Part shown: positions 1 to 64,000 of the stretch, piece after piece
How the letters are laid out: each line of letters begins with the position of its first letter
Numbering within the stretch: the first letter of the stretch is position 1
Source of the DNA: an uncultured virus (IMG/VR IMGVR_UViG_3300005537_000025)
Taxonomy: Duplodnaviria; Heunggongvirae; Uroviricota; Caudoviricetes
Length of the DNA stretch: 64,000 bases
Virus record (IMG/VR): IMGVR_UViG_3300005537_000025
Strand: one strand, 5' to 3'
The notes under the pieces: model-generated
The model's database searches: none
What the model was told of the DNA's origin: nothing
Seen by the model: the letters and a program-made list of their open reading frames with translations, nothing else
Made by a program: the position numbers and the translations under genes

Positions 1-316
1 TGGTGCAGATCTTCCAGTCGGTCCCCGCCGCGTCGCGGGTCAGCGCGAACCACAGGACGATCAGGGAGACCAGGCAGCTCTTGCCCAGCCCCCGCGGTCC
101 CCTGACCGCTATCCGCCTCATCCGGGGCAGGTCCGCGATGATCTCGGCCTGGTAGGCGGCGAGGCCGCCGCCGGGCCTGAACCTGACCGCGTTCTGGACG
201 AACCCGAGCGGGTCGTGCACGTACCGGGCGATCCCCCGGCCCCTCACCGATGCGAGTTTCGCCTTCAGCGCCGTGAGCTCCTCGAGCGCCGCCAGTTCCT
301 GCTCGGCCAGGGTCAT
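1..316 (-). CDS. Phage terminase large subunit, N-terminal part (continues beyond the window)
   Basis: Not in the ORF track. Manual translation from ATG at 316: MTLAEQELAALEEL...YVHDPLGFVQNAV...LAAYQAEIIADL...RIAVRGPRGLGKSCLVSLIVLWF, i.e. the YQ adenine-binding motif and Walker A GPRGLGKS typical of TerL. Confidence 0.85.
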   Translation of the reverse strand, partial: MTLAEQELAALEELTALKAKLASVRGRGIARYVHDPLGFVQNAVRFRPGGGLAAYQAEIIADLPRMRRIAVRGPRGLGKSCLVSLIVLWFALTRDAAGTDWKICT

Positions 317-462
317 GCCAGGAGGAGCAGGCACCAGGTCACCGCCCCGCATCCCCGTCTTGCGCCTTCGGGCCACGGAGGAGACGGCATGGCCACCTCC
401 AGGGAATGAGCAGGCGGGAAGGCATGCCGGCGCAACCCGCAGGCATGTGTCGGCGTGATTTC

Positions 463-948
463 ATGGAAGCCGTGACCGTACCGAGCCTGACCGAGTTCCT
501 CGCCGCGCGCCTCGACGAGGATGAGGCGGTAGCGCGAGCTACCGAGCACAATGACGGGCCGCACACGCTGGAGTGGCGGCGCGGCGGTCGCCAGCATCAC
601 GCGTTCGATAACCATCGCTCGGAGGATTACGAGTCGGTCTTCGCCGGCGACTGGGATCGCATCCTGATAGCACGCGACAGCGTCCGCGGAGGACGGCCCG
701 CCACGCACATCGCCCGCCACGACCCGGCACGCGTACTGGCCGCGACCTCGGCGATGCGGGCGATCGTCGCGCTGCACTACATGGTCAGCGACGACTACCT
801 CGACGGTGACGGCATCGAGCGGGCCGCTTTCATCTGCCACGAGTGCGATAACTCCGGCCGCCCCGACAACTGGCCATGCCCGACCATGAGAGCAGTGGCC
901 GCCACCTGGAGCAGCCACCCCGACTACCAGCAGAGCTGGATGCCTTGA
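463..948 (+). CDS. DUF6221-like actinobacterial phage protein
   Basis: LTEFLAARLDEDE...HIARHDPARVLA...PCPTMRAVA...HPDYQQSW pattern; start is inferred. Confidence 0.7.
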   Translation: MEAVTVPSLTEFLAARLDEDEAVARATEHNDGPHTLEWRRGGRQHHAFDNHRSEDYESVFAGDWDRILIARDSVRGGRPATHIARHDPARVLAATSAMRAIVALHYMVSDDYLDGDGIERAAFICHECDNSGRPDNWPCPTMRAVAATWSSHPDYQQSWMP

Positions 949-1396
949 CCGTCACCACTCGCGGCCGGATCTGCCAGGACGGGCCGTACACCTTCTGCGG
1001 CAATGCGGGCTGGCATCCTCAGCCGTGCATGTGCGTGGCCCCGCCGGCCAGCATGCGCGCGATGCCGGCCCTCTCCTCGCTGCCTCAAGACCCCGGCTGC
1101 TACTGGCACCCGGAAGATCCGGAGGAACGGCCGTGAGCGACAAGATGACATGCCCCGGCTGCGACGCACACACCTCAAGCGTGCTGACCGCGGTCCGGGC
1201 GGGCGATCCGTGCCGTGCAGCAGGCGAAGGCCGGCGTGGAACTGAAGAAGCGGCTCGAGAGGGCGCTGGCCGAACGTGACCGGGCGGTGACCGAGACGGC
1301 AAAGCTGCGCCGCATCGTCGCTGCCGCGCGCCAGGCCCTCGCGGACGAGGACGCCTGGCAACGCGATCCGCCCTGCCTGCCCGGCCCGCACAGGCA

Positions 1397-1594
1397 CTAC
1401 CGCGGCAGGACCCCCGCGTCCCTGAGCTCCTCGCGCACCACCCTGCGGAGCATCGCCTCAAGCGTCTCCCGGCTGTCCTGCTCCGCGACGCCGACGCCAA
1501 GCTCGATAGCCCTCGCGGGCTTCAGGCCGAGAACGGCCATCCTGGCCTTCAGTTCGGGAGACAGGTGCACGCTCGTCTTGCTCGGGTCAGTCAT
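1397..1594 (-). CDS. Small ribbon-helix-helix/CopG-like DNA-binding protein, probably leaderless
   Basis: MTDPSKTSVHLSPELKARM (alternating beta strand then helix); the ATG lies 6 nt after a -10 box. Confidence 0.6.
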   Translation of the reverse strand: MTDPSKTSVHLSPELKARMAVLGLKPARAIELGVGVAEQDSRETLEAMLRRVVREELRDAGVLPR

Positions 1595-1600
1595 GAGCAC

Positions 1601-1629
1601 ATGATACCGCAATGGCGGTATACCGTCCA
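1601..1629 (-). promoter_or_regulatory. Leftward sigma70-type promoter with palindromic operator CGGTATACCG (1616-1625)
   Basis: Minus strand reads TGGACG-17 nt-TATCAT-6 nt-ATG(1594). Confidence 0.7.
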
Positions 1630-1823
1630 GGCGGCCTTGAGGGGAGAGCGAGAACGCCACGCGAAATCTTCCAGGGTGGCCGGCATTCTGACCGTTTTGT
1701 CCCTTTTGCGTGATATGAGAGAGGGTGTCTGCTTCTGAGGCTGGGCTGCGCGGTGCGCGGCCGTCGATCGATCACCGTTACCGTGTCGCGACCCTACCGT
1801 TACCATTCCGTGACTCTACCGTC

Positions 1824-1852
1824 TTGACGGTATACCGTCTAGGCGGTAGTGT
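1824..1852 (+). promoter_or_regulatory. Rightward sigma70-type promoter with the same operator CGGTATACCG (1828-1837)
   Basis: TTGACG-17 nt-TAGTGT; further TACCG half-sites lie upstream at about 1775-1822. Confidence 0.75.
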
Positions 1853-1857
1853 TCTTC

Positions 1858-2925
1858 GTGTCGGACCGGTTCGCCGGACCGGCGGGCCGGCCCCCCGGCC
1901 GGTACCGGAACCACGCAGGAGCGTGATGGGTACCAGCGGGAGAGCTGGCCGGACAACTGAATCAGCTAGACGGCCGCACGGCCGGCGCGCTACCGACCGA
2001 CACGCCTGTCTGACGACTCGCCACGGTCACCAGCTCCCCTTACGTGCGGCTCATGTACGGACTTCACTGTTCGACAGAGTGGCTCCCCGATGGCTAGGGG
2101 ACACGCGCCGCGAGGCCCGCCACCGTGGACACATGCCGGGCTATGCGCGGGACGGTCCCGTGACCGGTGGGCATGACATCAGTAATAGGCGGATCGACTG
2201 ACGATCTAGGCAACCTGGCTGAGAACAGATAAGCGCGGTGCATAGCGCATGCCAGGTACGGCCGCAATCCTGCATCCCGTATTAGACTTGCGGGGATTTA
2301 ATGCAGGGGGTGCCTTAGCAGGACAGCGCTGGCCGGGTAATTCCCGCTGGCGTGGCAGCAAGACCTCTGGCCAGTCCTGTTTCGGTGGCTTGCACGAACA
2401 TCCTGCCCTTGTGCGCGTGGATTACCACGGTGGGCATGGAAGCGACGTAGACCAGTAGCACGTCTGGTTGTGCCATTCTTCAATAACACGCCCCGGAGTC
2501 TGTCCGGGGGCCAGTGCCGCAAAGAGGGTTGACGTGTCCCCTTCTCAGGTGCTGGCGGCGCGAACTAAGACAATGGAATCCCTATCGGGTGACCCAGTGC
2601 CGGCGAGATCAGCCACGCCGGCGGGACCGCACGGGACCGCGCCAGAAAAACATCAGAAGGGATGGCGTGAGGTGAGCTCTTGCGCGTATGCGACATCCTG
2701 GCCGGCCACTGAACGCGTAGCGGAACGTGGCTGGTGAACCTTTGCTCAGATTACTTCTTCGGATGGTGCCGCGCGGTGGGCTCGTGTTAGCGAGCTGGCC
2801 GCGCGCAGTGCTGTCCAGCCGCCGTTCTCACTAGCACCGCGACCTGGTCGCGGGAGGCAACGGGTGACAGCCCTCAGAAGGCGACGGCGGCACGCATGGA
2901 AGTACTTGACCCTGATGCGAGCGAG
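1858..2925 (+). ncRNA. Candidate large structured non-coding RNA or very long structured leader (~1.07 kb)
   Basis: Begins at the expected TSS and has no convincing ORF. Perfect long-range complements at 1857-1864/1997-2004, 2096-2105/2533-2542, 2120-2128/2425-2433, 2153-2162/2630-2639 and 2818-2825/2884-2891, plus many local hairpins. Confidence 0.55.
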
Positions 2926-2936
2926 AGGAGACTGCG

Positions 2937-3359
2937 ATGCCCTATCAGCGACGGCGCCGGCAAGCTATAACGCCCGGGCTGGTGTACAGGCCGAACCGTC
3001 GCCCGGACGGCTGCCGGTGGTGTCACGTTGAGGTTCCAGCCTACGGCGGCCTGCTGTACCGCGAGGAGTCAGGCGGGTGGTCGGTGACGCACACCGACGC
3101 CGAATGGGCCGGGTCGCCCGTGTCCGGCCTGTATGTGGGCGGATGCCCGGACTCGACGGACCAGAGGAACCGCGAGGGCGGTTTCGGCGGCCCTGGCGGT
3201 CCCGGTTCGGAGCATGACCGGATCGCGTCGCGGGCAGCGCTCGCGGCGGCCCGGGCGGAGCATGAGGGGCGCCGCTATGCGTACACGTCGTCTGGTGCCC
3301 GGATGACCGAGCGGCACGGCCGGTGCGAGGACGCGCCGTGCTGCGGATGCTGCGACTAG
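2937..3359 (+). CDS. Hypothetical phage protein with CxxC and a C-terminal CEDAPCCGCC metal-binding cluster
   Basis: GAGAGGAG RBS; Cys-rich motifs. Confidence 0.7.
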   Translation: MPYQRRRRQAITPGLVYRPNRRPDGCRWCHVEVPAYGGLLYREESGGWSVTHTDAEWAGSPVSGLYVGGCPDSTDQRNREGGFGGPGGPGSEHDRIASRAALAAARAEHEGRRYAYTSSGARMTERHGRCEDAPCCGCCD

Positions 3360-3374
3360 AGAGGAGACAGTCCC

Positions 3375-5082
3375 GTGGCTGCACGAGTGTGCGTCATCAG
3401 CAAGCCGGTACCGGACCTGTCGCCGGGTGACTGCGTCGTTGTGAACGGGCAGGCGCTGTACCTGGAGGAGCGGACCGGCCGGAACGCCGGCTATGACGAG
3501 TGGCGGTTTACCCGCTACTGGGATTCCGGGCAGGTCGCAGCGCGGGGCCGGATGTCCTTCCGGCACGACAGCAGTACACCGGTTGTGGCCTTCACGACCG
3601 ACGGCAGGGTGGTAGTGCCGTGACCGCCGATGCAGCCGTTATCGCTGCCGCCGACGCGGCGTGGGTGAAGGCAGGCGGCAAGCTGCGTGAGGCTTTCCGC
3701 GCGGGGGACGCGTTCAGTGCCAGCACGTGCCCGGACACCGGGATGACCGGGGAGGCGTGCACGTGCGGCGAGTGCCCGGACACGTGGGAATTCCTCGCGC
3801 GGAAGACCCGTGAGGCGATCCGTCTCCAGCGGATAGCGGCGCAGGATCCGGACGCGCCTCAGCGCGGGTGGCAGCAGTGAACGGCACAGGCACCATGAGC
3901 GCGGGGCAGCTGGCCGCGCTTGATCAGGCGGTAGCGGCCTACCGTGAGGCGGCCGGCAGGTTCGCGCGGCGCGAAGACCGGCCGGGGGACCTGGCCGCCG
4001 CCGAGGCCGCGCTCCGCGTGGCTGGCCGCGACGTGAATACGGGCCTCATCACCCTGCCAGTCGCTGCCGTGCACTTCACCGACGAGCGAGCCGACGGCGC
4101 CCGGATGCGCGCAGTGAACGGCAGCATCCTGGGCGGCCAGACGTGGATCTGCTGGGTCGGCCGCTGCTTCCGGCACGGGATCGAGACGCAGACGTACGAC
4201 GCTTACGACCTGATCCAGGTCAGAGGCTAGAAACGCGGGGCAGGACCGCTCATGCGGCGGCGCGGTCCTGCCTTGCCCTGGCGTCCCGCATCGTGCGGGA
4301 GGTGAGGGTGAGGAGGTAACCCCTGATGTTCAGTATCGCTGCTGATTTCGTGCCGGGCATGCGTGTCCGGACGAGCCCGGCCACGTCGCTGTGGGTGGCC
4401 GGCTACCGGGAGGCCACCGTGGTGACGGTGGGTGCCCGGGTCGGTATCCGTCTCAGTGACGGCACCGTGACGAGCCTGCCGGCCAGGTTCCTTGAGCCTG
4501 CCGGCGCCTGGTGACCGTCATGGACACCAGCAGCGGCATCCCGGCCGCTACCCCCATGGCGTGCACGTGCGAGCGGGTGCATGACGCTGTCATCAACGGC
4601 GCCCCCGCGAAGGTCCGGGACTGCCGGGAGTGCGGCGCGGTCACGAGATGGCTGCGGGACCTCGCCATCACGTTCAACCGTGACCTCGGCGAATCGTGGA
4701 ACGGCGGCGACGTCGTCCAGTACCTGTGCGAGCAGATGACCGCCCGCGGCATCGACCCGGACACTACCGGGGAGACGGAGGCATCGCCATGACCGCTACC
4801 GCCGCTGTAGCCCGCGGCGCCGGAATGCTCGACCAGCTCTGCCCCGGCTGGCCAGACCGCCTGGACCTTGACCGCCTGGACCTGGGCGACACGGCCCGCT
4901 GCCTGCTCGGGCAGCTGTACGGCAGCTACGACCTGGCGCTCGGCGTGCTCCGCATAAACGACGTGACAGCGGCCGACTACGGGTTTCAGGTGACCACGCG
5001 GTGGCGCACCGGCGGGCAGTTCGCTGCGCTGACCGCAGCATGGCGGGACCTGATCACGAGCCGGCGGCCGGTCACGCCGTGA
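3375..5082 (+). other. Run of small coupled hypothetical phage genes (3375-3623, 3620-3880, 3877-4230, 4326-4514, 4511-4792, 4789-5082)
   Basis: GTGA/ATGA start-stop overlaps, RBSs and GC3-biased codons. Confidence 0.65.
4239..4272 (+). terminator. Intercistronic hairpin GGCAGGACCGC...GCGGTCCTGCC
   Basis: 11-bp inverted repeat just after the stop at 4230. Confidence 0.4.
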
Positions 5083-5177
5083 GCTGGTCCTGACTGGCAC
5101 GCCGGCGCGCGAACGGGCCTGGCTCGTGCGCGTGGCGCGCCCGTCAAGGGGCGGTCACGATCCGGAAGGAGACAGCT

Positions 5178-6275
5178 ATGTCTAGGGAAACCATGGAGTG
5201 GCTGAACAGCAACGTTCTCGTCGGGTTCACGGACAAGCGGGGCAGCGCCTGGCATTACCGGGCCGACCTGCAGGGCGGCGAGCCCAACCACTATCCCGGC
5301 GCGGTCCCGGTCGGCGACGTCCGGCGCCGCCTGTTCGGGTGGGACGCCGAGTCGTGGGAAGTGTACGTGCGCCGGCCCGGCGACGTCACCCTGGACATCG
5401 GGGAGCTGATTGCCCAGCCGACCGCCGAGGAGGCGAAGGCGTACGTGCTCCGGTCGCTGGGCCTGAAGCACGAAGAGCACCGGCAGGCCATCGCGCGGTC
5501 CGACACGGGCCACGTGATGGGCCTGTTCACCGACGGGTACGAGAAGCACCCGTACGACCGGTGGCTGCTCACCACAGTCGCCAGCATCCTGGACGACGAC
5601 CTGCAGATCGGGTCCGCCGGGCTGCTCCGCGACGGCGCGATCGCCTGGGTGTCCGTTGAGATGCCCGAGAACGTGAAGCTCCCCGAAGGGGTCGAGTTCC
5701 GCCCCTACCTGCTAGCGACCACCTCGTTCGACGGGTCGCTGTCGACGACGTTCGGCCGGAAGGTCACCAACGTCGTGTGCGACAACACCCACGGAATCGC
5801 CATGGGTGAGCGCGGCCAGCAGCTGAAGATCCGGCACTCCCGGTACAGCCACCTGAAGCTGACCGAGGCCAGGCAGGCTCTCAGCGTCATCCACGAGATC
5901 ACGGACGACTTCGCCGCTGAAGTCGCGCAGCTGTGCGCCACCGGCGTGTCCCGAACCGAGTGGTCGAGGTTCCTCGACGCGCACGTGCCCGTCCCGGCGC
6001 AGCCCGGCCGGTCCCGGACCATGGCGGAGAGCAAGCGCGGCGACCTGCACCGCCTGTACACCTACGACCAGAGGGTCGCGCCGTGGAACGGCACCGCGTG
6101 GGGAGTCGTGCAGGCCGTCAACACCTACGCCCACCACATGGGCACCGTCCGGGGCGCCGTCCGTGCCGAGCGGAACATGCTCAACGCCGTCCAGGGACGG
6201 ACCGACGCCCTCGACGGCGCGACGCTCGCCACCCTCGGCACCGTCCTCGGGCGCCCGCTGGAACTCGCGGCATGA
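5178..6275 (+). CDS. DUF932 family phage/plasmid protein
   Basis: AWHY; SAGLLRDGAIAWVSVEMP; PYLLATTSFDGS; VVCDNT; KIRHS; GTAWGVVQAVNTY..H motifs. Confidence 0.85.
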   Translation: MSRETMEWLNSNVLVGFTDKRGSAWHYRADLQGGEPNHYPGAVPVGDVRRRLFGWDAESWEVYVRRPGDVTLDIGELIAQPTAEEAKAYVLRSLGLKHEEHRQAIARSDTGHVMGLFTDGYEKHPYDRWLLTTVASILDDDLQIGSAGLLRDGAIAWVSVEMPENVKLPEGVEFRPYLLATTSFDGSLSTTFGRKVTNVVCDNTHGIAMGERGQQLKIRHSRYSHLKLTEARQALSVIHEITDDFAAEVAQLCATGVSRTEWSRFLDAHVPVPAQPGRSRTMAESKRGDLHRLYTYDQRVAPWNGTAWGVVQAVNTYAHHMGTVRGAVRAERNMLNAVQGRTDALDGATLATLGTVLGRPLELAA

Positions 6276-7598
6276 CCACCCGCGAGCACGCCGAGGAGAA
6301 GATGCGGGCACTGCTCAGCCAGCGTCCGCTGCGGATGCTGGCTGACGGGCTCGCGCTGATGGACCGCAAGAAGAAGCTCGATGACGCTGAGCGGTTCGCC
6401 CGGCGTGTCCTGATCGATGTCATCTGCGAGCGGTCGCCGGCGGCTGAGGCCGCGTTCCAGGCGTGGGCCGAAAGCGACGACAACGACATCAGGCATGCGT
6501 CAGCGGCGATCATCGCCGCGGCAAGGAGGACATGATGGGCGAGTACGCGCTGTACCGCCGGCGCCGGATCAAGATCGGCACCTGCGAGGACCTGCTGTAC
6601 CTGCGGGACCACCGGTTCAGCGCTCAGTCCGACAGGAGAGCCGCAAGCGGGCAGGAGGCGTGACGGTGACACTCAAGGGCACACCGAAGCCGGCCGTCAC
6701 TTACGACGGCACGACGTATAAGGTCCGCAGTCACAAGACGGACATCCCGGACCTTGAGTCGATGGAGCGCATCGGCGCGCTGGTCTGGATCAACCAGAAC
6801 ACTTACAGGCGCGGTGCCGGCACCCGCACCGTACCGAACCTGCTGGCCGGGCTGGGCGATGCGATCCGGCTGGAGGTGCGCTGACGTGATGGCCATGTGG
6901 GCCGCACCGGACGAGCATGATGACCCTGCTGGGAACGAGGAGGACTTGACATGACTGTGGCCGAACTGATCGAGGCACTGAAGGACGAGCCGCAGGACTG
7001 GCGGGTAGCCGTCGAGCCGGTATACCCGAACGCCTGCGGCCTCGCAGCCGGGGACCAGGTCCCGGGCCGGATCACCGGGCTGGGGCACTCGAAGCGGGAC
7101 CGGCACCCGGACGGCGGCCTGTACGACGCCGAGGGCAAGCTGGCGCCTGGCGGGACCGTGAGCCTGAGCGTCTTTACGCCGTGGGAGGGCTGATGGCGAT
7201 CCGGCGGACCCGCGGCCAGGATGTCCGGGCCGGAGACGACCTGTGGTTCCTCGGCGTCCCGCACCGCATCACCCGGATAGAGCCCTACAAGGGCGTTAAC
7301 GCCCCGCTGTGGGACGGCCCCGCCAGGGTCGCGTACTCGGACGGCCCTGGCGGCATGTACCGGGCCGCCTGGGCGATCACCCTCGACCCGGACGGCCAGT
7401 ACGACATCTCCCGGGCCGATGATCGCCGTGACCCGGATCCTCACCGCTGACGACGCCGTCTGCGCATCGGCCATACTCGCCGAGGTGAGCGCCGGCCACG
7501 AGGAGGCAGCAGAACGGCTGGCGGTCACGTGCGGGCTCGACGATCTCAGCACCGAGGAGCTGGAGGTGCTGTGCGACCAGGAAGGAGTGGAGCGGTGA
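6272..7598 (+). other. Small hypothetical phage genes (6272-6535, short 6532-6663, 6660-6884, 6951-7193, 7193-7450 and a further short ORF to ~7598)
   Basis: Coupled ORFs with RBSs. Confidence 0.55.
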
Positions 7599-7727
7599 CC
7601 GATTTCTATCCTGAGTTGGCCGCACGAGCGCGGGTGCCCGTGCTGGGACTGCCGGCAGTCACGCCAGGAGGCAGATGAGGAGCAGGTACCCGCGCCCCCG
7701 CCCGGGCAGAGACCCGGGCCTGACTCC

Positions 7728-7790
7728 GTATAACCACCCTGTATAACCACCGGTTGACACCGTATAACCACCGCTCTAGCGTGGTTATAC
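7728..7790 (+). promoter_or_regulatory. Promoter TTGACA-17-TAGCGT (7754-7782) embedded in four GTATAACCAC boxes
   Basis: Direct copies at 7728, 7741 and 7762; inverted copy GTGGTTATAC at 7781-7790. Confidence 0.8.
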
Positions 7791-7914
7791 AGAAAGAGCA
7801 CGGCAAGGCGGCATCCGGACGGAGCCGCCGCAAGCGCAGCGGGCCTAGAGGAACTGCCCTGGCATCCACACGAGGAATGGCGGCGATGAGCAAGTCCGGA
7901 AACAGGCGCTGACG

Positions 7915-8232
7915 ATGCCCAGCGGAATCCACAAGACCACGCAGACAGCATTCCGCATCCCGGCTGACCTCATGGCATCCCTGAAGGCCGCCGCCGGCGA
8001 GCGGAACGTGACCGTGACCGCCTACGTCGTCAGCGCCATCGAGGAGAAGCTCGCCATGGACGCCCCGCGTATAACCACCGGTATAACCACCCGTATAACC
8101 ACCAGCGCGGGCCCGGCTGAGCCTGTATCACCACCACAGCCAGCCGCCAGGACCCCCGCGCCAGTCACCGCCGCCCACCGGGCCGGCTGCAAATGCGGCG
8201 TATGCCACCCGGAAACAGGAGGCAAGAAATGA
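7915..8232 (+). CDS. Arc/CopG-like ribbon-helix-helix protein with a C-terminal HxxxCxCxxC tail
   Basis: TTQTAFRIPADLMASLKAAAGERNVTVTAYVVSAIEEKL. Confidence 0.75.
   Translation: MPSGIHKTTQTAFRIPADLMASLKAAAGERNVTVTAYVVSAIEEKLAMDAPRITTGITTRITTSAGPAEPVSPPQPAARTPAPVTAAHRAGCKCGVCHPETGGKK
8069..8134 (+). repeat. Intragenic GTATAACCAC repeats (8069, 8081, 8093; variant at 8125)
   Basis: Same 10-mer as at the upstream promoter; encodes RITTGITTRITT. Confidence 0.9.
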
Positions 8233-8414
8233 GCGACGCCACCGTCATCCTCGGCGAGCCGGAGGTAGCACGCCTCTACGCCGAGCTGGAACGGCTCCGC
8301 GAAGTCAGGGACACCGCACAGGACCAGATCGACGCAATCGGCCGGGTGCTCGCCGCGTCCGGTGAGGCAAGGCTGCGGGCACGCCGGGACACCGCGGACG
8401 CCGGGGACCGGTAA
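8229..8414 (+). CDS. Small hypothetical coiled-coil protein
   Basis: ATGA overlap with the RHH gene; AGGAGG RBS. Confidence 0.55.
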   Translation: MSDATVILGEPEVARLYAELERLREVRDTAQDQIDAIGRVLAASGEARLRARRDTADAGDR

Positions 8415-8500
8415 GGCTGAGGTCGCTGACCTGCTGGTTTACCTGCCGTCTGCCCGCTGATCACCCGCGAAGCCAGTTGTCGCGGCCAGCCGTTGTCCCA

Positions 8501-8539
8501 AGGGTTCCGGTGGTCCGGCGTCAGGGTTCCGGTGGTCCG
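8501..8539. repeat. Direct repeat AGGGTTCCGGTGGTCCG x2 in a non-coding gap
   Basis: Copies at 8501-8517 and 8523-8539. Confidence 0.8.
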
Positions 8540-8762
8540 CGTCTCGTGAGGTCCGCGGGCGCAGGCTGGTGAGCGGGATCGCCGGATGGAGGGTTTACGG
8601 GGGGTCTGGAGGGTCACGGGGTTGTGTTCTGCCGGGGTCGTCGGGCCGGCGGCCAGGCGGGACATGGCTGTGAGCTGCGGGGCTAGTGTGCGGCTTGCTG
8701 GCTGGCCGGGTGCATCGCCGTGCGCGGAGTGACTCGCTGCCGGGGTAACCGCTGGGCTGCGG

Positions 8763-9404
8763 TTACGGTTCGACGGTGGCGGTGATGGCTTTCGGGTTGT
8801 CGTGGGTGGCTGCTGTGCGTTCGGCTTCTTCGGTTTCGCGGCGGACCATCTCGATGGCTGCGGCGAGGTCCTGGGGGTTGGCGCTGGCGATGAATGCCCT
8901 GATTTCCTCGGGTCCGGTGTGTCCGGTGAGGGTGATGGCGCGGCGGGGGGCGTCGGTGCCGCGGATGCGGGCTATGCGCTCGTTCACGCGGACGAGGAGG
9001 GTTCCGGCTGCGGTGAGGGCCTGGGCGTCGGGGACGGGGTTGCCGTTGCCGTCGAGGACGATGCGGCCGAGGCGGTCGATGGCGGGGAGGGGGTTGTTGA
9101 GCTGGTCCCAGATGCGGCGGCGGAGTTCGGTGAGCTCGGCGAGCTGCTGGCGGCGGATTTCCTCGCTGGTGCCGTCGAGTCGTGCGGCTTCCTGGCGGAT
9201 TTTCTGGACGGCACGCCAGGTGTCGCCGCGGTCGCTGTAGCCGAGTTCTTTCGCGGCCTGCTCGTATGTCCAGCCCTGGGTGACGAGTTCGGCGGCGCGG
9301 CGGTCCCGGTCGATGGTCTGGATGGCGCGGATGTAGCGGCCGTGGCCGTTGCGGGGCGGGGTGTTGCCGGCCCGGGCGGGGCTGCCGGCGGCGGGGGTGG
9401 TCAT
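8763..9404 (-). CDS. HTH protein, probable terminase small subunit
   Basis: RDRRAAELVTQGWTYEQAAKELGYSDRGDTWRAVQ...LVRVNERIARIRGTDAP, a pattern I recognise from actinophage genes preceding TerL; same strand as TerL. Confidence 0.6.
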   Translation of the reverse strand: MTTPAAGSPARAGNTPPRNGHGRYIRAIQTIDRDRRAAELVTQGWTYEQAAKELGYSDRGDTWRAVQKIRQEAARLDGTSEEIRRQQLAELTELRRRIWDQLNNPLPAIDRLGRIVLDGNGNPVPDAQALTAAGTLLVRVNERIARIRGTDAPRRAITLTGHTGPEEIRAFIASANPQDLAAAIEMVRRETEEAERTAATHDNPKAITATVEP

Positions 9405-9510
9405 TTCCGGTGCCCCCTGTTCAAGTGTGCTTGAGGGTGTGACCTGCTGTTCCGTGTTGCCTGCGCCGCTGGCGGCACGGGCCTGACCGTGCTCCTGTGG
9501 AGGTGCTGCT

Positions 9511-11142
9511 GTGACTGTCGTGGATGAGCTGCGGGGCCTGGATATGGCCGGGCTGAAAGCGGTGTATGACGCCGTCGTGGCGGAGTGTGACCGGCTGGAC
9601 CGCCTGGAGGCTGCAGGGCGGGTGCGTGAGTCAGTGGCGGAGGGGTGGCGGCTTGCCGCGCATGCGCAGTACCTGGCGGCGGAGGCGGAGTGCCGGGGGG
9701 TGCTGCTGTCCCGGGCCGGGACCGAGGCGGGGGTGGATCCGCAGGGGCTGTGGTCGGGGCCGGAGCGGAGGGCCCGGCTGTATGCGTCGCCGGAGCTGCT
9801 GGACTGGTGGGCGGTGCATCCGAGACTGACCATCACGCGGTACCAGGAGGAACTGGCTGCGTCGGCGAGAGATGAGCGTGCTGCCGCACGGGACGGGCGT
9901 GCCGCGGTGACCGCCCGCGAATGCGAGGAGGTGCCGGATGGGCAGGGAGGGGAGGGAGGGGCTGTCGTGGCTGGACATGAGGCCGGAGGACTTCGACGAG
10001 GGCTTGCTGCCGAGGAAGTACCGGGGGCTGCCGCCGGGGCTGTTCCCTGTGAGCGAGGTGCTGCCGGCCCGGGAGGTTCCGGCGGTGCCGCAGGCGGACG
10101 GCGGGCAGATGGACCTGTTCAGCGAGGAGCCGGAGCCGCAGGCCTGGATCCGTACCGGGAGGAGGCGCGGCGCCGGATAGACGTGGCCCGTGCTGTGGTG
10201 GCGGCCCGGGGGGACGGCGGGGCGATCACCGGGACGGTGGTAGCGCCGGGCGGTTCCGGCGCGGTGTGCCCGGAGGCGGCGCGGGTGCCGGGTGACCAGC
10301 TGCTCGGCCTGGTCCGCGACTGCTGGTACGGGTCGTACACGCGCCTGCCGTCCGCTGCCGCGTACGACACGGTGACGCTGTGGCTGGGCCACGCGTGGAT
10401 GCGGGACCCGGGCGGGGTGCTGGTGACCCGGGCGTCACCGCGGCTGTTCGTGCTGTCCCGGGCGGGCGGGTCGGGGAAGTCGCAGGTGCTGGAGGCGACC
10501 GGGCTGCTGTCCCCGGCATACTACGGGCTGGACCTGGAGCCGTCGTTCGCGGGCCTCGTCGCGACGGTCAGCCAGGAGCACGCGACGGTGTTCATCGACG
10601 AGGCTGACATCCTGTTCGGGGCCGGGGCACGGAAGAGTGCCGTGCGGGCCGTCATCAACGGCGGGTACACCCGCGCGGGCACGGTCCTCAACGGGACGGG
10701 GAGCAAGGCGACGCGGACCGGCGTGTTCGGCGCGATGGCGGTCGCCGGGCTGGACATGCTTGAGAAGAACGCCGGGGAGCAGATGAAGGCAACCTTGTCG
10801 CGGGGAATCCGGATACGGATGGAGCCGGCGCCGGCGGATGACCTGCCGCGCGACCTGGACGAGTACGCGGAGAGCAAGGCGGGAGAGATCCGCAGGTGGA
10901 TGGCGGTCTGGGCGGGGCAGGTCGCCGGGCAGGTCGCGAAAGCCGTCCCGGAGGTGCCGGCGGGGATCCACGGGCGTCCCGCGCAGATCTGGCGGCCTCT
11001 GCTGGCCGTCGCGGACGCGGCGGGCGGGGACTGGCCGGAACGTGCCCGTGCCGCATGCCGGGAACTCGCGGGCGCGCCGTCGCGGGATGAGACCGTGAGG
11101 GACCGGTTCGCGGGTTTCGCCGCGCAGATGCGCGGCGAGTGA
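9511..11142 (+). CDS. DUF3631-type P-loop ATPase (primase/helicase-associated) with an extra N-terminal domain; may really be two genes
   Basis: GGSGKS, VFIDEAD, INGGY, WRPLLAVADAAGGDWPERARAAC; the linker is low-complexity and overlapped by another ORF. Confidence 0.7.
   Translation: MTVVDELRGLDMAGLKAVYDAVVAECDRLDRLEAAGRVRESVAEGWRLAAHAQYLAAEAECRGVLLSRAGTEAGVDPQGLWSGPERRARLYASPELLDWWAVHPRLTITRYQEELAASARDERAAARDGRAAVTARECEEVPDGQGGEGGAVVAGHEAGGLRRGLAAEEVPGAAAGAVPCERGAAGPGGSGGAAGGRRADGPVQRGAGAAGLDPYREEARRRIDVARAVVAARGDGGAITGTVVAPGGSGAVCPEAARVPGDQLLGLVRDCWYGSYTRLPSAAAYDTVTLWLGHAWMRDPGGVLVTRASPRLFVLSRAGGSGKSQVLEATGLLSPAYYGLDLEPSFAGLVATVSQEHATVFIDEADILFGAGARKSAVRAVINGGYTRAGTVLNGTGSKATRTGVFGAMAVAGLDMLEKNAGEQMKATLSRGIRIRMEPAPADDLPRDLDEYAESKAGEIRRWMAVWAGQVAGQVAKAVPEVPAGIHGRPAQIWRPLLAVADAAGGDWPERARAACRELAGAPSRDETVRDRFAGFAAQMRGE
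9938..10180 (+). CDS. Small hypothetical protein in a different frame inside the long ORF
   Basis: GAGGAGG RBS then ATG; WLDMRPEDFD...GLFP...GQMDLF. Confidence 0.5.
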   Translation: MGREGREGLSWLDMRPEDFDEGLLPRKYRGLPPGLFPVSEVLPAREVPAVPQADGGQMDLFSEEPEPQAWIRTGRRRGAG

Positions 11143-11173
11143 ACGGGGCACGAAGGACGGGGGACGGTGCCGC

Positions 11174-11443
11174 TCAGGCGGCGCCGCTCAGGCGGCGGGT
11201 GCTCTTGCGTACCGCCCGGGGGTCCACCCCCGACCACATGATGCCCCGGTCCCGGACATGCTTCTCCGCCGCGGCCACCGCCTCGGCGGTGTGGAGCGGG
11301 TAGCCGCGCTCGTCGAGACCCTGCACGGCGAGGTAGCCCATCCGGCGCCATTTCCGGATCGTCACCGGCTCCACGCCGGCGAGCCTCGCCGCCTCGGGGG
11401 TCGTCAGGTAGCCGTCGCCGCGGGCGGGGAGCATGCTGCTCAC
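11174..11443 (-). CDS. MerR/excisionase-like HTH DNA-binding protein
   Basis: YLTTPEAARLAGVEPVTIRKWRRMGYL. Confidence 0.8.
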   Translation of the reverse strand: MSSMLPARGDGYLTTPEAARLAGVEPVTIRKWRRMGYLAVQGLDERGYPLHTAEAVAAAEKHVRDRGIMWSGVDPRAVRKSTRRLSGAA

Positions 11444-11548
11444 CTGCCCCTGCAGACAGTGATACCCCGGGACGGGTGGCGCTCCCGGGGCATGGTAATG
11501 GCTGGTGCAGCTAATGATACCGGGGTGGTCTGGGGTGCCGCAACCGGT

Positions 11549-12682
11549 TCAGGCAGCCTCGCCGGCGTGGCCGGCGTGCCCTCCCGCGCGGCACTGGCAC
11601 GCGTCCCACCGGCACTCGCCGCAGCGTCCCAGCCGGCACCTGCTGCACGGGAACGTCCCCGCGGACTGCGCCCACCGGGCATACCGGGCAGCCCACTCGT
11701 CGTACTCTTCCCGTGTCATCTCGTCACGGCACGCGGCGCACCGTGAGTGCATCGCGGGCAGCGACGGGTCAGAGGGAGGCTCGGCGAGCTCCAGTGCCAT
11801 CTGGTCGCAGTCCTGGCGGCGGCACGGGACCCCGTCGAGCCGGACCCTCGGCGCGGGGACGCAGCCGGCGAGCCGGCGGCCGCGGTAATGCAGCTCGAGG
11901 ATCTCCAGCCCGGCTGACCGGCCGTCCCGCCGGGTCATGACCCTGACCCACCCGTCGCCGCACACGGTGATCTCGTCATCGCCGATCTGCGCGGCGAGGT
12001 CGTCCGGTACCGGGCCCGGCGTCACGGCACCCGGGATCCGGCCCGGGTCGTGGTCGCAGAACGCCGCGGCACCGTCCAGTGCCCACCACCAGCCTGAGAC
12101 GGGACTGCGGGTGACTGCCCGCCCGCACAGGCGGCAGGTGCCGCGGGAGCGGACGACCCCGCCGTCCCGGCCGGCGGGCAGGCTGTAGGTGCGGGTCGTC
12201 CAGCCTGGCTGCAGCGCCAGCAGCGGCACCGTGTACAGCGCCAGGTCCCGGCAGTCGGCAGCGAGCCGCTCCGCCGTCCCCGGCATGCTGCCAGGTTCGG
12301 TGATGCCGAGGCCCGGGACGGCACGGACCCGGGCCGCCCAGCCGCCGAGCAGTGCCGCCGCCTCGCGCTGCAGCGCGTCGGCCGCGACGGCGGCGTTCAC
12401 CCTCGGCCCGGGCGGTACCCGGCGCCCGGGACGGCCAGGGCGGGCCAGCACGCGGGTACGCGGGTCGGCGAGCAGCCCGATCAGCGCCGGGATCTGCGTG
12501 GCCTGCTGCCTGATGACGCCGGTGTCGGACGAGCAGAACGCCTGCCAGGTGAGAGCGGGGCGCCACACGCCGTCCTGGTCCCGGGTCCTGGACGAGCACC
12601 AGTCGCCGCGGCCGCACTCCTGCTGCTCGCCCCCGTCAGCTGCGGGCCGGCGCGGAAGGGACCCTGAACGCAAGCGCGGCAT
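11549..12682 (-). CDS. Cys-rich zinc-ribbon phage protein, possible late-gene regulator
   Basis: Several CxxC pairs; located upstream of the HTH/terS-like genes on the same strand. Confidence 0.55.
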   Translation of the reverse strand: MPRLRSGSLPRRPAADGGEQQECGRGDWCSSRTRDQDGVWRPALTWQAFCSSDTGVIRQQATQIPALIGLLADPRTRVLARPGRPGRRVPPGPRVNAAVAADALQREAAALLGGWAARVRAVPGLGITEPGSMPGTAERLAADCRDLALYTVPLLALQPGWTTRTYSLPAGRDGGVVRSRGTCRLCGRAVTRSPVSGWWWALDGAAAFCDHDPGRIPGAVTPGPVPDDLAAQIGDDEITVCGDGWVRVMTRRDGRSAGLEILELHYRGRRLAGCVPAPRVRLDGVPCRRQDCDQMALELAEPPSDPSLPAMHSRCAACRDEMTREEYDEWAARYARWAQSAGTFPCSRCRLGRCGECRWDACQCRAGGHAGHAGEAA

Positions 12683-12750
12683 GCGCCCATGATGACCTGC
12701 CGGGACAGGAGACGCAAAGGCCGCCGACGGCCGGGACGGTTCCGGGCGTG

Positions 12751-12906
12751 TCAGGCGGCGAGCTGCGCGTCCGCCTGGTCCCGTCTATCCTGCGGTTCCC
12801 GGTCCTCCTGGCGGGGCTCGTCGTTGCGCGGCGAGTCAAGTTCCGGCATGAAGACGATGAGCAGGATCGCGGCGGACATGGCGATGAGCAGTACGGCGGT
12901 GATCAC
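12751..12906 (-). CDS. 51-aa membrane peptide
   Basis: Manual translation MITAVLLIAMSAAILLIVFMPELDSPRNDEP...; below the ORF-track size cutoff. Confidence 0.45.
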   Translation of the reverse strand: MITAVLLIAMSAAILLIVFMPELDSPRNDEPRQEDREPQDRRDQADAQLAA

Positions 12907-13056
12907 GGGGAGACAGCACCGATCAGGGGGGACTGGCAGGCAGATGGGCGCGAGTGCGCTATGTCAATCCTACCGGCGCGGCTGCTGTACATGGACGGGC
13001 AGGCCGGTGAGCCGCCGGGTCGCCAGGGAGAATCCGGAGAATTAGCGGCAGAATTT

Positions 13057-13088
13057 CTGTAGACAGATATTGTGTTTTGGTCTACAGT
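13057..13088 (+). promoter_or_regulatory. Promoter TAGACA-17-TACAGT overlapped by the inverted repeat CTGTAGAC-N15-GTCTACAG; leaderless start at 13096
   Basis: Direct inspection; AT-rich island. Confidence 0.7.
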
Positions 13089-13095
13089 AATGGTT

Positions 13096-13446
13096 ATGAG
13101 GATGTACCACGGCAGCAGCAGCCAGACACCAGCTCTCCACGAGGGCCTGTGCCTCGCCGAGGACGACGACGCGGCCCGCGACTACGCGTTCGCCGCCTGT
13201 CAGGCCCACTACCTGCACACCGTGGACATCGACCTCACCGGCCTCGTCGTCATCGATGCCCCTGGCGACTGGGACCGCGACGAGAACACCGCCGCCTCCG
13301 ACTTCGGCGGCAGCTACGGCGCCGACGTCATCGTCTACGACGACGAGACCCCGGTGAACCGCCGGCACGTCACCTACCGGCTCATGACCCCCGCCGCGCT
13401 CGCCGCCGTCACCGTGACCGGCACCTGCGACGCCGGAGACTTCTGA
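13096..13446 (+). CDS. Hypothetical protein, possible ADP-ribosyltransferase-like fold
   Basis: MYHGS...GLCLA.D...A..YA...GADVIVYDD spacing resembles ART-fold proteins. Confidence 0.45.
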   Translation: MRMYHGSSSQTPALHEGLCLAEDDDAARDYAFAACQAHYLHTVDIDLTGLVVIDAPGDWDRDENTAASDFGGSYGADVIVYDDETPVNRRHVTYRLMTPAALAAVTVTGTCDAGDF

Positions 13447-13458
13447 GGAGAACGCCCC

Positions 13459-13890
13459 ATGGCCACGTACATCTACCGCGAGGACAGCGGATACGACGAG
13501 CGGTTCGAGGCCGCGAACGAGGCTGCCGCCGAAGCGCACGCCCTGGAACTGCTCCGCACCGGAGACTACGGCCAGGAGCAGTCAGGCAGGACGTTCCGTG
13601 TCCGCGCCCAGGTCACCCGCGTCGAGACCGGCGAAGACGGCGGCGAGTACCAGGCCGGCTGGCGTACCGTGACGCACACATTCCAGCCGGCCGAGCCCGC
13701 GTGCACTCCGGCTGACGCAGCGCACGACTGGCAGGAGGAAAGCGTCCGGGGCAGCGGCGGCGGCGTCCTCATCCGCGAGTCCTGCGGCTGCTGCGACCTC
13801 GTCCGGCTCACCGACACGTGGGGCAGCGACCCGGTTACCGGTGAGGTCATGGAGACCGTCACCTACAAGCACGCCGCGGCCTCCCTGTGA
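13459..13890 (+). CDS. Hypothetical protein
   Basis: GAGGAG RBS; GC3 bias. Confidence 0.7.
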   Translation: MATYIYREDSGYDERFEAANEAAAEAHALELLRTGDYGQEQSGRTFRVRAQVTRVETGEDGGEYQAGWRTVTHTFQPAEPACTPADAAHDWQEESVRGSGGGVLIRESCGCCDLVRLTDTWGSDPVTGEVMETVTYKHAAASL

Positions 13891-14459
13891 CCGCCGTCGG
13901 GCACCGCAAGCGCGGGCGCCCGGCCGCCGGCTCAGTGCGGGTCGAGTTCCGCGCCAGCGCAGAGACCGGCCGGTGGCTCGCGTCCCGGATGGGCCGCATG
14001 CCGCGCGCCCAGATCGTGTCGAAGAACACCCAGGCAGCGACCGAGATCGGCCTGTGGCGGGCAGTCCTGGCCGCCGAGCTTGCCCGGATCCGGCTCTCCC
14101 TGCCGCAGGCGATCGCAGTCGCGGAGGTGCTGAACTCTCCGGACATCGAGCCGGCTGTCAGCACCGGGATCGGCATGGTATTCGCCCAGTGTCACGACGC
14201 GTTCCGCCTCGCCAGGTCCGGGCCGGCCGGGGACTGCAGCAGCTACGGCCGCAAGCACGGCTTTGACGAGTCCGTCCTGCTGGATTACCTCGGGTCGCTG
14301 GGCCCGGCAGCGGATCACGCCCTGGCCGACGCGATCTCCCGCTGGTGGCAGGACGTCCAGCCGCGTGACGGCGGGCAGTGGCGGGACCCTGACGACGGGT
14401 TCCGGGCGGACAGCGCGGAGGGATTCGCCGCGGCAGGACTGCGGGTTACGGAGCAGTGA
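13887..14459 (+). CDS. Hypothetical protein, possible cassette repressor (RHH-like N-terminus)
   Basis: GTGA-coupled; VRVEFRAS N-terminus. Confidence 0.55.
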   Translation: MTAVGHRKRGRPAAGSVRVEFRASAETGRWLASRMGRMPRAQIVSKNTQAATEIGLWRAVLAAELARIRLSLPQAIAVAEVLNSPDIEPAVSTGIGMVFAQCHDAFRLARSGPAGDCSSYGRKHGFDESVLLDYLGSLGPAADHALADAISRWWQDVQPRDGGQWRDPDDGFRADSAEGFAAAGLRVTEQ

Positions 14460-17437
14460 CCCGGTCCGCGCAGCCGCTGTGGCCGCACCAGGCGGACGCC
14501 GTCAGGGCCGCCTCGGCTGCCCTCGCGAGCGGGGGAAGGTGCCAGGTGATCATGGCGTGCGGCACCGGGAAGACCCTGGTCGGAGCTGAGGTGTCCCGGC
14601 TGGTAGCTGCGTCAGGGAAAGTCCTGGTCGTGGTCCCGACGCTGGACCTGCTCGCACAGACCGCCCGGGTGTACGCCGCATGGCTGGGGGAAAACGCCGG
14701 GGTGATCGGCGCCGCCTGCTCGGATCACTCCGCGCAGGCCGAAGCGGCGCGGCTGCGGCCGGCGCTGGCGCACCTGAACGGCGGGGTGTCCACCGATCCT
14801 GGCGGCATCGCGGCATGGCTCCGGAGCGGCAGGCGGGTCACGGTGTTCACCACCTACAGCTCGCTGCCCGCAGTCGCCGCCGCGCATACCGCGCCCGGTG
14901 TTCCCGGATGGGACCTGGCCGTGATCGACGAGGCGCACCGGGCGGCGGGCCGTACCGACCGGGCCTGGAACGTCATCAACTACGACACGGCCATCCCGGC
15001 GGCACGGCGGCTCTACATGACGGCGACGCCCCGGATCATGTCGTCGGAACGATACGAGACAGTCAGCATGGACAAGGAGGCAGTGTTCGGGCCGGAAGTG
15101 TTCCGGCTGGCCTTCGCTGACGCGATCGAGGCGGGACTGCTGGCCGACTACAGGGTCGCCGTGGTGGTCGTCACTGACGCGGAGGTCGCGCGCCTGACCG
15201 CGCCGGCCGCGAACCGGATCGTATCGGCGGACGGGCCGCCGGTCACCGCCGGGATGCTCGCCGCCCAGATCGCGGCACTCAAAGCCTCGGCACAGTGGAA
15301 CCTGCGGCGCGTGATCACCTACCACTCCAGGGTGGCGACCGCGCACCGGTTCGCGGAAACCCTGCTGAATGCCGCCGGCCTGCTGCCCGCCGGCGAGAGG
15401 CCCGCGATCGTCGCAGCGCAGGCGGTGGACGGGCAGATGCCGCCCTGGCAGCGCCGCGACATCCTGCGGCACCTGGACCACCCGCGCGACCGGACTGTGG
15501 TGGTGAGCAACTGCCAGGTACTTGCCGAGGGAGTGGACATCCCGGAGCTGGACGCGGTGCTGTTCGCCGATCCCCGTGACTCCGCGACCGACGTGGTCCA
15601 GGCGGTCGGGCGTGCGCTCCGGCGCGGTACGGCGGAGGGGAAGATCGCGACGGTCATCGTGCCTGTCCTCCTGAATGCGGCCGAGAACCCTGAGGCGGCG
15701 CTGGAAGGGTCGCAGTTCGACACGGTATGGCGGGTCGTGCGGGCACTGCGGTCGCATGACGAGCGGCTCAGCGACTGGCTCGACGAGGGCCGCGTCCGAG
15801 TCACCGCCTGGGGGGCGAGGGAGGGGAAGGGCGGGATCCTGGATGCGCCGCAGTGGCTGAGCCTGGCCGGGCAGCCGGTCACGGCCGCGTTCGCCCGCGC
15901 GCTGGAACTCAGGCTGCTGAATGCGACCACGAGCCGGTGGCTGGACGGGTACGCCCGCGCCGTCGCCTGGCGTGCCGGGCACGGGCACCTGCGCGTTCCC
16001 GTCGACCAGCCGGAACCTGACGGGTACCTGCTCGGCCGGTGGATCGCGGGCCAGCGGACAGCGCGCAAGCGGGGAGAGCTCCCGCCTGACAGGGTCGCGA
16101 AGCTCGACGAGCTAGGCATGGTCTGGGACATGGGGGCCGTGCACGCGGAAGCCGCCTGGCAGGCAGGCATCCGGGCGGCTGCCGCGTACCGGGCGGAGCA
16201 CGGCCATCTTGACGTCCCGCAGCGGTATGCCGCTGACGACGGGTTCCGTCTCGGCACGTGGATCGACAGCCGGCGTGATGACTACCGGGCCGGGAAGCTC
16301 GCATCCGGCCGTGCCGCGGCCCTGGAAGCGCTCGGCATGCGGTGGGACCTGGGAGACGCGTGGGAGCGGAACCTCGCTGCCGCGCGCGAGTACCACGCCG
16401 TCCACGGGCACATCAACGTCCCGTCCGGGCACCCTCCGGTCAGCGGCGTGAAGCTCGGCACGTGGATCGTCATGCTGCGCGGCCAGTACCGGAAGGGCGA
16501 GCTGGCTGCGGAGCGCGCGGCCGTCCTGGAACGGCTCAGGATCGACTGGAGCCCGAGATGGACATGGGATGACAACCTGGAGGCGCTCCGGGAGTTCATC
16601 GCGGAGCACGGTCACTGCGTCCTCCCGCGCGATTACCGGACGCCTCGGGGCATCAGGCTGAGCCCATGGCTCACCGGCGCCCGGAAGCAGTGGCGTTCCG
16701 GGATGCTCGCCCCCGCCAGGACGGCGGCGCTCGAGGAACTCGGGGTGCCGCTGGACCCGGGCGAGCCGTCCTGGCTTGACGGGCTGGAGGACTGCCGCGA
16801 TTTCCGCCGCGAGCACGGTCACCTGCGCATCCCGCACCCTGCGGCCGGCAAGCGGATCAAGGCGCTCGGCTCATGGCTGAGCAACCGCCGCAAAGATTAT
16901 GCCGCCGGGAGGCTCGCGCCAGACAGGGCAGCCGCGCTGGAAGAACTCGGGATCGAATGGGGCAGCCCGCGAGACCGCGACCAGTCCGAGATGATCGCGG
17001 CGCTGCGTGCGTACCGCGCCGAGAACGGGAACGCGGACGTGCCGTACCGGTACGTAACGGCTGATGGCCTGCGGCTCGGGCAATGGCTTCGCAACAAGAA
17101 AGCCCAGCTCGCACGCGGGGACACGGTGCTGCCCGCCACGCGCGAGGCACTGGAGGAACTACGGGTGCGGTGGCACCCGCCCAGGAGGCGGAATCAGCCC
17201 GGGATGATCGCGGCGCTGCGCGCCTGGCACGCCGAGAACGGGCACGCTATGGTGCCCGGCACGTATGTCACGCCGGATGGCCTGAAGCTGGGGCAGTGGC
17301 TGGCGAACAAGAAGGCGGTCGTCCGCCGCGGCGGGAAGATTCATCCCGAGGCCCAGGAGGTGCTCACGGAACTAGGGGTGACCTGGGTGCCCGGCGATAT
17401 GCCGCGTCAGCCGGATAACCGGTCATCACTACAGTGA
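14456..17437 (+). CDS. SF2 DEAH-box helicase with seven C-terminal helicase-associated (HA) repeats (TtrA-like)
   Basis: MACGTGKT, VIDEAH, MTATP, LAEGVDIP, QAVGRALR; seven repeats of the type W...A.AYRAEHGHLDVP...LG.W...R...L.ELG..W. Confidence 0.9.
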   Translation: MTRSAQPLWPHQADAVRAASAALASGGRCQVIMACGTGKTLVGAEVSRLVAASGKVLVVVPTLDLLAQTARVYAAWLGENAGVIGAACSDHSAQAEAARLRPALAHLNGGVSTDPGGIAAWLRSGRRVTVFTTYSSLPAVAAAHTAPGVPGWDLAVIDEAHRAAGRTDRAWNVINYDTAIPAARRLYMTATPRIMSSERYETVSMDKEAVFGPEVFRLAFADAIEAGLLADYRVAVVVVTDAEVARLTAPAANRIVSADGPPVTAGMLAAQIAALKASAQWNLRRVITYHSRVATAHRFAETLLNAAGLLPAGERPAIVAAQAVDGQMPPWQRRDILRHLDHPRDRTVVVSNCQVLAEGVDIPELDAVLFADPRDSATDVVQAVGRALRRGTAEGKIATVIVPVLLNAAENPEAALEGSQFDTVWRVVRALRSHDERLSDWLDEGRVRVTAWGAREGKGGILDAPQWLSLAGQPVTAAFARALELRLLNATTSRWLDGYARAVAWRAGHGHLRVPVDQPEPDGYLLGRWIAGQRTARKRGELPPDRVAKLDELGMVWDMGAVHAEAAWQAGIRAAAAYRAEHGHLDVPQRYAADDGFRLGTWIDSRRDDYRAGKLASGRAAALEALGMRWDLGDAWERNLAAAREYHAVHGHINVPSGHPPVSGVKLGTWIVMLRGQYRKGELAAERAAVLERLRIDWSPRWTWDDNLEALREFIAEHGHCVLPRDYRTPRGIRLSPWLTGARKQWRSGMLAPARTAALEELGVPLDPGEPSWLDGLEDCRDFRREHGHLRIPHPAAGKRIKALGSWLSNRRKDYAAGRLAPDRAAALEELGIEWGSPRDRDQSEMIAALRAYRAENGNADVPYRYVTADGLRLGQWLRNKKAQLARGDTVLPATREALEELRVRWHPPRRRNQPGMIAALRAWHAENGHAMVPGTYVTPDGLKLGQWLANKKAVVRRGGKIHPEAQEVLTELGVTWVPGDMPRQPDNRSSLQ

Positions 17438-18693
17438 TTCGCAGTGCGGGCTGCCCGGACAGCAGCTATGGCCTCCTCATCGGGAGGCAGGTAAGACCGG
17501 CGGTAGTGCGGAACCGGGTCGGGGACCGGGATGCCGACATGCTGGAAGCTGTGGAGGGTCCGGCCGTTGCGGTCGTAGTACTCACCGGATTCGCCATCCG
17601 CGGTGATGCCGAGCTGTTCCATCTCGGCAACGGTCAGCTCGCTGACGTACGCGTCGCGGACGGTGGCGACCTCGTACCCGGTCGCCGCGTGGTCCGGGAA
17701 GGCCGCCTCGAGTTCTTCCGCCAGCTCCACGAAACGGTCCTGCCAGTCCAGCGGCATCGACTGCATGTGGGTCCGGTGCCACACCAGGAAGTTCGCGTAG
17801 CTGAGGCTGAACCACAGGTTCACCGGGCCGTCGGTGCGCTCGTATGGCTGCCCGGTCTCTGTCGTGGTCATGGGTCTGCTCCTCTGTAATTTGGCCGTCG
17901 CCGCGAGGTCTTCCCTGGCGCGCTGGACAGTGCGCTCCGACACGCCAGTTTTCTTCGCCACTTCGGCGTCAGTCAGTGCCGGGTTGCGGCGCAGCGTGGT
18001 GACGGCGCGGGCGCGTGCTGACGGCTGGCGGTGGCGGCGTTCGCGGCGGTCCCTGTCCGCCACGCTGTCCGGCATTCTGGCCAAGTCTCTGTCCGGCAGG
18101 TTGTCAGAGCCGGCCTGGGCATCTGCCGTTTTGCTGTCGCCTTCGGCGCCGGTTTCTGTCCGGCCGGCTGTCCGGTGTTCTGTCTGCTCTACTGCCGGTG
18201 CCGTGGCGGCATGGCGTGCGTCACGCACGAACCGGACGGCCATCTCAACCGAGCCTACGAACGCGACGGCAGGCCATGCGCTGACCAGTGCGCCAGCAAC
18301 GCCAAAGGGCAGGCCATACGCCACGTTGGCGGCGACGGTGGCTCCGACGCCGGTTGCCAGCATGGCGCGCGCCAGCCACGGCACCGAGAGCCTGTTTCTT
18401 GCCGCGTGGAGCATGACAAGAGACGCGGCGGCGATCAGCCCGTCGACCGACAGCGGCAGCAGCCGCGCGGCAGTGCCATCCTGGCCGTGGTGGCGTCCGA
18501 GGAAGAAGATATGGCTGTAGCTGATCACTGCCGCAAAGCTTGCGACCGCCAGGACCACGAAGGCGGTCAGCAGGCGTATCACCGTGTCGCCGTCGATGGC
18601 GGTCCTGGCGTCGTCCTGCTTGCGCTGAGGCCACGCCAGCGTCTCGCCTTTGCGCCAGAAGCGCGGCGGGTTCGGGAGCGTAAGGGGTGCCAT
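17407..18693 (-). CDS. DUF2637/SpdA-like membrane protein with C-terminal HTH, in frame with a downstream phage protein (own RBS and ATG at 17871)
   Basis: AAVISYSHI...ARLLPLSVDGLIAAASL; TDAEVAKKTGVSERTVQRAR; then MTTTETG...WFSLSYANFLVW.R..MQSMP..WQ. Confidence 0.75.
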   Translation of the reverse strand: MAPLTLPNPPRFWRKGETLAWPQRKQDDARTAIDGDTVIRLLTAFVVLAVASFAAVISYSHIFFLGRHHGQDGTAARLLPLSVDGLIAAASLVMLHAARNRLSVPWLARAMLATGVGATVAANVAYGLPFGVAGALVSAWPAVAFVGSVEMAVRFVRDARHAATAPAVEQTEHRTAGRTETGAEGDSKTADAQAGSDNLPDRDLARMPDSVADRDRRERRHRQPSARARAVTTLRRNPALTDAEVAKKTGVSERTVQRAREDLAATAKLQRSRPMTTTETGQPYERTDGPVNLWFSLSYANFLVWHRTHMQSMPLDWQDRFVELAEELEAAFPDHAATGYEVATVRDAYVSELTVAEMEQLGITADGESGEYYDRNGRTLHSFQHVGIPVPDPVPHYRRSYLPPDEEAIAAVRAARTANHCSDDRLSG

Positions 18694-18728
18694 GTCAGGT
18701 GTCCTCGGGTTGTCGTCTTCGGGGCGGT

Positions 18729-18769
18729 TCCCGCACCCGCCCGGAAGCGGGGACCGGGCGGGTGCGGGA
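18729..18769 (-). terminator. 16-bp GC stem-loop downstream of mIHF
   Basis: TCCCGCACCCGCCCGG (18729-18744) / CCGGGCGGGTGCGGGA (18754-18769). Confidence 0.6.
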
Positions 18770-18776
18770 TGGAGGG

Positions 18777-19097
18777 TCAGGGTGCGGGAAACTTCTCGGC
18801 GAGGTCACGCAGGATGGCCCGCTGCTGGACGCCGAGGCCCCGGAAGCGCCGCTTCCCGTCGATGCCGACCTCGGCGAGGATCTTGTCCGCCTTCGCGGAG
18901 CCGATGCCGGGGACGGCGAGCAGGACGCGGCGGACGGGTGCGGCCAGCAGCGGGGAGTCGTCGCTGTCGAGGACGTCGGCGACGGTGATCTCTCCGCTGC
19001 GGACCTTCGCGAGCGCGGCCGAGCTGGCGGCGCGGGATGCGGCGGCCTTGCGGAGCGCCTCGGCGCGCTGCTCAGGGGTCATTACTGGGAGTGGCAT
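18777..19097 (-). CDS. mihF: Actinobacterial integration host factor (mIHF/sIHF) homologue
   Basis: LP.MTPEQRAEAL.KAA..R...; VRRVLLAVPGIG.AKA.KIL.EVGI...RR.RGLG.QQR..L. Confidence 0.85.
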   Translation of the reverse strand: MPLPVMTPEQRAEALRKAAASRAASSAALAKVRSGEITVADVLDSDDSPLLAAPVRRVLLAVPGIGSAKADKILAEVGIDGKRRFRGLGVQQRAILRDLAEKFPAP

Positions 19098-21318
19098 AAC
19101 TGTTCCTTCCCGGCCGTAGCCGTCTTGTCATCTGGGTGAACCGGCCGACCGAATGCGGTCAGCCAGGGCCGGGTCAGGGTGCCGTAAGCCTCCTGTGCCC
19201 ATTCCGTCGTGGTGCCGGTGAGGTCGCGGGCGGCGAGGGCGAGGATCTCGCCCCGGCCGTACTGGCAGGCGCCGATCCCGGCCCACCAGTCCCCGTCCGC
19301 TCCGTACGCTTCCAGCGCGGCGACTGCGGCGTCGGCCGCGGTGTCGATGGCCCGGTAGTCCGCCTCGACAGCAGCGTGGTACGCCTCCGCGACCTCTGTC
19401 GCGTCGCCAGGACCGCCGCTGACCAGGGTTTTCTCTGCCTCGGCGATCGCGTCGAGGATCTGGGCGGCCTGCGGTCCGAGCATCGCGGACAGGTCCGCCG
19501 TGCGACTCGTGATGGTCCAGCCGTCCGGGCACTCAGCGTCGCCTTCGTCTTCGGTGACCGGCCCGCGCGGCTCCAGTCCGGCCAGTTCCCAGGCGTGCCC
19601 GAGCAGTTCCGTCTCGGTGTCGCCGAATACCTCCGAGGGCAGCAGGCAGCGCGGGTTGGCCGTGACAATAGGCGGCTGGCCTGTGTTGTCACTGCCGGGC
19701 AGGATGCCGTCAGGCTGGGACCGGGCCCTGATTAGGGTGAAGTGGGTCATGACGTCACGCCTCGCGCTTGCGGAGCGCGTGGAGGATCCCGCGCGCTGGA
19801 CGGTCCTCGGCGGGGACGCGGCCGTCCTGGTCGATCGGCCCGGTGTAGCCGGACTCGCGCAGGTCGAAGAACCGCTTGTCGGCTGCCGTCTCTGGCTTGC
19901 CGTCAGCGCGGCGCGATCCGCTGACTGACTTGGTCATCGCTCGTTCCTTCCGGTGATGGCGTCCCCGGCCTGCCCGGGTATCGCTTGCTGCATGGCGCGG
20001 ACTGCAGCCTCAGCCGCCCCCGCGCCGTGGAAGTGGACCTCGGGCCCGTGGTAGTGGTTCGTGATCGCGGTCGGCGTCACCTTCGTGACCTGCGGCTTCC
20101 GTTCGGCGGCGATGGTCTTGTGCGTCGCGGCGAGCTGCGCCAGGTCGGCCGCCCGCATCCGGTGCATGGCACGGCGCAGCAGGACGGCGGCGAGGATCGC
20201 GAGGGCGAGAGCTCCGGCTGCCGCCCCGGCGATCCACCAGATGCGGGCTGCGAGCCACGACAGGACTCCGGTCGCGGCGGCGGCCAGCAGCGCCCACGCA
20301 GCGAGCTGGCCGCCGCCGCCCGAGCAGGACCCGCAGCCGGGGCAGTGGAGGCCAGGACAGCTCATTCCGGGTACCCCGCCTTCTCGCGCAGCTCCTCGTG
20401 GCGTACTTCCAGCACAGAGCGGAGCGCCGGGCCGATGAGCGACCAGGCGAGACGGTGGATAACCGGGGCGCCCAGCCGCCTGGTACGGCCGGACGCCCTG
20501 CAGGGCCGGCATGCCTGTGCACGGCTCCCGTGCACGATGACCCGCCGTCCCCGGCACCGCACACAGCGGTGCACCGGGTGCACGAGCGTGACCAGCACGT
20601 ACACGGTGACGGCTGCGAACATGGCGAGGATCAGCGCTAGTGCACCGTGGCTGGCGCACGCAGCGACGACGACGGCCAGGACGGCGATCAGCATGCCTCA
20701 CCCCTGGTGGGGAAGGGGACACGCCCTGATCCCGTCCGGGTAGCCGCTCGCGTACCCGTCGGCGTAGCCCTTCGCGTAGCCCTCGGCGAGTCCGCGCAGG
20801 TGGCCGGCCTCGGAAGCTTCACGCCAGATGCGGCACGGGTAGCGGTGGCAATTGAGGTCCCCGCAGCTCTGAGGCTCATGGCGTGTCCTGTCGTGGGTCT
20901 GGCTGGCTGCACGCCTGCGTGCCTTCTCGTTCCGGGCGCGCTCGGCGGCTACGGCCCTGGCGACGGCCTGCTTGCGGCGTTCCCGCTCGGCGGCGCGGCG
21001 GACACCAGCCGCGGCCTTCCGGCGGGCCTTCGCCGCAGCCTTCGCCGGCGCGGCTTTCCGGCGCTTCTCCGAGGCCTTGCGCTTCCGCTCGGCAGCGGCG
21101 GCCCGCTTCTTCCAGTCGGTGCGGACCGTGCAGGTGTGTGTGAGCGGGTTGCCGAGCGGCTTGCCGCACTTCGAGCAGGTCAGCGAGACGTGCGGCCGGA
21201 AGGCAGTGCGCCGTGTCCTGCGCTTGCTCGTGGCACTGGTGACGCAGACGTGCCCGAGCGGACGGGAGTAGGTCTTCCCGCACCGGCCGCAGCGGATCAG
21301 CGATACCGAGATCCGCAC
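19082..21318 (-). other. Hypothetical genes of the transfer-like module (19082-19750, 19755-19937, membrane 19934-20365, membrane+Zn 20362-20694, Cys/Lys-rich 20698-21318)
   Basis: Coupled minus-strand ORFs with TM segments and CxxCxG motifs. Confidence 0.6.
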
Positions 21319-21506
21319 GCCCGCTGATCCTCCGTCTTGTGCAGGTGCTCCCTAGGGACTGCCATTCCGCGCGCCGTGATGCCTGTGTAGGTCCCGCATA
21401 ACATCGCAGGTCACAGGCCCGCACTCTGTAGCGCCCGTTATCGCGCTCCATGTCTTCGCAGGTCCGGGGCTGTAGGAGATGTTTAACGGTTTCCGGGGTC
21501 CTGGTC

Positions 21507-23837
21507 CTACACACCGGCCGTCTCCTTCACCCTCGCGAGCGCGTCCCCGAGGCCGTCCGGCTTCACGAGGACATCCCGCGAGACCGAGCCTTCCCTCGCC
21601 GTGCCGACGATCCCGGCCAGCTCGAGCGCAGCCATCAGGTCCAGTGCCTCGGCGTGCGTCACCCGGAGCTTGCGCTGGAGCATCGCGGTCGTCGCGTGCT
21701 GGGTGCTGATCACCTGCTCGGCAGCGAGGGCCAGCAGTTCCGGGTCGGCCCGCTGCCCTTCAGCAGGCGCTGCGGCCGGGACCTTGCCGGCCAGTGCCGC
21801 CTCTACAGCCGCGCGCTCGCATCCCAGGTTCGGGTCCCTGCCGGGCTCACGGACGTTCTTCACGGTGACTCCGCGCGCCTTGAGCTGGCTTGAGACCGCA
21901 GCAGGAGTGGTGTCCGCGTAGACGCCCGGGATCCGGTCACGCATGCGCTCGGCGATGGTCTTGCACCACAGGTTCGGTTCGGTGCCGAACACCGACAGGA
22001 CATCGGCGAGGTAGTCGCGGGTTTCCTCCGCCGGGTTCTCCTCGCCGAGCGCGTGACCGGACAGCACGCCGGCGGCCTCGCGCATCGCTCGCGCACGGGC
22101 AGCGACTTTCTTGGTCGCGGGCAGGTTGAGGTAGTAGACCTTCGGCGCGCAGGGCTCGGCAGCCCCGCGCAGCCAGCCCAGGCCCGCGTCTATCTCGTGA
22201 CGGAACTCGGCGGCGTTCCAGCCCGCCGTGTATGAGCCGGTGCCGAGGATCATGTCGTTAGTGACCTGGTCGTTGACCTTCAGGCAGAACCGGATCACGA
22301 GCACGGCGGTGATGGCCGGCGGGATCGAGCCCTGGCCGGGCCGCTGGGTCGCGAGGAAGATCATGATCCCGTAGGCCCGTCCGAGGCGCATGACGAACTC
22401 CATGTCCGCCTCAATCTGCTCGCCGTACCTGGGATGGCTGAAGGCGTTGTGAGCCTCATCGAACACGGCCGCGATCGGGCGGAGCCGCCTGTCGGCCAGC
22501 GCCAGCTCGCGGGTCAGGGCGGCGTCCGGCTTGCGTTCCCCAGGTATGGTCTTGAAGATCTTCTGCCGCTTCTCCAGTTCCCTGCGCAGCATGCGCAGGG
22601 ACTCGGCGGTGTAGGCGATGGACTCGTCATCGATCCCGGACACGTAGCGGTGGGATACCTGCGCGTACGGCTCCAGGTCACCCTTGCCGGAGTGCTCGTG
22701 AATCCACAGGTCGCACACCGTGTCGAGCGCGGCCCAGGCCAGCAGCACCCTGAGTGTCGCGGTCTTGCCGTTGCCCATGGTCGCACCGACCAGCCAGTTG
22801 GCCTGGAACATCGGTACGGTGACTTTCGTCCCGCGCGGGAGGGTGCCGAACGGCGCCTGCTGGAAGATGTCCCCTGTGCCGGACTTCAGCAGCGGGTACG
22901 GGACGGGCTTCTGCTTCGCCAGGTCGCGGCGGCCGATCCACAGGAACAGGCGCCCCTCGTGCTCTCCGGGAACCGCTTCAGGCCAGACGGCGGAAAGCGG
23001 GCGGCGCAGCCCGGACGACAGTTCCTTGCGCTTGGCGATGATCATCTTCGCGGTGACGCCCTTGGGCAGGTCAAGCTCGATCGCCCAGCCGTCGTTGTCG
23101 TTGTGCAGGTCGATGATCCAGTCGAGCGTGCCCGCCGTCTTGATGTGGGCGCTCAGCCTGCCGATGCCGAGGCTGTCGAACGCCTGGGTGATGATCTCCT
23201 TCGTCGGCGGCTGGTACTGCGGGGGGACGATCGCCGAGTGGATGATCGGCTTCCCGATGGGCCTGCCGTGATAAACCAGCACCGGGTACGTGGCGCATCC
23301 GGCGAGCGGCCAGGCCCACCAGGGCGCGAACTTCAGGGCCGCAGCGATGACACCGGCCGCCAGGAACGCGCTGACCCCGACGATCTGGCCGTGCCGCTTG
23401 CGGGTCCGCGTGCCTTCAAGATGGGCCTGCATCGCCTGGTGGTGGGCCGCATTGCCCCTGGCGACAGCCTCGGATTCCAGGATCTTCAGTTCAGGTGCGG
23501 ACCACCAGCGGGCTAGCTTCTTCACCAGCCGCCACCCGCCCCGGCCGGCCAGGAAGCTGAACCACACCGGGTACCACGGTGACCTGACCGCGTGATACGC
23601 GCACCGGTAGCAGGTTTCCCCGGCCCATTCGCCGGCGGTCTGCCGCCAGCGGTCACGGCCGAGCGCGGGGGGGACGATGGGGCGGCGCTTGCCTGGCTCG
23701 CCGTCACCGGCGGCCACCGCGGGCGGGATTGGCGGGCCGGGCGGCTGGCCGGAGTCCTGTGCATCCGCACCGGAATCCGGCCGCAGGGCGATGACCTGGC
23801 CGCCCTCATCCTCGCCGTGTCCGTTGAGGCTCGTCAT
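21507..23837 (-). CDS. FtsK/SpoIIIE-family DNA translocase (TraB/TraSA-like) with C-terminal FtsK-gamma winged helix
   Basis: N-terminal TM segments, GATMGNGKT, VFDEAH, LATQRP, and C-terminal DPELLALAAEQVISTQHATTAMLQRKLRV; ATG at 23837 overlaps the upstream stop. Confidence 0.9.
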   Translation of the reverse strand: MTSLNGHGEDEGGQVIALRPDSGADAQDSGQPPGPPIPPAVAAGDGEPGKRRPIVPPALGRDRWRQTAGEWAGETCYRCAYHAVRSPWYPVWFSFLAGRGGWRLVKKLARWWSAPELKILESEAVARGNAAHHQAMQAHLEGTRTRKRHGQIVGVSAFLAAGVIAAALKFAPWWAWPLAGCATYPVLVYHGRPIGKPIIHSAIVPPQYQPPTKEIITQAFDSLGIGRLSAHIKTAGTLDWIIDLHNDNDGWAIELDLPKGVTAKMIIAKRKELSSGLRRPLSAVWPEAVPGEHEGRLFLWIGRRDLAKQKPVPYPLLKSGTGDIFQQAPFGTLPRGTKVTVPMFQANWLVGATMGNGKTATLRVLLAWAALDTVCDLWIHEHSGKGDLEPYAQVSHRYVSGIDDESIAYTAESLRMLRRELEKRQKIFKTIPGERKPDAALTRELALADRRLRPIAAVFDEAHNAFSHPRYGEQIEADMEFVMRLGRAYGIMIFLATQRPGQGSIPPAITAVLVIRFCLKVNDQVTNDMILGTGSYTAGWNAAEFRHEIDAGLGWLRGAAEPCAPKVYYLNLPATKKVAARARAMREAAGVLSGHALGEENPAEETRDYLADVLSVFGTEPNLWCKTIAERMRDRIPGVYADTTPAAVSSQLKARGVTVKNVREPGRDPNLGCERAAVEAALAGKVPAAAPAEGQRADPELLALAAEQVISTQHATTAMLQRKLRVTHAEALDLMAALELAGIVGTAREGSVSRDVLVKPDGLGDALARVKETAGV

Positions 23838-24040
23838 GAGGCGACCCGCGACATGGCCGGCCAGAACACTGACCGGACCGTGATCACGGTCGCGGCCATG
23901 CAGACGGCGATGACCGTGCACAGGATCAGCACGCCCAGCGAGGTGCCGAAGGCGTGCCCGGCCAGCGTGACGGTGACGTGCTGGTGGCAGGCGGCGATGA
24001 GAGCGCCGATTGCGGCGACGATGGCGTACAGGGTGTTCAT
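23834..24040 (-). CDS. Small two-TM membrane protein
   Basis: Hydrophobic; coupled to traB. Confidence 0.6.
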   Translation of the reverse strand: MNTLYAIVAAIGALIAACHQHVTVTLAGHAFGTSLGVLILCTVIAVCMAATVITVRSVFWPAMSRVAS

Positions 24041-24330
24041 GCCGCCGCCGTCCTCTCTGCGTGGCGCTGGCGGCGGAGATCGCTGCGGCGGAGCTGAGCC
24101 CGCTGGCCGCCGTCGAACCCGGCCCAGATCCCGTCATCCCGCTGATACGGGTAGCCCAGCCGGTACATCAGGCACTCGACGCGCACAGGGCATCCGGCAC
24201 AGACGGCTTTCGCCTGCTTCTCGCGCTCGGCGCGGGCTACGGCATCTTCGCCGTCCGGGCCGAAGAAGAGCGTCAGCGGCAGATCACGGCACGCAGCGTG
24301 CCGCATCCACGCTCGGGGCGGGCCGTTCAT
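24037..24330 (-). CDS. WhiB-family Fe-S transcription regulator
   Basis: W...AAC...LFF...AKAVCAGCPVRVECL...GIWAG. Confidence 0.9.
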   Translation of the reverse strand: MNGPPRAWMRHAACRDLPLTLFFGPDGEDAVARAEREKQAKAVCAGCPVRVECLMYRLGYPYQRDDGIWAGFDGGQRAQLRRSDLRRQRHAERTAAA

Positions 24331-24854
24331 GACGCACCCTGCTCGCGGGTGCGGACCCGGTCGGCCGCGAGCAGGTGTGCATCGCACAGGCACCCGCCGT
24401 GGCTGATGGCGGAGTCGTGTTCGCAGGTGGCAGGCTCGCCGCAGTACTTGCACTGGCGGGGCGCCGGCTCGTACCAGAACAGGAACAGCCACGGCACCGG
24501 GATCCGGCCGTAGCGGACCACCAGCAGGCGCGGCCGGAACCGGCGGACGGCGGACGGGGTGCAGTCCGTGACCGGGCACCAGTACACGTCGTCAGGATCG
24601 CCGTTGAAGTTCGCGACCAGCAGCCACGGGACGGCGGTGCCGTCATCGGACCAGTCGCGCACCTCGTAGACCTCGCCGCGGTCACCGCACCGGACCCTAC
24701 TGCGGATGCTGTACCAGCGGCGGGTGAGACGGAAACGCCATGACGAGACGGCAGTGACCTCGTACCGGTTATCGGACCAGGCCGAGACGCAGCTGAACAG
24801 CCACACCAGGACGAGGCCTGCGGCGATCAGCCAGGGAAGGAGGGAGGTGCTCAT
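24327..24854 (-). CDS. Hypothetical membrane-anchored protein with a C-terminal Zn motif
   Basis: N-terminal TM; CKYCGEPATC...CDAH. Confidence 0.55.
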   Translation of the reverse strand: MSTSLLPWLIAAGLVLVWLFSCVSAWSDNRYEVTAVSSWRFRLTRRWYSIRSRVRCGDRGEVYEVRDWSDDGTAVPWLLVANFNGDPDDVYWCPVTDCTPSAVRRFRPRLLVVRYGRIPVPWLFLFWYEPAPRQCKYCGEPATCEHDSAISHGGCLCDAHLLAADRVRTREQGAS

Positions 24855-24901
24855 GCGGTCATCTCCGTATTAATTCTGAGCGTTATCCGTGAGATACTCC
24901 A

Positions 24902-24970
24902 ACCATGACCCCTGCCCGCGTAAATGTCAATCCGCCGGAGCTAGGCGTTAACGGTTACCGGCAATACGAT
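24902..24970. promoter_or_regulatory. Divergent promoters between the tra-like operon and the GntR gene
   Basis: Minus: TTGACA-17-CATGGT (24930-24902); plus: TAGGCG-17-TACGAT (24942-24970). Confidence 0.55.
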
Positions 24971-25009
24971 GGGCGCGATAGCCGGAGACGGAGGAGAGGG
25001 AAGCGCCGC

Positions 25010-25531
25010 GTGAAGCTGACGCCGCCAGTGGCGCGCTACGAACAGGTAGCGCGGGACCTGCGGCAGCGGATACTCGCCGGCGAGTGGGCTCCGGGTGTCA
25101 CCCTGCCTGGCGCTCCGGCCATGGCCCGCGAGTACGGAGTCACCCAGTCTGTCGCCCAGAGGGCGCTGGAAACGCTGGTCGCGTGGCGGCTGGCCAGAGT
25201 CGGCGACGGGCGCGGCACGGTAGTCCTCCCTCTGCACCGCTACGCCGTCGTGGCCCGCATTGCCCTTGCGGCCCCCGGTATCGACGCCGATGCATACGGC
25301 AGGCTTCTTGATGCGCTCGAGGCGGTGGTCGCGGATGACCCTATGGCGGAGGCCGTGGGCGCAGCACTGGCCGGGGACGGGCCAGCAGTCGCGGCCGTCA
25401 TCCTCGCCGCGCACTCCGGGCATGCGGCCGACCGGCTCTGCGAGCTTATCCGCGAGGCGGCCGGAAGAGACTGGGACCTGGACGGGGCGTCTGTGGAAGC
25501 ACGGCCGGAACAGGAGGACCGGAATGGATGA
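25010..25531 (+). CDS. GntR-family regulator (KorSA/TraR-like)
   Basis: YEQVARDLRQRILAGEWAPG..LP....AREYGV....QRAL..L...GRGTVV; divergent from the traB operon. Confidence 0.85.
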   Translation: MKLTPPVARYEQVARDLRQRILAGEWAPGVTLPGAPAMAREYGVTQSVAQRALETLVAWRLARVGDGRGTVVLPLHRYAVVARIALAAPGIDADAYGRLLDALEAVVADDPMAEAVGAALAGDGPAVAAVILAAHSGHAADRLCELIREAAGRDWDLDGASVEARPEQEDRNG

Positions 25532-25819
25532 GCAGCGTTACGTGCTGGTCATGGTGCCTGCCAGCCGGGTGAAGGAGGTCCCGGTAGAGGGCCGGCGGGA
25601 CGCGGTCATCCTGGGGCCGGACGGCGGCGTGACGGCCGGGTGCCCGCACTCAATTCGGCGCCCCCGGGCGGGACTGCCCGTCAGCCGGGCCAGAGTGACG
25701 AACCGGCGCGTAACCCCGGGATAGGGACTATTCCCCATGCACCCGGGTGCTTGTCCCCCTGCCCGTGTGATTCACAAGCTGCGCATAGTTAAGACCCCGC
25801 GTTATGCTGGCTGGTGTCG

Positions 25820-27124
25820 ATGCAGTCAGATAGGCAGGGTCTCATCGTGGATTCTACACCAGGGAGCAGCCCCGAGCTTGCCGGGAAACCGGCCGGCGAG
25901 CGGATCAGGTACTTCAGGGAGCGTGCGGGGATGTCCCGGCCCGTACTCGCGGGCCTTGCCGGGAAGTCAGCAGAATGGGTGAAGGCCGTGGAGACGGGAC
26001 GGCTGCAAGTCCCCCGGATTCCGCTGCTGCTGCGCATCGCGGAGATACTCCAGGTCGCTGACCTGTCAGAGCTGACCGGGGATCAGCGCCTTTCCGTTGC
26101 CCAGTTCGGCAAGGCCCGGCATGAGTCCCTCGGCACAGTCAGCAGCGCGCTGACCGACTACATGTTCCGGCCGGCGGATACGGAACCCGTCGCGGCATCC
26201 GAGCTCTCGGCGCGGACCTGCGAGGCGTGGGAGATGTGGCACGGGGCGAGACGGCAGCGGACGGCAGTGTCGGTCGTGCTCCCGGGCCTGCTGCGGGATG
26301 CGCGGGATTCGGCCCGCCGCCTGGCCGGCGACGAGCGCCGCTCCGCGCTCCGCTCGCTCGCCCAGACCTATCACGTCACCCAGCTCTTCCTTTCCTTCCA
26401 GCCGCGCCCGGACCTGATCATGCTGTGCGGCGACAGGGCCATGCAGGCCGCGCAGGACGCGGACGACCCGGCGGCGATCGCCGCTGCGGCCTGGTACCTG
26501 AATCACGTCTTCCGCGATGCGGGGGAGGCGGCCGAGGCCCGTACTGCGCTGGCGCTGTCCGCCGCGCGGCTGCTCCGCCCGGGCGAGTCTGAGGAAGATC
26601 TCGCACTGTGGGGGCTGCTCCAGCTTTCGTGTGCCCTGTCGTACGCGAAGACCGGGCGCGAGGGTGAGGCGTGGGGCTACTGGGACGAGGCGTCAAGGGC
26701 GGCCAGGACGCTGGGTGCCGGGTACGCGCACCCCTGGCTGATATTCGGCCCCGGGATGACCGAGGCGTACGCGGTCACCATGCATGCTGACCTGATGCAG
26801 GGCGGTAACGCGGTCCGGCAGGCGAACCGGCTGCGCCTGGCCGGCATGCCCAGCGCGACCCGCCGAAGCTTCCACCTGATCGAGTCCGCACGCGCCCGTT
26901 CCCTGCGCTCGCGCACGGCGCGACCGGACCCGGTGGCGATCATCAGCCTGCTGGAGCAGGCGCGGGACGAGTCGCCGGATACCGCGCGGTACAACCTGTT
27001 CACCCGCTCATGGGTGGCCGATGCCGCCGAGAGGGGCGCGGAGGCGATACGCGAGCGGGCGCGGTCCCTGGCTGCCGCAGTCGGCATCGCCGCCTTAACG
27101 GGTACAGAACGTACCCATCGGTGA
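25820..27124 (+). CDS. XRE-HTH regulator with a long helical (TPR-like) C-terminus
   Basis: GERIRYFRERAGMSRPVLAGLAGKSAEWVKAVETGRL. Confidence 0.85.
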   Translation: MQSDRQGLIVDSTPGSSPELAGKPAGERIRYFRERAGMSRPVLAGLAGKSAEWVKAVETGRLQVPRIPLLLRIAEILQVADLSELTGDQRLSVAQFGKARHESLGTVSSALTDYMFRPADTEPVAASELSARTCEAWEMWHGARRQRTAVSVVLPGLLRDARDSARRLAGDERRSALRSLAQTYHVTQLFLSFQPRPDLIMLCGDRAMQAAQDADDPAAIAAAAWYLNHVFRDAGEAAEARTALALSAARLLRPGESEEDLALWGLLQLSCALSYAKTGREGEAWGYWDEASRAARTLGAGYAHPWLIFGPGMTEAYAVTMHADLMQGGNAVRQANRLRLAGMPSATRRSFHLIESARARSLRSRTARPDPVAIISLLEQARDESPDTARYNLFTRSWVADAAERGAEAIRERARSLAAAVGIAALTGTERTHR

Positions 27125-27143
27125 CGGGGTACGACGTGTACCC
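27100..27143. promoter_or_regulatory. Pair of GGGTAC-N5-GTACCC palindromes (putative XRE operators)
   Basis: 27100-27116 and 27127-27143. Confidence 0.6.
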
Positions 27144-27349
27144 GTCGCCTGCCTTTCCCCGTAGTTGACTGCCCGTATCCCGATCGTCGCGCCAGGGAGG
27201 CCAGCGGATGGGCAGGGCAGGGAACAAGACTGCCGGGGGGGGCGCGCGATGCGCATGACCCCGTTCAAGATCGGCACCGCCATCATTCTCCTGACGGTCT
27301 TCGGCCTCGGCGTGGTGCCGGAACTGCGCCGGCGGCACAGGAGGCCACG

Positions 27350-28037
27350 GTGAGCGCGCGTCCGCGCGGCATCGCGGGACGGTTCGCCGGCCCGCTCGCC
27401 GAGGTCAGGTACCACTGGGGCGACGCATACGAGATCTGGGCCGCCGACGGCCGGTGCCGCGCACGGCGCAGGGACGGCAAGGGGAGTGAGCTGTCAGACC
27501 CCTGCCCGGCCGGGCTGCGGCTGCGGATCGTCTCGGATTACTTCGCCGATCCTGTGCCGAGGGAGCGTGCGACATGACCGAGCAGGAGTGCGCGGCCTTC
27601 GAGCGCAAGCACCCGGACCTGCCGAGCGAGCTGAGGGACTGGCGGGCGGCGCACCCGGCCGGGACCGTCGCCGACGCCATCAAGGCCCTGCGTCTGTGGC
27701 GCAACCCGCGCGACGGCATGGCCCAGCGGTTCGTCTGGTGGGCGCTGAAGGAGCTCGGTGACCCCGTCGCGCTGCGAGGATTCGACGCCGTCGGAGGGAA
27801 GCTGCGGTGAGCTACCTCCACCTCGTGCCCGGCCGGGCAGAGGATCCCGGCCAGGTGCGGCGCCTCAACGCTTTCATGGACAGGATGCCGGGGGCGACGG
27901 TCCTGCGCCCGTCGGGCCTCGACCATCCGTGGGAGCTCACAGTCCCCGAACCGGACGGGTACCGCGTTCTCGTGGATTATGACCTGGCGGGGCTGATGGC
28001 CAAGGCGGACAGGCACTACCCGGACCACGCGCAGTGA
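27350..28037 (+). other. Three small coupled hypothetical genes (27350-27577, 27574-27810, 27807-28037)
   Basis: Start/stop overlaps. Confidence 0.55.
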
Positions 28038-28275
28038 GCTTCCCGGCCGGCACGATGGTGCGGCATGCCGTGCCGCCCGGGAAGCCCGGTCACCGCACCC
28101 CCGCCGTCCCGCGGTGACCGGGCCTGAGGGAGGCATGTGCCGGGGGCGGCGCGGGAGGCAGCCGCCCCCGGCACGGCCGTCCGCGCGGCCACGGATGAAC
28201 GGCACGTTACCGGCAGGTAGCGGGAATATTGACCAGGAACAGGGAACGGGACGGCGGGGAAAGGGAGTGACCTCC

Positions 28276-29100
28276 ATGCGAGGCGGGGACAGGCCCCCGG
28301 TCGATCTTGGTGTCCCGAGCATCGCCCGGATGTACGACTACTGGCTGGGCGGCAGCGACAGCTTCGCGGCCGACAGGGCAGCCGCCGCCGAGGTGGAGCG
28401 CCTGTTCCCCGGAACCCGGCTCATAGCCGTCCGCAACCGGCTATTCCTCGGCAGGGCGGTCACCTGGCTCGCGCAGCAGGGCGTCGGGCAGTTCCTGGAC
28501 CTGGGCGCGGGCATCCCCACGAGGGGAGAGACAGAAGCAGGCGGCGAGCGGGTCCGGATCATCCCCGTCCACGAGGCTGCCCGGGCTGTGTTTCCCTCAG
28601 CCAGGGTCGTCTACGTGGACTCTGACCCGGTCGCGGTCGCGCATGCACGGGCGATGGCGACTGCCCCGGGAGTCATCGCGATCCGCGCCGACCTGACGGA
28701 CGCGGCAGCGGTCCTGGCTGACTGGCGCATAGGTGAGCTGATCGACCTGCGCAGGCCGGCCGGGCTGATATTCGGGATGGTGCTGCATTTCCTGTCCGGC
28801 GAGCAGGCGCGGCAGGTCGTCGCCGCGTACTCGCGGGCAGCAGCGCCGGGGAGCTATGTGGTCATCTCCGCCGGGCACAACGACGACGATGAGGTGTTCC
28901 GGCAGGTCCGCGAGCTGGTCCGGCGTTCCGGCCTGGACCTGTTCAACCACTCCGCGCAGGACATCGCGGGTTTCTTCGACGGCATGGATCTCCTCGACCC
29001 GGGTGTCGTCCCGGCCCGGGGCTGGCGGCCGGGATGGCACGACTGCCTGGAGGCCGACGGGTCCGCGTACGCGCTCGCGGGGGTCGGGCGGGTCCGCTAG
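28276..29100 (+). CDS. Actinobacterial SAM-dependent methyltransferase (Methyltransf_19 type)
   Basis: PSIARMYDYWLGG...ADRAAA...NRLFLGRAV..L...GVGQFLDLGAGIP...VVYVDSDPVAVAH. Confidence 0.9.
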   Translation: MRGGDRPPVDLGVPSIARMYDYWLGGSDSFAADRAAAAEVERLFPGTRLIAVRNRLFLGRAVTWLAQQGVGQFLDLGAGIPTRGETEAGGERVRIIPVHEAARAVFPSARVVYVDSDPVAVAHARAMATAPGVIAIRADLTDAAAVLADWRIGELIDLRRPAGLIFGMVLHFLSGEQARQVVAAYSRAAAPGSYVVISAGHNDDDEVFRQVRELVRRSGLDLFNHSAQDIAGFFDGMDLLDPGVVPARGWRPGWHDCLEADGSAYALAGVGRVR

Positions 29101-30152
29101 CCGGGGGCGAGACCGAACGGCCGGACCCTTACCGGCCAGCCGCCCGGAAGCCAGATCGTGCCGTTCACGTCCGGGCCGGCTGCCGTGACCGTGATCATGA
29201 CCGAGGCACCCTCGGCGAGCTGCCCGCTGTAGGTGCTGAGCGTGATGCCGGCCGAGCATGTCAGCGTCCAGGCGACCGGGCCGCCGGCGGCGGTCAGCGT
29301 GAGGATGCCGGTGCCGCCGGCCGTGATGACCACCGCGGGCGCGGTGAGGGACCCGGGCGGTGCCGGGGATGGCGGCGCAGACAGGCTGGGGTGCCGGGGG
29401 CGGCGCGGCGCGGGCGGCGGCACGGCCGCCGGATGGAGACGGTGCCGCTCGTGGTGAGCGTGCGCCGGGATCGCGGCAGTGCCTGCGGCCGGGACGGCCG
29501 GGTCGGACGACGGGGCGCCGGCGGGACGGGGCGGGATCGCAGTGGTGTGAGGCGCGGTCTGCACGACCAGCGTCAGGGTGGTGGCGGAGACAGCAGCACC
29601 GAGAGTGCCCACCCTGACAGCCCTGCCGAGGTGACGCACCAGCATGGCGGTGACCGCAGGCTGGTGCGCGGCCGTGAGGGCGGCTGCGGCCTTGCGTGCG
29701 GCGGAGACGGACCGGATGAACGTCCAGCCGCCGCCGAGGACGGCGGCCACGGGGACGACGCGCAGGGCCGCGCGTCCCCCGGTGCGGCGTCCCTTCCCGC
29801 GCCGCGCACGCTCCCGGCGCTCGCCCTCGGCGATGCCCTCCTCGTACCACTGGCGGCGGTCTGCGCGGCTGAATGCCAGGTGCCCGAGGGCCTGCTCGAT
29901 GGCGGCGCTGTTCTCCTGGACTGCGCGGCGCCCTTCTTCATACCGGCTCTGCAGGCAGTACACCTCGGCGATGACGTCCTCGTCCAGTGTCCCGGTGGCG
30001 CGGGCCGTCTCCTCAAGCCGCGCGAGCAGGGCGTAGGTGTGCGCCTGGAGCGACCAGCTCGACGCCTGGAGCCTGCTGTTCACGGTGATGAGCGCAGCCA
30101 GCATCTCGTCGGTGCCGGGGTCCTGGGCACGCTCCCGCAGTGCGCCTTTCAC
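29097..30152 (-). CDS. Pro-rich protein with a hydrophobic segment and C-terminal Ig/BACON-like domain
   Basis: LTLTAAGGPVAWTL...LSTYSGQLAEGASVMITVT. Confidence 0.5.
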   Translation of the reverse strand: MKGALRERAQDPGTDEMLAALITVNSRLQASSWSLQAHTYALLARLEETARATGTLDEDVIAEVYCLQSRYEEGRRAVQENSAAIEQALGHLAFSRADRRQWYEEGIAEGERRERARRGKGRRTGGRAALRVVPVAAVLGGGWTFIRSVSAARKAAAALTAAHQPAVTAMLVRHLGRAVRVGTLGAAVSATTLTLVVQTAPHTTAIPPRPAGAPSSDPAVPAAGTAAIPAHAHHERHRLHPAAVPPPAPRRPRHPSLSAPPSPAPPGSLTAPAVVITAGGTGILTLTAAGGPVAWTLTCSAGITLSTYSGQLAEGASVMITVTAAGPDVNGTIWLPGGWPVRVRPFGLAPG

Positions 30153-30328
30153 GACGCGGTCCTCCCCAACCTGCCGGGGGCTGCGGGGCTGCCCCGGTGT
30201 CCCCCAGGTTCCCCCCCAGGGGTAGTGCTTCTCTGGAGTCTCGTCCTGCGAGAACCGTCACGCAAGGGACATGCCGGAAATGTCACCCGTCGTAATCGGT
30301 TCGTTACAATAGACGTGCTGATGCGCGG

Positions 30329-30931
30329 TTATGTCGCACGGCGCACGGCCGTATCCCCGGCCGCGATCAGCCGGAGCATCGCGATCGCCCGCGGCTTGTC
30401 AGCATCGCTGATGTGCCGCGTCTCCCACAGCTCTGCTTCCTGCGGGGCGCCCGGGAACGCCTGCGCCCCGGACGGCCTGCGGCCGTCAGCCGGGGTCGCC
30501 GCCCGGACCTGCGCCTCGACGGCTGCGAGGAACGGGGCGAGAGCGCCCTCATCCACCTGGTCGAGGAACTTCATGTGAGCGGGCTGGCGGCTGCCATCCT
30601 GACTCGCCGGCTGACCGGATTCCTCACTGCGCAGGATCTCGTCCAGGATCTCTGCGGCATCGGGCCGCTGGCCCTCGCCGGCCAGGCGATCCGGGGTGAT
30701 GCCGAAGATCCGGGCCATCTGCGCCAGTGTCCGGGCGGACGCCCGGACCGGTACCCGCCTGCTCCTCCTGCCGCCCTGGCCGCGCTCGACATCACCCCAG
30801 TACGAGGTGCTGATCTGGCCTCCGGCCGCGCGGACCGCCGCCGCGGCAGCCTCGACAGTCATTCCCGCCGCCGCACGGGCGCGCTTGATGAGGACTGCTT
30901 CCGGGGGCCGGGCCTGATTGTCCGGTTCCAT
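30329..30931 (-). CDS. Phage immunity repressor (XRE-like HTH)
   Basis: PPEAVLIKRAR...MTVEAAA...ISTSYWGDVERG; divergent from a cro-like gene. Confidence 0.7.
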   Translation of the reverse strand: MEPDNQARPPEAVLIKRARAAAGMTVEAAAAAVRAAGGQISTSYWGDVERGQGGRRSRRVPVRASARTLAQMARIFGITPDRLAGEGQRPDAAEILDEILRSEESGQPASQDGSRQPAHMKFLDQVDEGALAPFLAAVEAQVRAATPADGRRPSGAQAFPGAPQEAELWETRHISDADKPRAIAMLRLIAAGDTAVRRAT

Positions 30932-31061
30932 GCGGGGGAGCCTTCCCTGCTGTGTGATGACTAACGGCGACTCTAGGCGACTGACGTCAGGCGTTCCTAG
31001 TCCGTTCCGCTCCCGCTAAGTCACGAAAGCATAAATTCTCCGGACTGGCTAGACCCAACAG

Positions 31062-31091
31062 TTGCGTGTAGCTTTTAGTCATCGATAGTCT
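31062..31091 (+). promoter_or_regulatory. Early rightward promoter, leaderless for cro
   Basis: TTGCGT-18-TAGTCT-6 nt-ATG(31098). Confidence 0.6.
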
Positions 31092-31097
31092 GTCCTT

Positions 31098-31319
31098 ATG
31101 AGTGGTAGCCAGCGCCTCATCGACCCGGACAAACTCAGGGCGCGCCGCATCCGCGCCGGCCTTGACAGACCCTCCCTCGCAGCGCGCGCCGGGCTCAACA
31201 AGAGCTTCATCTCGCTGATCGAGCGCGGGCAGCGAGGGGTCTCGGTGCAGACGCTTCACAAGTTCGCAGAAGTACTCGACTGCGACATCGACGACCTGAT
31301 GCCCGAGGCCGCTTTATGA
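31098..31319 (+). CDS. Cro-like XRE HTH protein
   Basis: KLRARRIRAGL....LAARAGLNKSFISLIERGQRGVS. Confidence 0.85.
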   Translation: MSGSQRLIDPDKLRARRIRAGLDRPSLAARAGLNKSFISLIERGQRGVSVQTLHKFAEVLDCDIDDLMPEAAL

Positions 31320-34081
31320 GCAGCTTCGACGCCTACGGCCGGCTTGAGAAGGCGATCGCCGCTGCCGACGTCCGCAGCATCCGCGCCCGCTGGGAGTACG
31401 CGCGGCGCCTGCTGGTCGACCGCACCAAGACCACGCGGAGCGGCAACCTCCGCAACGGGGTCATTGAGGGGCTTATCGCAGCCGCCGGCCGGCAGGGCAT
31501 CAAGATCAGCCGGCGCGAGATCCAGCATCGGATCAAGGCGGCCAAGCAGTACCCGAGCGAGGCTCATATCACGCACGTCCGTGCGCGATTCGAGACCTGG
31601 CACAAGCTCCGTGAAGCCGGATTCCCGCCCGTCCAGCTGCCCCTCGGAGCCGACACCACTCCGTACGATCCCCGCACCCCGGAGGAGGAAGCTCGGGACG
31701 CCGGAGAGGCGATCGACCGCATCGGGCAAGGGGCCAGCGGGCAGCTCAAGCTGTTCGAGTACTTCAAGGAGTCCGTCGCGGACGAGCTGTCCACAATCGC
31801 CGAGCTCCGCAAGTACGCAGTCGACATGTCCGAGTGGACGAGCCGCCAGGCGAGGAAAGACCGCGAACGGCTCGCCTACATTGACCGGCTCAGCGCGGCG
31901 GTCGGCGGTGACGAGAGCAAGACGTGGGCTGAAGCTAATGCGGCGCTCGTATCGCAGGCTGGAGCATCCCTGCGGAGCACGGGGTCGCATCTGCCCGGCT
32001 CGGCCGGCCCAGTGTTCCAGGCCCATGCTCCAGGCGATGCCGCGTGATCGCCACCCTCGGCTCCTTCGCCCTCGGTGCCTGCTTTGACGTGGCCGCCACC
32101 GTCCTGGTGGGAGCGGGCCTCGCCTGGTGGGGACGGGAGATCTGCCGGTTCGGGGAGAGCGATGCCGAGTACCTGGCCCGCAGCCGGCGGCGCGCCCGCT
32201 ACTCGCCATCGCCCTGCCGGTCACCGCTGTGGCAGCGGTCACAACGCAAAAGAGTGCCTCCGCCGGCGTGAGGCGGAGGCACTGACGGCCAGGCGGTCCA
32301 TAGCCGCCGGGCCAGGTGAAGGAGAACGACCTTCACCCCGAATGGTAACGGAAGGAGAACGATGGAGACGGAAGGCCTCACTCCCGTTGAGCAGGATCGC
32401 CGGGACGCCATCGCCGCGATGACCGCCGGGGAGAAGCAGCGCGCGACGTGGTTCGCCGGCGTGCGGCGCATCCTGGACATAGCCGAGCCGCACCCGCTCC
32501 TCGGCCGGCCCAGCGTGGCCGGCGGGTGGATCGCGTTCACGATCCCCGGCACCGGAGCGGAGGCCCGCCGGTGCATGGCGGCAGCCGAGACGCTGCTCGC
32601 CGCCGCGCTGCACGCCAGTTTCACAGGCAGGCCGGACGAGAGCGGCTACTACTACGTCCTTGAGGCGCCCCTCCCGGGCGGCCTGAAGGTACAGGTCAGG
32701 GCGTGGCGGGAGGCAGTTGCCGAGGAGCACGTCACCTGCACGTGCGGCGGCGGGACCGAGTGGGTCCGCCTGCCTGCCGACGAGCCCGTGCCTGCAGCTG
32801 CCGGGACGGGGGCCGCGTAAATGTCCGGGTCACCCCAGATGACTAGCGGAGCGCCGGCGGCAGTTACCCCGGTCCTGACCAGCGCTGCAGCTAAGCTCGT
32901 CGGCCGCGACGAGGCCGCCCGCCTCGCCCGGCCCTACCGCTGCAGCCACTGCCACGTGCCCGCCACCATCGGTGCCGGCCGCGTCTACGTCAACCACTGC
33001 GCATCGTGCCCGCGCCGGGCCGTGCAGCGCTTCATGACGAGGATGGGAGCGGGACGATGAGCACAGTCGCCGGCCGGCACTCTGCCGCGCATTTCCTGGC
33101 CGAGACGATCACTGCAGGCACAGCCTCCGCGGACGCCCCGGTGCGGCTCAGGCACGTCCTGCGGCTCCGCTGGCCGTGGTCCGGCCGCACGCAGCAGCAT
33201 GAGAGCGGGCAGGCCCGCCCGCCTGAGGCTGTCTGCGCCGGAAGCGCCCCCTGGGACGACGGCGCTCCCGCACCGGCACCCGGCCCGCTCCCGGGCGACC
33301 CGCAGGACTGGTCCGGCATCACCGACATGGACCTTGTCCCGGCGCACGACCGGCCGTTCATCGCGGCACCTGACCCTGCCGGGCCTGGTACAGCCATGCC
33401 GGCCGCAGCACCGGTCGCGCTGCTGCGGGCGTACCGCGGTGGCGTGTACTGGCGGGAGGAGCAGCTCGCCGGCACGCCCGTATATGTCGGGTTGCGGCTC
33501 GCCGGCGGCGCAGGCGTCGTCGCGGGCGTGTCTCTCGGCACCGACGACACGGACGAGTTCCTCGCCGAGGGGGACCTTGCGTGGCTCGACGCGGCGATCG
33601 CCGCCTTCGGGGCAGCCAGGGCCGACCTCCTGGCCACGACCGTTCCCGTCGCGGCGGACGCCGAGCCGGACCCGGTCCAGGGCGAGGATCCGGAGCCGCG
33701 CGGCACTGGCAGCGAGCATGCCGGGGAATCTGCCGAGGATGACAGGTGGATATCCGCATGAGCGCCGCCGCCGTCAGCGCCCGTCCGCAGGCCCCCGCGC
33801 CCGCCGACGTGGCGCGCCGCGTGCTCCACACCGCAACGGAGGCCCTGGCGGTCCTGACCGAACGCCGCAACGTCCTTGCCGACGCCTGTGAGGAGTACAG
33901 GCTTCTCGTCTCCGGCGAGATGGCGTGGGAGCAGTACGACCCGGGCCTGTTCATGCTCGGCGGCGACCCGCAGGACATGGCGGTCAGGATGGCGCAGCAG
34001 AAGATGACCGACGCTGCCGCCGCTGCCGGGCGGCTGTTCTCCGAGTACCAGGCGCGGACCGGGACGGAGGCGGCGGAGTGA
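31316..34081 (+). other. Early hypothetical genes (31316-32047, 32044-32271, 32362-32820, 32821-33060, 33057-33761, 33758-34081)
   Basis: Coupled ORFs with GC3 bias. Confidence 0.6.
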
Positions 34082-35238
34082 GCCGCAATGAATCTGACAC
34101 GTACATCTACCCGCCGACAGGCGAGAACCTGACTCGCGTCACGACCATCCTGGACGCAACGGACGGCAAGCAGCGGTACCTGGTGCCCTGGGCGGCCCGG
34201 CTCGCCGCCGAGTGCGCCGTGGACAATCTCGGCCTGCTGGAGGCAGTGCTGAGCGGCCGGGCGATGTCCGTGGCCGCCAGGGCCAGCGGGCGGCAGGCAG
34301 CCGTCGACCTCGCCAAGGGCCGGGCCGAGAAGGTCCGCGATCTCAAGCGCGACGTCGGCTCGTACGTGCATCACGTGGTCGAGGCGCTGGTCTTGTGGCA
34401 GGCGTCCCCGGAAGGGCACGGGTCTGACCTCGTGCTGCCGGAACTGCCGGGCCACCTCGCCGGCCAGGAGTACGACGAAGACCCGGTCGAGGTCGTCGCG
34501 GACTGGATGATCGAGGGCTTCCTGAACTGGGTAGCCGACTACGGGCCACACTTCCTTGCCGCCGAGATGACGGTGTTCAACTACCCGCTCGGCGTCGCCG
34601 GGACGCTGGACAAGATCGTGTTCCTGCCAGGGCTGGCCATTGGCCCGGCCGGCCGGTTCATCCCCGGCCCCGGCGTGACCGTCTGCGGCGACGTGAAGAC
34701 CGGCAAGAATCCCGACAAGACATGGCGGGAGCAGATCGCCGCCTACCGGCACGCGTCTGAGGCCGACCCGGCCGGCTTCGGGGACCTCGTCCCGATGCCC
34801 GCCACCGACGCCGGGGCGGTGCTGCACCTGCGGCCCGAGCACCCGCGCGGCTACCGGTTCCACCTCATCTCCGGAGCCGACGACGCGAAAGCGTGGAACA
34901 GGTTCCGCCGCGACGTGGAGATCTTCCAGGGCCGCAAGGCCGAGAACGCCAAGCCCGGCAAGGTCTGCTACCCGCTGCGCGCCGACGGCACCATCCAGCA
35001 GCCGCGCATCGCGGACCTCGACGGCGAGGGCTACGGCCGGGCACTGTCCCCGCTGGTCAAGGCCGGGATCGAGGACCTGGAGCAGCTCGCGGCGATGGAC
35101 GCCGGGGACTGCCTGAAGGTCAAGGGCATCGGCGGCAAGCTGCTCGGCGCCATCCGGCAGATGCTCGCCGACCACGGGCTGTCCCTCAAGGGCGAGGAAC
35201 TGCCGGTCAAGGCGCAGCGCGAACAGGAGGCTGCGTGA
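34078..35238 (+). CDS. PD-(D/E)XK exonuclease (RecE/Cas4-like) with a C-terminal helix-hairpin-helix
   Basis: RVTTIL; GSYVH; AEMTVFN...VAGTLD; DVKTGK; QIAAYR; VKGIGGK. Confidence 0.85.
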   Translation: MSRNESDTYIYPPTGENLTRVTTILDATDGKQRYLVPWAARLAAECAVDNLGLLEAVLSGRAMSVAARASGRQAAVDLAKGRAEKVRDLKRDVGSYVHHVVEALVLWQASPEGHGSDLVLPELPGHLAGQEYDEDPVEVVADWMIEGFLNWVADYGPHFLAAEMTVFNYPLGVAGTLDKIVFLPGLAIGPAGRFIPGPGVTVCGDVKTGKNPDKTWREQIAAYRHASEADPAGFGDLVPMPATDAGAVLHLRPEHPRGYRFHLISGADDAKAWNRFRRDVEIFQGRKAENAKPGKVCYPLRADGTIQQPRIADLDGEGYGRALSPLVKAGIEDLEQLAAMDAGDCLKVKGIGGKLLGAIRQMLADHGLSLKGEELPVKAQREQEAA

Positions 35239-36260
35239 TGCCGATCCTCACGGGAATCCAGGCACGGAACTACGTGGTCGGCCGGATCAGGACCGGCGAC
35301 AAGGACGACCAGGGCCACCCGCACCGGCTCGACGGGTTCCGGTTCACCAGCCCGTCACCGAAGCGCGCAGCCGAGATCGCCGAGCTGTACGACGGCAGCC
35401 AGCCCCGGCCGTGGCGCCAGGAGTGGGAGGTGTACACCAGGCTCCGCGAGATCACCATCGCGCTCCCTCCGGGCCGGCTGGTGATCAGCCAGGCGTTCAT
35501 GCGCTGGTCCGGCGGCGGTCCCACGATGGTCTGCGACGGGATGACCACCACCCAGCCTCAGCACGGCCCGTGCCAGTGCCCGCAGCCCGCCATACCGGGC
35601 GATGAGGAATCGCTCTGGCAGGCGATCAAGGAGCGCCGCCGCCGGGCGGCGCTGAAGACCCCGCAGGGCTGCTACCCGTACACGTGGATCAATGTCAGCC
35701 TCGTCGACGTCGGCGACTTCGGGGTGTGGCGCCTGCTGTCCAAGAGCGAGAACGCTGCGGCCGAGATCATCGACAAGGCCCTCCTGCTCGAGCGTGCCCG
35801 CGCCGCCGGACAGTACCTGGCCGCGACGCTGGCGCTGGAATACCGGGAGTCCCGGGTGGACGGGATGCTGCGCCAGTACAACGTGCCCGCAATCCGCGTG
35901 GACGACTCAGTGCGGGCCATCGCGACCGGGCAGATCGCGGGGCGGTCGCTCGCCGACCAGCTGCCGCCGGCAGCCGGCGGCCGGCACCGTGCGATCACGG
36001 CTGGCCCGGTGCCGCCGGATGCCGGCCAGGCGTGTCCGGCCACGCAGGCGGCACCCGGGGCCGGGCAGGTCACCGCGCAGGAGATCGCCGACCGCGCGAA
36101 GACCACCGTGACCAGGAGCGGCATCAAGGAGCTGATGAAGCTCGCCGCCGTGAGCCGGTGCGGCCAGGACCTGGTGGAAGTCGACGACGCCTGGGAGGAA
36201 CTGGACGGGTACCTGAACGACCTGCTCCGCGTTCTCGCTGCATCGGAGAACGAGTCATGA
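35238..36260 (+). CDS. Gp3-like protein (phiC31 gp3 recombination directionality factor/SSAP-partner family)
   Basis: GRIRTG...P.RLDGFRFTS...IAELY.G...W.GGG...CDG...CQCP...GVWRL.S.S.NAA.EI. Confidence 0.75.
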   Translation: MPILTGIQARNYVVGRIRTGDKDDQGHPHRLDGFRFTSPSPKRAAEIAELYDGSQPRPWRQEWEVYTRLREITIALPPGRLVISQAFMRWSGGGPTMVCDGMTTTQPQHGPCQCPQPAIPGDEESLWQAIKERRRRAALKTPQGCYPYTWINVSLVDVGDFGVWRLLSKSENAAAEIIDKALLLERARAAGQYLAATLALEYRESRVDGMLRQYNVPAIRVDDSVRAIATGQIAGRSLADQLPPAAGGRHRAITAGPVPPDAGQACPATQAAPGAGQVTAQEIADRAKTTVTRSGIKELMKLAAVSRCGQDLVEVDDAWEELDGYLNDLLRVLAASENES

Positions 36261-37120
36261 GCCAGGCACTGATGGACGACGTGTGCGCGTTCCATGCTCT
36301 CGAGCGGGCGATGGCCGCACTGAGGGTAGCCGAACTGAGCCTGTCGGACGAGCACTCGTCCGCCCTGGCCGTCAGCGAGGCGCACGACGCCGTGCGGGTC
36401 GCGGCCAGGCAGGTGACCCGCGCCACCGACGAGCTGCCGTTCGAGCGGCAGCCGAAGAACTGGGGAACGACGTGACATATACGCTGTCTGACGACGACGG
36501 CACTGAGCTGCGGGTGGAGCCGGGCGCGCCGGGCTGCGCGATCCTGGAGGTCAGCGACTCAGGCGGCAGTGCCGCGCTCGCAGCCGGGGCGGCCGAGTTC
36601 CCGGCCATCACCTCGGCGCTGTGGGAAGCGGCCGGGTACCCGGCCCCGGTCATGCTGCCGCGCCCGGAGATCGCGGACGGGATCTGGGAGGGAGTCCGGC
36701 TCGCCGTAGCCGTGCACGCCGGGAAGGTCCGGCTCCGGGCAGACGGGGAGCGTCTGGATCTGGAGCCGCCCGTCGCCAGGGTGCTCGCCGCAGTCATCGC
36801 GATCAAGGCTGACGAGGCTGGTGCCGAGCCCGACGCTGGCCGGGTCAGGACGCTGGCCGCGCTGATCGACGCGTCGGAGCGTGTCAGCGGGGACACGACG
36901 GGGCTCGCGGCCTGCCTGCTGCGCGCCGGAGTCCGGCTGGGAGGCGGCCGCGATGAATGACCGGTGCCAGCCGGGCCCCGCGCAGGTGCTGGCCGCCTCG
37001 TTCGGCGCTTCATACGACGGGCACTACTGCACGTCCTGGCACGCCTGGACGTGCCCGTCCGGGTCACGGGTCATCTGGTGCATGCACGAGGTTGCTATCG
37101 AGCTAGGGGTGGCGACCTGA
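36257..37120 (+). other. Hypothetical genes (36257-36475, 36472-36960, 36953-37120)
   Basis: Coupled ORFs. Confidence 0.5.
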
Positions 37121-37626
37121 TGGCCCGGATCTGGAACAGCACCCTGAACCGCAGTGCGGGGCTGAAGCGCTCACCGTGGCGGAAGTCCGCTCCGCCAGAT
37201 GCAGGCATCCCGGTAATCCCGCTCCGCCGCAGCCGTGACCCCGGGCCCGACGCGAAGATGCGCCTGACCGTGCTGGAACGTGACGGTTACGCGTGCGTCC
37301 GCTGCGGCGCCGACATCACGGACAGGGCGTACAGCATCCATCACCGCAAGCGGCGCAGCCAGAGCGGCCGGAACGAGCTCCAGAACCTCCTTACACTCTG
37401 CGGGACCGGGACTACCGGGTGTCACGGATGGGTGCATGCCCATCCAGCGGATGCCCGCGACGCCGGCTGGCTCGTCCGCGGCAGCGACAAACCGGCAGAG
37501 GTCTCCGTGCTCATCGTCAGCGCGACGTTGCGGCTTGACAGGTACGGCGGCTACACGACGGAGCCTCCTCGGCATCCAGAAGCAGCAGCCGCGACGATCC
37601 AGGCGCTGAAGGCAGGCGCGCCGTGA
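37120..37626 (+). CDS. HNH endonuclease
   Basis: VLERDGYACVRCG...IHHRKRRSQ...NLLTLCGTGTTGCHGWVH. Confidence 0.9.
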   Translation: MARIWNSTLNRSAGLKRSPWRKSAPPDAGIPVIPLRRSRDPGPDAKMRLTVLERDGYACVRCGADITDRAYSIHHRKRRSQSGRNELQNLLTLCGTGTTGCHGWVHAHPADARDAGWLVRGSDKPAEVSVLIVSATLRLDRYGGYTTEPPRHPEAAAATIQALKAGAP

Positions 37627-38246
37627 GGTTCAGCGCCCTGGCCGGCTTCCGCGTCGCAGGGCTCGACGACGAGTCCCAGGAGTTCACCCAGCCCGTGAAG
37701 GTCACCTGTGCATGCGGGGAGGCCAGCGGCCCGTTCACCTTCCGCCGCGACGGCGGCGCTGACATGACGGCCTTGCTCGGCGACCTGGTGCAGTGGGCGT
37801 GGGGCCATGAGTGCGCGACGGTCAGGGACTCCGGCGAGGATGACCGGCGATGAGCCTGATCAGGCGCCCCGTTCGCCTCCCGCGTCCCGACGCCACGCCG
37901 CCGGACCTGCTCTGGGAATCCGCAGCAAGGGAACATCACGGCGAGCCTGACACCCGGCCGGTCTCGTCCGCTGGCCGCCGGCCGCAGCGCCGGCTCCGCC
38001 CGCGCTGGTACACGAACTTCGGCGATGAGATCGTGTTCGGCCCGCTGGACGGGAGGCAGCCATGACGCTGGTCACTGCCTGCGGCATCCGGGAGACCTCG
38101 ACTCACGCCTGCACTTGCGGGTGGGAGCCGCCTGACTACCGGTGCCCGCCGTCGCTGAGGTTCTGGACGCTGATCCGGCCCGACAGGTACTGCATCATCC
38201 ACTGCGCGCTGATTCGGCGCTGGAGGGGAAGACCCGGAGGCGCTGC

Positions 38247-38723
38247 ATGAACGATAGCGATGAGGCCTACACGCCCGGCGAGGTCGCCCGCCTGTTCCGG
38301 GTCGATCCGAAGACCGTGACGCGGTGGGCGGACAGGGGCAAGATCGCCAGCTTCCGCACCCCCGGAGGACACCGGCGGTACCGGGCCGGTGAGGTGAACG
38401 CGCTCCTCGGCGGGACGGCCGTCCCGCGTGCCGCCGCCGTCTGCCCGGACGGTGACGTTACGCTCACGAGCCGTCAGGTGGCGCGCTTCGCGGGGGTTGA
38501 TGTGTCGACTGCTCAGCGGTGGGCGAGCGACGGGAAGCTCGCCGCGTCCAGGACGGCGTCCGGCCGGTGGGAGTTCCGTGCCGGCGAGGTGCGGGCGTTC
38601 CTGGCCTCGCGCAGGACCGGCGGCGCTGCCGCGATCCCCTCCAGCCGCGTCGGTGCCGACCCGGGCGACGGCCGGTCCCGCGACGAGATCAGTGGCCGTT
38701 TCCGCAAGGAGGCCCCGGCGTGA
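38247..38723 (+). CDS. Tandem two-domain BldC-like (MerR-type HTH) regulator
   Basis: Domain 1 TPGEVARLFRVDPKTVTRWA..GKI.SFRTPGGHRRYR..EV.ALL closely matches Streptomyces BldC as I recall it; domain 2 is LTSRQVARFAGVDVSTAQRWASDGKL...RT.SG.W.FR.GEV. Confidence 0.85.
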   Translation: MNDSDEAYTPGEVARLFRVDPKTVTRWADRGKIASFRTPGGHRRYRAGEVNALLGGTAVPRAAAVCPDGDVTLTSRQVARFAGVDVSTAQRWASDGKLAASRTASGRWEFRAGEVRAFLASRRTGGAAAIPSSRVGADPGDGRSRDEISGRFRKEAPA

Positions 38724-39268
38724 GACTCGCCTTCACCGACTGTGAAACCACCGGGACCGATCCGGCTCGCCACGACCTGTGGGAGATCGCCGTCATCATC
38801 CGGGACGACAGCACGGGTCGCGAGGATTCGGAGTTCACCTGGCTGATCGAGCCGGACGTCGCCGCCGCCGATCCTGGCGCGCTGAGGGTCAACCGGTACT
38901 ATCAGCGCCTCGCCGAGCTTTCCCCGCTGGAGTGGGCGGAACCGGCCTGCGTTGCCGGGACCGTCGCGTCGCTGACAGCCGGCGCGATGATCGCCGCCGC
39001 GAACCCGGCGTTCGACACAAGTTTTCTGGACATGTTCCTGCGGGCGAACGGGCAGTGCCCGGCGTGGGACTACCACCTTCAGGACGCCGGGAGTCTCGTG
39101 CGCGGCTGGGCCGCTGCGCAAGGACGCCGTCTGCCGTTCCCGCTCAAGCTCGCTGATGCCGCAAGCGTGATGGGCATCGACCCGGCCGCCTACGAGGCCC
39201 ATACCGCGCTCGCTGACGCGAGGCTCGTGAGAGATATTTTCGACGCCGTCACGGGTGGTACGGGATGA
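38720..39268 (+). CDS. DEDDh 3'-5' exonuclease (DnaQ-like)
   Basis: FTDCETTG; NPAFD; HTALADA. Confidence 0.85.
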   Translation: MRLAFTDCETTGTDPARHDLWEIAVIIRDDSTGREDSEFTWLIEPDVAAADPGALRVNRYYQRLAELSPLEWAEPACVAGTVASLTAGAMIAAANPAFDTSFLDMFLRANGQCPAWDYHLQDAGSLVRGWAAAQGRRLPFPLKLADAASVMGIDPAAYEAHTALADARLVRDIFDAVTGGTG

Positions 39269-39836
39269 CCGCGTGCCTGAACGAGGCAGGGCCGAGGATC
39301 GTGAGGGCGACATGATCCCCGACTACCCGGTGTGGGTCTGGGGCCTCGCGCTCCTCGGGCTCGTCGTGGCGGCCTGCGTGATCATCCTGGCCGTCGTTAC
39401 CGTGGCGCGCCTCGTCGCTGCGGTCAGAGCCTACGCCCGGCTTGAAGGCGGTGGCGAGCGGTGACCCCGACCCTTATCACGGCCGGCGTCCCGGCCCTCC
39501 TGGTCACCGCCGCCTTTGCCCTGTTCCGCCTGCGGCGTTACCGCGACGAGCGGGACTACCGCGCGTGGCGGCGGCACGAAGATGCGGCACTTGCGCTCGC
39601 AAACGGGGGCCGGCGGTGAGCCCCCCTGAGCTGGACATCCTGGTGCGCGGCATCGTGGACCTGGCCATCATCGCCGCTGCCTGGTCGCTGCTGTTCTTCG
39701 GGCGCGTGAAGCTCTCGTCGCCGGCGGCCCCGCGGCGTACCGGCCGGGCAAAGAATACGGCGGGTGCCAGCGCACCTGACGCGGCTGCGGATCAGGGCGG
39801 CAGCGAGCAGGCCGTAACGCCGATCGGTCGTGCGGC

Positions 39837-40619
39837 ATGAGCGACGGCAGCAAGATCGAGTGGACGCAGGTCACATGGAACCCGACGACTGGCTGCGACC
39901 GGATTTCGGCAGGCTGCGATAACTGCTACGCGCTGGAACTAGCCCGCCGTCTGAAGGCCATGGGGTCGCCGAAGTACCAGAAAGACGGTGATCCGCGCAC
40001 GTCGGGTCCGGGTTTCGGCTTGACCCTTCACCCGGACACGCTCGGTACACCGTTCACGTGGTCCGGCCGTCGGCTGGTGTTCGTGAACTCAATGAGCGAC
40101 CTGTTCCACGCGAGGGTCCCGCTTGACTTCGTGCAGCAGGTGTTCGCGGTGATCTGGGAGACTCCGCAGCACACCTATCAGGTGCTCACGAAGCGAGCAT
40201 CCCGGCTGCCGAGGATCGCTGAGAAACTGGACTGGCCGCCGAACCTGTGGATGGGCGTATCGGTCGAGGACGGATCCGAACTCGGCCGCGTCCACCAGCT
40301 CCAGACCGTTCCTGCCGAGGTGCGCTGGCTCTCCTGCGAACCGCTGATCGGCCCGCTCGGCGACGTCGACCTGTCGGGCATCAGCTGGGTAGTCGCCGGA
40401 GGCGAGTCGGGACGGGGGGCTCGCCGCTGCGAACTCAGATGGCTCCGGGAGCTGCACGCTGTGTGCGCCGAGTGGGAGATCCCGTTCTTCTGCAAGCAAC
40501 TCGGATCGGTCCTCGGCCGCCAGCTCGGCGCCGGGCCGAAGGGCGGCGACTGGCATCGCTGGCCCGAAGACCTGCGAATCAGGGAGTTCCCTGCCACCCC
40601 TGCGGAGCTGCCGTCATGA
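39837..40619 (+). CDS. DUF5131 (phage Gp37/Gp68) radical-SAM-like protein
   Basis: SKIEWT..TWNPTTGC..IS.GCDNCYA; FVNSMSDLFH; QVLTKR; SCEPLIG; GGESG. Confidence 0.92.
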   Translation: MSDGSKIEWTQVTWNPTTGCDRISAGCDNCYALELARRLKAMGSPKYQKDGDPRTSGPGFGLTLHPDTLGTPFTWSGRRLVFVNSMSDLFHARVPLDFVQQVFAVIWETPQHTYQVLTKRASRLPRIAEKLDWPPNLWMGVSVEDGSELGRVHQLQTVPAEVRWLSCEPLIGPLGDVDLSGISWVVAGGESGRGARRCELRWLRELHAVCAEWEIPFFCKQLGSVLGRQLGAGPKGGDWHRWPEDLRIREFPATPAELPS

Positions 40620-41919
40620 GCCCCCACACCCTCGGCATCATCGTCTACCTCGCTGCGCTCTGGTACGGGGCGGGCGCGATCCTCCGCTGCCGTGCCGCGT
40701 GGCCGGACAATGCCCCAGCTAAGGCGGGCGTGGCGACTGGGCTCCTCATCGACGTGGCGATGATCGCCTTCCTGGTCGCCGCCGCTCACTACCTGACAGG
40801 GGTTTCCGGTGGCTGACTCCGTGCCGGCCCCAGCCGGGCCGGTCGCCCGGGCCGCGAGCCTGCTGCGCGATCCCGGCGCGCCCACGTGGCACCTGGTCCT
40901 GGCCGGATGGCTCGACACGCTGGCCAGAGATGCGGCGGGCGCCCGGACCGAGAACGGCATCCTCCGGCTCGGCTTGTGTGACGACCCGCCGTGCATCAGG
41001 TACGCGGCGGACCTCGCTGACGCCTACCTCAGGGAGTACGCTCCCGCTACGCAGGTCGCCACGGGCGGTCTCCGATGAACGCTCTCCAGCCCGGGATCTA
41101 CGGCGCGTGCCTGGCAATCGCGGCGGCCGCGCTGGTCGTCGTCGGCTCGGTGGTCCTCTCCCCGGAGTACCGCTCTCTCCCGCGCTCGCACAGGGCCAGC
41201 ACCCGGGCGCTGTGGACGTTCTTGGCTTTCGGCGCAGGCATGATGACCGGCGGGATGCGCAGCCACCTGCTGGCCGGGTTCCTGGCTGCTGCGGCGACGC
41301 TGCTGGTCATCGCGGCGATCGTGAAGCACGGCCATACGCCGCTCAGAGAGGTCCTGGACGACCGCGAGGCCGGGCAGGACGCAGTCAAGGACAGCAGCGA
41401 GGAGCGTGTCCCGTGAGCGGTCCCAGGTTCACCGATGCCGACGGGGACGAGCTGACGTTCTTGAGCGAAGGAGATGGCTCTGTCCTGCTCAGGCACACCG
41501 GAGCAGGAGTATGCATCGCGCCGGCCGATTTCCCGGTGATCGCAGCCTGCTTGTACCAGGCAGCGGGGCTGCCCGCACCGGTCATCCTGGACCGGCCCGA
41601 GCATCCCCGTGCCTCGCTCGTGTTCGAGGGCGTGACATTCACGATCCGGCCCGGTTCCGGTGTGGATGCCACCCGGGTTCACGGCGGCATCCAGACCGGG
41701 ACGCTCTATGAGCCTGACGTGCTCCGCCGTGTCGCTGCTGATCTCGCGGCCCTCGCCGACGAGGCCGAGTCCGATCCGGACCCGGCTGAGGTCGAGGAGC
41801 TGACGAGGGCGATCATCCAGGGCACCCCGGACTGGCATTCCGCTTCCGGGCCCGCCGCAGGGGAGATTGCCCGCGCTGTCCTGCGCGCCGGGTGGAAGCG
41901 GGAGCAGCGCGATGGATGA
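40616..41919 (+). other. Small membrane and hypothetical genes (40616-40816, 40809-41078, 41075-41416, 41413-41919)
   Basis: Coupled ORFs. Confidence 0.5.
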
Positions 41920-42307
41920 CACGCTCCTGCACCAGCGCATCGGGCAGCGGATCAGGGCTGCACGCCGGAGTGCGGACCTGACCCAGGACCAGCTCGCACA
42001 GCAGGTCGGGCTCAAGCGGTCCTCCATCGCCAACCTTGAGGCCGGCCGCCAGGACATGAGCATCTCGCGGCTCGCGGTCATCGCAGCCCTGGTGAACCTG
42101 AACCTGGCCGACCTGGTCCAGCCCGATGACCTGCCAGGGCTGCGGATGCCGCTCTCGCCGCCGCATGTCGTGACGCTCCGGCGGGCCTGGGAGGTCACCT
42201 GCGAGACGTGCGCACCGGGGCAGCCGTTCGAGGTCGCAGCGGGCTACCGGGCGGCTGTGGCGGCGCGGCGCGATCACATCGCCGGGATGCGGGAGGGGCG
42301 GACATGA
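41912..42307 (+). CDS. XRE HTH regulator with a C-terminal CxxC
   Basis: IGQRIRAARRSADLTQDQLAQQVGLKRSSIANLEAGRQ. Confidence 0.85.
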   Translation: MDDTLLHQRIGQRIRAARRSADLTQDQLAQQVGLKRSSIANLEAGRQDMSISRLAVIAALVNLNLADLVQPDDLPGLRMPLSPPHVVTLRRAWEVTCETCAPGQPFEVAAGYRAAVAARRDHIAGMREGRT

Positions 42308-42593
42308 GTACGGGCACGGGCGCTGACCAGGAGGTGACCTTCACCTTCCCCCACGGGACCCAGGTGACCGTGGACGGTGAAGGCAGCGTGCTGAGCGGAG
42401 GCCGGGCGACGCAACCGCAGCACGCAGGGGCGGCCGCCCTCCGTGCCGCTGTCGCCGAGGAGATAGCCCGCGCCATCGAGGAATCGGTATGCGGGCCGGG
42501 GGTGCAGTGCGCTGACCGTTTCTGCCCGGACTGCACGAGGCACGGCCAGGCGATGAGGGACGCGGCCCTGGCGCGCAGGACCGGCGGAGCGCC

Positions 42594-42986
42594 GTGACCA
42601 TGATCTCGTGCCGCTACTGCGAGCAGCACCACGGCGACCTGCTGCTGTGTGCCCCGGCTAAGCGGGTGCTCGACGCCCTGCATGCACAAGGCCAGCGTTT
42701 CAACATGCCGACGATCGAGTTCCCTGAGCCGGTCAGCCATGCGGACATGTTCGGGGAGGACACGGTTCTCGTCGCCCAGCTCGTCGTCAAGGCCGCGATG
42801 GTGCCCGTCGCCGGGGTTACCCGCCCGGTGCTGATCTTCACCGGCCGCGACATGGACGGCAGGAGCCTGCCGCAATGGCTTTACCCGGGGGCGCCGGACG
42901 ACATCAGGCGCGCGGTGAAGCTCGTCGCCGACACAGCCGAGATGGCCATCCGCAGGGCCAGCGAGCAGGCGAGGTCAGCGACATGA
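42594..42986 (+). CDS. Hypothetical protein
   Basis: Coupled ORF with GC3 bias. Confidence 0.6.
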   Translation: MTMISCRYCEQHHGDLLLCAPAKRVLDALHAQGQRFNMPTIEFPEPVSHADMFGEDTVLVAQLVVKAAMVPVAGVTRPVLIFTGRDMDGRSLPQWLYPGAPDDIRRAVKLVADTAEMAIRRASEQARSAT

Positions 42987-43303
42987 CCGCATCATCCACA
43001 GACCGCGCGGCAGGGGATGCCCCCGTTTCCCCTCGCCGTGCTGCCCGGGACCGCGGCCCGGGCACGGCCACGCCAGGACTGTCGCCCCCCAGCGGACCTG
43101 GCGTGGCCACCTCAGACCGCGCGGCGGAATCGTCCGGTTCCCCCCCGACCCGCCGCGCTCAGAAGTCCCCGCGACCGGAGCCAGGCCCTCTGGCCGCGGG
43201 GACCCGGCGCCTGGCCTCTGGTGGCATCCCTGCCGTCACCGGAGGCCAGCACGGGGATGCTGCTCCGGCTGGGGGTGCGCATCTGAGCTGCGGGGAAGCG
43301 GCG

Positions 43304-43651
43304 GTGAGCGTGCCCCCGGCCGGTTCCATGTCCGAGCTTCAGCTTGAGCGGCACGTACGCCAGATCCTCCAGGACCTGGCCCCGCTCGGGCTGATCCTCG
43401 GCTACCACACGCACGACTCGCGGCGGAGCCCCAGCGGCTTCCCCGACTGGGTTTTCGCCGGGGGCGGCGGAGTCATGTTCCGCGAGCTCAAGAGCGCCAC
43501 GGGACGGCTCACAGCCGCGCAGGAGGCATGGCAGCGGACCCTCAGGGCTGCTGGCGCCGACGCTGATACGTGGCGTCCTGCCGACCTCGTGAGCGGCAGG
43601 GTGGCGCGCGAGCTGGCCGCCGTCGCAGGCGCCGGGAGGAGTCCGCGGTGA
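43304..43651 (+). CDS. VRR-NUC domain nuclease
   Basis: MSE..L...YHTHDSRRS.SGFPD.V...FRELKS..GRLT..Q..W. Confidence 0.85.
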   Translation: MSVPPAGSMSELQLERHVRQILQDLAPLGLILGYHTHDSRRSPSGFPDWVFAGGGGVMFRELKSATGRLTAAQEAWQRTLRAAGADADTWRPADLVSGRVARELAAVAGAGRSPR

Positions 43652-44232
43652 GCATCCTCGGCCGCCTGCTGCGCCCTTCCCCGCCTCCCCCGCCCCGGCT
43701 TCCCGCTCCGGTCCTCACCGGGAAATGGCGCCCCGTCCCCGGCGCGGTGAGGTGGACCGGCTCGCCCGTCCGTGCCGTTGCCGGACCCCGGTCATGCGCA
43801 GACGGGCACGAGCAGGTTGAGTGGACCGGCCCGGCCGGGTGCTGGTGCTGCGAGGCGGCAGGTGATGCCGGGTGAGCCGGCCGAAGCTAGCTGCGCCGGC
43901 AGGCGCAGCGTGAAGGGCATCAAGACCTCACCCGGCGACGGCCTCTGCTGGTGCCATGCCAGGTTCGGCCTGCGTGCCGAGGCGGCGAATGACGGGATCT
44001 GCGGGAAATGCGCTGGCCGGTCCGCGTCGTCGTGCCTGAGGGTGCACACCGGGGAGCGGCTGAGGGCACTCGACGCAGCCGAGGCTGAGTCCGGGGAGAT
44101 CGCCCAGATGCTGGCCCGGATCGACGAGCTTCAAGGACGATCGGGTGATGCGGGTTGAGTTCTGCGCGTGATCGGTCAGCGGGTATCCGGGGATGTTCCG
44201 TCACCGGGCGGCTCCGGCGTGTCCGGGGGTGG

Positions 44233-44595
44233 TCAGGACCCGGGCGGCTGAGTGAACTTCGGGGGAGCGGTCAGGCGGTCATCAAGTTCCCCGCGCATGC
44301 CTTCGATGGTCTCCCGGACCTGCTGCTCCGCGAGAGCCACGGCGGGGTCCTGCGCCTGAGCGCCCTTCTTCCTGCCCGTACCCGCAGCGTCGACGGTCCA
44401 GCGGCTGATCGTCCCGGCGACGAAGACGTGGTGGATGGTGCGCTCAAGAGCTGCCGGGCCGACGCCTGCCTTGCGCAAACCGGGAAGCCGCTTGCGGATC
44501 TCCTCCTCGTCCTGCCTGTTCGCGGCGTTGCGGCGCACGATGCGCTGCGCGATGGCTTCCAGCTCGGCCAGCTCCTGTCTCACCGTCTCATCCAC
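44233..44595 (-). CDS. Small putative DNA-binding regulator, antisense to the early operon, probably leaderless
   Basis: GTG 6 nt after a GACAAT -10; helical basic protein. Confidence 0.5.
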   Translation of the reverse strand: MDETVRQELAELEAIAQRIVRRNAANRQDEEEIRKRLPGLRKAGVGPAALERTIHHVFVAGTISRWTVDAAGTGRKKGAQAQDPAVALAEQQVRETIEGMRGELDDRLTAPPKFTQPPGS

Positions 44596-44601
44596 GCCCT
44601 C

Positions 44602-44718
44602 ATTGTCAACGCATTGCCAGTTGCAATGCAAGGTAGCGACCGACATACGTTAGCACGTCGCGACTCACGTGGCGACCTGAATTGCGACTTGCATCGCTAT
44701 CAGGATTGCGACTAGAGT
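44602..44718. promoter_or_regulatory. Divergent promoters with palindrome GCATTGC-N5-GCAATGC (44611-44629) and ATTGCGAC repeats
   Basis: Minus: TTGCAT-18-GACAAT; plus: TTGCAT-18-TAGAGT (44689-44718). Confidence 0.55.
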
Positions 44719-44780
44719 CGCCACATCAACTGCACGGCCCCCTGAGGATGTGAGATCGCAGACGTGAACGGAGTACGTGA

Positions 44781-45203
44781 ATGCCACTGCCGTGGGTGCG
44801 GCTTGACACGGGGTTCCCGCAGAACCAGAAGCTGCTCGCCATGCTCACCGAGAAGGACGGGCACCGCGCGGCATTCGTCTATCTCTGCGGCCTGGCCTGC
44901 TCCGGCGCTCAGGGCGCGGACGGCTTCCTCTCCCGCGAGTCGCTCCCTTTCCTCCATGGCCGTGCCAGAGACGCCGAGTTGCTCGTCCAGTACGGGTTCT
45001 GGGTACCGCAGCCGGGCGGGTGGCTCATCAACGGCTGGGACGAGTTCCAGCCGACGACCGAGGAAACCAAGATGCGCCGCAAACGGGCGATGGCCGGTGC
45101 TGCGGCACGCTGGGAAGGCCACGAGGCCATGTCCGATGCCGAGCGGGCAGCGAAGTACCGCGCCGGAAAGAAGGCTGCCGAGCATCGTGACGAAGCATCG
45201 TGA
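44781..45203 (+). CDS. Actinophage replication initiator-like protein
   Basis: LPWVRLDT.F..N.KLL...GL..SG....DGF...W.INGW.EFQP; followed by iteron-like repeats. Confidence 0.65.
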   Translation: MPLPWVRLDTGFPQNQKLLAMLTEKDGHRAAFVYLCGLACSGAQGADGFLSRESLPFLHGRARDAELLVQYGFWVPQPGGWLINGWDEFQPTTEETKMRRKRAMAGAAARWEGHEAMSDAERAAKYRAGKKAAEHRDEAS

Positions 45204-45306
45204 CGCGGATCGTGACAGGGCATCGCAACGTCACGGAGCTTGTCACGGTGCGCGTCACGTTCGCACGAACGAACGGACGTACGGACTTACGAAGATGGAT
45301 CGTGAC
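45184..45306. repeat. Iteron-like cluster: ATCGTGAC at 45184, 45197, 45209, 45299; inverted GTCACG at 45230, 45242, 45254 (putative ori)
   Basis: Direct inspection. Confidence 0.65.
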
Positions 45307-45383
45307 GGCGGCGGAATATCTTGCACCTTCGTTACGCGCACGCGAGCGAAATCCGGCTTCAACGTCAACCGCGAGGCTGCTCG

Positions 45384-45881
45384 ATGACCGTGATCAAGGC
45401 CCGGCCAACGCTCTACAAGGGCATCCAGATGCGGTCCCGGCTCGAAGCTGACTACGCGGCATACCTCGACCGGACGGGTGCTGGCGACTGGGATTACGAG
45501 CCGGAGTGCTTCGCCGGTCCGCGCGGACAGTGGCTGCCGGACTTCAGGCGGAACTTCCCCGAGACCGGCGGCGCGTACGTCGAGTATGTCGAGGTGAAGC
45601 CGGCCAGGATCCTCGCGGATTCACTGGAATCCGATGACCTCAAGCCAGTCGAAGACATCCTCTGGCGCATGACGCAGGCGTGGTGGAGCAACCAGCGCGC
45701 GATCCTGGTGCTGGACTTCTGGGAGTACGGGAACGCCGAGCCCATGGCGACGATCGTGGGCACCATCAGCAAATACTCAGACCACGGCTGGGAACTCCGG
45801 GCGCCTAGCCTCGCAGACGCCTTGATCTGGCCTGGCTGCCTGCCCGCCGAGGCCGAGGAATGGCGCAAGGGGGCTTACTGA
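45384..45881 (+). CDS. PD-(D/E)XK nuclease-like phage protein
   Basis: T.YKGIQMRSRLEA..A..LD...W.YEP...LPDF...YVEVKP. Confidence 0.75.
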   Translation: MTVIKARPTLYKGIQMRSRLEADYAAYLDRTGAGDWDYEPECFAGPRGQWLPDFRRNFPETGGAYVEYVEVKPARILADSLESDDLKPVEDILWRMTQAWWSNQRAILVLDFWEYGNAEPMATIVGTISKYSDHGWELRAPSLADALIWPGCLPAEAEEWRKGAY

Positions 45882-46585
45882 TGGACCCCGCCAAGCGTCT
45901 CGCCATCACCGCCTGCGGCCGGTGCGGTCAGCCCGAGGACGCCCACAAGTTCAGCTCCGCCGCCGGCGCTGACGACCTGGCCGTCTTCGCTGCTCTCGGC
46001 GGCCCGTGCACCCAGTACGTCGTCTCCGACGCGGCCGTGATCACGCAGAAGTGGCTGGCGATCACCGACAACCGTGCCCCGAAGCGACGGCCGGACGGGT
46101 CGATCGGCAAGCGGCTGCCGCTGCACTCAGCGTGCGGTCACAGGCACCCGCGCGGTCCGGGCCCGTACCAGGCCGGCCAGTCCGGTCCGGGCCCGGACAC
46201 TGCGGCACGAGGCGCAGCGAAGGCCCGCGAGGCGCAGCGAAGGCCCGCGAGGCGCAGCGAAGGCCCGCGAGGCGCTCGGCCTCACCCGGCAAGACCTGGA
46301 GGCGTCATGACGGACACCCGCGAACGGGCCATCGACACGCTGGAGCGGCTCATACGCGAGGGCCAGGAGAACGACTCGTACCCACGTGCGGTCGCCGCTG
46401 AGTGCCTGACCGTGCTGGAAGGGCAGGGATGGCGGCCGACCGAGGCCCGGCCCGCTGCTGACTGGCGGCAGCACGGCACGGGCACTGACCCGAGCAGGGT
46501 CCCGGAGGTCGCCGCCCTGCGGGAGAAGCTCGCCGCGATGCCCCCGCTGCCTGAGCACCGCAGCGAGCACGGAGGTGCCCCGTGA
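45881..46585 (+). CDS. Hypothetical Zn-binding protein fused in frame, via a tandem repeat, to the next gene (own ATG at 46307)
   Basis: See the finding on the 20-bp repeat. Confidence 0.5.
   Translation: MDPAKRLAITACGRCGQPEDAHKFSSAAGADDLAVFAALGGPCTQYVVSDAAVITQKWLAITDNRAPKRRPDGSIGKRLPLHSACGHRHPRGPGPYQAGQSGPGPDTAARGAAKAREAQRRPARRSEGPRGARPHPARPGGVMTDTRERAIDTLERLIREGQENDSYPRAVAAECLTVLEGQGWRPTEARPAADWRQHGTGTDPSRVPEVAALREKLAAMPPLPEHRSEHGGAP
46211..46275. repeat. 20-bp tandem repeat GGCGCAGCGAAGGCCCGCGA x3
   Basis: Perfect copies at 46211, 46231 and 46251. Confidence 0.95.
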
Positions 46586-48132
46586 AGCCGTACTGGTCGA
46601 GCGACGAGGGCGACGTGGTCCTGCACCTCGGCGACTGCCTCGCGGTCCTGCCGTCGCTCCTCGATTGCAGCGTCGACGCGATCGTCACGGATCCGCCGTA
46701 CGGGCTCGAATTCATGGGCCGCGAGTGGGACACGTTCAAGCCGTCCGCCGCCCGGATCCGGACGCGGGCCGACGGCCGGACCAACCCCGCTGACGGCAAG
46801 TCGGTCACGGCAACGCCAGAGGCCTACATCGCCGGGCAGCCGTACCAGTCCTGGTGCCGGACCTGGGCCGTCGAGTGCCTGCGGGTTCTCAGGCCCGGCG
46901 GTCACCTGCTCGCGTTCGGCGGGACCCGGACCTACCACCGGCTCGCATGCGGCATCGAGGATGCAGGCTTCGAGGTCAGGGACTCCCTGCACTGGATCTA
47001 CGGTGCCGGCTTCCCGAAGTCGCTGGATGTGTCCAAGGCGATCGACCGGGCGGCCGGGGCCGAGCGCGAAGTGATCGGGGTGTCGCCATTCGCATCGCGT
47101 AAGCCGAATGGCACGTGGACTGGCGCAACGTATGGTGATGAGCCCGAGCACAGCGAAGGGCCGTCGATCAGCGCCCCCGCGACCGACGGCGCTGCCCGCT
47201 GGGCGGGGTGGGGCACCGGCCTCAAGCCCGCTCATGAGCCAGTCCTCGTCGCCCGAAAGCCACTGACAGGGACCGTGGCCGCCAGCGTTGTGGAACACGG
47301 GACGGGTGCGATCAACGTCGACGGGTGCCGCGTCGGCACGGCCGCTGACCTGAACCCCGCCGACTATGACGACAGCAGGCGCACCGCGCCGAAGTTCGGG
47401 GCGACGTACGAGAACAACGGCAAGGGCGTCCAGCGTTCACGGACGGGTGCCGTGCCGGCGGGCCGTTGGCCGGCGAACATCCTGCTGACCCACTCGGCAG
47501 CGTGCCGACCCTTGGGCATGCGGACGGTACGGACGGACGGTCACCACCCTGCGGAGCGCGGCGAGAGCGGCTACATGGGCGGCTGGAGCGGCCAGGCGGG
47601 ACTCGCCGAGCGGAGATCCGGGGCGGAGACCGTCGAGGCCTGGTCGTGCGTCGGCGATTGCCCGGTAGCCGAGCTGGACCGGCAGAGCGGCGTTCTAACC
47701 TCCGGAATCCCTGCTGTCCGCAGGCTCAGCGGCTCCGACGCTGAAGGAAACACCAGCGCGGCCTACGGCACGGAATCGCGGCCAGCCGGATCGCAGATGG
47801 TCGGCTACGGCGACACCGGCGGGGCGTCCCGCTTCTTCCCGGTGTTCCGTTACCAGGCCAAGGCCCCGGCGTCCGAGCGCCCCCGGCTGCCGGACGGCAC
47901 CGCCCACCCCACCGTCAAGCCGCTGGACCTGATGCGCTGGCTGGTCCGGCTCGTAACGCCGGGGGGGGGCACCGTGCTTGACCTGTTCGCGGGTACCGGG
48001 ACCACGGCCGAGGCGTGCGTCATCGAGGGGTTCCGCTGCGTCCTGATCGAGCAGGACCCGGCCAACGCCGAGCTGGCGAAGGTCCGGCTGTCGAAGCCGA
48101 TCCAGCCTGACCTGTTCGGCGGTGCCGCGTGA
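46582..48132 (+). CDS. DNA N4-cytosine/N6-adenine methyltransferase (beta class)
   Basis: IVTDPPY; HPTVKP..LMRWL..LVT; VLDLFAGTGTT. Confidence 0.93.
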   Translation: MKPYWSSDEGDVVLHLGDCLAVLPSLLDCSVDAIVTDPPYGLEFMGREWDTFKPSAARIRTRADGRTNPADGKSVTATPEAYIAGQPYQSWCRTWAVECLRVLRPGGHLLAFGGTRTYHRLACGIEDAGFEVRDSLHWIYGAGFPKSLDVSKAIDRAAGAEREVIGVSPFASRKPNGTWTGATYGDEPEHSEGPSISAPATDGAARWAGWGTGLKPAHEPVLVARKPLTGTVAASVVEHGTGAINVDGCRVGTAADLNPADYDDSRRTAPKFGATYENNGKGVQRSRTGAVPAGRWPANILLTHSAACRPLGMRTVRTDGHHPAERGESGYMGGWSGQAGLAERRSGAETVEAWSCVGDCPVAELDRQSGVLTSGIPAVRRLSGSDAEGNTSAAYGTESRPAGSQMVGYGDTGGASRFFPVFRYQAKAPASERPRLPDGTAHPTVKPLDLMRWLVRLVTPGGGTVLDLFAGTGTTAEACVIEGFRCVLIEQDPANAELAKVRLSKPIQPDLFGGAA

Positions 48133-48665
48133 GCCGCGCGAAGCCGGGACCGTTCAGCGGAGTGGGCCGCCGGAAGGCGGAGCACGGGACGAGCAGCGGC
48201 TACCAGCAGCACATCACGTACGGGACGGAGCCGTGCGAGGAGTGCCGTAAGGCCCGCGCGGAATACACACGGGACTGGAGGGCCCGCCGTGCCGCGCGGC
48301 TGGCCGCCGAGGGCCAGAGCGGTGCAGCGTGAACACCCGCACCGCCGATCCCCTCGCCGCCGTCGCAGCGCTCCGGGACTGCCTAAGCCGCCGCGACCTG
48401 GCCGCCGCTGAGCGGCTCATCACCCGCCCTGCGGTCCTGGCCGGCCTGACCGAGCTGGTGGTCCCGGCACGGCGGGAACGGCTGGAACGGGCACGCAAGG
48501 CACCCGAATGGCAGGCGGCGGTCGCGGAGTGGCGGCTCGAATGCGAGGCGGCGTGGCAGGCCCGCTACGCCTGCGAAGTCGCAGCGCTGGTCGCAGTGCT
48601 CGCCGAGGCGCTCGGGATGACCCCGGCCGCCGCGTAACCAACAACCCCCGAGAGGAACCCCCGAG

Positions 48666-49046
48666 ATGACCCCCAGACCCATCGCAGCGGCCATGCTGGC
48701 AGCCGGAATGCTGCTGCTCGCAGCGTGCGGCCACGGCACCCACAGCGCCGCTGCACGTGCATCGGCCGCCGCTACGTCTACCGCCGTGAAGGCGGACGAG
48801 AAGACCGCCGAGGCCCTCATCAAGCCGTGCATGCCGTCTGACCAGGCGGCGCTGCTGACCAGGTCCGGCCGGGCCGCGTTCGCCGCATGCATGAGGATCC
48901 CGCCAGCGCACCGGCAGGCAGCCGAGACGTGCGTCATGACGGCAGCAGAGCACGACGTCAACCTGGCCGCCGGGAAGGCTGTCCGCAAGGCCGGCGAGGC
49001 GAAGCTGGCCCAGGACGCCGCCGGGTGCGCGGAGCACGCGCGTTAA
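48666..49046 (+). CDS. Lipoprotein
   Basis: Signal peptide with lipobox LLLAAC; the stop codon is supplied by the IS end. Confidence 0.7.
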   Translation: MTPRPIAAAMLAAGMLLLAACGHGTHSAAARASAAATSTAVKADEKTAEALIKPCMPSDQAALLTRSGRAAFAACMRIPPAHRQAAETCVMTAAEHDVNLAAGKAVRKAGEAKLAQDAAGCAEHAR

Positions 49047-49059
49047 CGCTTCCCCACGG

Positions 49060-50238
49060 CTAGTGCCGGGGGATTCCTGGCTCAGACCGCATTCCGCCCG
49101 CTACCCCTGAAGGGAGGCAAGGGAGTTGTCTTACGTCGTCAGCACCAGCCAGGATGCGTTCACCCTGGGCGAGAATCACTCTCGCGGCGTTCGCGTCACG
49201 GCCCGCGATACATCCGCAGGCCGTACACACGAAGACCCGTTCGGCGAGCGTGAGGCGTTCCTTGGCTCTCGTACCGCACTCAGCGCACGTCATCGTCGTG
49301 TAGGCGGGCGGAACCAGCACCACCTTCCGGGCCGCCCGCTTGCCATACTCGATCAGCGCCCGCTTCGCGGTACCTACCGCGGCATCAGCGGACTTACGCG
49401 CCATCGTGGACTTAGCCAGGAACAGCGGCCTGAAGTCCTCAACGGCTATTACCTGGTGATGGTCCACTATCCGCCGTGCCCACACGCGGGCCGCGTGGGT
49501 GTTCTGCCGTGCGGCTTTCTTGTGGAGCTCCGCTGCTTCCCGCCTGGCACAGCGGTACCCGTTCGACTGGGGCTGGCCGCGTTCCCTGCGGCGCCTGCTC
49601 ATCTTCCGCTGCGCCCTCGCCAGTTCAGCCGCGCAGCGTTTCCTGTGCCCACCGTACGGCAGATCGTAAGCCGGGTCCGTGGCCGTGGCCGTGACCTTGA
49701 TACCCCAGTCGATGCCGATCTTCCCGCTGGCTTCCGGCGCAGGCTCAGCCTCGCGGGTGACGACGAACGACGCGTACCAGTGGCCCAGCGAATCCTGGTA
49801 GACGCGGACGCTCGACGGGGCAGACGGCAGGTCGCGGGACCACACCACGGGTACCGATACGCCCTTGGGCAGGCACAGGCGGCCATCGCGGACAGAGAAC
49901 CCGCGCACGGTGTACTCAAGCGACGGCAGGGTGTCCTTGCGCCGCTTGATCACCGGCGTGCGCCGTCCCTTGACCTTGAACGAGTGGTCCAGGGCCAGCA
50001 TGTATGTCCGCAGCGTCTGCTGCTGCGCGACCTGCGAACCTTCGCGGAGCCACTCGTTTGCCGCTCGTGCCGCGGTCAGCAACTTGGACAGCTTGCAGAA
50101 CGTCGGCTTGCGCCCGGTCCTGCGCTGGTTGACGGCCTCGTTCCACAGCCAGCGGCACCGGCCCCACTCGTCAAGCAGCGCGCGTTCCGCCTGCGTACCA
50201 GGGCGCAGGCGGTAGGTGTAGCGCACCGTCTCGAACAC
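49060..50238 (-). CDS. tnpB: TnpB RNA-guided endonuclease
   Basis: YTYRLRP; RuvC motifs GIDWG, IAVEDF, RDANAA; Zn finger CAECG/CTACG. Confidence 0.93.
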   Translation of the reverse strand: MFETVRYTYRLRPGTQAERALLDEWGRCRWLWNEAVNQRRTGRKPTFCKLSKLLTAARAANEWLREGSQVAQQQTLRTYMLALDHSFKVKGRRTPVIKRRKDTLPSLEYTVRGFSVRDGRLCLPKGVSVPVVWSRDLPSAPSSVRVYQDSLGHWYASFVVTREAEPAPEASGKIGIDWGIKVTATATDPAYDLPYGGHRKRCAAELARAQRKMSRRRRERGQPQSNGYRCARREAAELHKKAARQNTHAARVWARRIVDHHQVIAVEDFRPLFLAKSTMARKSADAAVGTAKRALIEYGKRAARKVVLVPPAYTTMTCAECGTRAKERLTLAERVFVCTACGCIAGRDANAARVILAQGERILAGADDVRQLPCLPSGVAGGMRSEPGIPRH

Positions 50239-50264
50239 ACCATCCACGCTACAGCACGGCGCAG

Positions 50265-50396
50265 TTGCGGCGGGAGTTCCCGTCGCTGCGCCGGCGCCTG
50301 CCGGCTCTGTGAACAAGCAGCTATTTCGTCGCCACGGTGGGCGGCGCAACCTTGGAGGTCATCAAGCGCTATGCCGAGAACCCGCGGAACGTTTAA
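50265..50396 (+). pseudogene. tnpA: C-terminal fragment of IS200-type Y1 transposase
   Basis: LRREFPSLRRRLPAL*TSSYFVATVGGATLEVIKRYAENPRNV*; conserved Trp replaced by TGA, and the N-terminal HUH region is missing. Confidence 0.85.
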
Positions 50397-50453
50397 CCAG
50401 CTTCGCCCTCACCTCCCCGTGGCTGAAGCCACGGGTCTCACGGGCGGTCCCAG

Positions 50454-51365
50454 ATGACCGCCGCGCAGGCCGGCACCCGGACCGCAGCCACGGCCATGGC
50501 TCCGCGCCTGAAGCTCGGTGCGGCCGGAATCGCCGAGAACATCGCCTGGGTGGTGATCATCGGCCACGTCGTCCGCTGGGCCGTCGATGCCCTGTACTTC
50601 CTGGTCATCCAGCTCCAGGTCGGCTTCGACTACCCGGCTGGGCACAGGGTGTGGGACTACGGGCCGAAAGACCTCTGGGACCGGCTCCCCGTGCACATCC
50701 GGAACATGCTGCACGAGCACTGGTTCGCCGGGCAGTCCGCGCCGGCGTGGTGGGTATTCGACCGGCACGCCGCCCGCGACCTGGTCATCGGGATCATCAC
50801 GGGCGTCGTGGTGTTCTTCCTGTTCGCGAAGCCGCGGACGGAGCGCCGGGTGTACTCGTGGCACCGGCTGGCCGCGACCCCGCTGCTCGCCCTGCTGTAC
50901 GCGGTCCCCGGCGTCGCGGTGGGCGGCGTGATCATCTGGCGGGTGACGTGGATGCGGCAGCACGGCTGGGCGGTCCCCGGGAGCGGCGTGCTGGCGAACG
51001 AGGCGAACGGGTTCATCGCGGCCGGGCACTGGGAGATCATCCTGCTGGGCATCCTCGGCTCGTGGCTGTGCGCCCGGCATGCCTCGCTGGGTCCGGCCGA
51101 CGAGGTGCAGTGGTACCTGGCCGAGCGGGAGGCTGCCCGCCGCGCATCCACGGGCGTAACCGGTGCGGTGGCCCGGCGGCTGCCGCTGATCGGGCCGCCT
51201 GGCTTCCGGCTGCGGGTCCGCTGGCTGATGACCTCCAGTGGCGGCCAGGCGCCGCGCGGGAAGGCCGTGGAGCGTGTCCTGTCCGTGTTCGCGGCAGGGA
51301 CGTTCCTGCTCGCCGGGTTCGGCGCGTGGCTGACCCTGGCCGGCCCGGCAGCAGGAGTCCACTGA
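50454..51365 (+). CDS. Multi-pass membrane protein
   Basis: About five hydrophobic segments. Confidence 0.75.
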   Translation: MTAAQAGTRTAATAMAPRLKLGAAGIAENIAWVVIIGHVVRWAVDALYFLVIQLQVGFDYPAGHRVWDYGPKDLWDRLPVHIRNMLHEHWFAGQSAPAWWVFDRHAARDLVIGIITGVVVFFLFAKPRTERRVYSWHRLAATPLLALLYAVPGVAVGGVIIWRVTWMRQHGWAVPGSGVLANEANGFIAAGHWEIILLGILGSWLCARHASLGPADEVQWYLAEREAARRASTGVTGAVARRLPLIGPPGFRLRVRWLMTSSGGQAPRGKAVERVLSVFAAGTFLLAGFGAWLTLAGPAAGVH

Positions 51366-51516
51366 TGGACAAGTACCGCAGGCCGCACCGCTACGACCCG
51401 GATCCCCGCTCAACCAGCCGGACCCCGCTCTGCACGTGCGGGATGACCCGGTCCTACCGGCGTCACCAGCCGCTCTGGTGGCGCGTGATCCACCCGGCAG
51501 CGAAGTGGAGGTAGTC

Positions 51517-51753
51517 GTGAGCAGTGAGGACGAGGCAGCCGCCGCGCCGAAGGCAGTGCGCCTGTCGGTCAACATCAGCGCCGGGACGGCGGCCACGTTC
51601 CGCTCTCTCATCGCCGCTAAGGGCGTCACCGCGACCGAGGGAGTACGCCGTGCTATCGCCGTGTGGGCGTTCTGCGAAGAGGAGACCGCGGCGGGGAACA
51701 GGCTCGCGGTCATCGAGCACGACGGCACCGTGCGGGAGGTGGAGCTGACATGA
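51517..51753 (+). CDS. CopG/RHH-like protein
   Basis: VRLSVNIS...F..L...KGVTATEGVRRAI. Confidence 0.7.
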   Translation: MSSEDEAAAAPKAVRLSVNISAGTAATFRSLIAAKGVTATEGVRRAIAVWAFCEEETAAGNRLAVIEHDGTVREVELT

Positions 51754-54700
51754 GCAGCGGCGAGCAGGAGTACGCCTCGCATGACGGCGACGTCGCCGGA
51801 CTGTCCGGAGCGGTCGTCACCGGGCCGGGACTCCCCGGCATCACGGCCGGAAGCGCAGTGTGCTGGGAGGAGGGCGGCCACGCGGCCTGCGATGCCGAGA
51901 TCGTCCGCCTGGCCGCCGAGCTGGCCGGTGCGCGTTCCGCTGCCGCCTCAGACCGGGGCCGTGCCAAGGCGGCCGACGCGAAGCTGGCGGCGATCGTGGC
52001 GTACTGCCAGGCGAAGGCCGACGACCTCAGCGCCTCAATGCCGATGCGGGTCCGCCCGGATGACATGAAGATCAGCGCCGGGGATGTCCTGGCGATCATC
52101 AGCGGCGGGCGCGACCAGGACCCGGCACCGACCACCGAACCCGAGAACGGAGCCTGACCGATGACCGACTACAGGACCGTGCAGGACGCGCTTAAGGCGG
52201 GCACCGACCCGGCGATGCTGTGCGCGACCTGCCCGTGGGACCGCAACTGCTTCTCGCCCCCGGCGCTGACTCAGGCCGATATCGACCAGCGCATAGCCGA
52301 GGCCGGGCGGGTGGACGACCAGCGAGCCGCATCTGCCGTCGCTGCCGGCCGCGACCCCGGAATGCCGACCGGGACGCTGCTGACTGCGCTCGTATTCGCC
52401 GGCAAGGACACGAGCGCGCAGGTGTGCCCCGTCTTCGCGCTGCGGCTGCGGTCCAGCGACGGCCGGAAGCTGGCCGACACGCTCAAGGGCCTGGTGCAGG
52501 AATGGGACGACCAGTCATGACCGGGACTTCACCAGGCCGTGCCGCCTGCGAGGCGTACGGCGAGATCTGGGCCAACCAGGGATCAATACGATGGTCCCTC
52601 TGGGAAGACGCCGCCAGGGCCGCCATTTCGTCCTACATCAAGGCGAACGGCCGTGACCCGGTGGACGCCGCCAGCGTCATCACTGAGGCTGTAGTGCCCG
52701 AGCTGGCCGGAATCCGCGAGCAGCTCCGCGCGGTCTACACCGAGCGTGCCCGCCTCGTCGCGTTCCTCGCCGCCTGCTATCCATCAGTCATGCTCACCGA
52801 CGACGCGGAACCGGACTGGCCCATCGTGTTCGTCGATACGCCGGCCGGCCAGCTCTCATGGCACGTCGCCAGGGCCGACCTCGGCCTGTTCGCGCATGTC
52901 CCGGCCACCGCAGAGCCGACGTGGGACGGCCATACGACCGAGGTCAAGTACGAGCGGCTGGCGGACATGACCGCCCGGCTCGCTGAGGCTGGCGGCGTAG
53001 GCGGGATCGCCGCCGCAGTCGCGACGGCCCGGCCAGTGACCGCCGCCACCGGAGAAAACACGCCAGGCGCCCCGGAGGTCACGGCGCAACGCGTCTCGGA
53101 GTACTACGAGACGGTGGACGACCTGCGCCGCGAACTGGTCGAGGTGGTGCAGCAGTGGCGCCTGATCAAGGACACGCACCGCATCGCCCGTTACGACGAG
53201 AATGCGCCGCAGGTCCAGCGTGATGCCTACCTCACCGGCCTCATGGCCGGGAACTACGCGTACACCCTGGCGGCGGTGCTCGGCGTGGCGCAGCGGGAGT
53301 TCGGGAACGCGGTCGCGAGCCGGCTGACCTCCGTCGCGGCCGGGATCCTCACGAACGGCGACGGCAGCGACCTGAACGCCGATGTAGTTCCGCAGCCAGA
53401 GCCGGAAGCGGCTGACGCCACACCAGGAGAGGTTGCGAGGCCATGACCCCCACCGGAGAGACCACGACCCCGGACCCGCTGGCTCGCGCGACAAGGCTGG
53501 CAGCACGCCAGCTGATCGCCGACCTCGCCGTCCAGCAGCGGCTGGTAGGCGAGTTGCAGACGCTCGCCGACGAAAAGCTCCGTGACCTCTACAGCGGCGA
53601 GACGAAGCTCCGGGTGTTTCTGGAGCGTCTCGGCCTGCCCGCTGACGAAGCGTGGAAGGCCGGCGCGCTTGACGTCGATGCCGCTATGGCCCTGCTGAGC
53701 AAGGAGACCACGCCATGACTGCAACCCCCGACGCCGTCCCGATGACAGCGGCCCAGATCCGCGCCCGCATGGACGGGATCGCCCCGTGGCCTGCTGCTGA
53801 CGACCCGCACCCTGCCCGTTCCCTCGCACGGCACTTCGCGGTACAGGCCGAGTCCGCGTGGCAGGCATGGATGTACGAGGACTTCCCCGCGAACCTGGCC
53901 GCCCTGGACCAGTTCCGGTCCGGGTTCACGATCGTCACGCTCCTGGCGAGGATGGCGGCGGTCCCGTACGTCGCCGCGCTGGCCGCCCGCGAGATCGGGG
54001 AAGCACTGACGGCGGACGGGCTAGCGGGAGAGCTGCTCGCCGGGCACCTGGCGGACCTCGGCATCGACCAGGACGAGATCGAGCGGCTGAACGACGCAGC
54101 GCGGACGCTGCGCCAGGCCGGGGAAGCCGAGGTGACAGCTGAGATCTTCACCGCGGAGGAGCTGACAGCGGCGATGGAGAAGCGGGCGTACAGCCCGGAG
54201 CACCGCGCGGAGCTTCTCGCGGCGATCCGCCGTGACCGCGAGACGGGAGGACCGAAGCGATGAGCCGCTACCGGGACGGCGACTACGACGACGACCCGGA
54301 GGCGGTCCTCGCCTACGGCAGGTGGGCGCACAACGCCCGGCAGGTGCTCAGGAGCAAGCGAGGCCGCAAGGCCCTCGCCGAGATCCGCGAGGCGCTCCTG
54401 GCGCTGCCTGAGCGCCGCCTGATCTCTGGGGCGATGTGCACCGTCGGCACGGTCGACGTTCGCCTGCCGGAGATCACCGACGCCGACGTCGAGCGGGACG
54501 CGGATGAGAGCCGCGAGTACATCCGGTCCTCCGGCTGGACACCCCGCGATCTGGACGGCTACCTGGAGGAACGCGCGCGGAATCTCCGCTACGAGCGGCA
54601 GGCCGAGCGGGAGGCGCTGGCCGGGAAGCAAGCCGAGCAGGGCTGCGGGGTGTGCGTCAACGGTGCCCTGCTCTGGTACCGGAAGGTCCGCGACGGCATG

Positions 54701-55580
54701 GACCCCGACGAGGCGTTCGCCTCGCTGCCCATCCTGATCGACGGCGAGGACGGCGGCGACCCGCTCGCGGAAACCGCCGGCCTTGCCGAGAAGGAAGCAG
54801 GCATCGCGTACACGCTGGCCTGGCAGCTGGCCTACCGCAACGACGAGACCTATGAGCTCAAGACCCCCGAGGAGCGCTGGACGGCGTTCATGGAGTGGAT
54901 CGACGGCCTGCTGGCGGAAAGTGCGGCGGCATGACGACCATCATCGAATGCCCGATCGCCGCCTGCCCGTGGACCCTTGCCGCCGATGCGCCGACTGTGC
55001 GGGCTTCGGCGCTGGCGGACGTGTTCGGCGTGGGCATGATGACCCTCGTATCGGCGCAGGGGCACGCAGAGAAGATCGAGCGGGAGCTGTCGGACCACTT
55101 CGGCACCCACCGGCTTGAGGAGTGGGTCGCGGAGATCACCCGGCTGAAAGACGAGGTGGCAGGGCGGCGGGACAACAGCACCAGAGCCTCCGTTGATGGT
55201 ATCCATGGCGAGCTGCTCGCGGCGTCCGTGTCCTGCTCTGCCTGGCTCGCTGAGCACGAGGGCGGCGACGAGAGCCAGCGCCACGTCGTGTGGTCGGTGC
55301 ACCAGGGACTGCTCGGGTACCTGCTCCTGGTCCGCGCGCTGATGGATGCCAGGAGGGTGTCATGACCTTCCAGCGCCGCGAGCAGAACGGACCCTTCTCC
55401 GGCCCGGCGGTCCTCCTCTCGGTACCCGAGATCCACCACGCCTGTACATGCACGTGGGTGCCAGCGGTGTACAAGAAGGACGGGACGTCCAGGATGACAC
55501 TGAAGTACCGCTCCGGCGCGTGCCCGGCCGTCACGTTCCACCGCAGGCTGGCCAGCGCGCAGGACGGGAGCGTCTCATGA
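51750..55580 (+). other. Hypothetical middle genes (51750-52157, 52161-52520, 52517-53446 with a QLSWH...WDGHTT domain, 53443-53718, 53715-54263, 54260-54934, 54931-55365, 55362-55580)
   Basis: Chain of ATGA overlaps. Confidence 0.65.
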
Positions 55581-55933
55581 CCGCCGCTGATCTTGCCGCA
55601 ACCCTCCGTGACCTCCGGGTCGGCCTCGGCATCTCGCAGGAGCAGGCAGCGGCCCGCCTCGGGATACGCCGGTCAGCGGTCAGCGAGATAGAGCGCGGCA
55701 ACAGGCGGGTGTCCGCCGAGGAGCTGGCCGCGTTCGCCGCGCTGTACCTGACGACAGCGGATGCGCTCCTCGCAGGCCACGGTGTGCCGGCCGCTTCTCG
55801 CTGCCGGGCTGCGGAGGGCATGGTCACGGTGCCCCGTGCGGAGCTGGAGACCGTCCTGGCCGGGTTCCGGCCGCTCAGCGACGGCGAGAATGATGCGCTG
55901 AAGCGGCTGCTCGACATCGTGGAGCCGTCGTGA
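55577..55933 (+). CDS. XRE HTH protein
   Basis: LRDLRVGLGISQEQAAARLGIRRSAVSEIERGNRRVSAEEL. Confidence 0.85.
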   Translation: MTAADLAATLRDLRVGLGISQEQAAARLGIRRSAVSEIERGNRRVSAEELAAFAALYLTTADALLAGHGVPAASRCRAAEGMVTVPRAELETVLAGFRPLSDGENDALKRLLDIVEPS

Positions 55934-56708
55934 TCGCCGGGCAGCCCGAGACGGCGCCGGGGCAGCCTTCCGGCATGTGGTGCGACACCTTCGACGCTGA
56001 CCTCCTGGCCGTCGTGCCGGGAGCGGCTGAGGCGCTCGGCCCGGCCGGCGGATTGCGCCTGATGACTTACAGCCGGCTGACGAACGGCAGGATCAACCAC
56101 CCGTCGTGCTGGAGCACCTATGAGGGGTTCGCGGCGTTCTTCTGGACCGCAGAGGAGCACCGGCCGGATGCATCCTGGAGCACCGACGCCCCTGTCGCGG
56201 AGTGCACGTTCCTGGAGGCAGTCCGCGACGAGTGGGTGCACTCGTGCGCCATCGTCGTGAACGGCCGCGTCGTGTGGCGCCCTCCCGTCCGGCTGATGCA
56301 GAAGCTGATGTACGACCTGCGCGGCTGGACCCCGCTCGCCGATGAGGAGCGCGAGCGGATCCGCGGGGACGTGCGGTGCTCGCTCACATCGGCCGCCAGG
56401 CGGCTGGCCAGAGTGCCCAGCGTCCCGGCCCTCATTGACAAGGGAGCACCGTTCTGATGATCCGCTGCGAGATGTCGGATCTTCCCCCGGAGATGTGCGG
56501 CCACTGCACTGGTGCCGAGGAACGGGCACGCGCCGGGGAGCACCACCCGGTCATGCCCGGCTCGCCGTGGTTCCGGGCCGGCTATCCGGGTTCCTGCTCC
56601 GGCTGCGGCGGCCGGATCGCTCTCGGGGACAAGATCCGCGCCGACGGCGAAGGCGGCTACTGCTGCCAGGAGTGCGGCGCTGCCAAGGCGCTTGAGGAGC
56701 TGTTCTAG
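55930..56708 (+). other. Two hypothetical genes (55930-56457; Cys-rich 56457-56708)
   Basis: Coupled ORFs. Confidence 0.55.
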
Positions 56709-56710
56709 CC

Positions 56711-57553
56711 GTGAAGCCCCCCTTTACGTATTTCGGCGGCAAGACGCGGATTGCCGCCGAGATCGCCTCGCTGCTGCCGCAGCACGAGCATTACGTCGAG
56801 CCGTTCGCGGGAAGCCTGGCGGTCCTGCTGGCCAAGCCGCAGTCGATGATGGAGACGGTCAGTGACCTCGACGGCGATCTCGTGGCGTTCTGGCGTACGC
56901 TGCGGGAACGCCCGGACGACCTTGAGCGCGCATGCTTCCTGACTCCGCACTCGCGGGCAGAGCACGCTGACGCCATCCGGATCGCGGAAGGCACGGACGA
57001 GCTGGAGCGGGCCCGCCGCGTGTGGATACGGCTCACCCAGGGCCGGAGCGGGCAGCTGCACCACCTCACCGGCTGGAGGCACTACCAGGATGCGCGCGGC
57101 TCGCGGACCACGATGCCGGACTATCTCGCGGCCTACGCCGGGCGGATCGCTCCCGCTGCGGCAAGGCTCGCGGGTGTCTCGCTGGAATGCCTGCCCGCGC
57201 TGGAGGTCATCAGCCGCTACGGCCGCCACGAGAACGTCCTGATTTACGCCGATCCTCCGTATCTGGAGGAGACCCGCTCGTCGGCCGGCCGCGGCCCGTC
57301 GTACCAGCACGAGATGCGCACCGAGGCTGAGCACGCAGAGCTTGCCGAGGCGCTGCTGGCGGCCCGGGCGGCAGTCGTCCTGTCGGGCTACGACTCGCCG
57401 CTGTACTCATCGGCCTACGATGGCTGGCACCGGGTCGAGTTCCCGGCGTTCACCGGCAACTCGCACGACGGGACCGCGCGGCGAACCGAGGTTCTGTGGT
57501 CGAACCGCCCGTTCGCGCAGGGCAGCCTGTTCGACGGGCTGGAGACGGCGTGA
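56711..57553 (+). CDS. Dam-like DNA adenine methyltransferase (D12 class)
   Basis: YFGGK; YVEPFAGS; YADPPY; EVLWSN. Confidence 0.93.
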   Translation: MKPPFTYFGGKTRIAAEIASLLPQHEHYVEPFAGSLAVLLAKPQSMMETVSDLDGDLVAFWRTLRERPDDLERACFLTPHSRAEHADAIRIAEGTDELERARRVWIRLTQGRSGQLHHLTGWRHYQDARGSRTTMPDYLAAYAGRIAPAAARLAGVSLECLPALEVISRYGRHENVLIYADPPYLEETRSSAGRGPSYQHEMRTEAEHAELAEALLAARAAVVLSGYDSPLYSSAYDGWHRVEFPAFTGNSHDGTARRTEVLWSNRPFAQGSLFDGLETA

Positions 57554-58101
57554 CCCTCCGCATCGTCACCGTCTCCCGCGACGACGCGAAAGCGTTCACC
57601 GCGATGTGGCACCGGCACCACGGCCACGTCCTCCCGGCCAGCCACAAGTTCAGTGTCGGCGTGGCGGACGACGCGGATGTCCTGCTAGGCGTGGCGATCA
57701 GCGGCAGGCCGAGCGGCCCGGGCAACCAGGACGGCGTGACGCTGGAGGTGACCCGCTGCACGACGGACGGCACCGATAATGCCTGCTCCATGCTCTACGG
57801 TGCCGCCGCCCGGGCCGCGAAGGCGCTCGGGTGGGGCCGGATCATCACGTACACGCAGGAAGGCGAGTCGAGGGCCAGCCTGCGGGCCGCCGGCTTCGTG
57901 CTCATCGCCGAGCGCAGGCCGCGGACTGACCACTTCGAGTCGTCGCGGCGGTACCGCGAGGACCACGGGACCGGCGGAGTTACCCGGTACCTGTGGGAGC
58001 GGGTGCTGAACCCGTCGGCCAGGCCGTGGACGTCGGTTTCCCGGCCGGCGCAGGCTGCCTGCCGGGAGATGCCGCTGACGCTCTGGGATGGGGCGGCGTG
58101 A
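57550..58101 (+). CDS. XF1762/Mom-like GNAT-fold protein, possible DNA-modification enzyme
   Basis: HRHH...KFS.GV...GVAI.GRP...LEVTR..TDGT.NACSMLYGAA.RAAKALG..RIITYT...ES.ASLRAAG. Confidence 0.75.
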   Translation: MTLRIVTVSRDDAKAFTAMWHRHHGHVLPASHKFSVGVADDADVLLGVAISGRPSGPGNQDGVTLEVTRCTTDGTDNACSMLYGAAARAAKALGWGRIITYTQEGESRASLRAAGFVLIAERRPRTDHFESSRRYREDHGTGGVTRYLWERVLNPSARPWTSVSRPAQAACREMPLTLWDGAA

Positions 58102-58106
58102 GCGGG

Positions 58107-58304
58107 CTACGCGGGAGCTTCGTCAGCAATGAGGCGACCGCGCCCCCGTGCCCACTCTTCCACGTCGGCGCGCTTCCAGACCTTCCCCATCGCGAGCGTT
58201 ACCTCGGGTACAGGAAAGTCGTGGCGCTTGATGAGCTGCTGTACCCGCTGGCGGCCGACACCGAGCATTGCCCCAATCTCCTGGGAGCCGACGAGATGGT
58301 GCAC
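58107..58304 (-). CDS. AlpA-like small HTH regulator
   Basis: HLVG..EI..MLGV.RQRVQQL...DFP.P...L..GKVW...DVE.WA. Confidence 0.8.
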   Translation of the reverse strand: MHHLVGSQEIGAMLGVGRQRVQQLIKRHDFPVPEVTLAMGKVWKRADVEEWARGRGRLIADEAPA

Positions 58305-58337
58305 GGCAAGAACCATAGTCTCGATGCTACTAGGCAC

Positions 58338-58367
58338 TTGACTAGAGGGCAATGTCCGCGCAATACT
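58338..58367 (+). promoter_or_regulatory. Promoter with ACTAG repeats; leaderless start at 58374
   Basis: TTGACT-18-AATACT-6 nt-ATG. Confidence 0.5.
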
Positions 58368-58373
58368 AGTCAC

Positions 58374-60955
58374 ATGACTAGTGCAGCCGAGGACGACCGC
58401 TGGACGTCCGCCCACCAGAACGCCGCTGAGCGCCTGTTCGGCAAGACGGACGGTGATGTCCTCACGGACGCGGAAGACGACGCCTGCTGCGCGGAAGCAG
58501 ACCGCGAGGTCGCCGCCGAGGCGTGGTACCAGGGACAGGAGGGCTGATCGGTGACTGCCAAGAAGACCCCCGCCGACATCATCTTCGCGGCAATCGCCCC
58601 GAAAGTGGACCGGACCGAAGTCCGCGAGTTCCTGGTGAAGCACGCCAGCGCCGCAGTGCTTGTGACTGATGAGCGCGTCGAGACCTTCGCCTGCGCGCTT
58701 GAGGAGTACATCGCTGAAGGCCCGGACGGGGAGGACTGACTGATGGGACGACTGCACCACCTGATCGCGGACACCCTCGCAGCCGAGCTGCTCGCCCGGC
58801 GCGAGTGGGACGAGGCCCCCGCCCTGTGCTTCCTGTACGTGGAGGGCGGCAAGCCCCGGATCTCCGCCCTTCCGCTGCCCGACGAGATGTGGTCGGCGGA
58901 CCGGCCGCCGGCCGTGCTCGCGCGGTTCGCCGCGATCAGCACGAGTCAGTCCTCGCTGCTGTCCAGTGTTGCGCCGGAAGGGCTCCACGGTGCCGCGTTC
59001 CGCTGCGAGGCGTGGGAGATCGACGGCGGCAAGCCCGGTACGGCGCGGCGGAGCGAGGCTCTGGCCGACTCCATGGCGCACCGCATCGAGCAGCGCCCTG
59101 ACGCGAGGGAGATCCGCTCGATCTACGCGGTTGACCGCGCCGGGATCACCTACGCCGCAGTCCAGCGGTGGGGCGAGGATGACGTCCGCCGCAGCATCGC
59201 GTTCCCGGGGGCCGGGAACGGCTTCTCCGGCACGATCCCGCGTGCGCTGGACCAGATCGTAACCGCGGTCCTCGGCGTGGCGATGCCGAACAGGGAGGGG
59301 ACTGGCCGGTGACCAGTACCCGGACCCGCCTCACCCCGGTCGAGATAACCGAGCAGCACCCGTCGTTCCGCACCGGCCGGACCGAGGCTTGGGCGGCAGT
59401 CTCGAAGGACGGCGAGTACGCCTTCACGCGAGTCGAGGACACCGGAACCCCGTGGACGGTTGAGCACCTGCCGACCGGCACCGACTGCGGCCTGTTCTCC
59501 TCGCTGCCCAAGGCGCGGCGAGCAACAGCAGACGGTTCCGCGCTGGCATCCGCTGAGCGACCGCTGCCGCCGGAGCTCGCCGCCCTCCGTGCTGACCTGA
59601 TCGCTTCCGGGTGGACCGCTGATTCCCCGGCCGTGCCGGACCGCGAGACCAAAGATCTTTATGCGCAAGAGCGCACCGACTACGAGGACTGATGATGGAC
59701 AAGACTGCGGCTTTCAAGCTCAGCATCGCCTTCCTGTGCACCTTCTGGGGCACAGCGGTGCTCACCCACCAGCACCACCTGAGCGCCCTGGTCCCGACCC
59801 TGGGCTACTTCCTGCTGATCTACGGCATCGGCCTGACAATCATGTCTGTCCTCTTCGGGAGAAGGTCATGACCCACAAGCCCCCCACCCCGCAGGGCATC
59901 AGCGCCCTGCTGAAGCGTGCCGGTTTTGAGCGGTCCGAGTCGAGCGCGACCGGCGTCAAGGGCTGGCGCAACCACAGTGAGGGCTACGTCGTCCGCGGCT
60001 ACGAGAGCGGTCGTGTGCACGTCGGGCACGAGGACGGTCGGTTCCACTCCGCTGACGCCGACCGCCAGCGCTCCGCCGAGATGGAGGAGCGTTACGCGCA
60101 GGTCATCGAGGCGGCCGGGTACGCGGTTGAGCGCAGCGGGGAGGCGGGCGGGTACTTCAGCCGCCTGATCGTCACCGCACGGAAGGACTGACTGATGGGG
60201 ACCAACTATTACGTCCGCCCCGAGGGTGCGTGCGAGAAGCAGTGCTCGCGCTGGGTTCACCTCGGAAAGTCCAGCACCGGTTGGGCTTTCACGTTCCGCG
60301 CCTACCCGAACCCCGAATGGGACGGCCCGGATGTGGTTACCGAGCCGGTGAACGACTTCGCGTCCTGGCGGAAGCTGCTGGACCTCGGCGGTATCTACGA
60401 CGAGCACGGCCGCCAGGTACCGGAGGCGGACCTGCTCAAGCTGATCGAGGACCGGCGCGGCGGCCGGAACGACCTGAACCGGGGCGAGCATCTTGACGCG
60501 GAGGGAAACCGGTTCGTGCCGGGTGAGTTCTCGTGACCGGGACCGCCCGCATCCGCTGGGAGCAGGCCCGGTACGGCGGATGGAGCGGCCACGCCGGCAC
60601 CCTGGACCGGATGTTCATGATCTGGGGAGACGCCAGGTGCTGGACGCTCAGCTCGGCGTTCCCCGTCCTCTGCGAGAGGTACCGGCGGGACGAGGACCCA
60701 GAGGTGCTCAAGCTGGCCGCCGAGGAATGGCTGGAAGAGTTCGCCGTCTCGCTCGGCGCGGTGTTCCCTGGTGCCGCAGAGGCCCGCTGGGAGGCGCTGA
60801 AGGGCTACCTGACCCTCAGCGCAGAGCAGACCGAGGCCGCGCTTCATGCGGCAGAGGCTTCCGGGGAGGTCGCTGACGCGATCGCGTGGGGCACCCACAC
60901 CGGAGCCGCGATGTCAGCGCTGGCGAAGATGAGCGAACTGGAGGCCGGGCAGTGA
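58374..60955 (+). other. Hypothetical genes (58374-58547, 58551-58739, 58743-59312, 59309-59692, 59868-60191, 60195-60536, 60533-60955)
   Basis: RBSs and start/stop overlaps. Confidence 0.6.
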
Positions 60956-61293
60956 CCGCGATCAGGCTCAGCCACGAGACGTCTGACGACCTGGTGGTCA
61001 TCACCGTCGCCGGGTCCGTGGACTTCCGCACCGCCCCGCAGCTTCGCGAACTGGCCAGGAGCATCACCGAGGAGAACATTGCCCCGCTCGTCATCGACCT
61101 GGACGGCGTCACGTTCCTCGACAACGTGGGCGTCGGCGTCCTGGTGGGCGCGATGAAACGTCAGGAGGCCCGTGGCAGCCAGTTCGCCATCGCGTGCACC
61201 GCCGAGCCGGTGCTGCGGGTGCTGCGGACCATGGGCCTGCTCGGGCGCATGGGGGTGCGCGGGAGCGTCGACGAGGCCGGGGTGAGGCCCTGA
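60952..61293 (+). CDS. STAS-domain anti-sigma factor antagonist (BldG/RsbV-like) lacking the phospho-acceptor Ser
   Basis: VVITVAGSVDFRTAPQLRE...LVIDLDGVTFLDNVGVGVLVGAMKR...VLRVLRTMGL. Confidence 0.85.
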   Translation: MTAIRLSHETSDDLVVITVAGSVDFRTAPQLRELARSITEENIAPLVIDLDGVTFLDNVGVGVLVGAMKRQEARGSQFAIACTAEPVLRVLRTMGLLGRMGVRGSVDEAGVRP

Positions 61294-63330
61294 TGAGTGC
61301 CGATCCGGCGGCCGTGCCTGCGGCAGCCGGCCCTGAGCAGCCGCTGACTTGCGAGACGTGCCGGCACGCCACCGCCACCCGGCTGGTCGTCGCCGACTGG
61401 CTGACCGGGCTGTCGCCGCAGAGGCGGACCCGGATGGAGTGCGAGGAGTGCGCCGGGTATTCGGTGCGGGCCTCAGCCGGGTTCACGACGCACGTGCGGC
61501 TCTGGGTGTACGGGCTGGAGCTGCTTGAGATGACCGCCGCAACGACAGGAGTGGACAGCCGATGACAGGACCGGAGCACTTTCGCATAGCTGAGCGGTTC
61601 GCCATGGCCGCCGCGGACTACGAGGGCGAGCTTCGTAACCATCACGTCCAGGCCGGGCAGCTCGCCCAGGTGCACGCGCTGCTGGCGCTCACCGCGGCGA
61701 CTGTGCTCGCTGAAGGCGTGAAGCTCGGCGTGATCCCGCTAGCCGAATACGGGCAGTGGGATGAGACAGCCGCCGTAACGGCGGGAAAGGAGTAACGAAT
61801 GGGCCGGTCAACAGACGCGATCCTCGCCTACGGTTACGACCTGGGCAGCGCCGACGACGAGTGGAAGGTCCGCGAGGTCGGTGAGTACGGGGAGCTGGCT
61901 GTCCCCTGGCACGACGAGCGGTGCAGCCACTGGGATGACCTGAGCGCGTTCGCCGCTGAAGCCGAGGACGAGCTTCTGGCCGCTGCCGGCTTCACTGCGG
62001 AAGACGGCTCGGCGGACTATTACCAGCACCGCGAGGAGGCGCTGGAGCTGCTCGGCGTCACGATCGTCATCCACTGCTCGGATACCGCGCCGATGTTCAT
62101 CCTGGCCGCGAAGGCGCTGGAGGCGAGCCGGGGCAACCCGCAGGACGCCGGCGGACTGCTCGGCGCGGACGAGGCGACCCGGCGCGGCTGGGACGAGCAG
62201 CTCGCCGCCGCGCTCGGGACGCTCGGCCTGACGCCGGTCGCGGAGAAGCCGGCATGGCTGCTGTGCTCGTACGCGGACGGGTTCGATGACTGACCCGGCA
62301 GGGCACGCACCAGACCCCGGTCCCGTCCGTGCCGAGCTGGCCAGGATCAGGAACCGGGCCGCGCTCGCATACGCCAGCCCGGCGGCAGCGGGTGCATCCG
62401 CCGCTGATGTCCCCCGGCTCCTGGCCGCGCTGGACGCGGTACTGGGGATGCCGGGGAAGTGGGACGAGATCGATGACGGCCCGGTGTCGGCGCTGACCGA
62501 GGATCGCGGCTGGGTCCGCGCCGCGTGTGCCCGTGACCTGCGCGAGGCGATCACCCGTGAGCTGCTCGGGGAGGAGGGCGCAAGTGGCTGACGACCTGGC
62601 CGCCGCACTCGACGCGATCGAGCAGCGCAACGAAGAGAACATTGCGAAGCTGAGCCTGTCTGGTTCCACTCTCCGGCGCACCGCCTACTTCGATCTCCGC
62701 CGCACCCTGGCCGCGCTGCGGGAAGCTCTCACGACCCATCCGCTGTCGGCGACCCCCGAGACAGCGCAGGACGGCACCCTGATCTGCTCCCGCTGCACGT
62801 GGGACGCGGGCCACCGGATGACCGAGGCCGAATGCGTGCTGCGGCTGGCCATGCTCGACAGGCTGAAGGAGGACCACTGATGACGTGCTCCCTGTGCGTC
62901 TACACCCGCGAGGCGTGCCCTGACTGCGGTGAGTGCGACTGCTCGTGCACCTGCTACGACGACGAGGAGGACAGCGATGGCACCTGACCAGTATCTGAAG
63001 CCGGAACCCCCGACCGGCTCCGTGGTCGCCATCGACTGGGGCGAGCCGCGTCAGGAGGTGTGGGTGTCGAACAAGGCGAACATCGGCAACTGGTACACCA
63101 CCGACACCCCCTGGGATAGCCAGCACCCGGACTGGTACGACGTGCTCCGGCGAGCGGAAGGCCGCACGATGACGCTCCTGGTGCCAGGCGACCGGGACGC
63201 CTACGCGGCCGGGTTCGATGCGGGCGTGGCCAGCGTCGGCGAAGCGGTGGGCAACGCTGTCGAAGAGATGCGGCTCTACGTGAACGGGAGACACCCGGAG
63301 GTAGCTGGCGATGGCCCGCATGCTCACTGA
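61293..63330 (+). other. Hypothetical genes (61293-61565, 61562-61795, 61799-62293, 62286-62591, 62584-62880, 62977-63330)
   Basis: Coupled ORFs. Confidence 0.55.
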
Positions 63331-63811
63331 CATGCCAGCTGGCAAGCCGGACGCCATGCGGGCGCTCTCGATCAGGCAGCCGTACGCCTGGGCGATCGCC
63401 ATCGGGGCGAAGCCGGTCGAGAACCGCACGTGGGGAACGGCCTACCGGGGCCTTATTGCCATCCACGCGAGCAAGACCAGACCGGACCGCAGCGACGTGG
63501 AGAACTACCTCATCCTCGATGCCGTCGAGGCGTGCGGGTTCGAGATCGATGAGGCCGCATCCGGCCAGGGCGTCATAGTCGCGGTAGCCGGCCTGTCCGG
63601 CTGCCACCTGAGCCCTGACTTCGGCGGGACGTGCGGCGCGACCCGGCCGCTGTGCTCGCCGTGGGCGGTCCGCGATCAGTACCACTGGCTCCTGGAGAAC
63701 GTCCGCCCGCTCGCTGAGCCGGTCCCGTGCCGGGGTGCTCTCGGCCTGTGGCGGCTACCTGATGACGTAGAGAAGGCAGTACGGAAGCAGATGGAGGGGA
63801 GCGATGGCTAG
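63311..63811 (+). CDS. ASCH domain protein
   Basis: RALSIRQPYAWAI..G.K.VENRTW...YRG.IAIHA; P.PCRGALGLW. Confidence 0.88.
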   Translation: MARMLTDMPAGKPDAMRALSIRQPYAWAIAIGAKPVENRTWGTAYRGLIAIHASKTRPDRSDVENYLILDAVEACGFEIDEAASGQGVIVAVAGLSGCHLSPDFGGTCGATRPLCSPWAVRDQYHWLLENVRPLAEPVPCRGALGLWRLPDDVEKAVRKQMEGSDG

Positions 63812-64000
63812 CGGCAGGCCGCTGAACTACACAACCGCGATCCCGGCCGCGCAGACGGTCGGCGAATGCCAGGCCGTACTCGCTGCCGCTGGCGCTGCTC
63901 TACGACCGGCGGACCGATGAGCAGAGGAGCGCCGGCCTGTACCCGCCATGGCCAGAGGACTCGTCACCCGAAGAACTGGCACTGTCCGGGGAATGGCGGG

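Follow-up and report, generated by a model that had tools for sequence, protein, structure and literature searches.

The stretch at positions 1858 to 2925 of the window, by which we mean the whole 64,000-nucleotide piece of viral DNA that was analysed, is probably a real, uncatalogued large phage RNA, a conclusion resting on two alleles. The original prediction had proposed either a large phage RNA or a giant leader. The results support a non-coding RNA that is large and structured and has a promoter overlain by operators, but the perfect complements and the pseudoknot brought forward as evidence were no more than expected by chance or absent from the predicted ensemble.

The virus is represented by a single record of 135,301 bp with an end overlap and ~70% GC. 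Its genes include a terminase, a portal, an integrase fragment match and several transposase and TnpB-like genes, and it is a temperate actinophage of soil with a filamentous-bacterial host. We place this host probably in the Streptosporangiales, because the DUF932 protein of the phage is 64% identical to a protein of an Actinomadura genome and many more matches were found in the Streptosporangiales. By terminase the closest isolated phages were Actinoplanes phiAsp2 (53.5%) and Streptomyces TurkishDelight (49.8%). The RNA stretch sits in a rightward block of small genes between the presumed small- and large-terminase genes (Table 1). This early block, at 1397-8414, splits the two, and in four relatives a small-terminase homologue was located ~0.3-2.9 kb before the large terminase, with the early leader, where seen, upstream of both. 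Three TnpB/Cas12f-like genes, two DDE transposases and a glycosyl-/methyltransferase cluster beside the lysis genes were also observed in the genome (window 49060-50238; L095, L097, L098). The 64-kb window contained no tRNA gene, and the only one in the genome, a tRNA-Ser, was >70 kb away along the contig.

The predicted promoter TTGACG-17-TAGTGT is present in front of the stretch, as one of only 3 matches to the pattern TTG/TGG..-N17-19-TANNNT in the first 14 kb on both strands. It was not called in a scan for E. coli sigma-70 promoters because its -10 element has 3/6 consensus bases. Operator control had also been predicted, and in agreement with this the palindrome TACCG-N6-CGGTA was found in 3 copies in the 135-kb genome (1605, 1817 and 1833; 0.12 expected), two of them overlying this promoter at what would be repressor-binding sites. 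Two 22-bp direct repeats with operator half-sites were observed at 1774-1817, just upstream of the promoter. The notion that the RNA has a promoter of its own has to be qualified: no U-tailed terminator was detected on the plus strand between 1858 and 9000, and the RNA is therefore probably the 5' part of an early polycistronic transcript. The divergent 65-aa gene on the other side of the operators is probably leaderless. Its product looks like a ribbon-helix-helix repressor, for which the evidence is weak: feature matches of 0.82-0.91, several of them to RHH/Arc clusters, which are a lead only, and a low-confidence model (pLDDT 66) with an extended segment at 7-12 and helices at 13-22, 26-31 and 42-59, with no Pfam match over the cut-off. 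A 94% identical homologue of the protein is encoded on another contig (~5.5 kb; P0002/P0003), and it is only through this homologue that a third relative of the locus is known.

Table 1. Features of the RNA locus and its surroundings in the window, and leaders at six other phage loci.
Feature	Position	Strand	Remarks
Large-terminase gene	starts at 316	-	Borders the rightward small-gene block at its other side
Repressor-like gene, 65 aa	1397-1594	-	Divergent from the RNA; ORF; likely ribbon-helix-helix plus C-terminal helix
Leftward promoter TGGACG-17-TATCAT	1601-1629	-	Serves the 65-aa repressor-like gene
Operator pair	1605-1636	.	One exact 16-bp palindrome and one degenerate; overlies the leftward promoter
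Two tandem operators TACCG-N6-CGGTA	1817-1848	.	Overlie the rightward promoter from its -35 across the spacer into the first part of its -10
Rightward promoter TTGACG-17-TAGTGT	1824-1852	+	From sequence and pattern scan; start probably near G1858, from spacing
5' domain	1858-2009	+	GC-rich hairpins; two competing closing helices, P ~0.5 each
Decamer GACAACTGAA	1952-1961	+	The genome's sole GA[ACG]AACT[GC]AA; lies 99 nt past the -10 box
Conserved 5' arm	2010-2167	+	Second allele ~89% identical, with 13 extra letters
Central domain	2168-2672	+	Helices 2342-2356/2612-2626 and 2268-2308 predicted, as are self-complementary loops near 2091, 2238 and 2532
Conserved 3' domain	2673-2901	+	Hairpin 2701-2735, long hairpin 2761-2816, junction closed by 2818-2826/2883-2891
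Closing arm and ribosome-binding site	2902-2930	+	Predicted pairing with 2017-2029 or 2677-2689; either would mask the site
First early gene, 140 aa	2937-3359	+	Heads a run of small genes; C-terminal Cys-rich motif
DUF932 gene	5178-6275	+	Pfam; in the early small-gene run
Presumed small-terminase gene	8763-9404	-	Identity from position before the terminase in four relatives
L115 leader	4570-3925	-	650 nt non-coding after promoter; folding z -4.9; no Rfam match
L101 leader	780-480	-	Early leader
L118 leader	290-1	-	Early leader, contig edge
L107 leader	17535-17205	-	Early leader
L256 leader	5600-6250		Early leader
L265 leader	4645-5070		Early leader

The absence of any phage-like open reading frame over ~1.07 kb was confirmed. 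Under a codon model trained on the phage's own genome, every 180-nt segment starting from 1561 to 2911 scored negative in all six frames and the flanking genes scored positive; the gene-free run around the stretch is the longest in the genome (1560 vs 840 for the next). Hundreds of nucleotides without coding potential are a trait of large ornate phage RNAs, which the stretch shares. The first good ribosome-binding site had been placed at ~2923-2930, and a site is found there, but an AGGAG with an ATG occurs earlier, at 1917-1928. The 91-codon frame behind it has no codon bias and is frameshifted in a second allele of the locus, the indels of which frameshift all three candidate ORFs in which they fall.

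The eight complement pairs that had been quoted are exact and correctly placed, but their number does not exceed chance. Perfect helices of >=8 bp numbered 14, against 11.4 +/- 3.3 in shuffled sequences (14 was reached in 40/200), and those of >=10 bp numbered 2, against 0.7 expected (33/200 shuffles); as many helices as in the candidate stretch were found in 53 of 56 other stretches of the same length, and the majority of coding stretches exceeded it. Pairing of the first nucleotides, also predicted, exists between 1858-1864 and 1997-2003 with an ensemble P of 0.48. Five quoted helices (2153/2630, 2269/2301, 2771/2799, 2818/2884 and 2837/2847) reached an ensemble P of 0.88-1.0 and 2752/2899 reached 0.36, but 2096/2533 and 2120/2425 had P 0.00 in this nested ensemble, and the pseudoknot therefore stays a prediction. 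The structural argument from perfect complements does not stand alone, and two of the three long-range helices lie outside the nested ensemble.

Folding energies were more favourable than in shuffled sequences for the whole stretch (z -3.08; 0/20 shuffles) and for 2010-2905, in the latter case on the plus strand only (z -3.57, 0/25 shuffles; minus strand -0.88), but among 14 length-matched coding controls there were two whose margin over their own shuffles was larger than that of the candidate. The 5' domain had z -2.95 on the plus and -4.72 on the minus strand, and the 3' domain -2.45 and -0.45. Three self-complementary loops were predicted, against 0.95 expected (13/300 shuffles). This is a weak hint, and it would point to symmetric kissing contacts such as those of OLE and GOLLD in PMC12286853. 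Loop-loop matches were as frequent as expected (3 vs 3.0), and the attractive pair 2283-2288/2497-2502 was rejected, such matches being no commoner than chance. GNRA or UNCG hairpins numbered only 3 in 1079 nt. An internal two-module repeat suspected by eye (2472-2489 with 2653-2667 vs 2821-2837 with 2874-2889) was dropped, as alignment and pattern search gave no support.

A stronger kind of evidence came from natural variation. Public contigs over the region revealed a second lineage, with a depth of ~9 vs ~35, in the run that is the probable source sample. Its 777-nt contig aligns to the window at 2010-2167 and at 2673-2847; in between, 430 unalignable letters replace the central 505 nt, and the overall length is nearly kept (777 vs 838 nt). 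Judged from unitig overlaps and depth sums, the second allele would share 1446-2039 and 2818-2901 exactly and would leave the window sequence after 2901, with no contig covering the gene at 2937; the closing arm at 2902-2930 is not common to it. The identical blocks suggest recent recombination, not necessarily selection, and the apparently identical 5' domain holds no variation to score. The alignable arms, at ~89% identity, are better kept than the adjoining coding DNA of the same pair (32 differences in 182 nt).

We compared the listed differences between the alleles with the pair probabilities predicted for the window, taking as the null the same kinds of change placed at random in the same segment. 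The allele is known solely as a table of differences, and six differences near the ends of the pieces, being unlisted, were not scored. With substitutions only, the first test over both segments gave P 0.087; with indels included, P was 0.0006-0.0018. Within 2703-2817, a segment singled out after the data had been seen, 11 substitutions and 3 indels break 1.07 predicted pairs where 5.74 were expected (P 0.0002-0.0009 over four folding spans, ~0.0003). On the minus strand the test gave P 0.06, and on a coding control P 0.66 (19 of the 21 listed coding differences, two being outside the tested span). The 5' segment 2010-2167 alone was not significant (P 0.06-0.15). In the 3' segment the stem changes at 2703, 2709, 2732 and 2767 are G-C/G-U interconversions and the three indels are confined to loops or linkers, outside stems; the lone broken pair, at 2808, adjoins a change at 2806 that offers a replacement partner. 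Extensive covariation over many helices would be a further trait of large ornate phage RNAs; in this one diverged allele, change in the 3' domain preserves the structure, but no two-sided compensatory change is among the listed differences. We consider the evidence for a selected structure of the plus-strand RNA good in the 3' domain and modest across the whole. A near-identical 151-nt piece matching 2177-2328 was found in a lake run at a depth of 2, with 3 substitutions and 1 deletion, and those of its changes that are listed are compatible with the predicted fold.

Beyond the second allele and the lake piece, no homologue of the RNA was found in isolated phages, plasmids, viral contigs, one metagenome, whole virus records or three samples of 401 actinobacterial genomes each. 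In blastn searches, isolated phages gave 2 short matches only (E 0.3) and plasmids 2 short ones, the better plasmid match lying in coding DNA. Exact patterns run against viral contigs gave 3 matches with one pattern, all chance, 0 with a second, and 59 without flanking similarity with another. The sole match in the scan of one metagenome was the window's own record; genome contigs gave 4 chance matches and no homologue; and DNA searches of whole virus records (5 + 5 + 46) returned short chance matches or none. A single-sequence model of 2752-2904 recovered only itself in 100 loci, the next best score being 24.8 bits, and matched 0 of 41 records. Among bacterial genomes there were no matches in a set of 5 or in the 401 sampled at family level; the class-level sample gave 2/401, both chance on inspection, and the order-level sample 3/401, all on the 46-nt query stretch that had matched plasmid coding DNA. 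A relative that is 97% complete, with a terminase 67% identical, gave no match and contained no non-coding run >600 nt; since this relative does without it, the element, by sequence comparison, is accessory in the phage lineage. No account of this RNA or of such actinophage leaders surfaced in the literature accessible to the analysis; the supplementary motif tables of PMC10690425, with motifs of 151 nt or shorter, and of PMC5737381 may hold a fragment.

None of the 4227 models of Rfam 15, OLE and raiA included, matched at its gathering score in the window (best 19.4 bits vs a gathering score of 47). At E of 10 or less, five chance matches were obtained in 1500-3200, with GOLLD, ROOL and intron models not among them. 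A new or divergent large phage RNA had been suggested; by any test run, including the covariance search, the RNA is not a divergent GOLLD or ROOL. We keep it apart from GOLLD, ROOL, OLE, introns and RT-associated RNAs because no Rfam match, tRNA neighbour or reverse transcriptase was found. According to PMC12286853, many GOLLD RNAs exceed 800 nt and are phage-borne and accessory, with a conserved 3' region and more variable other parts, and in all of these respects the present RNA is similar. It differs in that GOLLD often occurs beside tRNA genes, whereas this RNA has none nearby, stands without a terminator at the head of an operator-controlled early operon, and has no covariance-model match. 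ROOL, in the same paper, is likewise large, phage-encoded and built with a variable internal linker between conserved parts, but the example given there has 659 nt against ~1,050 nt here, and the present RNA is neither in a tRNA island nor matched by the ROOL model.

The reading we favour, tentatively, is a self-contained accessory structured RNA of ~0.9-1.05 kb that would form the start of the early transcript, be released from it and act in trans in the manner of GOLLD and ROOL, to neither of which it belongs. It is favoured because the second allele retains the body of the RNA but lacks the arm that would hide the ribosome-binding site; a sequence that changes after 2901 beside an RNA that stays leans towards independence of the RNA from the downstream gene. 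The small divergent repressor would bind the 16-bp operators and shut both its own and the rightward promoter. Upon infection or induction the rightward promoter would fire, and synthesis of the early transcript would begin with the RNA as its 5' part. Its conserved 5' and 3' arms may then fold around the exchangeable centre, the 3' fold being the part to which the variation speaks and the long-range pairs being predicted. A host nuclease, most likely RNase III acting at the long closing stem, would free both the RNA and the first ribosome-binding site; the long stems in the RNA are predicted candidate sites for this enzyme. Speculatively, the stable RNA could act in trans during the early phase of infection, scaffolding host factors or serving as a decoy for them, and it might form a multimer through its self-complementary loops, structurally as GOLLD and ROOL do.

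A close rival, possible although we think it somewhat less probable, is a giant cis-acting 5' leader that controls the early operon through antitermination or processivity, mRNA stabilisation, or concealment of the ribosome-binding site until processing. Consistent with this, no terminator precedes the first gene and the site at 2923-2930 is predicted to be paired, but in the second allele the site-hiding arm and the first gene differ. Six other loci (L101, L107, L115, L118, L256 and L265), from phages with related terminase or DUF932 genes, show, at the first early operon with its small genes, 300-650 nt of non-coding DNA behind a promoter or a site resembling one; L118 reaches the contig edge before any gene. 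Long non-coding early-operon leaders with RNase III processing occur in T7-like phages. The present RNA resembles them in lying directly after an early promoter, in being probably co-transcribed with small early genes and in having long intergenic hairpins downstream (4236-4275 and 5078-5160), but its length exceeds that of the complete leaders found here by a factor of 1.6-3.5, and none of the other leaders aligns with it (lenient z <=1.1 for all 7). Known cis antiterminators are, to our knowledge, far smaller, which also counts against this reading. The decamer GACAACTGAA, which has a leader-like position, was met again in the leaders of two other phages, and the stretch immediately 3' of boxA in a Streptosporangiaceae rrn leader is similar to it. 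The boxA consensus of E. coli and B. subtilis, in PMC13753749, has a U-rich core; this core is absent at 1952-1961, where GC-rich bases precede, and boxA membership was rejected. We regard the decamer as only a lead, because it lacks the boxA core and the motif was picked by eye after the leaders had been viewed.

It is improbable, in our judgement, that functional RNA is limited to the 3' domain (~230 nt), perhaps with a few local hairpins, the rest being loose spacer or a mosaic of unrelated elements. Significant preservation of structure is confined to 2703-2817, the centre is replaced wholesale, and the folding of this centre shows no strand preference (z -3.02 and -3.25). Against it, the arms that flank the swap keep their order and a similar identity at nearly constant length, and a helix of high predicted probability links 2153-2162 to 2630-2639.

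The favoured self-contained RNA can be taken further, to an uncatalogued class of ~1-kb RNAs that would be the first product of a repressor-controlled lytic promoter, with a conserved frame around a swappable interior of 430-505 nt for specificity or cargo, and would assemble as an RNA-only multimer through palindromic loops. We hold this bolder version to be doubtful; at ~1 kb such an RNA would be longer than the GOLLD example solved by cryo-EM.

An element acting at the level of DNA (a genome end, a packaging or replication signal, or a single-strand DNA structure) is very unlikely. The block lies between the presumed terminase genes and the non-coding region of relatives is near the presumed genome end, but the preservation is strand-specific and acts through G-U pairs, no iterons are present inside the stretch, and the stretch begins exactly at the promoter. 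Least credible of all is a self-splicing intron, a ribozyme, the RNA partner of a mobile enzyme (group I/II, retron/DRT/DGR template or OMEGA guide scaffold) or a relic of one: size and exchangeable interior are intron-like and three TnpB-like genes are in the genome, but these are far off with none adjoining the RNA, no Rfam family of this kind matched even at E 10, including the group II domain 5/6 core and a group I model that can miss divergent subgroups, no flanking exon was seen, and no reverse transcriptase was among 106 proteins (5 neighbours, and all but two of the 103 called genes of >=130 aa).

Very large bacterial and phage RNAs have repeatedly proved to be catalysts or RNA-only machines, and the role of GOLLD and ROOL is still open. 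An RNA of 1 kb whose interior has been exchanged in nature and which is tied to a defined operator-promoter switch would make timing and domain function directly testable, and the nearest isolate of this actinobacterial phage group stands at ~54% terminase identity; the weight of the case is limited by there being two alleles. If the RNA were a cis leader instead, it would represent an unstudied mode of early-operon control in these phages.

Some further observations were made along the early regions. The Cys-rich C-terminal motif of the 140-aa first early protein is conserved and common to at least 296 viral stretches, this being the number of relatives among 599 matched stretches in viral contigs, and the protein belongs to no Pfam family. 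The hairpins at 4236-4275 and 5078-5160, each region at ~-60 kcal/mol, precede early genes and are candidate RNase III sites or U-less terminators. Among the other leaders, those of L101 and L118 match each other locally with significance (z 9), with weaker links among the others, which suggests, from sequence, a small uncatalogued leader family distinct from the 1858-2925 RNA. The L115 leader is a candidate RNA itself, followed downstream by a further 340-nt element and repeated intergenic hairpins. Finally, a second operator-promoter unit was found at 7728-7790 and 8069-8102, where all 7 genome copies of a 10-bp repeat are located: four surround a TTGACA-17-TAGCGT promoter (7754), and three lie inside the downstream 105-aa CopG-like gene (7915-8232), in which the repeat encodes a repeated peptide.
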